This document shows positions 1-64,000 of a stretch of 64,000 nucleotides of DNA, piece after piece. Every line of letters starts with the position of its first letter. Position 1 is the stretch's first letter. The notes below the pieces were generated by a model. That model searched no databases, was not told where the DNA came from, and was given only the letters and a program-made list of their open reading frames with translations. The DNA is taken from assembly GCF_021028975.2 (NCBI RefSeq), contig NC_059438.1, forward strand, positions 25,296,001 to 25,360,000. Direction: 5' to 3'. The DNA comes from Sphaerodactylus townsendi. Lineage: Eukaryota. The translations under genes were made by a program, and so were the position numbers.

Positions 1-827
1 CAGCTCAGGCCTGGGTAATAACCGCTGAGGGGTTCCTGGGGTCACCGAGGCTCTGGCCACAGGGGAAAGGAGGGGAAGGGAGGGGGCCACCTCCCCAGAG
101 GCCCTGGCGTGACCCCCGCAGCTGCCTTCTACTGAGTCCGGTCCTCAGTCCATCAAGGGCATGTTGGCTACTCAGACCAGGGTCACGTGAAGCCGCCTTG
201 TGCATCAGCTGTTTTTTGCAATGGCTGCACTCTCACGGTGACTCTGGCCAGGCAGAAGGCTGGGATATGAATGTAGTAGACATAAAGACATCCTGGTGCA
301 GAGAGCCACAGAGGCGTGCCCACCGAAGCATCGTGGAACCTGGGAAAGTGACTGACTGGCGGCTGCCTAGAAAGCCCTTGCCACAATTGGCAGGGCCGCG
401 TGCGCAGTGACCCATTCTCCGTGAGGCAGGTGGCCCTGTGAGGGGTTGGGAACTAAGCACTGTGAGCAAGGTTGCAGCCGCTGGACTCAGCTGCTGCCTC
501 TGCACAAAGGACTGCTGCTTCCTTCTCCAGAGCTGCTAGAGGCAAGGCGGCGCTGCTTGAAGCTGGGAAAGGAGAGACCCCTCTCCCCACCTGCCCAGAC
601 CGGAGTACGCTCTCCCCGCCCCCACTTAGGTGGTTCCATGTTGTCCAGAAAAAAGCTCAGGGAAAGGGCTTGAAACCACATCCGCCGGGGAGCCCATGGA
701 TGCCTTGGTGCCCATGCACAGCCCTTCTATTGCCCAGGTGTTTTTGGACAGCAGGCAGGGTCAGCTGGAGCTTCTGCCCAGTAAGGATTCTGATTGGCTG
801 CACAGATTTTTAAAAGGGTTGTTTTGA

Positions 828-6445
<5,618 letters not shown>

Positions 6446-6637
6446 ACAAGCAGGAGGGACCAGACGGGGGGGGGTGTGTGTGTGTGTGTGTGTGTATGTG
6501 TGTGTGTGGAGGGGGTTGGCCTTGCAGGCTGGGGTGCCGGATGTCAGAGCAGTTGGTCTGGAGCTCTGCTCCTGCGGCCTCTGTTTGGGGCACGGAGTGG
6601 CAGCAACGTGGTGGCTACTTCTGGTATTGACTACAGC

Positions 6638-6643
6638 AATAAA
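6638..6643 (+). terminator. TANGO6 polyadenylation signal AATAAA
   Basis: First AATAAA after the TANGO6 stop (~190 nt downstream), just before the HAS3 CpG island. Confidence 0.7.
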
Positions 6644-7049
6644 CATGACTGAGAAAACCATCTCCTGTGGACACCCTGGGTCTCTGTCCTGCAGAGGGGC
6701 TGCGAGTGGAGGGAAGCAGCAGGGCCAGTGGGGAGGGGGGGCGGTTCCGCCATCTTTGCTCAGGGGCTGTGGCTTTGGCCCCCTCCTTTGCATGAAGCGT
6801 AGGCTGTGCTGGAGCGTTCAGTTCCCCCTAAGAGCCTGCCCCTCACCCCGCCAGGGCCCTGGAGACTGGCAAAGGGGGGGCCCTGTGGGTCCAGGCTGGT
6901 CTCCTGCCGCTGGACCTGGGCAGGACCGCCTCCCCCCACCCTGGGAGCAGAGCCCCCTCCATTCCTCACCACTGGGGCAACTCCCAAGGCCCCCTCCCAG
7001 GGAAAAGCTCTGCAGTCCGGGCGGCAAAGGGGGCTTTGCTGAGCCTGGG

Positions 7050-9260
7050 GGGGGGGGGGTCTGGTGCTCAGCACCCGCCTCTAGTCCCGGCGGGGGCTCT
7101 AGGCTGAGAGCGGCGGCGGGGAAGGTGGTGCTGCGCACCTGGCATTGTCCTCGGCGGCTGCAGCACGTGGCCCTCCCGGCGCGGGGGGGCGGGCGCGGCT
7201 CTGCTGGCGGCACCGGGGCAAAGGAGCGTGGCGAGCTGTGGGCGGGCGGGGGTAGCCCGACCGCCGCCTCCTCTCCCCCCCCCCCCCCACTGCCGGCTGG
7301 CCGCGAGTCGAGCCAGGCCCCGCCGAGAGACGCCGTCGCCCCTCCGCCGCCCAAGGTAAAGCGCCATCGAGCCCCGGCAGCCCGACCGGCCGGCTTGCAG
7401 CGCGCCTGGCGCCCGGGCGGGGGTTTACTGTAGCCGGCTCGGCCCGGGCCCCCACTGGCCGGAGGAGCCCAGCTCAAGGCCAGCGCCGAGGGCGAGCGCT
7501 TAAGGAAGCGGACCCGGCCGGGGAGAAGAGTTGGCCGGCCGGCCGGGGCAGCCGCTCCGGAGCCCCCCCTCCCCCCGCACACCCCGGGCCGAGAGCTTCC
7601 CTTCGGGCCGTCTGTGCGGGGCAGCGGCGTGCCTTGCCGGAGATACCTGGAAAACGGGGGGGGGGGTCGCAGAGGCGGTGCAGGAGGCAGCTCCCCCCTC
7701 CACCCGAGAGCGCGTGGATTGCGGCCCGTCTTTGCCGCGGCGGCGGACGGCGGGGCTCTGTCCTGCCGGTCGCGGCGGTGCCCCCTGGCTGTGTCCGGCG
7801 GGCTCGGCAACCGGCAGGCCCTTCTGGCGGGACACCGGCGGAGGGGGCGGGGACGCGGGAGGGGAGGGGAGGGCTGTGCAGTGGCAGGAGCCGCCTCCGG
7901 CGCCAGGCAGGTCCCGCTGGAAGCGGGGGGCACCCGACGAGCCTCGCTGCGCCACACACCAGGCGCTCCGGGGGAGCCACGGCTGGGCAGAGGGGGCTGC
8001 CCGGTGGGGGGGGAGGAATAGAGGGAGAGACAGGTGCGCGGCGGCCCCGCCCCCTCCCTGCAGCCCGGCTGCTCCTCCGCCCCCGCCCAGCCCGGAGAGG
8101 AGCCGGCCGGGCGGGCTCTCATCTTTTATTCAACGGCAGGCACGGCAAGTCCGCGCCGGGGAACTTGAGCCGAGCGCGCGTCCCGGCTGGCTGCCCGCGT
8201 CGGTCCTGCGGGCGGCGGGGGGAGTCTGGCTGCCGGCCAAGGCGTGCTGGGCTCCACCGCCCGGGCCCGGTTGAGGGAAGCGGGCAGCCTTGGACTCCCC
8301 GCTGCCCGGCAGTGCGACGGGCAACAGCCCCGTCGGGGCAGGGCCCTGAGTCCTGTCCTGCCGGAGGTCTGCCAGGAGGCGGGCGGGCGGGCGACCTGGG
8401 GGGCCCTTCGCGTGTGTGTGCAGGGGCTTCTCTTGCTGCGCCCTCCCCGTCGGGGCTGGCCTCCGTCCTGTCTCGGGCGGCAGAGGGGCCGGGAGGGAGC
8501 GGTGCGCCTTGGTGGCAGCCGGGTAGGGGAAGCGGGCCGCCCCGTCGTGGCTGGGCTGGGCCGGGCCGTGAGGCGGCGGCGGCCGAGGCGGGGCACGTGT
8601 GCCGGTCTTCTTGCCGCAGATGGCCGGGCGGCTGGCGGCGGGGCTGCGCGTGGCGGGGACCGGGCTGTTCGCGGGGGCGGTGCTGGGCGGGCTGGTGGCG
8701 GCCTACGTGACGGGCTGGCAGCTCATCCGCACGGAGCAGCAGCACCTGTCCTTCGGGCTGTACGGCGCGGCGCTGGGCCTGCACCTGTGCGCCCAGGGCC
8801 TCTTCGCCTTCCTGGAGCACCGCCGCATGCGCCGCCCGCCCGCCCCGTCGGCCCCCACCGCTGCCGCCGCCGCCTCGGTGGCGCTGTGCATCGCCGCCTT
8901 CCAGGAGGACCCGGCCTACCTGCGCCAGTGCCTGCGCTCGGTGCGCCGCCTGTCCTGGCCGGGCCTGCGCGTGGTGCTGGTGGTGGACGGCAACGGGCCC
9001 GAGGACGCCTACATGCGCGACATCTTCCACGAGGAGCTGGGCAGCGCCGCCGCCTCCTACCGCTGGGCCGGCAACTTCCACGCGCCCGCCCCGCGCCAGG
9101 CCGCCCACGCCGCCCGCCACGTCGAGGCCCTGGTGCGCCGACACGCCTACGTCTGCATCCTGCAGCAGTGGGGCGGCAAGCGCGAGGTCATGTACACCGC
9201 CTTCCGCGCCCTGGGCCGCTCCGTCGACTACGTGCAGGTGCGCCCCACCGAGCAAGGCTG
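7050..9260. promoter_or_regulatory. CpG island: HAS3 promoter, non-coding first exon(s) and first coding exon
   Basis: Very high GC and CpG density with many GC boxes. The HAS3 ATG sits immediately behind a 3' splice site, so an upstream non-coding exon should lie in this island. Confidence 0.85.
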
Positions 9261-11087
9261 GACAGCCGAGGCCCCCCCACCGAAAACTTCTTCCCCAGGG
9301 AGTCCTCTTCCCCGTGGGGGCAAGGTGGGGCCTCCCTAGTGGCCTCCCCTGCAGGGGTGCTGCTTTGGGGGCTCACTTCGCGTTGTGCAGCTGGCCCGAG
9401 CTGGGGGTCCACCAGCCCAGCCCTAGGTCCGGCTCTGGGGTAGAGGGGCGCCTGCCTGCCTGCCTGCTAGGATGCTTCTGCCTTGAGGAGGGGGGGGAGT
9501 GAGAGGGGAGACGCCTGGAGGCGCCGAGTCCCCTGGCCTTGCCATGGTTGTGGGGGGGTTGTCCCCCTCCCTCCCTCCCTCCCTTCCTGCTTGCCTTGCT
9601 TGTGCCGAGGGCATGCTCCCTTCTGCACAGGCCAGGGCTGGGGGAGGCCAGTCACAGGGCAGGTGGATGGCGTGTTGGGTGCCCCCACCCCTCCTTCTCC
9701 CTGGGAAAGGGCCAGGCAGGCAGGGGGGCCCTCCTGCACAGACACTCACAGGCAGCCAAGGTCTGGGATGGGAAGAGCCCCCTGGCTCTCCCTGGCTGGC
9801 CTCATCTTGCCTGGACTTCTTTCTTCTCCCTTGGAAGGGGGAGGGGAGGCACCCAGCTGAGAGAGTCTCTCCCCCCTGTTCCTGCCAGGTGTGTGACTCG
9901 GACACTGTCTTGGATCCAGCCTGCACCGCAGAGATGCTTCGCATCTTGGAAGAGGATCCCCGCGTGGGCGGAGTTGGGGGAGACGTGCAGGTGAAGCTTG
10001 GCGAAGGGGGGGGGGAGGGGGGCTCTTGCTGAGTTCCACCTGCTGGGCCTCCTGGCAGCACCCCGTGGAAAGGGCTGAGATGGGAGCCGGTGCATGCAGA
10101 GAGGCGCAGAAACCCTCCTTCCAATAGCCCTCCTCCTCCTCCTCCTCCTCCTCTTCTCTCCAGATCCTGAACAAGTACGACTCGTGGATCTCCTTCCTCA
10201 GCAGCGTGCGCTACTGGATGGCGTTCAACGTGGAGCGGGCCTGTCAGTCCTACTTTGGCTGCGTGCAGTGCATCAGCGGGCCCCTGGGCATGTATCGCAA
10301 CACGCTGCTGCAGCACTTCTTGGAGGACTGGTACAACCAGACGTTCTTGGGCAGCAAGTGCAGCTTCGGAGACGACCGGCACCTCACCAACCGCGTCTTG
10401 AGCCTGGGCTACCGGACCAAGTACACGGCCCGCTCCAAGTGCCTGACCGAGACGCCCGCCAGATACCTCCGCTGGCTTAACCAGCAGACCCGCTGGAGCA
10501 AGTCCTACTTCCGGGAATGGCTCTACAGCGCCCTCTGGTTCCACAAGCACCACCTCTGGATGACCTACGAGTCGGTGGTGACGGGCTTCTTCCCCTTCTT
10601 CCTCATCGCCACCGTCATCCAGCTGTTCTATCGCGGCCGGATCTGGAACATTCTCCTCTTCCTGCTGACGGTGCAGCTGGTGGGCATCCTCAAAGCCGCC
10701 TACGCCTGCTTCCTCCGCGGCAACACCGAGATGATCTTCATGTCGCTCTACTCCCTGCTGTACATGTCCAGCCTGCTGCCGGCCAAGATGTTTGCCATCG
10801 CCACCATCACCAAGTCCAGCTGGGGCACCTCTGGCCGCAGGACCATCGTGGTCAACTTCATCGGCCTCATCCCCGTCTCCATCTGGGTGGCCGTGCTGCT
10901 GGGGGGGCTGGCCTACACGGCCTACTGCCAAGAACTCTTCACGGACACAGAGCTGGCTTTCCTCATTGCAGGAGCCATCTTGTACGCCTGCTACTGGGTG
11001 GCGCTGCTCACCCTCTACCTGGCGGTTGTGGCCCGGCGCTGCAGCAAGCCCCAGGAGAACTGCAGCTTGACCTTCCTGGAGGTGTGA
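8620..11087 (+). CDS. HAS3: Hyaluronan synthase 3 (547 aa)
   Basis: Coding exons 8620-9237, 9889-9990 and 10164-11087 (TGA), all phase 0. GT2 synthase motifs [31 protein letters not shown] and QQTRW, plus C-terminal TM helices. The HAS3-type N-terminus and synteny identify the paralogue. Confidence 0.97.
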
Positions 11088-14000
11088 TTGGAGGAAGGGG
11101 GCTAGCGGTGAGCCCCTGCCTCGGGGAGGGTCTCTAGGAGGGCTGGTCCTTCCTGCCTGGGAGTGCTGTTCAGGGAAGAAGATTCGCCCAGGAAACAGGC
11201 CGATGTGCTCCAGGGAACAGGATCTAGCAGGGCTCTTCTTAGTGCCTCTGTCAGAACTTTACGGAACAGGGTCTTTCTAGGGAACACAAGAGCCCCACAG
11301 GCTCTTGGGAAAACGCAGCTCCAGGAGTCCTTCTAATTCTATGCAAATGCCACAACCCTCAGGATTACACTGGCCCGGCCAGGGCAAGGTGTGACCGCCT
11401 CTCGTGTGAACTTGGCAGAAGGCTGTCTGGGGACCTCTCATCCCTGCCTAGCACAATAGATCCCATTGGGTGGCCTGTTGAGGAGGCCCTTCTAAGCCTG
11501 CCAGCCTCTCTGCCCAGTCTAGCACCTGCTCGGGGATCTGCTTCCCCTCTGAGGCTGCCCTTCTACTCATAGGGGAGGGCTTGACCACCAGGAGGAAGCC
11601 AAAGGGTAGGCAGGGCTGAACCTTTGTTCCTTCTGCGGGATGCTCTGGAGGGACGCTTGCGGAGGGAGGTTGGGGTGTGTGGAGGCTCTTTGCCCAGATC
11701 AGGAGTCCTCTGTTGGCCAAAGAGTGTCTCTCTCTCTCCCTCTCTTCTGTACACCAAAAAACCTCACAAGCTGAATCCAGCATGTCCCAGTGGGATCTTT
11801 TCTGGGGCTGATGGTGTGACGAGCGTATCTGCAGATCTGGACGGAGCGGCTGAAGAGTTTTAGCGACAGGGTGCTGTGTTCCTCCCTTGCAGTGTGTCCA
11901 GTTTCACTTGCCACCAAACAACCCACCACTGAATGGGGCTGGGCCCTGTTTTGTAACAGTTGGGTGGGGGCGGGGCTGAAGTTTCCACCAGAAGAGGGAG
12001 ACTGCTGGGCATTCAGGCTTTCCCCACCAGCAAGGAGAGATCCAATGCTGCATGGCCACCTCTCTCGAGGCTCAGCACGGGCCCTTCTGGGGCTTCTCTT
12101 GCAGACTGTCCCTCAGTGCTACTCCAGTGTGGCCATGTGACTTGGAGCAGGTTCTACCTGCTCAGCCCTGAGCCTTTGAAATGCATTGGAGAGCCTCCTC
12201 TTGCAAGATGGTGGATTTGTTGTGGAGGGTGGCTGGCTGGCTGGCTGATGGGCTTCTGGAGACATCTGGCACTAAGCCTTGTCCGGGGGCTAGTTCAGTG
12301 GCCCATGCCTGCTGCTGCTGGAAGCATTTCCTCCGTTCTGTTGCTTTCTGCTGGGCCAGCACGCTCAGCCTCTTGTGCTAGCAAGCCTGCTTATTTCCAG
12401 GGGAGGGGGGAGGGTTCGGTAAAATTTTGGATTCTTGATCCTCTCAGCCTTCAGCTCTTTTTGACAGAGGGAAAACAGCAAGTTTCTAAACATCGCGTTT
12501 TTCTACAAGTTTTGAAAGTTTTTGAAAGTTCACTGGACAACTGAGGGGCCTTGTCTCTGTGCTGCTCTTGCTAGGAGAAACAGAACTTCAAAGTCAAGAT
12601 TAGGAGTCCCAACTAAGGCATGCCAATGAAATGTAGGAAGGCGAATGTTGACATAATTTTATTGATCTGTACGGTTTAAGTTTCAGGTGCTGAATGTGCT
12701 CAGGATTTTGTATGCTCCAGATTTAGGACTTTTGTGCTTTTCAGGGGATGCAACCTACAGCTGTGCTGGAGTTTCCCACCAGTTTCTGACATCACGTTGA
12801 CTGAAGCTTCGTCACATATTTCTTCCTTCTCCAGTCCCTTTTAGATTGTGCTGGGGTGGGGAACCCACGGGCTGGAGGGGTCTTGCTAATGGCATCATCT
12901 CACTCATTTTGCCCAGGAAAATCTGTCATTCCTTTTAACCTGGCAGGTCTGGGCTGAGGGTAGCCACCAAGTGAGAAATGCTCTGCCATAATAGGCTGCT
13001 TCCTTCTACTGTGCAATGCAAGAGGCTATAACATACACATAGACACTCTTTGAACATACGCACAACTAGACAGCCTTCCCCCACTGCATTATTGTTTGAA
13101 ACAAACCAATCAGCCCAACCATTCCAGAAAGGTAGAAGTTCTGCAGGTGGTGTACATTGTGCACAGCTCATCAGCTTGTATTTTTGCTTAAAATGTGGAT
13201 GTGGGAGAGGAAGAGTGGATTTTGTTCAAATTATCATCTTATGAAAGAAGTCCCCCCTCCCCTGCCACAAAATTCCTCCGGGGCAGGGGCCTTACATCTT
13301 TTACCTTTTCTGTCTCTTGTTACAGACCCAGCAAACTGAGTCTTCAAATGGATGCTATTAATACCACTTACCCTTTTGAGCCGGTGCACTGAAAATGTCT
13401 TGCCTTGCAAATTAGATGGGGTCTTGTATTGGACACCAACAGGACAGTTTGCCCTGCTAGACGCTACTCTGGTCTGAGCCAAGACCAGCCTTGCTGCGGC
13501 CACTGGCCTTGGGCAACTCCCAGCCAGGCCAGAACCAGCTCTGCTACCCCCATCTCTAGGGAGGGGCAGAGATGTCTCCAAGAGGTAGTTTTTCTTAATT
13601 GAGCCATTCTGCTGTCTCTTACTTAAAACAAAAGTTTGTAGGAATTTTTGTACTTTTCTGTAACAACACTAGAGTTATTTGTAAACTTATCTATTTTTAC
13701 CCTCATCTAGACCCAGCCCAGAGTGGTCTGGTTAAGTATTTCCTACCTCAGGGAACACCTGCACAAGCTGGAAGGTCCATGTGCCCCCCACCCCCAGGTA
13801 CCACGTGCAATCTCCTCGTTAGCAAGAGAGTCCATTCATTTGGAAAGTTTGCGGCTCTGAACACTGCAGGCATCTGGACTAAAACCAGTTGGATTTGCAG
13901 GCAGGTGCCTCTCCTGCCAGATCAAATAGGGTAGTCAAGCTGGCGTGCGTGTGCCCACGTGTGCCCCAAATGAGCGCATTTGAAAGCTGGTGCAGCTCCC

Positions 14001-14364
14001 CCCCCCCCCCAGCACTGTGACAAAAGGTAGCGGTGGCTCCCACAATTCCCACAATTCCCACCTGCCTCTCCCCCCATCCTGGAAACGCTGCTTTTGCTGC
14101 TGCTTCCTCTACAGCCGGTGCTGGTCCCAGGCATGGGGGGGGGGGGGACGGGGGACGGGGACACACGAAGCTCCATGCCAAACTCTCTCTTTTATCTTAA
14201 TTGAGCCATTCTGCTGTCTCTTTACTTAAAACAAAATTTTGTAGGAATTTTTGTACTTTTCAGTAACGACACTATAGAGTTATTTGTAAACTTATTTATT
14301 TTATACCTTTTTTGTATTTTTTGAAAATGTCAAGGATTTTTTTTTTGTATTCTACGTTTGTTAC

Positions 14365-14370
14365 AATAAA
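14365..14370 (+). terminator. Probable HAS3 polyadenylation signal (3' UTR ~3.3 kb)
   Basis: AATAAA after a U-rich terminal segment and followed by GT-rich sequence. Confidence 0.65.
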
Positions 14371-14859
14371 ATATCTTGTTAAGACAGCTGTGTGCTTGTT
14401 TGGGTCCTCTCGGGTGCTCCCAAGAGCAGCAGAGAGAGGGCTGTTGGGAAAGGGAGAGAGTGGAAGAAAAGACGGGCCTCCTGGGCTTTCCTGCCAGCAG
14501 GTTCCTCTCCCTCCAAAGTCCTCCTGCCTGCTTCATGGCCACTCTTGGCGGCACAAGAATGGGTTCTGGGGAGGTTCCTTGGCACGGGTGAGAGGCTTGG
14601 CAGCCACCCCAGGCCCTGAGAGGTGTGTGTGTGTGTGTGGGGGGGGGGTGCAGCGCTCTGGCAAGGCAAGTCCAGATGTGTTTCCTCTTGGCAGAGGAGC
14701 CAGTCCACGTCAGGCTGGTCCAGGCCAGAGTCTCCAGCCTCTGGTTCTTGGAGGCCCAAGATCTGCGTTCCCGCTTGGGGGCGAAGGGCTCTGTGCCCGC
14801 GTGCGTGTCTCTCTGTGTGTTCGGGGGGGGGGGGGGTCCCGCGCTCTCCGCCGTCCGGC

Positions 14860-15470
14860 TCAGGCCTTCTTGGGCAGGTGGGTGATGATGGGCTTCGGGC
14901 GGGTCTTGAAGAGCAGCTTCTCGCGGACGAGGGCGCGGGCCACGTAGTGGGCGTGGGGGTCCTGGCCCGCCTTGGTGAGGACGGCCAGGGGCTTCTCCAG
15001 CCGCACCGCCTTCCCGTACAGGACGTGGTGGCCCAGCAGCAGCACCGGCCTGCCCTGCGGGGAAAGGCGCACCAGGGTCGGACGCGCGCGGGGAGGGAGG
15101 CAGGCAGGCAGGCAGGCAGGCGGGGCCAGCCGAGGAGGGGCCCGGGTGAGCTCTCCCCGCCGGAGAGGAGAGGGGGCCCCGCCGCCCGCCCGCCCGCCCG
15201 GCCCCGCCCCAGTCGCTCACCTGGCAGGTGAAGTGGAGGTCCCCCAGCAAGCGCCCCGCCAGGCCGGCCCCGTCGCGGGCCTCCACGTGGCCCTGCAGCT
15301 CCACCAGCACCCACTCGGCCAGGCCGCCGCCCGCCCTGCAAGGAAGGCACAGCACAGCCAAGGCCAGGTCGGGGCTCCTTCACCTGCCCCCCCCCCCCCC
15401 CCCGGCCGCCCCCTCCGCTCCCCTCCCTCCCTCGCTCGCTCGCTCACCTGCAGAGCCGCAGCTGCACCAT
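14860..15470 (-). CDS. CHTF8: Chromosome transmission fidelity factor 8 (110 aa)
   Basis: Minus-strand exons 15470-15448 (MVQLRLC), 15335-15221 ([15 protein letters not shown]...LLGDLHF) and 15054-14860 ([15 protein letters not shown]...LEKP...[10 protein letters not shown]...KKA*), with canonical splice sites and consistent phases. Confidence 0.95.
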
Positions 15471-15796
15471 GTCCGGGGAGGCTCTCCGGCCAGCGCGGCC
15501 GGACACGCGTCTCTGCCCGTTCGCACCGGCCCAACTTCCCGCCGCTGGTACCCCGCTTCCGCCCGCCCCCGGAAGGCCCGCCCCCTTCGCCGGGATTCCG
15601 CTTCCGGGGCCGGGGCCGACGCGCACGTGCGGACGCAGAGCAGGCGGCGGCGGGCGCTCGGTTGAGGAAGCCCCTCCCGGGTGGGGGCGGCTCCGGGGCT
15701 CCCCCCTCGAGCGGCGCGACCCAGCCGCGGCCTGCCGGGGCGGAGAGGGGCCGGGCGCGGGACCTGCTGGACCGGAGCCGCCGCCTCTGAGCCGCC
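15471..15796. promoter_or_regulatory. Bidirectional CpG-island promoter shared by CHTF8 and UTP4
   Basis: Only 326 bp between the two ATGs. ETS/GABP-type motifs CCGGAAG (15569-15575) and CTTCCGG (15601-15607), E-box CACGTG (15624-15629) and GC boxes. Confidence 0.85.
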
Positions 15797-18700
15797 ATGG
15801 GGGAGTTCGAGGTGCACCGCGTGCGGCTCTTCGCCTTCCTGCCCGCCGGGGTCCGCTGCCTGTCCGCGAACCCCCCCGCTCGCCTGGCCGCCGGACACCT
15901 GGACGGCTCCGTCAAGATATACAACCTGCAGGCCAACAGCTTCCAGGAGAAGGTGGGGGCTGCTCCCGCCAGGACCCCCCCCCCTTCCCCGCACCACTGG
16001 GGCCACCCTCAGTGGGGCTCACCCTCAGTGGGGAAGATGGTGCCCACGTCGGCAGTCAGCGGATCAGCAGCATGGGGGTGATCCAGGGGTGCCCTGGAAG
16101 AGAAGGGTGGCCCTGCCATCCCACACGGAAGCCCCTGGGTCATTTCCCCGGCTGGCCCATGTGTGGCCGTCCCAGCTGCCCACAGGGGAGACTTGTCCCC
16201 ACAGCAGCATGCCCCTTTGGGGCCCTCCCCTCTTCCCCCTTTCCCCCATCTGCTCCTCTTCCTCCCCAGGTGATCGCAGGCCACGAGACGAGGATCCCCG
16301 AGGCTCTCTGCTGGGCTGGAGGAGACCGGCTCTTTGGCGTAGGCCTCAGCGGAGAGATAGTCGAATATGACTTGGAAAAGCTGCGTGTCAGATATGCACT
16401 CGACGCCTTCGGAGGCCCCCTCTGGAGCATGGCGACTGACCCGACCGGGTCTCAATTAGCAGTAAGTGCCTCAAGGGTTGCAGCACTTGGAAACTCTGTC
16501 CCTCCTCATGGGCAAGAGAGGTGCCACCTTAGCAGGGTGGGGAGCGTCCACTGTTTGCCCTCCGCTGGGTGTTCTGCAGGTGACTGTGAGAAGGCAGGAC
16601 AAACCAAGCTCCAGGCCCTGCTAGAGGCGGAGAAATCTGAACAGGTAGCTGATTTACTTTCTGTTTCTTGCAGGTTGGATGTGAGGATGGGTCCATTAAG
16701 CTCTTCTGCATCTTACCTGAAAAAATCCAGTTTGAGAGGAGCTTGGACAGGCAAAAAGGTTGTGTGTTATGGGGGAGAGTTGTCAGCTTGAGTACTGGAG
16801 GGAGAAAGGGCCCTTAAGAATGTCAGGAGAGCCCTGCTGGGCGGGGCTGATGGCCACCTTTGCCACAGTGGCCAGCCAGTTTCCCTCCCCCCCCTCCACT
16901 ATACACTAAGGGCTACGGAGGCCCAAACTGCCTCCTGTTACTGCCTCATAGGAATAGGTACCTGCGAAACCCTGCCTTGAGTCATGGAGATTCCATTTAG
17001 TCTGCAGACCTTTCTCCTGAGACTCTCTTCTTACTCCGCAGGCCGCATCCTGTCCCTCTTCTGGCACCCATCTGGGGCCAGGATTGCTGCTGGCTCCATC
17101 GACTTCATCCGTGTCTTTGATGTCAAATCAGGTGAGTCCAAGCCCTGAAAGGCCAGAGGTTGGCATGCCTTGATAGTTGTCCAGAGACGTGGGGTGGGGG
17201 AGGAGAACTGCTGTGGATCACACTGGTGGGTTTTCCCCACAGTCTGCGAACAGAGCCTAGAGACCACACCTCCTTTTTGGTTCAGTGTGACCTTTAACAC
17301 CTGCAGATGGCAATTCTGGACTGTGCGGGCAGATGTCCAACTGGAATAGCAAGGGTAATTAAAGTTGGCATTCTGGGCAGCTGCATTGTAGCCCTGCACT
17401 TTCTGCTTTAGCAACTGACCAGAATCCACGCAGGAGTATTTTTGCTGAGCCCTTCGCAGGCCCCCCAAAGATTGCTTCAGATGATGGGGCATTTCTGGTT
17501 GCCAGTGGCCTTTGGATAGGTCATGTCAGCGAGCCACTTATCCTTTTGCCTCCCTCTATAAAGGGCCTTCTGGCGTAGAGCTGGTTATGTTGGTGTGCAC
17601 AAAGACCAAAGGTTTGGGTGCCAGGTAGATCCTTTGCTTCTTTCCTGTCTGGTCCTGGGAATCCATGTTGCTTTCTTGTTTGTAGGCCACGCAGTCCAAC
17701 GGCTTCTTGTGGACAGACACCTGACAGGCTCCCATACCCGGGAGTGCATAGTGTGGAGCGTGGCCTTCCTTTCGGATGGCACCATTGTCAGTGCGGATTC
17801 TTCCGGGAAGGTGCAGTTCTGGGATTCGGAGATGGGGACGCTTCTCCAGACGTCTGTTGTCAGCAGCTCAGCTGTGCTGTCCTTGGCTGCGTCCGAGGTA
17901 GGGGGCTTGAGTAGTCCAGGCTTTTGCATGGTGGGGTGGGGGGGATACAATGAACTCAGATAAGGAAGGAAAACAAAATGAATGCCTGATACGTTACGTG
18001 GGAGAATCAAAAGTCAGGACTGTATATTGATAGGTTTATCGTTCATGAGCCGTTCCACAAACCAGTGAAATAGTCAGGTAAGGGATGGGGAAGACAATTC
18101 TCCTGCAAGGTAGAACTGCCTACTACCCAGTAAATCTATGGAGCCCGACTGCAGGGGGTGCTCTCTGCCCAGCCAAGAGTGTGTGTGGGGGAGCCCCTCC
18201 CCTCCAGCTGGACTCATGGTCACGGGAGTCTTGGGTTAAGGGCCAGCCCAGGTGCCTGTGCAGCAGAGGGGTGGAGAGGGCCTGCGGTGGGAGAGCATGC
18301 TCCTCTTTGGTGGAGAGCCGACGAAGGACGACGCGAGACGCTTGTTGGGGCAGCTGCAGGCAACCCGATGATGGGCCTTCACTCTGGCCCCACAGGACGC
18401 TCTGTGTGGGGGGGCGGGCAACTTGAATAGAAAACTGGATGTGTTTCCTAACTTACCCCATGTCTCCTTGCTGCTGTAGGCAGAAGACAGCATTGTTGTT
18501 GGCACATCAGAGGGGTCTGTGTACCAGTTCCAGCTGCTTCCGGTGAAGGCAGGCAGTGCCGTGCGCCAGTGGGTGCGGACGAAGCCATTCCAGCACCACA
18601 CGCATGACGTGAGGGCTGTGGTGCATATGGCTACAGCACTCATCTCTGGAGGTAGAGCGCTGGGTGGATCTTTCTTTGCCTGCTTCGGTGGGGGGTGTGT

Positions 18701-21700
18701 GTGTGTGTCTCGTCTGCTGTGCCATGACCTGGTCTGACATCCAGCTGCCTTCTGCTCTTTCCCCTGCTGCTGCTGCAGGACTGGACGGGCAGCTGGTGAT
18801 CCGGCCACTGATGGAGAAGGTGGAGTCACGGAGCTATGAGGCCGCTGTTCGGAAAGTCACCTTCCCTCACGTGAGTCACCGGGCTGCAGCACCGCAGCCC
18901 CTTGGAGCACAAGTTGTCCTGGTCTCCTCCCCATCACTCCCCCCCCCCCAAGAAGGCTGCAGATGCATCTCGTGCCAGGGAAGGTCAGCCTCCCCCCCCT
19001 CACCATGCTGTGCCATTCTCTCCTTTCAGAGGTGCCTCGTTTCTTGTGCCAGGAAAGCCCGTCTCCTCCTTTTCCAGCACCCACAACACCTGGAGCTGTG
19101 GAAACTGGGCGCCACCAGAGCTGTGGGTGAGAGCCAAGGGCGCAGTCCAGGGCCTTGTGCTCACGTGCTTGGGTGGCACAGTTGGGGATTGCCAGGCAGG
19201 GGCAGAAAGGATTTGGATGCCCTCTGACCCCTGGGCATGTTCTGCTCCTGAGCCCCCAGCCTCGAGGCCTGGCTTGATGGGTCCAGCACCTGCTCTTCTT
19301 TTTTGTTTCAGGGGGAGACGGGGAAACCTTGCCTGTGTCCAGCCCCCCTGAGCACCTGCTGCAGCTCAAGAACAAGGTGAGGAGACTTCCTGGGAGGGCA
19401 CAGGTGGCTGCCTGGGCAGTGAGCAAACGAAAACGTGTCCCTTCTGGAGTGCCAGACTCCTCACGTTCCCTGCTGTAGTCTGTAGAAGTCCCAATGAAAG
19501 AGACTTTGTGAAGTCTCCTATAGTTTTCCGCAGGCCTGCCGCTGTGAAGGTGTTGGGCCTGGGGATGAGGCAATGAAGGGGACAACGGTGTGAACCCCCG
19601 GTTTTCTTGCCAGGGCCCTGAGCACCTCCGCAGCAGCTGCATCTCGCCCTGCGGCACCTGGATCGCCTACTCCACGGCTTCCCGGCTGTGTCTGTACCGG
19701 GTCCAACTGGCTGGGGAGCGCCTCGCTCTGCAGAAGGTGAGTGGAGGGCAGCGGGAGGGGGGCTTCTGGAGCCAGGAGGCAGGGAGGATGACCCTGTGAC
19801 CCTGCCCGGTCTCCCCAAAGATTCCCAAGCTGCCAAAGGTGGCCTGCGCAGCTCAGCAGCTCCTGTTCTCGGCGGACTCTACTCGGCTCTTTGTGGCGTC
19901 GGATCGGGGCTCTGTGCACGTTCTCAAGCTCTTGCAGTCGGGGGCCTGGAAGCACCTGCACACCCTCCAGCCCAGCTCAGGTAAAAACGCCCTTTTCTCT
20001 TCTGGTTAAGTGCTGTCAAGTTGCTTCTTGGTTATGGGGTGACTTTGTGAGTCAAAGGCCTTCAAAACCCCCCCCCCCCCCCCCCCCCCCCCGTTGCTCA
20101 GCTCTTGCAAACTGATTGCCGTGGGGTCCCTTATCAAGTCCCTTTCATGTTGGGCCTTCCTCTTCCTGCCGCCTTCCAATTTTCCTTGCACTGTTTGCCC
20201 ACGAGCGTTGTCTTCTCAGGAAATGACAGAAGCTCAGTAGCCTCAATTTAGACCCCATCTCCAGTTTACTACTGGCCACTGGCCATGCTGGAAGGGGCTG
20301 ATGGGAATTGTGGTTTGGCCGAGACCTTTGGCGCACTCCAGATGTTATGGACTACAATTCCCATCCAGCCCCTGCCAGCGTAGCCAATTGGCCATGCATG
20401 GAAGAGCTGATAGAGTAACAATCCTGCTGGAAGTCTGCCACCAAGTGCGTTGTAGACGTTTCAGCTTCTTTGAAGGGTTTAGGCTTGATTTGACCTAGAG
20501 CCAACTTATTGATACTTTTGGTGGTTGTAAAACTCTCCTCCATCACCTCATTTCAAAGGAACCAACTTTCTTCCAGTCACCTTTCCTCGTTTTCTGACTT
20601 GCACACTCACACATAGTAGTGGGGAACGCCCTGGTATTAATTAACTTGGACACCAGTGACACATCCTTACACTTGAGGGTCGTTTCTAGCTCCTTCCTGG
20701 CTTCCCTGGCCAGTCGCAATCTCCTTCTGGTTTGCTGGCAACCCTTTCCAAGAGTGGAGCTAATTCCCTCCCCCCCCCCCTTCCCCCCGGATGGCCTGGC
20801 TCTAGGGCTTTGCTCTCTATGGAAGTTTCATTTTTGGCTGTTGTTTCTCTCCCTTCTGCCCCCTGTCAGAATCCACAGAAGCGGCTCTCCTGCTGGCGGT
20901 GAGTGCTGACGGCAGCTGGCTGGCTGTTGCTAGTGGAAGCGGGCAAGTCAGTGTCTTCGACCTGCAAAAGGCCAAGGTGAGGAAGGGGATCCTGCTTGCT
21001 ATGCCCATGGCTCTGCTAGCCAGCAGCCAAGGGGGGTCTGCCCAGCACCCGTGCTCTGGAACCCCTCGAGTCTCTGAAACTGGGTCCGGCAGAAGCTGGT
21101 GGGAGGGAGCAGGTCCAGCCCAGGCCAGCCAGCTCTTCCTCTGCTCTGAACAGCATCTCTCCTTTCTCCTCCAGCCTCACTGTGTCGTGCCTGCGTACAG
21201 CTGCCCGGTGACTGCCCTGGCCATTCACCCGGTGACCAACAGTCTTGTTGTGGCCCATTCGGACCAGCAGGTGAGGCCGTCTCGTCTCTTGGTGTGCTGG
21301 AGGGGAAGGTCTCTATGCAGAGACTTCTTGCTGTTCTTCTGATGTGCCCAAGAGGCGGGGGGTGGGGGTGGTTGGGAAAGCTCATCATGTAGGCCTGGCA
21401 TGATCTTTCAAATCCCAGGCGGAGGACAGCCCTGGAAAGCTCTTTCCCCTCGGTGCTGTTTCCGCCTTTCTTCGAACGACCGGCTGCAGCTCACGTGCTA
21501 GAATTCAGTGTTCTGAGCCATTCCCACTTCTGCCCGAGTCACGACGGCCTCTTTGGCGCGACCAGCTGAGCAGAGCGGAGCCCCCTCCCTCTTTTCCAGG
21601 TGTTTGAGTTCAGCATCCCGGAAAAGGCGTACACCCCCTGGAGCCGGAAGGTGCAGCAGCAGGGGCTCCACCGGGACTGGCTGGAGCGGGATACGCCCAT

Positions 21701-23044
21701 CACCCACATTGCCTTCCACCCTCAGCGGGCCGATCAGATCCTGCTCCACGACACGCACATGTTCTGCCTCCTGGACAAGGCCCTGGTGGGTGCTGAGGAG
21801 CGGGCGGGGGGGGGGAGGGGTTTGCCTGCCCTGCCAGAGGCTGCAGGCCTCCCCTGTCTGCCCCACGAGCCGCTCTCTGCTCCCCTCCGGCACTGCTTCT
21901 AGGCAGGGGACACAAGGCTGCCGGGGGTGGTGGTGGGGGGAGGGGCGAGAGCGAGGCCTTTCCTGCCCCTGCAGTGTCTCAGGCCAGACTTTCAAGGCCA
22001 AGAGACCTTGACGAGGGAGTCTGTGACTCTTAATGCTCAGGAACACGGACTCCCCTGTGCTTCGGGAGGGGCTGTGGTTCAGTGGCAAAGCGCCTGCTTG
22101 GCGTGCAGAAGGCCCTGGGTTCAATCCCCAGCTTCAGCAGTTGCAAGGCCTGCGGAAGAAGAGTTTGGATTTATATCCCCCCTTTCTCTCCTGCAGAAGA
22201 CTCAAAGGGGCTGACAATCTCCTTTCCTTTTCCCCCTCACAACAAACACCCTGTGAGGTGGGTGGGGCTGAGAGAGCTCCAAGAAGCTGTGACTAGCCCA
22301 AGGTCACCCAGCTGGCGTGTGTGGGAGTGCTCAGGCTAATCTGAATTCCCTAGAGAAGCCTCCACAGCTCAGGCGGCAGAGCTGGGAATCAAACCCGGTT
22401 CCTCCAGATTAGATACACGAGCTTTTAACCTCCTACGCCACTGCAGAGGGGGCAATGTGAAGGACCCCAGTTGGGGACCCCGGGAAGCCGCTGCCAGTCA
22501 GTGTTGACTTTGGGGGGGGGGTCCAGGGTCTGATTCAGTGTGAGGCGACGTCATGTGTTGTAACTGCGCGGAAATGGTTTCCTCCAGCCGCTGCCAGAGG
22601 ACACAGCCGTCTTGTGCAACCAGCCGTCACTGAAGCAGCTGTCCCAGACTGCCCGACGCAGTAGCGCCCACGCCTTCAAGATCTGCAAGAAATATCAGGT
22701 GAGCACATTTGCAGCGCAAGGAGAGCGCGGGATCTGGGCGGGCCCAGGGGGACTCTGGGTGTGCACTTCAGGCTGACCAGAAGCTTCCATCAGCCTGGCT
22801 GGCAACTTAACTGGGTGGAGTTGCCAGCAGCCCTGGGGAGCCACCTTGAGCCCAGCCTTGTGAGGCCATGCCAGCTTTGGCCCGTCCTTTTTGAACCAAA
22901 CTGCTTGCTTCTCCCTCGCTCCCCCAGCCCTTGCTGTTTGTGGATCTGCTGGATGAGAAGTCATTGGTGGTGGTAGAGCGGCCCGTAATGCACATCAAAG
23001 CCCAGCTGCCCCCACCGGTCTTCCAGAAGAAGTTTGGCACGTAA
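15797..23044 (+). CDS. UTP4: U3 snoRNA-associated protein 4 homolog (cirhin; WD40 SSU-processome factor, 686 aa)
   Basis: Kozak GCCGCCATGG. 16 coding exons: 15797-15952, 16270-16461, 16674-16758, 17042-17131, 17686-17897, 18480-18651, 18779-18870, 19030-19126, 19312-19376, 19614-19736, 19821-19980, 20870-20976, 21175-21270, 21600-21785, 22588-22698, 22928-23044. Total 2061 nt, open frame, from MGEFEVHRVRLF to LPPPVFQKKFGT*. Confidence 0.96.
22066..22135 (+). mobile_element. tRNA-derived SINE head
   Basis: GGGGCTGTGGTTCAGTGG...GGTTCAATCCCC with pol III A/B boxes, but no intact anticodon or acceptor stem. Confidence 0.6.
22156..22445 (-). mobile_element. Young CORE SINE (Squam3-like) in a UTP4 intron
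   Basis: Near-identical to the copies at 46851, 52735, 57993 and 59780. (CTT)n tail and tRNA head. Confidence 0.85.
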
Positions 23045-23865
23045 AGGAACCTCCTGGTCACAGGAGTTGCGTGGCATGAGGGTGGTCTGTACCACAGAAC
23101 TGCAGCCATCTGCCTCTCAGCCTTCCTGGTTGCAGGAAACCAGGGCAGCCGTCTCCTGGGTGGGCTGAAACCCGAAGTAGGCGAAGCCGGCTGTCCTCTG
23201 AGCCTGGGTCCAGCTCCCCGGCCTCTTCCCTCACCTCTGTCTGCTTCCTTCCCCTGATGAGTCTCAAACGCTGGAGACTTGGTTGTGACCCCACAATCGA
23301 GGCTGGCAAGAAAACTTCCTGCTGTCCATGACTGACAGGCGCCAAAACCTTGGCCTCTGGAGGGCCCGGGCCCCTGGGCGAAGATTGCAGCGGCTGTCCT
23401 GGGCAGAAGTTGTGTGCTGAGGGGCCAGCCAGCTTCCACACACAGCCTTCCAGCGCTCCCCGGGATCTGCTCGCAGGCTGGTCTTGGCCTCCCGCAATGG
23501 AAGGGGGTGCTCGCTCCTCACCCAAAACTGCTGTTCTCCGTTCCTCTGGAAGCCACGCTTCAAAATAACAAAAACCAACTTCTGGTGGGACAGGAGATTT
23601 GCAGGGGCAGGATGAAAAGAAACTGGCAAAATGGCTAGAGCACCTTTGTGGGAGCTGAGGTGATCAAGACGGAAGTCCAACCGGGACAATTGGGCGGAAT
23701 CTTGAACATGTGGGCCGCCGTCCAGCTGTGAGCCCCGCCCCATTAATTGCCATTCTTTTTGGGCCGGCTTAGAATGTATTTCTAAGGCTACTGTGAAAGT
23801 AATGCCACTTCTCTTACTGTTTTGAACTTTTTGAGCCCTACATTTTAAAATGTAACATTTTCAAA

Positions 23866-23871
23866 ATTAAA
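23866..23871 (+). terminator. Probable UTP4 polyadenylation signal ATTAAA
   Basis: ATTAAA in an AT-rich segment ~820 nt after the stop, followed by a GT/T-rich downstream element. Confidence 0.55.
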
Positions 23872-24275
23872 AAAAAATCAAAGTCCTTAAGGGGAGAAAA
23901 GTATCACCATTGTTCAGTTTTGGATGTTTTTATTTAATGATAAAAATACGTTTCTGATGATTTGCAGAATCAAATATAGTTAGACAGCGTCTTTTACTGG
24001 AAATCTGCTCACTCCCAGCTTCCCTGGTGTCAGTCAGAGCTGTGGCCAATTCACAGGCTGAAGCTGTCCCTGGCCAAGGGGGGAGCGCTGACTGGACTTT
24101 GGCATCAGTGGCCAGTCTGAAATTGTTGGGGCTGCAGCATGGGATGCGAGTCCTGGTTTCTGGGCCTACTCATGCGGTCTAGACGGCCCTCCTGGAGCCG
24201 TGGGAGCTGCCTGCTTTTGCTCAGTGGGAAGGGAACGTGCCGTCACGTTCCAGGACTGGTCCCTTTGTTCTAGGG

Positions 24276-24665
24276 CAGAGGTAGGGAACCTTTAACACTC
24301 AAAGAGCCATTTGGACCAGTTTTCCATGGGAAAAGAAAACACTTGGAGCCGCAAATAATTTTTGACATTTAAAATAAAGATAACACTGTACATATTGGGT
24401 TTTTTTACCTTTTACTCCGCTCATTCTGAGAAGCGCATGGATGCGTCCACCCTGCTGCCTGCAGGGCGGGCAAGGATGGGGCCAGCGGCTCGGCCTCGCC
24501 GGCCACCGGGAAAGCGCCCGCCCCGCTCCAACAGGGCAGGCGAGAGGGGAAGCCTGCAGCGCGGCCCAGCCGGCAAGAATGAGGCCAGCGGCTCTGCTCG
24601 TGGAGCTGCAGTGCAAGAGCAAAAGAGCCGCATGCGGCTCTCGAGCCGCAGGTTCCCTACCCCTG
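24276..24665. mobile_element. hAT (Charlie-type) MITE
   Basis: TIRs CAGAGGTAGGGAACCT / AGGTTCCCTACCCCTG and a perfect 8-bp TSD TTCTAGGG (24268-24275, 24666-24673). Confidence 0.9.
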
Positions 24666-25639
24666 TTCTAGGGGGTTGTTGGTCTGCAGCAGAAGAGCTG
24701 GACTCCAGTCCAGGAGCACATCAAAAGACCCACAAGGTTTGGGGGGCGGGGGGTGCTTTTGAGAGTCAGAGCTCCCTTCCCGGAAACTGCTGTAGCTCCT
24801 CCGTAAGGTACTCCTGGACCCTGCCACCGGACACACATTTCACCCTTATGTTCTGACCAAGTAGCTCCTTTGTGGCTGGGCAGGAGACCAGTGGTCTGCG
24901 GGTCAGTCACAGAGGGGGACCGGACAGCTCTTTCTGTAGCTGATGGCCTTTCGGGCTCCTGGGCAGTGGAGGGTTGCTTAAGGAAGATGTCCTCGGAGGC
25001 CAGGGTCACTGCCGCTTACATCTGCCACTCGTGTTAAAAATAGCCGTCCTCTGCCCGGGGATCAGCAGCAAAACCCCGTCTGCACACAGGCCGAGGTGGT
25101 GGCCCTCGCAGCAGGTGCAAGGCCTTGCCTCCCCTTCCGGGGGCCTGCAGCCCAATTGGCGTGGGGGGAGGGGGGCAGGGCTGATGGGGATCTTGTAGGA
25201 ACTCCTGCGCTGCTATCAGCAGAGGAGCAAGTTGGACATTTGCAGAGGAACGCAGCTTGTGAAGAGATGGGTGCTTTTGTGAACTGGACTGTGTGTGTTC
25301 ATCTTTTGGACCACCCCTGCCCAGTGCAGGCTCATGTTATCCCCACACTGGTGCCCAGGTCTTGGTGGCAGCACAGCAGACGTGGCCCAGTATGCCTCTT
25401 GCGTGGACTGACAGATGGTGCCCTCATCAGCTGTGGGGCACTCCAGAGACCCTGCCAGGCCTGACTTAGTGCTGCTGGAGAGGGGTGCTTTTGGCCCTGT
25501 TAGGGATCCTGAAATGGGGGGGGGGGGGTTGTCAGCCGCTGGGGCGGGCCTTGTCTGCTGGGGTTCTGGTGGGGGCCCTGGGAGGACGGCCTCAGTGGGC
25601 CCGCCCGCCCGGCGCAAATCGGTGGTCTTGGGGAGGGGG

Positions 25640-27564
25640 CAGTGGCGTTCCTACCTAGGGACAGGGGGTACCCTATGTCCCCGGGCGGCCCCCATTTGGT
25701 CACATGGGGGGCGCCAACATTTCAGGGTCGTTTGTGTGTTTTTAAATTTTTAAGTGTTTTTTCACGTTCTGGCCTGCAGGGGGCGCATTTTTAAGGCTAG
25801 CGGCACCACAATTTCAGGGTACCATCCAGAGACTGTCCTGATGATACCACCCAAATTTGGTGATGTTTGGTTCAGGGGAAGCAAAGTTATGGACCTCCAA
25901 AGGGGGTGCCCCATCCCCATTGTTTTCAATGGGAGCTAATCTGAGATGGGGGCTACCCATTTGAGGGACCATAACTTTGGTCCCCCTGAACATAACTTCA
26001 CCAAACTTGGGTGGAATCATAAGAATAGTTACCAGATGATACCCTGAAAATTTGGTGTCACTAGCTTTAAAATACACCCCTTCCAGGCACCCCAAGAAAT
26101 TTGCCCAAGATTCTTTGTTTTGCAGTGACTTTGCTCCATTGTAGCCAATGGGGAATTTCTGAGTGTGTAGGCAGGCTGCACATTTTTGAAGATAGAGGCA
26201 CCAGACTTTCCAGGGTGGCTCAAGGAGGGCCTCCTGGTAATAGCATCCAGGTTTGGAGACCTTTGGTTCTGGGGGTTCAATTTTATGGGTCCCCAAAAGG
26301 CTTATTTTGTTTTCCCGCTCCTGCACATGAAAGCCTGTGGGCTGAGTTCTCTCAGAACTCTCTCAACTCCCCCCCACCTCCAGAAGCAAAGCTCACCAAG
26401 CTTGTATGCTGTTACTCAAGGCCTCTTGGAGCCACCTTGAAAGTCTAGTGCCTCTATCTTCAAAAATGTGTAACCTACCTCAGAAATTCCTAGAGTGGCT
26501 GATAGAGCAAAATCACTACAAAACTAAGAATCTTGGGCAAATTTCTTGGGGTCCCTGGAAAGGGATGTATTTTTAAAGCTAGTGACACCAAAATTTCAGG
26601 GTATCATCTGTTAACTATTCTTATGATTCCACCCAAGTTTGGTGAAGTTATGTTCAGGGGGACCAAACTTATGGTCCCTCAAATGGGTAGCCCCCATCTC
26701 AGGTTAGCTCCCATTGAAAACAATGGGGATGGGGGCATTCCATTTGGGCGTCCATAAATTTGCTGCCCCTGAACCAAACATAGCTGAACTCGGGTGGTAT
26801 CATCAGGGCAGTCTCTGGATGATGCCCTGAAATCATGGTGCCGCTAGCTTTAAAAATGCGCTCCCTAGAGACCGAAAAAACACCAAAAATACTCCCCCCC
26901 CCCCCAAGCCCAAATACCTTGCATTTGCATTTGTTCATATTTGGGAAGGACATAATCAGACAATTTTTGTCCGAATGTGCCCAAATTTGCCCAGATTCCA
27001 GCCGAATCTGCTAGTTGTTTCATCTGAATCTCCAACCCTCAAAAGTGATGCTGTTTCTGGGTGGGGGAGAATCCACCCCCAAACAGCATCACTTTCAATT
27101 TTGTATTAACTGGGGACACCAGATTCTCCCTTTAAGGTAGATTTAAAAGAAGAATCTGAGCTCCCTAGTTTAAACACCATTGAAAGTGATGCTGTTTGGG
27201 GGTGGATTCCACTGGAGGTGTTTTGTGAGAGATGATGCTGACATTTGTTTGGTAAATGTTTTGCTGGGGGTGATTTGTGAGAGATTTACATGCTTAATAC
27301 CCACTTGCACTGGCTTGGAGTTGTTTCTCAGGCTAACAACCTACCTCATAGGGTTGTTGTGATTACGAAATTAGGAAAAGAGTTGGTGGGGAGAGAGCCA
27401 TGTGTGTTTTGCTGGGAGTGGGAGGTGTTTTGTGAGCTGGTACAAAAAATCATTGTCTGGTCATGGTGGGGGAGGGTGGCTGCCCATATGCCGGGCGGGG
27501 GGGGGGGGGGGGCGCCAAACTCAGGTTTTGTCCCCGGGCGCCAGTTTGCCTCGGTACGCCCCTC
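25640..27564. mobile_element. Composite non-autonomous hAT-like element containing a ~1.1-kb internal fold-back
   Basis: Ends CAGTGGCGT / ACGCCCCT with a 7/8 TSD (GGAGGGGG vs CGAGGGGG). Internal inverted arms ~25783-26233 / ~26420-26861. Internal modules are shared with 52475-53335 and 57540-58390. Confidence 0.75.
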
Positions 27565-28560
27565 CGAGGGGGTCCTCCAGTCTGGCTGGCTCTGTGAAGG
27601 GGGCGGGGCCTCTCGGGGGGGGGGGGGCAACCGGCGAGGCTGCGCTGGCGCTTGCCGGCAGGGGGCGCTCCCGCTTGCCGGCAGGCGGGGCCGGGAGCCG
27701 CGTGGCAGCCAATGGGAGGCGCGGGGCGGGGGCCGTCGGGGCGGGCAGGCAGGCGGGGGTCGGCCGGCCGGCCGGTGGGTTGGCGGCGGGGCCGGGCGGC
27801 GGCGGCGGCGGGGATGGCGGTGTGGACGCGCGCGGGCAAGGCGGGCGGCGTGGAGGTGCTGGTGGGCGAGCGGTGGGTGCGGGCGCGGGCCGAGCTGAGC
27901 GGGGAGGCGCTGACGCTGCTCTCGGAGCCGCCCCACGACGGGCTGCCCAACGGCGGCGGGGCTGAGCGCGGCCGGGGGGCGGCGGGAGGGAGCCCCGCGG
28001 GGCGCATCCGGGAGCCGCCCGCCTCGCCCCCGCTGTCGGCCTGCGCGTCGCCGTGGGGAGGGCCGTCGGCGGGCCGGGCGGGCTGCGGGGCCGGGCCGGG
28101 GTCTCCTCCTCCTCCTCCTGCCGGGGGGGTGCGGCGGGTGCGGGTGGTGAAGGCGGAGGCGGGCGGGCTGGGGCTGAGCATCAAGGGCGGCCGCGAGAAC
28201 CGCATGCCCGTCCTCATCTCGCGCATCTTCCCGGGGCTGGCGGCCGAGCGCTGCGGGGCCCTCCGCCTGGGCGACGCCATCCTCTCCGTCAACGGCGTCG
28301 ACCTCCGCGACGCCACCCACGACCAGGCCGTGCAGGCGCTCAAGCGGGCCGGCAGGGAGGTCCTCCTCGAAGGTAGGCCGGCGCTCGGAGGCACGCCCGG
28401 GGGGACGGGGACGGGGAAGGGGTTTTCCCTGCAGGGGCGGACGCCGGGCTTGGGGCGTCCCGGGCGGGGGGAGGGACTCCATGGGATCGGAGCAAGGCCT
28501 GGGTGGGTGTGCGCGCCAGGAGCACCGGGCAAAACAGGTCGCGCTAACTAAGGCTGTGGC
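27565..28560. promoter_or_regulatory. SNTB2 CpG-island promoter
   Basis: CpG-dense, with GC boxes (GGGCGGGG near 27601 and 27723) and a CCAAT box at 27709-27713 upstream of the ATG at 27814. Confidence 0.85.
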
Positions 28561-31500
28561 GGCGGTGGCCCTCGCCCTCCTGGGCCCGGGCAGACCAGAG
28601 GCATCCTTGGGGTCTGCGGCTGCCCCTTCCTGTGGGCACTCTTGAGGCACTTGGGATACTGGCCAGTCCCGGATTCCCCCCCCCCCCCCGACACCCTTCT
28701 CAGCTGCCCGTCATCCTGGACTGGCACCGGGAGCCCCATCGGGGATTTGGGGGCGGGGGGGGGGGAGATGCTTTGTATGATGGGACGTCCAAATGGAGCA
28801 TCCTGCATCCACTTATGGCCAGCTCAGCCAGTGGCCATAAGTGGAGACTTTTCAAGTGGTGGATGAAGCTCAGCACATTCCAAGCCAGCGTCCAGGAAGG
28901 TCCGACACAGAGCACAAGCAGGCAGGGAGAACGGCTGAAACCAGGCGGCCATCTGAAATGTACCGACACTGGACCGCTATTACAAAAGGGGCTGTAATGT
29001 TATTCTAAGGATGTCCCTTTAAATCCCAGTGAGCAATTTGCCAGCGTTTGCAACATATAATATCAAGCTGTCTCTCCAAATTGATAGGAAATCCTCTGTA
29101 GCGGTTGCTAATAGATATATGTGAGATCCTTAATGAGTCCAACGTCTTCTGTTGATGAGTTTCTGGATGTAAATGCCCATTTCGTGCTTCCCTTCAAGGG
29201 TGCTTCATCAGAACCAGAGCTCAGTATCTGGAAAGCTTGTAAACAAAAGACATTATTCTCATTAAGGATTTTGTGCATATTTTTAGCAACTCCTACAGAG
29301 TGGGACTGCCGTAATACAGTGCGTGTTGTACATTGTGTATTGTTCAGTTTTGGGATTGAAAGTGACGTGTGCTGTTTAGTAGAACATTGAAGCACCTTTT
29401 GTAATAGTGGTAGGATACTGGTACATTTTAGATAGTGGACTTGCAGCGATTGTGGTGTTTGTGGTCTTGGCAGACTGCAATCCCTCTTTTGTTGGTAGAG
29501 AGCACAGTTAGCCAGCTGGGTGCTGGGCCAGTGGCTTGTGGTTCTGTGCTGTCCCCTAAGCCAGTCTTGGTAGTGCCCCCCCCCCCCCATTACACCACAG
29601 TCACCGATGTTTGGCTGACGCTCCTCGTGGTCCTGGGTGCTCTTGGATGGCCTCGGCCGTCTCTGCCCCTTCCTTTGCCCCCTTGCCTCTCCCTCTGCCA
29701 CCTCAGTGGTCACAGCTGGAGAGGATGTGGGCTCAGAACAGGCGGTGTCTCTGCCACAGGCTGCTGAAGCCATGCTGCTCTCCTGGCCTTTATGGAAATC
29801 AGGATCAGGCGACTCAGACTTGGAAGGTTCCTCTCAGTGCCTGCTCTCCTGTGGCCTCTTTGCGCTAGGCTAAAATTACAGCTTGGAAGTGGGAAAGGAG
29901 AGGAGTGGTGGATTCTTGCAAGCTTGGCCACGGTTGGTCCGTGTGGACCCTGGCAAGTGGCTGAAAGAGGCTGGGGCCCCAACCATCCTCTGCTCTGGAT
30001 AATGTTCCCAAACATCCAGGAATCCTTCCTCCTCGCAGCCTCTGGGCCCACGGATGTTTGTCCCAGTCCAGAGGAGTTGGCTGCTTCCCAGTAGAGCTTG
30101 GGCTGGGAAGGGGGAAGGGGAGGAGGTGGCTCAGAGGCCGCCCTTGGCTGCTGCCTGAAGGAAAGAGGATGTTGGTGGCTGATAAAGCAGCAGCCAACTC
30201 CCCTCAGGAGAAGCTGGACGGGTTGGGCAGTTCTGAAGCTGAGCATCTTCTCCCAAGGAAGCGGGGCGGGAGTGCAGCAAGGAAAGGAAACTCTGCGCAT
30301 CATGGGTTGGGGAACACCCTGCAGCACGAGGGAGTGCTGGGGTCGTCTGCCCAGGGCCTGGAGGCTCAGCAACTGGAGAGCCTTTTTGCACCTTCATGGC
30401 ACAGTCTGGCTTGAGCTGAGGCCAGCGGAGCTTTTCGCTGCTGCCTGCGGTGTTGAGCGAGGAGGCCCAGCAGGTGGCCGGCCGGTTGGGAGTCCGTTCA
30501 TTTGCTGTGAATGGAAATGGTGCCCCAGGGGGAGGGGGGCTTGCCAAGCGGGAAGCCGGGCTATTTCTGTGCCTCTTGTCTGGGGCAGCTTGTGTGTGCC
30601 AAAGCCCCCGGCCTTTCTCACACCTGCAGAGTGGAGCACCAGCTGTGGGCAGGAAGAGTGCCTCCCTCCTCTTCAAAGCCAAGACACTCCACTTTCCATG
30701 CCTTTCTCTTTTGGATTCAGCCTGGCTTAATGAGGTGGCAAGAGTGCCACGTGCACCTGGCCCACAGCCACAGCTTTGGAGGCTGTTCCTCCCTGATGCC
30801 GCCTTTGCACACCTTGCAGGCCGTGTGGAGTGAACTCCTGGCTCTTGAGGGCCGCCTTCTGTCGTCCGGATCCACTCTGGGGCCGTTCTCCTCCAGCAGT
30901 GATGAATCAGTTAATGCTCTGGTGAGGAGGAGGCCACAGCGATCCCTTGCTTTCGCTCAGTGTGGGCAGATGCCAGGGCCTTGGGTAGCTTGTCTGGCGC
31001 TGGAAGGGCTGAGCTGCTTGTCCCGCCCGCCTCCGACCGGGGTGCTGGCAGGACCCGCCTTTGCCCCGCAGGATCAAGGAAGAAGTGTTTAACTTTGGTG
31101 ACCTTGCCGGCAAGCAGCTTTGGGATCACATCTGGCGCCCAGCTGTGTCGCGGGGCTTAAGCGATCCTCATCCGAGGGCTGCCTTTTGGCCCCTCCCAGG
31201 GAAGACGGAGCCACTCTTGCCCAGCCTGCCTTGGCTGCTCTGGTTGCCAGGAGAGGGACAGATTAAATGGGGGGGGGGGAGTAATCCCTGGATCAAGGCT
31301 CCTCCTGCCTCCTGGAGGCTAATCTTAAATATTGGCGCCGCCACCTCCACTGCCGCTGCCAGAGCGCGATCAGGGAGGCTTTGGTTAACGGGATCAGGGC
31401 TCCTCGGTGGTCCTCCTCCTCCTCCTCCTCCTCCTCCTCCTCCTCCTCCTGCGTTGGCAGCTTGTAGTGGAGCCCCAGGAGCTGAGCAGGCATTTGAGCA

Positions 31501-34500
31501 TCAGGGAGGGAGGAGGCAGCCATGAGTGGGCTGAGTGGCTGCCCCTCTGAGCCCTTGCAGTGGGGCCAGCCCTATGCCATGCCGGGTGGGTGACCTTTCA
31601 CAGGAGGAGAATGTGGTGGCTGTGAACAGTGTGCTTTGTGGGGAGGGGCTCATGTAGGCTCACACCTGAGATCTGCAGGATGCAGTGGCCCGATCAGGGT
31701 GGGTGGGGTTGTGGGTGGACCTCTGTTTCTGTTCTTCGGCGGGATTGATTGATTCATTGATTGATTGATTCATTCATTCATTAAGAACATAAGAAAGAGC
31801 CTGCTGGATCAGTCCAGAGTCCATCTAGTCCAGCTCTCTGCTACTCGCAGTGGCCCACCAGGTGCCTTTGGGAGCTCACAGGCAGGAGGTGAAAGCAATG
31901 GCCTTCTGCTGCTGCTGCTCCCAATTACCTGGTCTGCTCAGGCATTTGCAACCTCAGATCAAAGAGGATCAAGATTGGGAGCCAGAGATCGACTTCTCCT
32001 CCATAAATCAATCAATCATTCATTCATTCGATTTGATAAACTGCTCTACCCCCCCAAGGGTTCGGAAGAGGGCTGCCAGGGCTGATCCGGGGGCCTCACG
32101 TGGCCTTTACCTCTCCCTATCCAGACTGAAGGAAGAGCCCTCAGGGAAAGGGTGAGGCATACAGCCAGGCACATCCCCTCCCCCCTCCTTGCAGAGAAAG
32201 TGGGGCAGACGGGTTGGTGGCCGACCCCCTTCGGCCTCCGAACAAAGAGCACAGCTCTGCCTCTCAGGCTTCCCAGCGCGACCACGTCCTGTCTTCTGTT
32301 AGTCCCGCACTTGGCCTGTTGTGCCTGGAAGAGACGGAGCCTCTAATGGCGCTTTCATGAGCTGTGTTTTCCAGCTAAACGAGCTGCTGCTGCTGCCATG
32401 TTTCTGGCCGGTGGCTGGTGGCCCATGGGCACGGGTGAGCCTCCGGGCACTTGCTTGCCTGCTGGTAGATTTGAATGCAGGCGAGCCGCTGTGCCTGGCT
32501 TGTGGCTGCTGCCTCTACCCAGGTTCAGGGAAGTCTGGCACCCCTCCGAGGAAGAGCTCATGAGGGCCCCTTCTCGTTTCTTGCCTTTTAGGGCTAAAAA
32601 AACTTTTTTTGCTTGGTGCTGGGAGTGTTTGAGAAACCAGAGGAGGCAGGGGGGGGCCCTCTCTCCAGGGGCGAGGGGCGTGCCGTCCCGCTCTGCTCTG
32701 GTTGTGTCCAGGATGAAGCCCAGCAGTGGGGGAGCTGCTCCCAGACTGGCCCCTCGAAGCCCTGCTATTGGATGAGGGGAGGGGGACACCTAGCGTGGTC
32801 TGGTTCTTACTCCCCGGATTGGGTAGCTTCAGCCTTGGATAGCCGTGATGCGACAGGTGGGTTTGCATTCATAGCGCTTATATGAAAGGGAACCATTCTG
32901 GTTCCATTTCTCCTGACACGTTTGGGTGTAGTCTAGCCAGAACTGGAGCAGGATAGTTTCCCATTTCTCTGGTAGTCCTAAAATTTCATCTGTTGTCACT
33001 TCGATCTTGCCCAGTTCTTCAGTTATCCACAAAAACAGGGGCTCCGATATGGGGTCTGCTTTACATTGTCTGCACTTGAAAATTGACACCAGGAACCTAT
33101 GCCGTTTCTCTGCCGTCTCCCTGTCCTCCATAAGCAATCCAGTCATTTCTTGGCAATCCCAGTTTGGTTCCTTCCTGTCCATGTAGCTGAAGAAACACCT
33201 GTTGTTTGCCTTGACATTATTTCATAAGAACATAAGAACAAGCCAGCTGGATCAGACCAGAGTCCATCTAATCCAGCACTCTGCTACTCGCAGTGGCCCA
33301 CCAGGTGCCTTTGGGAGCTCACGTGCAGGAGGTGAAAGCAATGGCCTTCTGCTGCTGCACCTGGTCTGCTAAGGCATTTGCAATCTGAGATCAAGGCAGA
33401 TTTCCCTGTTTCCCCAAAAATAAGACAGGGTCTTTTATTAATTTTTGCTCCGAAAGATGCGTTAGGGCTTATTTTCAGGGGACGTCTTATTTTTTCCATG
33501 ATTATGCCCCCCCCCCCCCCCCGTGACCAGATCAGCTGCACCGGGGAAGTAGGGCTTATATTTGGAGCAGGGCTTATATTTCAAGCATCCTCCAAAAATC
33601 CCAAAAAATCATGCTAGGGCTTATTTTCGGGATAGGTCTTATTTTCGGGGAAACAGGGTCGCAATCCACTCCTGGTCTGTGGGTTCGGATGAGATAGTGA
33701 AGGTCAGGAGGGGGGCGGGTTGATGCAGCTGCCCGGATCGGAGAGGGACCGAAGCGGGCCCCTGGCTTCCGCCCTGGGCAGGTCATGCCTGCAAAGTCAT
33801 CCCAGTTATGTCAAACTTGTGCCTGTGCTTTATGAGGGGTCATTTTACACTGGCCAAGGAAAACGGAGAAGGCATTTCCTTTGAACGGACTTGCTCCGGA
33901 GGGAGGCCAAAGTACAACTTGTTATCATACTAGGGAGGGGCAGCGCATGGCTTGCCCTGGGCGGAGATCCAGCTTTCCGCAGAAGCCCAGCCTAGCCATG
34001 GGTGGTGGCCAGCCCTCTGCCCCGCTGCTTGTGCCTCTCTCATACGCCTCCTGGGTTCCGTGACCGCCCCCTTTCTTGAGGGCATCGCAGTGTCCTGTGG
34101 AAGCCCCCTAGTGTGGTCAAGTGGCACGGGTCCTGTTGTGCAGAGTGGGGTGGGCGAGGGGCTGATGGTCACCAGAGCAGGGCCTCCTTTGTGGGAAGCT
34201 GAGAACTGTTGGCCTTTCAGCTGAGAGACCTGCAGACAGCTGCCGACCTGCTTCCCAGGGCTCTGCTGCCCAGCTACAGGCCTTGGAAGGGGGCTTACTG
34301 GTTCTCCCTGCCACTTCTGGATGTGGGGGGGAGGGGCACTGGGAGCAGTGAGGAGACTGATGTGGTGTGGAAGTTCTGGCTCCCCGTTGGCCAGGGGTCC
34401 CTGGTACTGCTTGCCTTCATAGGAGCCAAGAGCGCCGTGGCTGTCCAGGCGAGCTCAGGGAGAGAGGGCCTGGGGTGTGGGCCTCCAGCTCCAAGCAGGA

Positions 34501-37500
34501 AGCCTGTCCAGCTCCCACAGAAGAGCAGAAGTCCAGGTGTTGGCAGTGCTACAGATGTGATAATGCTGGTTCCCCCAGATCAGGGGTAGGGAACCTGCGG
34601 CTCTCCAGATGTTCAGGAACTACAATTCCCATCAGCCTCTGTCAGCATGGCCAATTGGCCATGCTGGTAGAAACTGATAGAATGCTAGATAGGCTTATCT
34701 GGAAGAGCTGCAATTCTCAGAGGGACTCTAATGATTTCCTGGAGCAAGCAGGCGCTGTGGATGGAGGATTGACGCTGTAGCGTGGCTGGTGTCTGGACTT
34801 GAGAAGCAGGGCTGAGATGCCCCAGCCCCAGTGTGGCTGCTGGTGGCTTGGTGGCTGGAAGAGGGCTCTGCCAGCTGGGGGCATGCCCTTCCGGGTCTGG
34901 TGCAGGGAGGCGCCTCACCCTTGGCCTCCCAGCTGCCTTGGCCGGGTTGGGGGGGGGGCAAAATCCCTGGCTGTGCTGTGCTGGGGAAGGGCTGCGTGGC
35001 TTCAGTGGGCACAGCTTGGCGATAGGTGAGGGCGCTCCCCAGGGAAAGTGAATGCCTGAATCACAGCAGGGCCCCCTCTGCTGCCCTGCGTGACTTCTGC
35101 AGGAAGACCTCTTTTCAGAGGTGGGGGGTGGTTAAGCTGCCAGAGAGAGAGAGAGAGAGAGAGAGTGGAGTGTGTGCTGTTGATTTCCCTGTTGAGCTGA
35201 GAGGCAACCAAGGAGAATAGTTTTTTGGGGTTGCTGCCGCTGGACGGGACTCTTCAGTGCTCCCTTCCGGAGCTGCCAGCCATGGATTCCTGCCTGCCAG
35301 TTTCTTCCTCCTCCTCCCCCCCCCCCTGTAGCTGGCCTTTCCAATCCCTGGAGGGCCGGAGCGAGGGAGGCTTCACTTGGCCCCAGACCAGCCCTCCCCC
35401 TCCCTGCGTTCAGTTGGGGAAGAGTTTTTTTTTCCCTGTGATGCCTCCAGTTCCAGCCCAAATTCCCTTTTCCTGTGGAATAAACGTGTTTGCTGCTTTC
35501 CCCTGGACAGCGAAGAGAATTCTTTCACAACAGGCCAGCTGAGTTTCAGCACCTGGCAGGGAGGGAGGGTCAGCAGGCAAGCTCCTCCCCACTTGGTCTC
35601 CCGGCCCCACCTGTGCTGTGGGGCCCCCTGTTGCACTGGTGGCCCCCTGGGCTCCAGAGTCCCTTCCTTGGCTGTAGCAGCTCCTGGCCACTTGTCCACT
35701 TAGGGCTCGTAGGGCATTGGGAAGTCAGCAGGATCGTTGCTGCTGTAGGGACACGCCCCCCCCACCGCGCACCCTAACACCTCGCCCCTTCTTTGTGCTC
35801 CTAGTGAAATACATGCAGGAGGCCAGCCCCTACATCAAGAAACTGTCGCTTGTCTCGGATTTGCCGTGGGATGGGGCTGCCCCCCAGTCACCCAGTCTCA
35901 GCGGCAGCGACGATTCTGGATCCCCCAAGCACTACAGCCCCGCCAAGGACTTCAAGGTCATTCCCTTGAAAATGTGCTACGCTACGAGGAACCTGAGCAT
36001 GCCAGATCTGGAGAACAGGTGAGCCAGGCCCAGAGGGCATTGTGGGAGGCAGGAGACACCTCCCCACATTGCAGCACCGTTCTGGGTTTTCAATGAGTCC
36101 CTGCGGCACGGCCTGGCTGCGGTCATGGAGTCAGAGCTGGGGGGCACCCGAAGGGTGTCATCAGCTCCCGTCCCTGCTGCCCGCTGAGGAGTGTCTGCCC
36201 CACAGGCTCCCTGAGGCCGTCCAGCCAGCTGTGGCAAGAAAAGTCTGGTTTGCTGCAGTTCATCCTGGCAGCCAGATGTGAGAAGCAGCAGCAAGCCGGA
36301 GTTGGTGTTGCCCATCAAAATGCAGATGCTGCTTTTGGGTGTGGATTGTGCCAGTTTGTGGGGGTGGGGCACGATCTGTTTTGGTAGGTGTGGGGGAGGG
36401 TGCTACTTATGGGGATCCCCAACTTGTTTTGGCAGCTGCCCAGGAGGGGGAACCTGCGGGGGGGGGGGGCGGCTTCAGCTTCCCCTCTTGGGACCAGCTG
36501 GTGGGGAAAGGTGAGGCTCTCTTTCTGTGCCACTGGGGTGCCCTGGTCTAGGAGGAGGGGGGGGCACTGTCGGCAGGGCAAGGCAGGAGGAAAGGGGGCG
36601 GAGGAGCAGGGTGTTGGGCATCTGCGCCGCTCCAGGCTGTCCTGGGAGTCAGCTGAGAGGGAGCCCGGCCATCCTGGGCAGCTTCCAAGACCTGGCCCTG
36701 CATCCCGTGCCTCACAAAGGCTTGCTGTGATTTTAGTGGCTTGGACTGCGCCTCATTAGTGGCTGTTGTCAAACAGGAAAGTGGACCCCCTGTGGCTGGA
36801 GACGGAGTGCCTCTGGGGGCCAGGTGTGCTGGGAGGAAGGCCCCCCTGCCCGTGGGCGGCTCCTGGCCTGGGATGGCAGCAGCTCTCCTGCTCTGCCCCC
36901 TTTGGAAGTTTGCCCTGTGCTGGCTTTGGGCGCGTCCAGCATGCAAACCTCATCCACCCGCTGGCAGCCTTCCCTCCACAAGGAGGAGACGAAGTTTGGC
37001 CCCCGGCCAGCTTGGACGAGCTGCAGAGGAAGCGGCGGCTCATCCGCCAGTTCCGCCCGCCTGCCCGGGTTGTCGAGGGGGAGGGGCAGAGGCAGGCGCT
37101 GCTGGCTTTGGTGGCCCAGGAAGAGAGGGCTGGCAGGCAGGCTGACCTGGGGGCTTTGTGCAGAGCAGTGTCTAGGCCTAGTGAGGGGGCTTCCCACAGA
37201 GCGGGGCCAGGTGAGCACGGAGCAGGTAGAGCTTTTCTCCCTCCACTTCTCAGCAACGGTTGAGCATGAGTGGGGGCAGGGGCTCAGTGATTGTGCCGCA
37301 CAGAACTGGCCGGCACCCCTTGTCAGAGCACTGCTCCTCCTTCACAGCCCTGTTGCTGGCCTCCCGGTGTGCACAGTGGATGTGCAAAAGCAGTCCTGTT
37401 GCCATGGCCATGCTGTGCTGGGGGCGGGGGGGGGGGCTGCTGCTACTGGAGGGGCCGTAGCTCAGTGGAAGTGCCTCTGCTTGGCCTGGCTCAAGTCCCC

Positions 37501-40500
37501 GGCATCTCCGGTTAAAGGGATGCAGTCCCAGGCTATGTGAGCGACCCCTGCCGGAGCCCCCAGAGAGCTGCAGCTGGGCGGCGGAGACAGTGTTGACAAC
37601 GGACTGCTGGGTGTCCAGCTCCATAGAAGGCCACTTTGAGTGCACTGAAGAAGCCACACGCCCCGGTGCTCGTGATGACACACGTCACAGGGGCACAGGC
37701 TGTCCTGGTCTCTGGGGACATCCCACCATACACGCGCAGTGGGAGCCATGCAGCCCCATCTATCTTGGCCCCTTGGTAAGGATAGCCATCCAGGGGCGTG
37801 GGGAAGACGTGTCCCTCTGAATGCTGAGCTGGGAGCCGAGATGTAGCCGCTTCTCTGCCGCTGATGGGGCGTTAACAAGCACACTGCCTTGTGAGGAGTC
37901 CCTCCCAAGAGTGGCGAAAGGCCGAGGGTGGGCTGGCTTTTGTGGCTCTCCACTCCTTGCTGGCCAGCTTTGCTGGAGGGAGCTGGGTCCAGCCGGCCCC
38001 CCTCTGAGCCCACGCCACCCTCTGCCCTCCCTCCCTCCCTCCCTTCCCCTGCAGGTTGATAGAGCTGCATTCCCCCGACTGCCGGAACACCCTGATCCTC
38101 CGCTGCAAGGACTCGGCCTCGGCACACTCCTGGTTCATGGCCATCCACACCAACATCATGGCTCTCCTCCCACAGGTGTTGGCTGAGCTCAACGCCATGC
38201 TGGCCGCGGGCAACAGTCCAAGGAGCGGCAGGGAAGTTAAGCAGGTGGCGTGGCTGGCCGAGCAGGTAGGCGGGGAGGGGGCAGGGGTGCCTGGCTGGGC
38301 CCCAGGGGGCAGAAATGCTCCTCCGAAGGCCGGTTGCTGCCTCAAAAGCGATGACCGCTCCACCCTCGTGGGGGGCCAGGGGGACCTTTGAGCCCTTTGG
38401 GGGGAGGGGACATGGGGCCACCCCTGGGTGTTTGGCCTGTTGCACGGACATGTCAGCCTCACCCCTCGACCTGCCAAGAGGCCCCGGAGCTCCCAGTCAG
38501 TGGCAACCCAAAAGGCCCCTTTGGCTCCCTGCCTAGCCTGAGGGGACAAACAGGAGATTTTGCAAAAACCGCTCTGAAGTGTGTGTTTTTTAAGGTGCTC
38601 TGGGGTTCTTTTGATCCGCAGAGGGGTTTTTATTCAGTGAAGACGGTGCGTGGAGGGGTGGGGGTTGTGGGAGGGTGGTCAGAGAGAGTCCCTCTACCCC
38701 TGCTTTGGCCCAGGTTGAAGCGTTGGAGCCGGATGTCTTTGCTGGCTCCGTTGCAAACATGGACGCGCTGGGAACGTGCATCCAAGGCTGAACTTGGAAG
38801 GCTGCTCTTGGCTGTGGTTCAGCTTGCCGGGGTCCCCGCCCTCCAGTTCTATGGAGAGGCCCACATTTCTCAGAGTAAAAGTCATGCTTGGTCAAGCGGT
38901 GGAACAGCCAGGAATTGTCCAGAGGAGGGGAGCCCGTTCGAGAGGCGTCCTCCACCCTGGGCTGGCTGTTCAGATCGCAGAGGCGGATGTCCTGATACCC
39001 GTGGAGCTCCACGGGCAGAGGGCAAGGAGGCGGTGCTGGCTGAGAAGGCAGGGGGCTGGATGCCTCCTTGGGGACGAGGGGATGCACAGCGGAGGCCCCG
39101 GCAGGACTCCCCCCCACCCCCTGCCAGCTGAGGCAGCCAGGTGCCTCTCGGGCAGGCTGGAAGGGGCCCAGGGCTTGGCTCACGCTGGCCTTTGTGGCGC
39201 ACCGGCACAGCCAGTGAGACCCCATTCCGTGCAGAGGGGCACTCGGGGGTTTAATTGCTCCTGTCCTCGTAAGTGGGGGCCCCACATCTCCCCACTGTTG
39301 GGCAGGAGGGGGCAGTGTTACCCTCAGGCTTCTGGGTGGGTTCCAGAGGATGGAGCTGGGGGAATGCAGAGGTTGGTCATCCCGCCTCCCAAGCCCGGAT
39401 CATTGTGTGTTCTGTCAGCTTCTGGCAGTAGTGAGATGCTTGTTGCTTCTGGAGGCAGCCCCCCAGCACACACCCCTTTCTTCCCCCCCCCACCCCCTTG
39501 GCTTCCCGCAGACCAGGCTGGACGGAGGAAGGCAGCGCTGGCAGCCTGTTCTCGTGGCTGTGACGGAGAAGGACTTGCTGCTGTACGACTGTGTGCCACG
39601 CACCAGGGACGCCTGGGCAGCCCCCTGCCACAGCTACCCGCTCCTGGCCACCAGGTAGGAGGGGGTGAAAGGAAGCTCAGGCGGAGGGTGGCTGTTGCTC
39701 AGGCTGCAGGCAGGAAGGGGCGCCCCCAGGAAGTCTAGCAAAGCGGCCCCTCCTGGTTCACGGGCCTGCAGTGAAGGCCTCAGCAGGGCCCAGAGGCTGG
39801 CCACTGACACGGCACCTTGGCCTGGTGGAGTCCTGGAGGTGTTTTCTGCTCTCACGGGTGGCCACAAAAGTTGCTATTTGTCGGCTGTGACTGAAAAGGG
39901 CCTCTGAGTCTGGCACTCGTGAGACCGTTTCTGGACTCAAGTTTTGTTGCAAGCCGGTCCCTCTGTGCCGAAGGCCGGGGAGTTCTGGCTGCAGAGAGGC
40001 TGCCTTCCCTGAAGGACTAGTGAAGGTCTGCCCTTCCAGCCTGGCAGGAGGAGTGCCTGGCACGGGCTCTGCTGCGAAGGATGCCTCTTTCTTTTGCCCA
40101 GACGCCAGAGAGATTTTTGCACAGGGGAAGGGCAGCATCGGGCAGAAGAAGCTGCTGGCCGAAACCACCGGGGCTTTCCCTCAGAGATCGCTGCCTGGGG
40201 CAGGAGGGCAGTCTCTCTGATTAAATGCCCAGAGCCTCCAATGGTGGGCTTGCAGGCTGTGCCTGTCGGGGTAACTCGTTCAAGCCCAGCTGGGTTTCTG
40301 TCACTGGCTAGAAGCTCCCCCTCTGAGCCCGCCCTGCAAAAGGGAGGGTCAGCCCTGCACCTGGATCCCATTAGGCATTCTCCCAAACACCCAGCCGGCC
40401 AAAATCCTAGGAAAAACCAGTCACGAGCCAAGCTGCTCAACCCCCCCCCCCCATTCCGGCAGTTTCAGGTCTCTGAGCCCTCCCAGATGTTCCCGTCTCG

Positions 40501-40844
40501 TCTTGAAGGACGGGTTCTGATTAGCTCTGCTGACCTCGCCCGCAAAACGAGAGAGAAGCGAAGGCTTCTGCGTGGCCCCCACAGCCCCGGCTGGACTGTA
40601 GCTGCCTTGTTGATGGTGCCGCTTCCTTCTGGCAGGCTAGTCCACTCAGGTGCCGGACGCAGCTCTCCCTGCATGGGATCTGACCTCACATTTGCCACGA
40701 GGACGGGAACTCGTCAGGGCATCGAGATGCACGTCTTCCGTGCAGAGACGCACCGGGATCTCTCCTCCTGGACCCGAATCCTGGTCCAAGGCTGCCATTC
40801 GGCTGCAGAGCTGATCAAAGAGGTGTCTTTAGGTATGTCACTGG

Positions 40845-40881
<37 letters not shown>

Positions 40882-43800
40882 CACCCCCAGCAAAGCCCCG
40901 GGTTTCTGTTCTGAGCTGCTTGTGGCCAATGGCCCAGCTCCGTGCCCTTGTGCAGGGTCCCCCAGAGTGGGCGTCTGGTTCCTGTGCTCTAGAGGAGAGG
41001 CTCCAGAGAGGCACGTGCGTTTTCTCCTTGCTGCCAGGGCAGAATGCTCCCCCAGGGCCTGCTGTCAGCCAGGCGGGGCAGCTATTTTATTTTATTTTTA
41101 TATTTATATACCGCCCTCCCCGAAGGCTCAGGGCGGTTTCCATCAACAATAAAAGTTTAAAACATGGTATATATAATTTACCTAAAATACTAAACTATAG
41201 ATGGCTTCAGCTCATCTTTCCCCCTTTATGAACCCACGGGAGGCCGGATGTTTTTTGGCAAGTTGACATCATCCCGGCTGGCCAAACGCCTGGCGGAACA
41301 GGTCCGTTTTACAGGCCCTGTGGAAACTTTGTAAGTCCCGCAGGGCCCTGATCTCACCTGGAAGCCTGTTCCACCAGGTAGGGGCCAGAGCCTCTCTGAT
41401 CTCCTACTCCTGCAGGTGGTTGTGGGATGGACTGCCCAGAAGTCTGAGGAATTGCATATGGAACATTATCAGGAGGAAGCAGATTGCTAAGCACTTTTGT
41501 GATGGGGTGGGGAACACACTCCGCACTCCCAGGGTTGGCTCTCATGGCTGGGTGGGGCTGGCTTTCCATTTTCAAAAGTATGTGTCTGGGGAGTGTGTTT
41601 GCCCCGGTATCCAAAGTGTGCCTGTGCCTGGGATGAGGCCTCGGTTCTGGTGCTCCCCCAAGCAGGGCAGAGGTGTCACATGGCCAGGCTGGCTGGCTCT
41701 CCCTCCCTCCGGGCTGCCTCTGGACCTCTCTCCAAGCCAGCCTTGAGCCTCAACAGGCTTGAACCTTGAGCCTCACATTGGCCGTGCTGTTCTTTCCTGA
41801 GGCTCAGGCTCCCTCTAGCGTCTGCAAGAGAACTGCAGCCCTCTGTCCTCCAAGCAGGATTTGTAGGCGCCAGAGACTCCCCAAGTCTTAGCATGGGAGA
41901 GAAGGTTGGAGTTTTCCCTGGCTGCTGCGGACAGGAGTGTCTGGTTAAGAGCATGGCAGGCAGCACCCTGCAGACTCCGGAGGGTTGGTGGTTTGCCTTG
42001 ACTGCAGGCTGTCTATGATGTCCATGCAATGGCATCACCCTGCCTCTTCATTTTTGTAAGACCCACTAAGTATTTGGCCCGCAGGCCCTCTTGCCTCTGG
42101 GCTGGCTTACTGGGGTAGGTAGAAATTGTGGGCATCCATCAGTGTGGTGGCTGAGCGAGGATTCTGACCAGGGGGGTCTCCATTTCCAAACTGCATGAGG
42201 TTTCTTTGCCCCCCCCCCCCCCCAAGTCATTCTGGAAACCACTTGTGCTCCACCTGTGCATCAGACACCCAGAACAGCCTGTAGGATATCCTGGTTTTCT
42301 GGCCATCTTGATGGCAGAATGGAGTGAACCCCCAAAGCATTTATTTTACTTTCATGAATGTGCAGTCCTGAAGATGGAAAGCCCCCTCCCCACCCAAAAG
42401 GGCCAACCCTTGAAACGTGGAGTGTGCTCCCCACCTCATGGCAAGGGGCCTCCGGGGATAGGGCGGTATAAAAGTCCAAAGAATAAATAAAATAAATAAA
42501 TAAGGCTGCTTACCAATCTGCCTCCTCCTGATAATATTCCGTGCCGTCCCTCCAACTTCCAGGCAGTCCAGCCAGCCAGAGCAGCTCACACCTGACCCCA
42601 ACTTCCAGGGGGAAATCGTTTTTGAACGTGGTGACCTGCTCCGTCAGTTGGCTGCTGGTGCACAGTTGTGGCAGGCTGGCCAACGGTCAGCCAAATGGTA
42701 TTGCCGCTGGGAGCAAAACTCTTGCCTCTGCTGAGATGGGCAACTTCTTCCTGGTCTCTGCACAGCCGTCAGTGGACTGGAGTCATTTCCCGTTGAGCAT
42801 CAGCCGTGCCTCAGCCAGATTGTGTGGATGCAACAAGCAGGGGCTGCCCCCCCCCCCCCCATATGTCTCCCGAGCTGCGGCACGTGGCTCTGGTGAAAAA
42901 CAGAGGAACAAAAATGGGCTAGAAAGGTTGAGAAAACAAAACAACAGTGCGAGTTGGTAATTTTTATAATGAGACACAGTGCAAATATTGTACGATGCTA
43001 TAGCAACGTTTTTCGTTAGCGTTAACGGTTTCCTTCTGGCGCAGGCTGCGTGTTGAACGGCCAGGCCGTCCGCCTCCAAATCCACTATGAAAACGGCTTC
43101 ACTGTCTCCAGAGAGGAGGGAGGCTCTGCCAGCATCCTTTTCTGCTACCCGTTTGAGAAGCTGAAAATGTCGGCAGATGACAGCATCAGGAACCTCTACT
43201 TGGATTTTGGGGGACCAGAGGGGGAGCTGGTAAGTAGCAGTAACAGTGACAAGCCTTTATTGGCATAAAATAAACATACAAAATAAGCATACAAAATTTG
43301 CCCATTATTGCTCACAGTTATAGACACTGGTACTAAAATATATACATAGTCCTTCTGTAACTATAGGACATTCCTTCAGCTAAGTTGACTCACTTAAACG
43401 TCATCGAATACTGACAGAAGCTAGAAAAATTACTGCTGGCTATATGTGGTCATAATACATAGACATTGATTGGTATTCATCTAGACCAGTGATGGCGAAC
43501 CTTTTCGAGACCGAGTGCCCAAACTGCAACCCAAAAGCCACTTATTTATCGCAAAGTGCCAACACGGCAATTTAACCTGAATACTGAGGTTTTAGTTTAG
43601 AAAAAACGGTTGGCTCCGAGACGTGCTTTACTCAGGAGTAAGCTTGGTGGTAGTCGGTGGCTTTGCTTTGAAGCAACCATACAACACTTCAAATGGGTGA
43701 ATCATGACCCTAAGAGCAACCGAGCTTACTCCTAGGTAAAGGATTGTGCTTTAGTTCTTCCCATGAAAATCAGTGGGGTTTAACAGCACTTAACAGGGTT

Positions 43801-45090
43801 ACCGACACGTCGTGCCCAGCGGCCCAGGCCAGCCTATATGTATTGGGGGGGGCGATTTTCTGGCCCCCCCCCCCCACATGACGAACTCTGTGCACCCGTG
43901 CCCATAGAGAGGGCTCTGAGTGCCACCTCTGGCACCCGTGCCATAGGTTCGCCACCAATGATCTAGACTTACGTCTATTATCGTTAGCAGAAATTTTGCT
44001 ACATTCTCGCAAACTGTGGGATCCATGTTGTTCAAAAGCATAGGTATCTTAAGAGCATCAGTTAGATTGTTATACAGAAATGGGATAAGTGCAGATTGCG
44101 ACATTCTGATTTTTGCAAACCTTACACAATGAAAGAGGGTATGATCGAGTGTCTCCACCTGACCCATATTGCATGGACATAGCCTCCTCTGTTTATCAAT
44201 TTGTTGGTAAGTAGCAGAGCACGCCCAAATGCCCCCTTCCCGTGCCTGCTGGGTCCCAGGCGGTTGAGACGAGTCGCAGCCATTTCAGCAAGGCAGGATT
44301 TCATTCCTCATCCTGAGAGAGCTCTTGAGAGGCACGCCCGTGCTCCATTTCTCACAACCCAGTCCAGCTGTGCTCAGCTGAAGCATGTCTTGGTCTGCAG
44401 TCTTGTCCTCGGCCACGTGCCTAGTTGTGTTCCGCTTGAGCTGGATCGTGGCTGTTATTCTGAGAGCCAGGACAGTGGCCGGTGGACCCCATTCTCTTCT
44501 AGTGCACACCCTTCCTTGCCGTTTTTGCATCAGGGCATATTTATGAAATGATTGTGAGTGCCTCGTAGAATTGCTTGTTTTTAATTCTTAATTATGTGTT
44601 GAAGCATTTATATCTCACCTTCCTTGTGGTTCAGGATAGCTTTTGATAATAGAAACATTTTAGCTGAAAAGAAAATCACAAGCCCCAAATCTTGCCCCCA
44701 AAAGACGCTGCCCACCAATGCCTGTCAAAAGTCCTGGCAGGCTGGCAAGCCTAGTGGCACTTCCAGAAGACCTCCAGGGAGCCCCCCCGCCCCTCTTCAC
44801 GGAGCCCCTCCCACAGAGCCAGTTGCTTTCTCCCCAGTGACCACGGCCAGCATGGTGCAATGGTTAGCTCACCAGGCTAGGATCAAAGAGACCCATGTTC
44901 GAATCCTTGCCGCTGCCTTTTCAAAACCCTGGCCTGACATCTGCTTTTTCTTTGGTGTGCAAGAAAGTGACGTTGCCGTGTGCTGCTTCCTCCGCAGGCG
45001 CTGGAGCTGCACTCCTGCCCGAAGCCCGTCGTGTTCATCCTGCACACGTTCTTGTCAGCCAAAGTGACCCGCATGGGGCTGCTGGTGTAG
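27814..45090 (+). CDS. SNTB2: Beta-2-syntrophin (split PH-PDZ-PH-SU, 533 aa)
   Basis: Exons 27814-28372, 35805-36018, 38055-38265, 39512-39654, 40636-40832, 43045-43229 and 44998-45090 (TAG). Motifs [33 protein letters not shown] and SU-domain end [27 protein letters not shown]. Phases consistent (1602 nt). Confidence 0.96.
28951..29433. mobile_element. AT-rich fold-back element with a central hammerhead-like core (Penelope-like element remnant, inferred)
   Basis: Diverged inverted arms 28951-29168 / 29226-29433. The minus-strand spacer reads CTGATGA-AGCACCCTTGAAGGGAAGCAC-GAAA. Confidence 0.6.
31781..32005 (-). mobile_element. CR1-type LINE 3' end
   Basis: Same sequence family as 5760-6104. 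(TTCTTATG) tail, flanked by (ATTC/ATTG)n microsatellite. Confidence 0.8.
33223..33395 (-). mobile_element. CR1-type LINE 3' end
   Basis: CATAAGAACATAAGAA tail and body matching 31781-32005. Confidence 0.8.
33404..33658. mobile_element. Tc1/mariner/pogo-like MITE
   Basis: 23-bp TIRs CCCTGTTTCCCCAAAAATAAGAC / GTCTTATTTTCGGGGAAACAGGG and internal GGGCTTAT repeats. The TA TSD is degenerate. Confidence 0.75.
34581..34680. mobile_element. Short hAT MITE fragment
   Basis: Starts CAGGGGTAGGGAACCT. Body CTACAATTCCCATCAG is shared with 20278-20400 and 50713-50808. Confidence 0.65.
41085..41392 (-). mobile_element. L2-type LINE 3' end
   Basis: (TTTA)n tail, ATACCGCCCT...GGGCGG stem-loop and ORF2-end sequence homologous to 62130-62567. 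Confidence 0.7.
43241..44204 (-). mobile_element. Truncated LINE 3' end inserted at the SNTB2 exon-6 donor
   Basis: Zinc-knuckle remnant [11 protein letters not shown] and AATAAAGGCTT tail as in 4114-4881. 13-bp TSD TGGTAAGTAGCAG at 43228-43240 and 44205-44217. Confidence 0.85.
43487..43960. mobile_element. hAT MITE nested in the LINE fragment
   Basis: TIRs CAGTGATGGCGAACCT / AGGTTCGCCACCAATG and a perfect 8-bp TSD ATCTAGAC (43479-43486, 43961-43968). Confidence 0.9.
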
Positions 45091-46850
45091 CCGCCGGGGG
45101 TCGCCTGGAGAACCTCTGCGGGGGCTCCTCCCAGCCTCAGTGCCTTGTCCCGGACTTGCTGCCTGTTGGATGCTTTGCCTGCCAAAGACCCGTGGCCACG
45201 GAGGGCTGCTGCTCTTGCTGGATGCTGTCCTGAGAGAGAGGTGGCCGCAACAGACAGAGGAGAACGACAACTGTGGGCAGGGGGGGCACTGCCCTTGCTT
45301 GCCCTCTGTTCCTGGCGGCTGGCTGCAAGAGGGCAGGTGGGAGGAGGAGGAGGAGGAAGCGCCCAGCATTTCAAAGCCATTTCTTCTGCTGCTGCTGCTT
45401 GCCAAACGTGCCTTTTGGTGTCGGAAGAGGAGACACTCCGCTGAGGGACAAGCCAGAGGCGTCCTGGATCCAGCCTTTTAGGGCTTCGTTCTGCACCTCT
45501 TGTAGGCAGGGGGGACGGTACTGGGGGGGGCTTAACCATGGAGGGCAGGTGGGTCAGAACTCCCCCTCCCTCCCTTTTGTGCCAAAGATCCGATCAGAAA
45601 GGGGAATGCTCCGTTTTGCCCCATTTGAGTGCTGGCCCCCTGTGGCGGCTTGAGAGCGGAGTTTCTTCTTGCCCCAGCCCTGGTTTAGGGAGGGCAGACT
45701 CGAGAAGCCGTGGGGCATGGTGCAGGTGGCCTTTGTGGAAGACCGAGGACCCCTCCTGCCTGGGTTGGGGCTGGCGTGGCCAGGCACCTTCTGCCGGTTC
45801 CGACTTGACAGGGAGACGCCCTCTGGCAGCCTGGACTTCGAGCGGCCGATCCTTGCAGGTCCAGAGCCTCGGCCAGGGAGGTTGGGGATCTCCCAGCATG
45901 CTCCTGTCTCCGTGCTGGCCTGTTTCTAGCCCCAGCCTTGGGGGTCTTTCTCACTGTGATCACCTGAGCTGGACAGTGCAGAGCCTTAAGCCAAGAGATT
46001 CCTCCTCCTCCTCTGTTTCCTCAAGGAAGAGGCTGGTGGGGGAGGGGGTCACGGCAGTCACGTGGGTTTCAACTCCCTTTCAGGTCTGCCTTTGCTGCCA
46101 CAAGGACTGGCAGTTTCACAGTTAACCAAAAGGAGAGATTCATGTCTTTGGTACCAGAACGCAGACCTTCCTTTTGGCCCACGAGACGCTGCCTTTCCTT
46201 GGCCCACAGACCCACTGAGTCCCTTGGCCCCAATGCCAGGGGCAGAGATGGGGGAGGCTGCAAAATAGTTCACCCTTTGCTGTGACTGGCAAGCCCAAAG
46301 TGCCTTCTTCTTCTTCTTCTTCTCCCAGAGTGGGAGAGAGCCTCCTTCCCAGACTGCCATCCAGGGGCTCCAGGCTCAAGAGAGAAGCTGCAGAATGGAA
46401 GCTTCTCACAATCCAAAGGAACAGCTTGCTTAGCTGGGGGGTGGGGGTGGGCAGATCAGGTGGAAGCTATGGACCAAATTGCAGAGGGGGGGGGAACCCC
46501 CAGGTATTGATGGGGCTGCTGGTGCTTCTGAAAGGGAGCATCCTGGGCAGGGGAGGGACGGGGCTGACTGGCCAGAGAAATGGGCTGAAGTCAGGTGCTG
46601 CGTCCAGGAGCATCTCCTCCTGCCTAGTTGCAGCCAGGAAGACTGCACTGGAAAGGTGAAGTTCTGCTATCGGATTTGATATGCAGAGTTGACTGCAGTA
46701 GCCTGCAAATCTGAAAGGTTTTCCACAGAAAGTGGGTGCTGAAGGGAAAGTAGTCTGGTCTAGTGGGTGGGGGAGAGAAGAGGCAGAGAAAACATGGCAT
46801 CCTTTCCCACAGGCCTTGGACGTCATCTAGCTGTAATCAAGCACCGGGGA

Positions 46851-47148
46851 CGTAGGAGGTTAAGAGCTCGTGTATCTAATCTGGAGGAACCGGGTTTGAT
46901 TCCCAGCTCTGCTGCCTGAGCTGTGGAGGCTTATCTGGGGAATTCAGATTAGCCTGCGCACTCCCACACACGCCAGCTGGGTGACCTTGGGCTAGTCACA
47001 GCTTCTCGGAGCTCTCTCAGCCCCACCCACCTCACAGGGTGTTTGTTGTGAGGGGGGAAGGGCAAGGAGATTGTCAGCCCCTTTGAATCTCCTGCAAGAG
47101 AGAAAGGGGGGATATAAATCCAAACTCTTCTTCTTCTTCTTCTTCTTC
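46851..47148 (+). mobile_element. Young CORE SINE (Squam3-like) in the SNTB2 3' UTR
   Basis: Full tRNA head, CORE and (CTT)n tail. Confidence 0.85.
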
Positions 47149-48249
47149 ATTATCTGCCCCAGGTTTGCTACACCAGAGGAGGTGACAGAGAAGCAGGACA
47201 TGACGTTCCCAGCCTGGAGAAAGGCAGAGTCCCCCCGCAAGGGCTGATCAGGGTCTCACGCCTCTCGACTCACCCATTGGGGCCAGCCAAAGGGCAGCGC
47301 GGCCTTCGCTGAGTGGGGGCAGGAACAACCTTGGCTCTTAGTAAGCTGCAGGGTCTGGGGGTAATGTTGGAGATGCCAGAGGTTTTCCAGATGGTCCCAG
47401 CTGCCTCCCCCCACCCCTTAAATGGCAGGGCAAGGGCTGAAGTCTGTTCTCAGCCAGACTGTTTTTGACACTAGCAGGGGTAGCTTTTTGGCATGGCCAG
47501 CAGTGTGCGTGTGCTCCGCGAGAGCTTTTTTGCGAGAGCCCCCCGTCCAGCAGCCGCCTCTTACTCGCCTGTTAGATGCAGCTCCCAAGGCTGTCCTTGG
47601 TCTTTATATCAGTACGCTGTTCCAGGCTGTATTTGGAGACACTAGTAGTTAGTTTACAATTTGGGCGTCTTCGCCTCCTGCAGCACGTAATCCTTGTGGT
47701 TCCCTTTCGGTGCTGCTGTGGTGGCTGCCAAAGGCATCCCTCCCACAGGGACCAGGCCAGCACCACAGATGCCTTTGCCGTGTGGCTCCCTGTGCTGCGG
47801 AGTGCATGGAAGTCAGCAGGCCGGTTGGTGTTAACACAACTGCTGACATGACAGCAACAGCCACGAGCCAGTTCAGGCAAGCACAGGCTGCTTCTATGTG
47901 GCAGGGATGCTCTGCGTGGCTTTTGTTGCCCTCTGGGGACGCAGAGGCGTTTGCCACAGCAACGGAGTGTCCAGGCAGAGATTTCACGCCTGCTAACCTC
48001 ACCTCGACTTTCCTCGGCCGTCGGGCAGCACCAGAAAGCTGCTTTGGGCGTTTTGGACGTATCCGCAACTGATGTACTCTTTGGCATCGTAACGTTCTAT
48101 TGGCTTCTCTGAATTCTGAGCATTTTTTAAAAGTCTTCCTCTTCTTTCGTTGCAGAGATAGAAGGGAATAGGCATGTCTCCATGACTTCCTTAAAGATTG
48201 GAAGCAGTGTATTTTAGGGAACTTTTGGGTGTGGAATAATCTAATAAAG

Positions 48250-48400
48250 CCAGAAGTGAAGCAAGGTCGGTACTTGGATGGGAGACCACCAAGGAAGACT
48301 CTGCAGAAGAAGGCAATGACAAACCACCTCTGCTGCTGCTCACTTGCCTTGAAAACCCCTTGCTGGGGCCACCATACGCCAGTTGTGACTTGTCAGCCCT
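48250..48400 (+). mobile_element. 5S rRNA-derived SINE with an RTE/BovB-like tail
   Basis: 5S box-C-like GTACTTGGATGGGAGACC followed by GAAGGCAATGACAAACCACCTCTG, a tail typical of RTE-mobilised SINEs. Confidence 0.6.
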
Positions 48401-48896
48401 TTACAAACACATTCAGAGGAACTAGTAGATTGTCACCCTACTAAAGATGTCAGTTGCTGACTATTTTTTAAAAAAACAAGGGGCCTCCAGCGGCCGGTGA
48501 GAAGGGGGCGGGGGGTTGAAGAAGGGAAATGGTGCGGATGCTGAGGAAACCTGCAAAAATTATCTTCCCAGCAAGATTATGCCAGGGTTGAGAAAGGTGT
48601 CAGTGAGGCTAAGAGCACACTGAAAGTGGGGGGTTCAGGGAGGATGCTGGGAAAACAACAACCCTGCTCTGTTTTGCTGGCCAAACGAGCAAAATGTCCC
48701 TGTGGCAGCAGTTGAGATGGGCTTTTAAAAAATGCACAGGAAAGCAGACCTCGGCAAACAGTTGGCCCCACCACGCAAATAGCACTTTTCCTGAAAGGTT
48801 AGTACTTCTGTGCCTAAGGGAGGCTTCCCAGCACAGAAAAAGTGTGTCTGGTCGCCTTATCCCCGAACAGTAGGCAGTTGAGGAGATGGATGTGTG

Positions 48897-49444
48897 TCTA
48901 AGAAACCTATATACCGATCAAAATATATAGTTATACTCATAGTATAAGCTGTTATGGTGGCTTCAATGGGAAGTTGAGTACACTCATATTTCTCAACATA
49001 CGTAAAATGCAATATACACAATGCTTATTAATATTTCTATTCTCAATAGACTCCCTCGGAAGGAGTGTTGTAATCACTCCTTATGTGCTAAACACAATTT
49101 GCACAATTTGAATTCAGCCACGTATCCAAAACAGTAATACACACTGAAGGATAAGAACCTTGCAAATATAAGGAGAATACCATTAATTTGGATATGGACA
49201 TATGAAGAGCAAAATTGTTCATTTTTCATGATACGTTGGACTGAGCCGGGTGCAAATTGTGTTTAGCACATAAGGAGTGATTACAACACTCTTTCCGAGG
49301 GAGTCTATTGAGAATAGAAATATTAATAAGCATTGTGTATATTGCATTTTATGTATGTTGAGAAATATTAGCGTATAATACATTGAAGCCACTATAGCAG
49401 CATACGTGAGTCTTGTATATATTTTTTCGGTCCGGTTTCTTAGA
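48897..49444. mobile_element. 548-bp AT-rich fold-back insertion with a 12-bp TSD in the SNTB2 3' UTR
   Basis: Termini TCTAAGAAACC / GGTTTCTTAGA, ~230-bp inverted arms, and TSD GATGGATGTGTG at 48885-48896 and 49445-49456. Confidence 0.85.
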
Positions 49445-50180
49445 GATGGATGTGTGCCCTGGAGCATTCCTGGTCATTCCACCAGGGGTCTGGCAGCTTC
49501 CGAGGTGGGGCCTGCTTCCCTTGGGGCGGGGGGGGGGGGGGGGCAGGGAAAGCCTCGAGCTTATTCTTGCTGGTGACCTCTTGATTGCCTTTCAGCCGAT
49601 GTGCTGCTTAGTTTTCTTTGGTCCCTGACTGGCGTCGGTCTGTTCCGGGGGTCTCCTCTGCTTCTAGAACTAGTAGCTAGTTTACAGTTTGGGTAAATGC
49701 AACTTCCCAGGCCCAAAGTGCCAAAGATAAGATTTCCTTGTAGGATCTCTTAGAACAACTTGCACAGAAACCACTACAAAGCAATTGTCTGTTCCACGCG
49801 TGTTCTGTGTGGGGGCACATGTGATATCGTATGATATTTGCTATTCAGGCACAGTTAGTGATGCTGCCACATGCAATCTCAAATGTACAACCAACTTTAT
49901 TTTTGTATTCTTTGTAAATGCTATTTATACAAGAGTGACTCCCCACCTCTGCAGTTTTTATTCTCAAGTCTTAAGAGTCTCCAGGTGACCAGTATCCAGG
50001 TAAACCAAGCAAGGATGCTTGGGCAATTTTGGAAGGACCTGAAGCCGTAAGCCTTTGAGAGCTCTGTATACGCTAGAGATGCGTTAACCACCTCCACCTT
50101 CTGGGTTATGTTGATTATATAGTATTGTACATTACAATGGCAAGATGACCAATGGCAAAGGTAGCCTTTGTGTGGTGTAC

Positions 50181-50186
50181 AATAAA
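50181..50186 (+). terminator. Probable distal SNTB2 polyadenylation signal (3' UTR ~5.1 kb)
   Basis: AATAAA preceded by TGTA motifs and a U-rich UTR-like segment, followed by GT-rich sequence. Confidence 0.6.
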
Positions 50187-50712
50187 GGTGTGGATACCTT
50201 TAGTCTGAATTCTTTGGCTTGTGTTTGCGGGAGAAGTGAAGCACTTCAGAACAACGTTCAGAACACAACCATGAGTTCCATTGGGAGCAATTACTTATTA
50301 CCTATTGGTATGTAAAGCCCACATTTTCTCATAAAAAATGGCTGTGTATTTTCAGTTAAAATAGCATTATTTTTGTCAGCTGCAAGATACGTCCAGAAAC
50401 CTCCTGGACGTTCAGAGGTAAGATTCATGCAAAAAAGCTTGCGGCTGTGTGTATTATACTGACCCCAGAAGAAAACACCTGTCAGCTTTTTTTCCCAGTC
50501 TCTGTGCAAACAATAGACATACAGGAACACCATAACTTACCCCGTTCTGTGCAGACGGGAGACGGAGAAAGCCAGATCTTCTTCTGTTTGCTGGGAATCT
50601 CTCTGGACCGGGTCTCAGCTGCAGAAGCCTCCTTTCCTTTTCCCCCTGAAAAGCACAAGGCCACACGTCCCCCTGGGCCTCCCCCCCCCCCAGCTATCTT
50701 CCTCCGGTTCCT

Positions 50713-50808
50713 CCAGGGGTCTGCAACCTGCGGCTCTCCAGATGTTCATGGACTACAATTCCCATCAGCCCCTGCCAGCATGGGGCTGATGGGAGTTGCA
50801 GACCCCTG
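50713..50808. mobile_element. Miniature hAT MITE
   Basis: TIRs CAGGGGTCTGCAAC / GTTGCAGACCCCTG. Confidence 0.75.
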
Positions 50809-51289
50809 CGCCAGCACAACATTAATCCCAAGGACCTCGTTTGCCGCTGCTGCTCGGCTGCATCCCACGACGACCGTCCCCAGGTGCTCCCCCCACTTGC
50901 CCGCCCCTGCCGGAGAAAAGGGCACGACGCCTCCACTCACCTGCTCAGGGGGGCTCAGGGGTCCCCTGGAGTGAAGCAGCAGCAGCAAAGAGCCTTCTTT
51001 CCGTCCTCCTCCTGGTCCTGTGGAATGAGCAAAGGGGTGGACAAGATCAGCCCCACATGCCTACCTTTCCCGGGACCAGAAATCCCCGCCCTCCGCCTCC
51101 CCCCACCCAGCAGCTGCCTCCTCCTCCCGCCCCCCCTGCAAGCGATGGACCCACCGCCCCCAAGACCTCCCAGCTGAGCGCTCCTCCACTGTCAGCACCT
51201 CCCCGCCCATCAGGGCCAGCAAGGGAGGGAGGGCAGCCAGAGTCCCCCCAGCGAGGACAACGACCCTCCAGCAGCAGCCGGGGTCGATT

Positions 51290-52310
51290 CCCCCCCACTC
51301 CTCCATGTGAGCGGCGGACTCTTCTCCGGTGAACTAGGTTTGTTTCTCCACATGAAGCCTGCAGGGTCACCTTGGGCCAGTCACAGTTTTCTCAGAACTC
51401 TTCTAACCCCGCCTACCTCACAAGGTGTCTGTTGTGGGGAAGGGAAGGTGCGGTGATTGTGAGCCACTCTGAGACCCCTCAAAGGTAGAGAAAAGTTGGG
51501 TATGAAAACCAATTCTTCTTCTAATCTGGAAAACTGGGTTTGATTCCCCACTCCTCCGCCTGAGCAGCAAACTCTAATCTGGAGAACCAGGTTTGTTCCC
51601 CTGCTCCTCCACATGAAGCCTGCTGAATGACCTTGGGCCAGTCACAGTTCTCTCAGAACCCTCTCAGCCCCGCCTACCTCACAAGGTGTCTGTTGTGGGG
51701 AAGGGAAGGTGCGGTGATTGTGAGCCACTCTGAGACCCCTCAAAGGTAGAGAAAAGTTGGGTATGAAAACCAATTCTTCTTCTAATCTGGAAAACTGGGT
51801 TTGATTCCTTCACTCTTGGAGCAGCAAACTCTAATCTGGAGAACTTCAGGTTTGGTTCCTCTGCAAGTTCACATTAGAAGCCTGCTGAATGACCTTTGGG
51901 GTCAGTCATAGCCCTCTCAGAACTTCTCTCAGCCCTCACCTACTCCCACAAGGTGTCTGTTGTGGGGAAGGGAAGGTGCGGTGATTGTGAGCCACTCTGA
52001 GACCCCTCAAAGGTAGAGAAAAGTTGGGTATGAAAACCAATTCTTCTTCTAATCTGGAAAACTGGGTTTGATTCCCCACTCCTCCGCCTGAGCAGCAAAC
52101 TCTAATCTGGAGAACCAGGTTTGTTCCCCTGCTCCTCCACATGAAGCCTGCTGAATGACCTTGGGCCAGTCACAGTTCTCTCAGAACCCTCTCAGCCCCG
52201 CCTACCTCAGAAGGTGTCTGTTGGGGAGGGAGGGAGGGAGGGAGGGGAGCTGCTTAGGTGAGACTCCTTAGGTGGAGAAAAACGGGCATAGAAACCAACT
52301 CTTCTTCTTC
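51290..52310 (+). repeat. Head-to-tail tandem array of ~4 SINE-derived units (~260 bp)
   Basis: Anchor CTAATCTGGAAAACTGGGTTTGATTCC at 51521, 51782 and 52049. Confidence 0.85.
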
Positions 52311-52474
52311 CAAAGCAACCCTGTTCTCCAGATGAACTGATCTCTGTAGCCTGGACGCCAGTTTTATCCCTGGTGATCTCCAGCCACCCCCTGGAGGTTG
52401 GCAGCCCTCGCAGGGGAGGCAGATCGAAAGGGGGAGAAAATGGGGAGACGTTAGCTCAACCAAAAGCCAGCGAA

Positions 52475-53335
52475 CACTGGCGTAATGCCCATTGGGCAAG
52501 GTGGGCAGCGGCCCAGGGCATCACCTTGTGGGGGGCATCAAAATGCTGGGTTCGTTTTTGGGTATTTTAGTGGTTTTCCATTTTTGGCCTGCAGGGGGCG
52601 CAGTTTTGGCCTGCAGGGGGCTAGCGGCACCAAAATGTCAGTGTATCATCAGGAGACTGTCCTTATGCAACCCCCCCCCCCCCCCCGTTTGGTGAGGTTT
52701 GGTTCAGGGAGTCCAAAGTTATGGACTTTGAGCAGCAGTGGCGAAGGGGGTTAAGAGCTCGTGTATCTAATCTGGAGGAACCGGGTTTGATTCCCAGCTC
52801 TGCCTCTTGAGCTGTGGAGGCTTATCTGGGCAATTCAGATTAGCCTGTACACTCCCACACACGCCAGCTGGGTGACCTTGGGCTAGTCACAGCTTCTCGG
52901 AGCTCTCTCAGCCCCACCTACCTCACAGGATGTTTGTTGTGAGGGGGGAAGGGTAAGGAGATTGTAAGCCCCTTTGAGTCTCCTGCAGGAGAGAAAGGGG
53001 GGATATAAATCCAAACTCTTCTTCTTCTTCTTCCTATTAGCTTCCATTTGAAACAATGGGGGATGGGGAAACCCCCCCCTTTGGAAGTCCATAATTTTGG
53101 ACTCCTAGAACCAAACCTCACCAAACTTGGGGAGTAGCATAAGGACAGTCTCCTGATGATACGCTGAAATTTTGGTGCTGATATGTCTAAAAAGGCACCC
53201 CCTGCAGGCACCAATGTCCTGGTGCAAAAAAAAAATTGGTCGTGGTGGAGTGGCCACCCATGGGGGGGGGGGGGCATACAACTCAGGTTTTGCCCAGGGC
53301 TACAGTTTGCCCAGGGCTGCCTTGTTACGCCCCTG
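52475..53335. mobile_element. hAT MITE with a nested CORE SINE (52735-53033)
   Basis: Ends CACTGGCGTAA / TTACGCCCCTG and a perfect 8-bp TSD CCAGCGAA (52467-52474, 53336-53343). Confidence 0.9.
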
Positions 53336-53771
53336 CCAGCGAATCAACACCAAAGCTGCAGAGAAGATGGTGGAATAGAACATGACATTTGAATTATATT
53401 AAACCCTGGGGAAAGAGTTATGACCCACAGCGCTGTTAATATTCATTTTTATTGTGGTATTTATTGATGCATTTGCCGGTTGGCTGTACAACAAGAATTC
53501 AGATGCAGGCAGCCAGCCAAACTTTTCTGGTCAAGAGCAGTTTAGCAGTTAGAGCGTCAGGGCCAGAGTTTGGGGAGACCTGGGTTCAAATTTCTGTTTG
53601 ACTCCCTTTGGGCAAGTCACTTTCTCCCCCTCTCTGTCTACCTTACAGGGTTGTTGTGCGGAAGAACTAGCGAGAGGTACAAACCACATGGATGACCCGG
53701 AACTCTTTGGGGTAGGAAAAGAACTAAAGGTTCAGGACTGTTGAAATAAGAACCAACAGTGAAAAGCAAGA

Positions 53772-53843
53772 CTTGGGTGCTGTGTGGTTTCCGGGCTATA
53801 TGGCCGTGTTCTAGCAGCATTCTCTCCTGACGTTTCGCCAGCA
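53772..53843 (-). mobile_element. Penelope-like element terminal fragment carrying the 3' half of a hammerhead motif
   Basis: Minus strand GCGAAACGTCAGGAGAGAATGCTGCTAGAACACGGCC, recalled as a squamate PLE pseudo-LTR end. The CTGAAGA half is missing. Confidence 0.55.
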
Positions 53844-55969
53844 ATGACACTAAAGATTTTATTTCATTTCGATGCTTAATGACAAAGTACTGGAAAATTG
53901 TTTTTCGGTTTTAAGGGTTAATATTCGGTTTTATTTCGGTTTTAAGGGTTAATACTTCTACCAACTTTAAGGGAAGTTAATATTCGGTGCAGAAGACGCT
54001 GGGAGTCTTTATGGAATAAGTACAAATAAAGAATTGAATTACTAAAAATAAACACGGTGTAGTCACTAGATTAGGGCACAGTCAACGTTCCCCGTAAAGT
54101 GCATGGGTGCGCGGCTGCATGGCCTCCGTATTGGTGCTGCGGGAATTGTTTAGAGGGACTATTGGGTCCAATAGTAGCTTAGAGGCTGAAAGCTAAGGTG
54201 CCGCTGAACTCAAATCCAACTGCTCTTCTGCAGACCCAGCAACTGCCCTGGGAAACTGTGTAGCAGCAGCACCTAGTGGTCAAAGAGCAACTTTCCCAGG
54301 CTGGCCAAGAGTTTGATCTAAGCATGGAGTGGGAGTGTCAGAACCATGCCGACTCTGGGATCTCTACCGTTTGCAAACCAAAGCCACCAATCTTTTATTG
54401 CTGCTCCATCTCCTGTTGCTTCGTGCTGAATTTTTCTACCAAACGTATGCTAATTGCCTAATGGTGCTTCGTGCATTGATCGCACGCTAATGGTGTAAGG
54501 CTGTGAAAGAAGCCAACAAATTAGGAATCTCAGCCATGAAAACAGGCAAACTGCAGCAGTTCTGAATAGCGTACGAAACAAACAAAATGAGAAAAGGCAG
54601 GCTTGCATTGTCGAGCAGAACAACCAGAAGCATCCTGGTCTCCAAGAGCTTTTAATTTTACTTTAAAGCAGACACGAGCAAAGGTGAACAGGTGGAGCTC
54701 GGTTGAGCGGTGCAGGCTGGGGTTTCCCAGTGCCCTTGTGTGATCTGCCTCATCTCCTCTCATCCCTGTTATTTATTATTTGATAAACCCTTGACTCGGG
54801 ACAAAAAGCCATATATCCATCGGTGTCATCCAAGCGCAGATTAAAAAACAAGGATCCACATTCAGACGCAGCATCAAAACGGCTTCCAAGGGACGCTCTA
54901 AGTTGAGGGCTTTGCAGCTGTCAAGTTGGGAAGCTACAGGTGCGTGGGTCTGCCCAGCAAAATTTAAATGGCCCGGAAGGGTTGTGATACTACACCCTCA
55001 ATTCTGGTAATAAAGACCACTGTCAGCAGCAAGTAACCTGTTTTTAAAAAGTAGATTTGGGATTCAGGAACCTCCTTTGGCTATTCACCTAAGAGATAAC
55101 CATGACCTCATTGACATTCTGGTACCTTCTAGAATATCAGAGTTAAGGGTGAGTCTCAATTTTTGTTTCAACCAAGAACTTCCTTTTGATTTTTCTTTTC
55201 CCGTCCTCTAGATCCATGGTTTTCACATCTTTCCATTTCCCTCCAGGACTGAAATCGTTTCTTTACTTGAAAGATTCATGCATTTTTCTGCATTATCTGT
55301 GCATCCGTAAATCAGCATTACGCATGAGACATATATTATGCATATAATCAACTTTCATTTTGCATATAAGCACCATATAAATTAAAAACTGTCCAGCCTG
55401 CAGTAAACTGAAACGGTTGATAAAAATTTAAATAAATATGGAAAAAAACTCGAACGGGGATCTTTTGTTCATTCCTATTGATTCCTCTTATATCAACAGA
55501 GGTACTTTCAGGATTCATACAGGTGTCAAAGAGGCGGTGGACTGGATTGTACCACTTCAGATTGCAAGAGAGGCATCATTTTGGGATGGCCATGTATTTT
55601 TTTTAATTCCCTGAAAACAGAAAAACAGGACTAAAAGGAGGCAGAGTCTTTCTCTCTGTTGTGGTATCTTTCTGTCTACTGGGAATGTTTGCATGGCTAG
55701 GGAGCATCAGCCCCATGCACGCCTCCCTTTCCGGGGACCAGAGCTGCCCCCACGCACCCACCCACCCAGCAGCTGCCCCCCTGCAAGCGACGGACCCACT
55801 GCCCCGCAGGCCCACCCAGCCGAGCGCGCCTCCACTGACAGCCCCTCCCCGTCCATCAGGGCCAGCGAGGAAGGGGGGAGGGGGGCGGCCAGAGTCCCCC
55901 CAGCGACGGCGACGACCCTCCACCACCAGCAGCAGCAGCAATCCCTGCCGAAGGGTCCCCTCCTCCCCC

Positions 55970-56080
55970 CGCCCCCAATCGGTGCGCTCTGTCGGGCGAA
56001 AGGTGCGGCCATTGGCCAGGAGGCGCCAGGGAGGGGCTCCCGTCATTGGCTTCAGGTGGAGGAGGCCAAGCCCCGCCTCC
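55970..56080. promoter_or_regulatory. Orphan CCAAT/GC-box promoter-like segment in a small CpG island
   Basis: CCAATC (~55976), ATTGG (56011, 56045) and CCCCGCC (~56070) in CpG-rich DNA with no annotated gene. Confidence 0.45.
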
Positions 56081-56369
56081 GCGGGATGCCCTCCCCCTCC
56101 GCCCTTTCCAAAACGACATTGCCGGCGACAGCCCCCTTCCCCACCCCTCACCCCCGCAGAACAGGACTGCTGCTGGGGGGGCTGGACTCTGGGACGACAC
56201 CCCCCCCCCGCCACACAGATCCCCGTCTGAAGCACCTTACTTTTCACCCCCAAACTTCCGCCACACCTGCCCTGGTTGGGGACCCCCACCCCTCGCCCTG
56301 ATCGACGACAGCGGTGGGGAGAGCCGACCCCTTTCCCCACCCATTGAGCCTGCCATAATTAGAACGTCC

Positions 56370-56980
56370 ATTACCAGCCATTGCCAGGGCCATTACCGAC
56401 CACTGCCGTTATAACGATCGCTATAACGATCGTTTTAAGGGGCATTGCCAGGACCATTACCGGCCCTTGCCATTATAACGATCGTTATAACGATTGTATT
56501 AAGAGCTGTTGCCAGGGCCACTACAGTTATAACGATCGTTATAACGATCGTGTTAAGGGGCGTTGCCAGGGCCATTACCGACCACTGCCGTTATAACGAT
56601 CGCTGGCCCGATGCGCTTTGGGAGACATTACAGGGGCAACAGCCCTAGCAAACCGCGATCGTTAGCGATGCGTGTTGAAGCGTTGCCGGAGACGTCTACC
56701 GACCACTGCCGTTATAACGATCGCTATAACGATCGCTTTAAGGGGCGTTGCCAGGGCAACAGCCCTAAACACGATCGTTATAACGATCGTGTTAAGGGGC
56801 ATTGCCAGGGCCATTACCGACCACTGCCGTTATAACGATCGCTATAACGATCGTTTTAAGGGGCATTACCAGGGCAACAGCCCTAAACACGATCGTTATA
56901 AGGGCCGTTGCCAGGGCCGTTACCGACCACTGCCGTTATAACGATCGTTTTAACGGCAATGGCCAGGGCCATTACCGCCT
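56370..56980. repeat. CpG-rich palindromic minisatellite (~54-64-bp units built on TTATAACGATCG)
   Basis: About 9-10 units of GCCAGGGCCATTACCGACCACTGCCGTTATAACGATCGCTATAACGATCG…AAGGGGC, containing 15 CGATCG hexamers. Confidence 0.9.
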
Positions 56981-57539
56981 TTGCTCTTGCTGCTGCTTTG
57001 GGGGCCAGCGGGGCTCTGCGGCTGCCTGCCCGACAGGTGAGTCCCAAACGGCAGAGAGTCGCGCCCAGCCGCGGGATGCAGTGGGGAGGAGGAGCAGTCC
57101 AAGCCCCGCAGCTGCTGCTGTAGGGAAGGCGGAGGGAGATTTGGGGTAAAGGGGTGGAGCCGATCCTCCAACTGTGGTCTGTTCGATTCCTTCAGATGCC
57201 TACCTCCGGGAGGGGGGGAAGTGTTTTCCTTGCAAGATCTGCGGAGGTAATTGGATTGTCCCCGTCCCCCCCCCCCCGCGCATAGTGGCCAGGTGGGAGC
57301 CTTCTTTGCCCTGAGGTGGGTTTGCATGCTTATCATAGATGGTTTCAGAAAGACGGCTTTCTCTGCCATTCATAAAATTGTACAAGGGGGTGGGGGTGGG
57401 GGTGGGGGGGTGTATTACCAGTCCGCACCCTGCATGGGGTGTTTTCACTGTGACTGCGTTCATGCTCTTAGGCATGCACGTAGGTAAGGGGGGGTTCTCG
57501 GGTTTGAAACCCCCCCCATTCATGTTAGAAGCTCCGCCC

Positions 57540-58390
57540 ACCCGTTTGTGGGTTTTAAAAACATTTTAGTGCTTTTTAGATTTTTGGCCTGCAGGGGGCG
57601 CATTGTTTGGGCTAGCTGCACCACACTTTCAGGGATTGTTTGGGGGGCTCTCCTGATGATACTACCCAGGTTTGGTGAGGTTTGGTTCAGGGGGTCCAAA
57701 GTTATGGACTCCCAAAGGGAGTGCCCCATCCTCCATTGTTTTCAATGGGAGCTAATAGAAGATGGGGGCTACACCTTTGCAGGTCCATAACTTTGGACCC
57801 CCTGAACCAAACTTCACCAAACCTGGGTGGTATCATTACGAGAGACTCCTAAAGATACCCTGAAAGTTTGGTGCTTCTAGCTTAACAATTTCACCCCGAC
57901 AGCAGGCACCCCCCAAATTTTTCCAGATTCTCGTTTTAAATCCACCCTCTTCGGCATGGATTTAAAGGGAGAATCTGAGGTCCTCAGTTTAAAAGAAGAA
58001 GAAGAGTTTGGATTTATATCCTCCCTTTCTCTCCTGTAGGAGACTCAAAGGAGCTTACAATCTCCTTGCCCTTGCTCCCTCACAACAAACATCCTGTGAG
58101 GTGGGTGGGGCTGAGAGAGCTCCGAAAAGCTGTGACTAGCCCAAGGTCACCCAGCTGGCATGTGTGGGAGTGCGCAGGCTAATCTGAATTCCCCAGATAA
58201 GTCTTCACACTTCAAGTGGCAGAGCAGGGAAACCCGGTTCCTCTAGATTAGAATGCACCTGCTCTTAACCACTACGCCACATTGAAATGATGCTGTTTTA
58301 GGGTGGGGGATAATCCACCCCAAAACAGCATCACTTTCAATGTTGTTTAACTAGGGACCCCAGATTCTCTCTTTAAGGTGGATTTAAAAG
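57540..58390. mobile_element. Palindromic DNA-transposon-derived repeat (same family as 25640-27564) with a nested CORE SINE (57993-58280, minus)
   Basis: GGTTCAGGGGGTCCAAAGTTATGGAC...GTCCATAACTTTGGACCCCCTGAACC internal palindrome, with modules shared with the other copies. Confidence 0.75.
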
Positions 58391-59507
58391 GAGTACTTAG
58401 GAGTAAGTCCTGCCTTATTCAAAGGGGCTTCCTTTCAGGAGCTCAGCCTAAATTGCAGAGACTGGGAGCAACAAATTAGCTTCAGCATCCCTCCCCCAGC
58501 TTGGACCCTGCAATGAATTTTGGGACAAATTTGATTTGGGGGGCTCAAGAACTGCATGTATTGGCAGCCAGTTTTCAGGATCTGGAAGAGGCCATCTTGA
58601 CCTTCTACCAATTTGCCCCCCAACCCCACCAGTTAGTCAGTAGCTTCTGGCTCACTTTGTTGCCTTCTCAGATGTTAACATAGGGTGTTTAAAACAACAA
58701 ACACACACCTTTTAACCTTTCAGGTGAGCAGGGTTACGAGAGGGAGTGCTCTGAAACAGCAAATGCAGTTTGCAAATGCATTTGGTGTGAAGGGTGCAGG
58801 ATTGGAAAGCAGTGGACCGAGGAAGGTAAAGTAGACCCTTTTCATTTTTACTTTTGCTCATATTCCTAAGGGATATGCAGTGCTGTAAGAGGAGAAAGTA
58901 GCACAAGGGGTCTATCACTCCATCCTTTTCCCATCACTCCTCTTTTGGCCCCTTACATTAAGGTTGACACTTGAAAGTCTTACAGTGTGATTCACACCAA
59001 GCCTCGCCGCCTCCTCTTCCCCAACTTTCCTCACAAAAATTCCTCAGTGTGATTGTCTATCACATGCCTGACAAGCAGGCTGTGACCCACGCTCATATTG
59101 AAACACATGTTGTCACTCATTAAGGCACCACGAGATTTTGTTTCATTTTTGGGAGGGCCAAGCCAGGGAAGCAAAAATGCCCAAGAGTTGGTTTTTATGC
59201 CCTGCTTTTCTCTACCTTTAAGCAGTCTCTCAAAGCAGTTTAAAATTGCCTTCCCCTCCCCACAACGGACACTTTAAGTGGTAGGCCCCTTTGTTTGCTG
59301 CTGTAACATCATGTGGCCCCTACTGCCCTTCTTTTCTGATATATGTCTGAGAGGGAATTGATAGCAGGCGCCATCTTGAGCTAACATTAATATTAATTTT
59401 ATAAGCTGCATTTTAATGGGGTAGGGTTTATTTTTATTATTTATTGTATTTTAAATTGATTGTGCTCTATCTATACTGTACACCACCCTGAGCCCTCCGG
59501 GGGAGGG

Positions 59508-59657
59508 NNNNNNNNNNNNNNNNNNNNNNNNNNNNNNNNNNNNNNNNNNNNNNNNNNNNNNNNNNNNNNNNNNNNNNNNNNNNNNNNNNNNNNNNNNNNN
59601 NNNNNNNNNNNNNNNNNNNNNNNNNNNNNNNNNNNNNNNNNNNNNNNNNNNNNNNNN
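59508..59657. other. Assembly gap (150 N)
   Basis: Run of N between an L2-like tail and a SINE head. Confidence 1.
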
Positions 59658-59779
59658 CCCTTCAGATTAGAGGCTACCGCTCTTAACCACTACACCATGC
59701 TGGCTTTCTTGGCCTAAAGGAGCATAAAGTTAGATTTGTCAGTCACCAACTTCAGGTGTAATCGTTCCATCCTGTTCTT

Positions 59780-60058
59780 GAAGAAGAAAAGTTGGATTTA
59801 TATCCCCCCCTTTCTCTCCTATAGGAGACTCAAAGGGGCTTACAAACTCATTTCCCTTCTCCCCTCACAACAAACACCCTGTGAGGTAGGTGGGGCTGAG
59901 AAAGCTCCGAAGAACTGTGACTAGCCCAAGGTCACCCAGCTGGTGTGTGTTGGATCTGAATTCCCCAGATAAGCCTCCACAGCTCAGGCGGCAGAGCGGG
60001 GAATCAAACCTGGTTCCTCCAGATTAGAGTACACCTGCTCTTAACCATTATGCCACTG
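59780..60058 (-). mobile_element. CORE SINE (Squam3-like)
   Basis: Matches the other young copies. Confidence 0.85.
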
Positions 60059-61641
60059 CTGCTCCGTAGAAAGTTCCATGTGATTCCTACAGGGCTTGGG
60101 GAGGGGCCGTGTCTTATTGACAGAATCTCGGATGCTTAGCATGATGAACAAAGCAACAGTAATAATGCACATAAATGTTGAGCAAGCTTGTCTCTGTGTC
60201 ACCACACGAGCACACATTTGCCCAGCCAGAGTGAGGGCCGTAGAAGTCACCCCGGATCAAATTTTCCCCTTCAGTTGCTCCCCTCCCCTTATGGCCCACT
60301 CCATCTCAAGGTACAACATTCAAGGTTTCCAAAACTGGCCATGGGGTCACCCACTTTCTGAACTTCGCAATAGGTATGGAGGATCTTATTGTATTGCAAC
60401 GTTGAAAATGATGCAAGTTGGGCATAAACAATTACGTCAGGATTTGGGGGGTGGGAAATGGGAAAGATGTAACTGCTGTAAGCAGTGGGAATTTTCCAGA
60501 GAAGGGGGAGGGGGGTTCCCCACGGCTTATTCACAGTTTGGCCAAGCCATCAATCATCCCTCCCAGCTCATTTACATCATTACCTGAGGTTCTGGAGAGC
60601 TGGCTATCATCACGAATATCTTCTTCCCGGATTGTCGAAAGAGGGGATGGGTGTTCCGCCGTGCCTGCGGCAGTCGTGTAATGGTGACTACAAACAATGC
60701 CTGTGGGCCTGACGGTGGCATTTGGGCCCAGAAGCATGTCCAGCTCCTCATAGTAGGGGCAGGTTTTGCGGCTGTTTCCAGAAATGGAATTGTGCTCAAC
60801 AACCCGCTTATAATCTCTCTTGAGTGCCTTAAATTTATTTCTGCACTCCAGCGGAGACCTTTTGTGGCCCCTATTGGACATCTCCGCCGCGACCCTTTCA
60901 AAAAGATGGATGTTACGGTGGCATTTCTTGGTTCTACTGTGGCGCTCAAGCTCACCCCAGATTTCAATCAAGTCCCCTGTCTCCCGGTCCCTCCAGGAAA
61001 CGCCTCTCCCTACCCCTCGGCTACCTGAACCGGTATCGGAGAAGGAAGCGGTGGTCTCACAATAGAGATCCATTGTAATTCGCCAAGGGATTTCGAAGCA
61101 ATGAAATTAGGATTTGCTGACCACCCCCCTTCAAACATTCCTCCTGCAAGTAGGGAGGAAAGATCTAGGCAGCAAGCGTTAGTGATTGGTTGATACACAA
61201 TAGGCAGGTACAGTAGGGCGACGTGGAATTGATCGCCGGGCGGATGCTTCATGCGCAACACAAGCAAATGGTCCCTTTACAGATTTTGCTTTTCGGCGCG
61301 GCGACTTTCTGGCTATACGCATGCTCTGCATGGTTGATTATGATTGGCTTGCCGAAAACGCGCCTTGATTGGTTAAAGCGAAACTAAGCCCTGATTGGGC
61401 AGAGACAGGAACGACTCGATTGGCTGGAGGGGCGAGTCGAGTCCAGCTCAACAGACTGTCCTCCGAAGCGTGAGCTCGACGCGAGTTCACAAAAAAGTAC
61501 TCCCTCCAAGCAGGGTTGAGACGATTCCGCTCAGGCAGGTCGAAGGAGAGTCAGACTTGTGTCGAAAACTGTGGCTGTGCGGACTACCCAGGCCGAACAC
61601 AAGTCGAGCTCTGCTGGTAAATGTGCTGTGCGGAATCACCC
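60059..61641 (-). mobile_element. PIF/Harbinger DNA transposon, partial (one terminus visible)
   Basis: Terminus GGGTGATTCCGCACA (minus) followed by CTG, a 3-bp CWG-type target. Subterminal TGTGCGGA repeat. Carries a Myb/SANT ORF. Confidence 0.7.
60531..61073 (-). CDS. Myb/SANT-like (trihelix) DNA-binding protein, Harbinger accessory-protein type
   Basis: W-x3-ET-x2-LI-x2-WGE...RN-x2-LFE-x-VA-x2-M-x2-RGH-x-RS-x2-ECRNKFK-x-LK-x2-Y...TCPYYEELD motif. ATG at 61073. A strong donor CAG|GTAATG at 60584/60583 suggests further exons. Confidence 0.75.
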   Translation of the reverse strand: MDLYCETTASFSDTGSGSRGVGRGVSWRDRETGDLIEIWGELERHSRTKKCHRNIHLFERVAAEMSNRGHKRSPLECRNKFKALKRDYKRVVEHNSISGNSRKTCPYYEELDMLLGPNATVRPTGIVCSHHYTTAAGTAEHPSPLSTIREEDIRDDSQLSRTSGNDVNELGGMIDGLAKL

Positions 61642-62129
61642 CTGGTGTGGTTTCTGCTGGAGCAGAATAGGGAAGGGAGCCACCATCTGACCTTCTGCTG
61701 GCGTGTTGCCAGGGAAAGCGACAGAAGCAAACCTCTTGCAGAGCGTCACAGAATCAAAGAGTTGGAATACAAGCATATAATCCCACCCGCTGCTCTGTGC
61801 AGGCTCTGCCTAGAGCGTCCCAGACAAGTGTTTGTGCCGCTGCTGCTGAAAGGCTGCCAGTGATGGGGAGCTCATCACCTCTCCAGGCAGCCGATTCCAC
61901 TGCTGAACTACTCTCCCTGTAAAGAAATTTTTTCCTAATGTCTTTCTGCCCATTACTGTTACTGCCAGGAAAAATATAAAAATGTTTTTCCTAAGCTTAT
62001 CGCCAAACTGCACTGGCTAAAGACCGGAGCACAGAGACCAGTGTTATTCAGAAGTCTCCATAGGATCTGGAGAGGGCATGTATGTGTGGTTGTGCCAATG
62101 TTTCACATGGTTCTCTTCCTGCTTGTATT

Positions 62130-62567
62130 TCTTTTATTTTTATTTATTTTATTTATTTATTTATTAGATTTTTATACCGCCCTATCCCCGAGGGGCTCTG
62201 GGCGGTGTACAACAATAAACGTAAAATGGCTAAATCTTTAAAAGCAGTGATAAAACAGTAAAAGTTAAATCTTATAAATACAATACAATAAGATACAATA
62301 AAAATACAATAATAAATATAAATGGCGTCCAGCAGCTCCATATTCAAAATCCTCTCCCCAAGAGGGAGGAATGGCAGGTCCCAGATGTAGAGGGCCATGA
62401 GGTAGAGGGTCATGAAAGGTGGGGGGAAGGGGGCACCATCAGCGGCCGGTTCCTCCAAAGGCCCGGTGGAACAGCTCCGTCTTACAGGCCCTGAGGAACT
62501 CACCAAGGTCCCGCAGGGCCCGGACAGTTGGAGGAAGAGCGTTCCACCAGGCCGGGGCCAGAGCCGT
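62130..62567 (-). mobile_element. L2-type LINE 3' end
   Basis: (TTTA)n tail, terminal stem-loop ATACCGCCC...GGGCGG and similarity to 41085-41392. Confidence 0.7.
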
Positions 62568-62578
62568 TTAAGACTTAG

Positions 62579-63414
62579 TGTAAGCCCCTCAGTGTTGGAT
62601 TTATTGTTTGCCTAATGTTTATGTCAATCATTCATCTTAACTAGGTTTTCCAGTTGATTCAAGGTTTAATAATGTTAGTTTAGGATATTCTTGTTCACAT
62701 ATAAGTTCTTTAGGATTGCATCTAATGTTTAAATTAGAAATGTTACTTTAGATATTTGTATCTGTTAGTAAAAGCAATAGTTTGTAGCAACTGATATTAA
62801 GACCCAAGGAAGTTAGTCCTGGAATTCAGTTTGGACCAACACCTGGTAAATCTCTTTAGCAAAAACAAAGACCCTTTTGGAATTACAAATTGAATCTGAT
62901 GATGGCACCTCAGATGCCCCAGCCGTTGAAGAACGTGCCACGACCATCATTGGACCATTTGAACTTTCTTTTGTTGTGGGACTGAAGCATGGGAGCCTCA
63001 AGGAATAACCCAAGGAAGCCACCCATCTGATAACAAGATACCTGGGTGCGTTAACCCAGTTTTATGAATGGACACTCTCCGCTCCCTGTTCCTGCGCTCT
63101 TGTAAAGTCTTGTGGGAAGACGCTCGACTGCGAGATCCCATGGTTCCATTCACAAAGTTGGAACTGTACCTTTCTTTGATGTGTTGATGTTTCTTTATTG
63201 TTGCAAGGTAAGGGGCCTGCCCCCTTACCCTCTTTTGATGTTTGTGTATAAAAGGCCCTGCACTCGGCTATGGCCGCGCAGTCCCCTGCCTGAGCTGTAG
63301 CAATCACTTTTGAACAAAGATATTTTGTTTTCGGAGAACACGGGCTTCCTGTGCCTCACTACGTTGCCTGAACTAAAATCGCTTAATGTTACCGGAGGAG
63401 CAGCGGCAATAACA
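62579..63414 (+). mobile_element. Probable solo LTR
   Basis: TGTAA...TAACA termini, TATAAAA at ~63247 and an AT-rich U3-like part. No clear TSD. Confidence 0.45.
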
Positions 63415-63719
63415 TCATTTATATGCAAAATGGCCAGTCCTGTCCTCCGCTGTGAACTGCAACAGCCCCCCGCCCTCCTCCAAGTGACGACCCTTCAGCT
63501 GCCTCCAGGGCGCCATCGTGCCCCCTCGCCTCCCACCCATGCCTTCCTTCTGCAGGGCCGGCCGGCGCACCTGCAACCAAGGGCCCTGCCAAGAAAGGGG
63601 GCAAGTGGAGCCCTGCTGGAAGGGGGCCCTGGGTATGGCCGGCCGGCTAGGATTGCCAGCCTCCTGGTGGGGGCTGGAGATCCCCTGCTATGAGAAGTGA
63701 CTCCCACCCCACTGAGGGG

Positions 63720-64000
63720 CCCTGACCCCCCCCCCTCTGCTCAGGACCCGCCCCCAAATCGCCAGGATCCCCCCCCCCACGCGGGGCATTTGGGCGACCC
63801 TGCATAGTGTCGCCTCCGTGGTGGGCTTCGGGGGCTCCGAGCAGGGGCGGGGGGGGGAGCGGGCGAGGCAGCGTTCACACGTGCATTGCAGTCCGGAGGG
63901 GGGGAGGGGGGGAGCCTCTCACGGCGGCCGCTGCTGTTCCCGGCGCGGCCCGTAGGCGGCGCTGCAGCACCGAGGGAGGCGGCCCAGCAGAGGCGCGGCG
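63720..64000. promoter_or_regulatory. CpG island at the window edge (promoter of the next gene, VPS4A expected from synteny)
   Basis: CpG-dense, with an E-box CACGTG near 63878 and GC boxes. Gene identity is inferred from synteny only. Confidence 0.55.

Follow-up and report, generated by a model that had tools for sequence, protein, structure and literature searches.

SNTB2 and the insert downstream of its coding region

The window, the whole stretch of 64,000 nt that was analysed, contains a syntrophin gene, recognised by its Pfam domains PH_17 and Syntrophin_4th, and downstream of it a 548-bp insert (48897-49444) that folds back on itself (Table 1). The PDZ exon of the gene scores 129 bits against beta-2 syntrophin, compared with 112 bits against beta-1 and 107 bits against alpha-1, and identifies the gene, by similarity, as beta-2-syntrophin (SNTB2). 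This agrees with the sequence-only reading, which had placed the insert behind that gene. A PDB search with one exon returned no match, and a search of the window with short peptide patterns expected of a VPS4-type gene next door gave nothing convincing.

Table 1. Features of the SNTB2 insert and its surroundings, in window coordinates
Feature	Position	Strand	Remark
SNTB2 last coding exon with stop codon	44998-45090	+	stop codon 45088-45090; 3.8 kb upstream of the insert
Left target-site duplication	48885-48896	+	12 bp, extended to 14 bp when the shared GA is assigned to the target
Left arm: inverted, 5'-truncated copy of the element 3' end, without tail	48897-49104	-	arrangement shared with 14 other family loci
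Outer left arm as assembled, letters likely corrupted	48908-48985	-	64 bases align, with 5 gap events and 9 substitutions
Left stem core	48986-49104	-	two departures from the family majority: 49002 and the sub-lineage site 49066
Junction of inverted and forward copy	49105-49109	.	short repeat of the last arm letters; RNA contig 49084-49173 matches without difference
Forward copy: 3' 335 bp of a Penelope-like pseudo-LTR, without tail	49110-49444	+	92.8-98.5% identical to same-subfamily copies
Motif proposed as a decayed hammerhead; not a hammerhead	49202-49239	+	A and GATA at core positions family-wide
Right target-site duplication	49445-49456	+	DNA contig 49415-50305 matches without difference
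RNA contig downstream of the insert	49555-49694	+	beyond 49694, 31 other letters: short-repeat tip with AATAAA

The insert consists of an inverted left arm of 208 bp and a forward copy, of which 49110-49249 forms the loop and 49250-49444 the right arm of 195 bp; the inverted arms described from the sequence are present but shorter than the ~230 bp then given. The 11 bp at either end of the insert are identical in inverted orientation, and the 12-bp target duplication, GATGGATGTGTG, occurs in the window at 48885 and 49445 only. The stem cores (48986-49104 and 49250-49368) measure 119 bp each and mismatch at 49002 and 49062, both of which form G:U pairs on the plus strand; insert length, duplication, cores and wobbles had all been read correctly. 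The predicted fold has an energy of -304.9 kcal/mol on the plus strand (z -31.4 against shuffles) and of -285.9 kcal/mol on the minus strand (z -30.7). Since both strands fold far beyond chance, the earlier claim that the stem is fully paired on the sense strand only comes down to two pairs.

Of runs X1-X16, none recorded as RNA or small RNA, five (X1 and X3-X6) were compared with the window. Transcription of the region is seen in run X4, a single sample recognised as RNA by an exon-exon join alone. In this run exon 43045-43229 is joined to the last coding exon, by a contig that passes from 43228 to 44997 across the last intron and continues to 46878. Further X4 contigs cover 47159-47914, 47916-48298 and 48278-48900, read from the left flank into the element, and match the inner junction, with 26 letters on the short side where the threshold of the comparison is 31. 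At 49292 most X4 depth carries the window copy's own T. No X4 contig covers 49460-49529 (beside a skipped G run), 49705-49800 or 49947-50207, and 48935-48969 is without contig in X1, X4 and X6. This RNA evidence consists of contigs, in which strand, level and transcript ends are not visible and none of which spans the hairpin by itself. Because contigs lie on both flanks and within the element, the whole hairpin likely lies in the SNTB2 3' UTR, as the sequence-only reading had supposed, and one continuous plus-strand transcript would run through it.

The 3' end of this UTR had been placed at 50186, and AATAAA occurs in the region at 48243 and 50181. The lone RNA assembly does not show that end, as it departs from the window letters at 49694. 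The 31 letters that follow are absent from the window and have 38 exact matches elsewhere in the assembly; a splice to a nearby exon was considered and rejected, as the letters are not in the window. They likely belong to a polymorphic insertion allele of a short repeat, which could add a poly(A) signal at a distance of 250 nt beyond the hairpin. The repeat, as seen at five loci (L033-L037), has a tip of ~30 nt, TATC repeats, target duplications of 10-14 bp and an AATAAA.

Other repeats were noted in the vicinity. DNA contigs of runs X1 and X3 join 43240 to 44223, and the ~1-kb repeat at 43241-44222 in the last SNTB2 intron is likely an insertion polymorphism, missing in an allele of both samples. 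At 51290-52100 at least three SINE-like units of ~261 bp stand head to tail and are related to a repeat at 46850-47140. A 25-bp pair, 92% identical (47641-47665 and 49669-49693), flanks the insert in the UTR region, with no wider similarity around it.

The insertion is young. In organism C, a related species (run X6), a contig joins 48879 to 49443 and shows the empty site with a single copy of the target, so the check for an empty site that had been suggested for related species came out positive. The skip measures 563 rather than 560 nt, likely through a 3-nt difference in the adjacent GAG run. The site is filled in all three same-species samples compared (S1, S2 and S3); in organism B (run X5), which has no contig at 48642-48902, it is unreadable. 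As a separate observation, contig depth of organism C over 49110-49444 lies far above that of the flanks, most of it at the 3' end, which points to a family likely to be more abundant in that species.

Penelope-like relatives of the insert

A check of copy number, also suggested earlier, gave at least 110 family matches in the own genome, from 40 scored candidates. Of thirty family loci fetched, 27 are distinct; the majority align with the last 335 bp of the insert at the identity given in Table 1, a second subfamily matches at ~82%, and L003 shares the window unit at 98.5%. An inverted arm of 44 to more than 300 bp is present in 15 of the 27 distinct loci, the window's included, and lacking in the other 12. 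Because the inverted arms begin at the 3' end of the element, the copies stand head to head. The 5' ends are variable, and the 3' ends fall at two fixed points ~33 nt apart: a terminal extension (tail) of 33 nt is found in 11 of 23 aligned copies, while 12 end without it, as does the window copy, and in several copies the inverted arm, not the forward one, carries it. Of the 20 loci checked with rough boundaries, 13 are flanked by direct repeats of 12-16 bp, lengths that include shared letters; at the other seven no duplication of at least 12 bp was found with the same boundaries.

Upstream of the unit, L003 carries a 160-nt GT..AG intron that is precisely absent from L006; the intron recurs in L050-L054, and the spliced form in L009 and L010 as well. 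Farther upstream in L003 a frame ends that contains a CxxCxxC motif and matches GIY-YIG (E 3e-4, 21.4 bits), and the window unit is continuous with intron and GIY-YIG frame in L003/L032. A subfamily that is 74-76% identical to L003 over ~1.2 kb has RVT_1 and GIY-YIG domains in one frame. In the single frames of L050 and L051, RVT_1 is matched at E 3.5e-7 and 1.6e-6, above the Pfam cut-off in one of the two, and GIY-YIG at E 2e-4; the GIY-YIG scores of 21.4-21.9 bits fall just under the cut-off of 22.6. A zinc-finger-like linker (CGHCVMC / CGHCTMC) precedes the GIY-YIG motif. An upstream direct pseudo-LTR (pLTR) was seen in none of five longer fetched loci, which are 5'-truncated or inverted.

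The inverted truncated copies, tails, pLTR intron, zinc-finger linker and RT/GIY-YIG frames mark the family as Penelope-like, and by these sequence features the window copy is classified as the truncated pLTR end of a Penelope-like element (PLE; EN+). To judge by the linker motif, which is common to Nematis, the clade would be of Neptune type. The preference for an inverted Penelope-like pseudo-LTR over a DNA transposon, expressed from the insert alone, is borne out by the RT and GIY-YIG domains, the intron and the tail of the family loci.

Two further features of the family were observed. Intron-bearing copies (L003, L011, L013, L023, L027 and L030) occur beside precisely spliced ones (L006, L009, L010, L022, L026 and L028) in both subfamilies, which indicates that both RNA forms were retrotransposed. 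Longer Penelope-like copies adjoin long frames (L052:350-3535, L053:206-2824 and L054) that, to judge by their motifs, would be retrotransposons of copia, gypsy and DIRS type.

According to the accessible text of PMC8557442 and PMC3846280, PLEs form inverted truncated copies and have 30-40-bp tails and pLTR introns, and an RT-EN zinc-finger linker (CX2-5CxxC) is typical of Neptune and Nematis. The PLEs with an inverted pseudo-LTR presented there (Penelope/Poseidon, Neptune and Nematis) resemble the window family in 5' truncation, in an inverted 5'-truncated copy that serves as terminal inverted repeats, in the optional 30-40-bp tail, the target duplication and the pLTR intron, and in an RT with a C-terminal GIY-YIG domain. 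The window copy differs from them in comprising the last 335 bp of the pLTR, without ORF, hammerhead or tail at either end, and the target duplications measure 12-16 bp in its family compared with 8-10 bp in the rotifer PLE examples of these sources. For Poseidon PAc of Anolis carolinensis, the available part of PMC11167929 reports that reverse transcription has two start sites, by which the tail is defined, and that both strands are cut. The two 3' end points ~33 nt apart are what two start sites would be expected to leave, and cutting of both strands followed by extension fits the head-to-head product of the window family. Unlike PAc, the window family has a CxxCxxC linker of the Neptune/Nematis type before the endonuclease, and its hammerhead-like motif is found not at the ORF start, as in PAc, but several hundred nt before the 3' end.

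The end of the loop (49202-49239) had been proposed as a decayed hammerhead, a proposal that the family does not support. An A at core position 3, where a hammerhead has C3-G8 or U3-A8, and GATA for GAAA occur in all 21 arms, from 20 loci, matched in a motif scan, so the motif is not a decay of the window copy; it has no helix I pairing, and its fold z is +0.6. A hammerhead core scan of the family pLTRs did not return it, and an Rfam scan of three loci gave 10 weak matches with no hammerhead family among them. Read by eye, the family has a better candidate, with CUGAnGA / GAAA / UH cores, a helix III that is kept with a variable loop, and a possible helix I; a base is bulged after CUGAnGA, and position 7 is variable. 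Folding gives both motifs a z of ~0, so that energy does not separate them and the core letters do. The candidate begins 8 nt behind the intron acceptor and 111 nt upstream of the point where the window copy is truncated; on sequence grounds, the family's putative hammerhead lies outside the window copy. In Drosophila Penelope, as stated in the accessible text of PMC4209133, the intron end abuts helix I.

The shape of the candidate is itself of note. In L032:7790-7845, L046, L047 and L049-L054, helix II is very short, with one G-C pair and a 4-5-nt loop, and helix III is long; the minimal metazoan PLE motifs of PMC4209133, as far as that source is available, are unlike it. The motif is kept across distant subfamilies.

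Arm identity and likely editing of the hairpin

In the assembly the outer left arm is strongly diverged (Table 1), and from its contrast with the near-identical cores it had been argued that selection or intra-hairpin gene conversion keeps the core. The divergence is present in the assembled letters but contradicted by DNA and RNA contigs. In both same-species DNA runs compared (X1 and X3), contigs match the window to 48907 and continue with 18 other letters. Past 48907 the window has TATATACCG; in two RNA contigs its place is taken by GGACCGAAA, which is the right arm in reverse complement. Three samples thus leave the window letters at the same base. At the right end of the core, positions 49369 and 49372 have the family letter in nearly all RNA contig depth; part of the X3 depth, a small one, keeps the window's C at 49372, which may therefore be an allele. 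The outer left arm as assembled (48908-48985) is likely an assembly error.

Similar patchy noise occurs at different places in other fold-backs of the family. L005 has 22 differences in the 119 core positions and 2 in the 76 outside the core, and L008 and L015 carry noise in one arm. For arm pairs with a spacer of at most 212 nt, 50 gap events were counted in 1736 bases, with three or more in six of nine pairs and three of nine nearly clean; six pairs with longer spacers have none in 685 bases, in a tally whose cut-off was chosen after the data had been seen and which leaves out a third arm piece, L013b, with a separation of 650 nt and 2 gap events over 66 bases. Failure of nanopore base calling at inverted duplications is a known problem (PMC7229812 and 10.64898/2026.07.13.738322, in their accessible parts), and a failure of this kind could have produced the wrong outer-arm letters. 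The noise in L005, L008, L015 and L029 is patchy, rich in indels and found in one arm, and likely reflects the same assembly error.

Alternatively, the divergence could be real in the assembled individual, having arisen when a cruciform was repaired with errors or when a second, different RNA served as template. The letters do stand in the assembly, and the compared reads may derive from other individuals. This reading is nevertheless very improbable: three samples leave the window at one base, indel-rich noise hits different parts of the arms in other fold-backs, and a genome-wide search for a second template for 48897-48990 returned one candidate, which was the segment itself, so that no second template is known.

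Sister copies supply an expectation for the cores. Over a total of 1008 bases, eight gap-free sister pairs differ by 16 substitutions, so that 1.9 mismatches would be expected in 119 bp. Two are seen, so that neither selection nor gene conversion is needed to explain the identity of the cores, and the contrast on which that argument was built rests on letters absent from the reads. The strand of the two wobbles had likewise been given weight. One of the changes relative to the family lies in the left arm (and also in an arm of L012), the other in the right arm (and also in L015). Any transition yields a G:U pair on one strand, and the sister pairs L009 and L024 also have both of their two transitions on one strand; a meaning in the strand of the wobbles is therefore not supported. 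The stem likely evolves neutrally.

The RNA contigs also bear on the proposal that the hairpin is an ADAR substrate, which is probably right. Among differences listed at 3% or more, two are found in RNA only, A>G at 49339 in 11 contigs and T>C at 49376 in 8 contigs. Both belong to the A-to-I type, the second as the mirror of A>G on the inverted arm. The variants are absent from the genomic arms that cover these positions, 39 in the first case and 42 in the second. Of the contigs in the RNA run, 161 of 246 are less than 95% alike, compared with 7 of 22 in DNA run X1. The hairpin is thus likely A-to-I edited, with the reservations that alleles could mimic editing, as the DNA comes from another individual than the RNA, and that the RNA-only variants are not tied to the window locus, since other family copies are transcribed too (loose contig ends at 49110 and 49388).

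Editing of such a hairpin would be the expected outcome, not a surprise. The accessible text of PMC5625713 names Penelope as the massively edited LINE-type repeat in a lizard, with more than 40 K unique sites. The self-palindromic repeats described there fold without a second copy, as the insert does; the differences are that the study is genome-wide, concerns another species and, in its available part, names no SNTB2 locus, whereas editing of the present locus is suggested by contigs. An edited SNTB2 site is named for human cancer in what is available of PMC10043753, and a literature search on A-to-I editing of the SNTB2 UTR found nothing on reptiles.

Inverted Alu pairs in primate 3' UTRs are ADAR substrates, on which PMC5625713 has a general statement as well. 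The SNTB2 hairpin would resemble them as a long repeat-derived dsRNA in a 3' UTR. It differs in that one insertion event brings both arms, with a 145-nt loop and ~98% identity.

Origin and significance of the fold-back insertion

Taken together, the insert is very probably the young, 5'-truncated end of a Penelope-like element joined head to head with an inverted copy of itself, which likely forms a hairpin of ~195 bp in the SNTB2 3' UTR that is likely A-to-I edited and likely neutral, the divergence of its outer arm likely being an assembly error. From PMC11167929, in its accessible part, and the ends of the family copies, the following steps may be proposed. The GIY-YIG endonuclease would make one cut in each strand, offset by 12-14 bp, and each cut end would prime reverse transcription that begins at the tail-less start site. 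Both cDNAs would stop early, at 335 and ~195 nt, and be joined in the middle.

A MITE or fold-back DNA transposon of Mutator-like type, with long terminal inverted repeats, would account for the identical 11-bp inverted ends and the long target duplication, and this origin is nonetheless close to negligible in probability. The inverted arm is not a constant of the family, being absent from almost half of the distinct loci and highly variable in length where present; the 5' ends vary while the 3' ends keep to two fixed points, the unit adjoins an intron and a GIY-YIG frame without a break, and the duplication has no fixed length.

Another alternative is that the hairpin has been co-opted: a conserved dsRNA core would regulate SNTB2 mRNA via ADAR, Staufen or Dicer, and selection, or gene conversion within the hairpin, would maintain it. 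RNA contigs over the element and both flanks, two RNA-only differences of the ADAR type and a site filled in all three same-species samples would suit such a role. Against it, the arms are as alike as those of unrelated intergenic sister copies, the contrast of core and outer arm is contradicted by the reads, the site is empty in organism C, and no compensatory change was observed. Editing alone shows no function, as editing of lizard Penelope is widespread (PMC5625713, accessible text). Co-option is therefore quite unlikely, and a neutral, recent insertion is the reading retained here.

A caution follows for work on similar elements. In this assembly the arms of short-loop fold-backs likely carry patchy, indel-rich errors that mimic a 'conserved core', and patterns of arm identity in hairpins should be compared with reads before selection or gene conversion is invoked.

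A far-reaching reading, which we regard as unlikely though worth stating, is that Penelope fold-backs act as one-step dsRNA cassettes, and that this one, recently inserted in the SNTB2 3' UTR and present species-wide, is hyper-edited along a near-perfect 195-bp stem and alters the fate of SNTB2 mRNA. If true, it would be the lizard equivalent of inverted Alu pairs, observed at its very beginning, and the empty-site relative would serve as a natural control. More plainly, the insert is an ordinary case of inverted Penelope-like insertion, and heavy editing of this class in lizards has already been published. The use of the insert may be modest: a young, species-restricted 3' UTR duplex, together with a relative whose site is empty, in which the effect of a new dsRNA on an mRNA could be followed.
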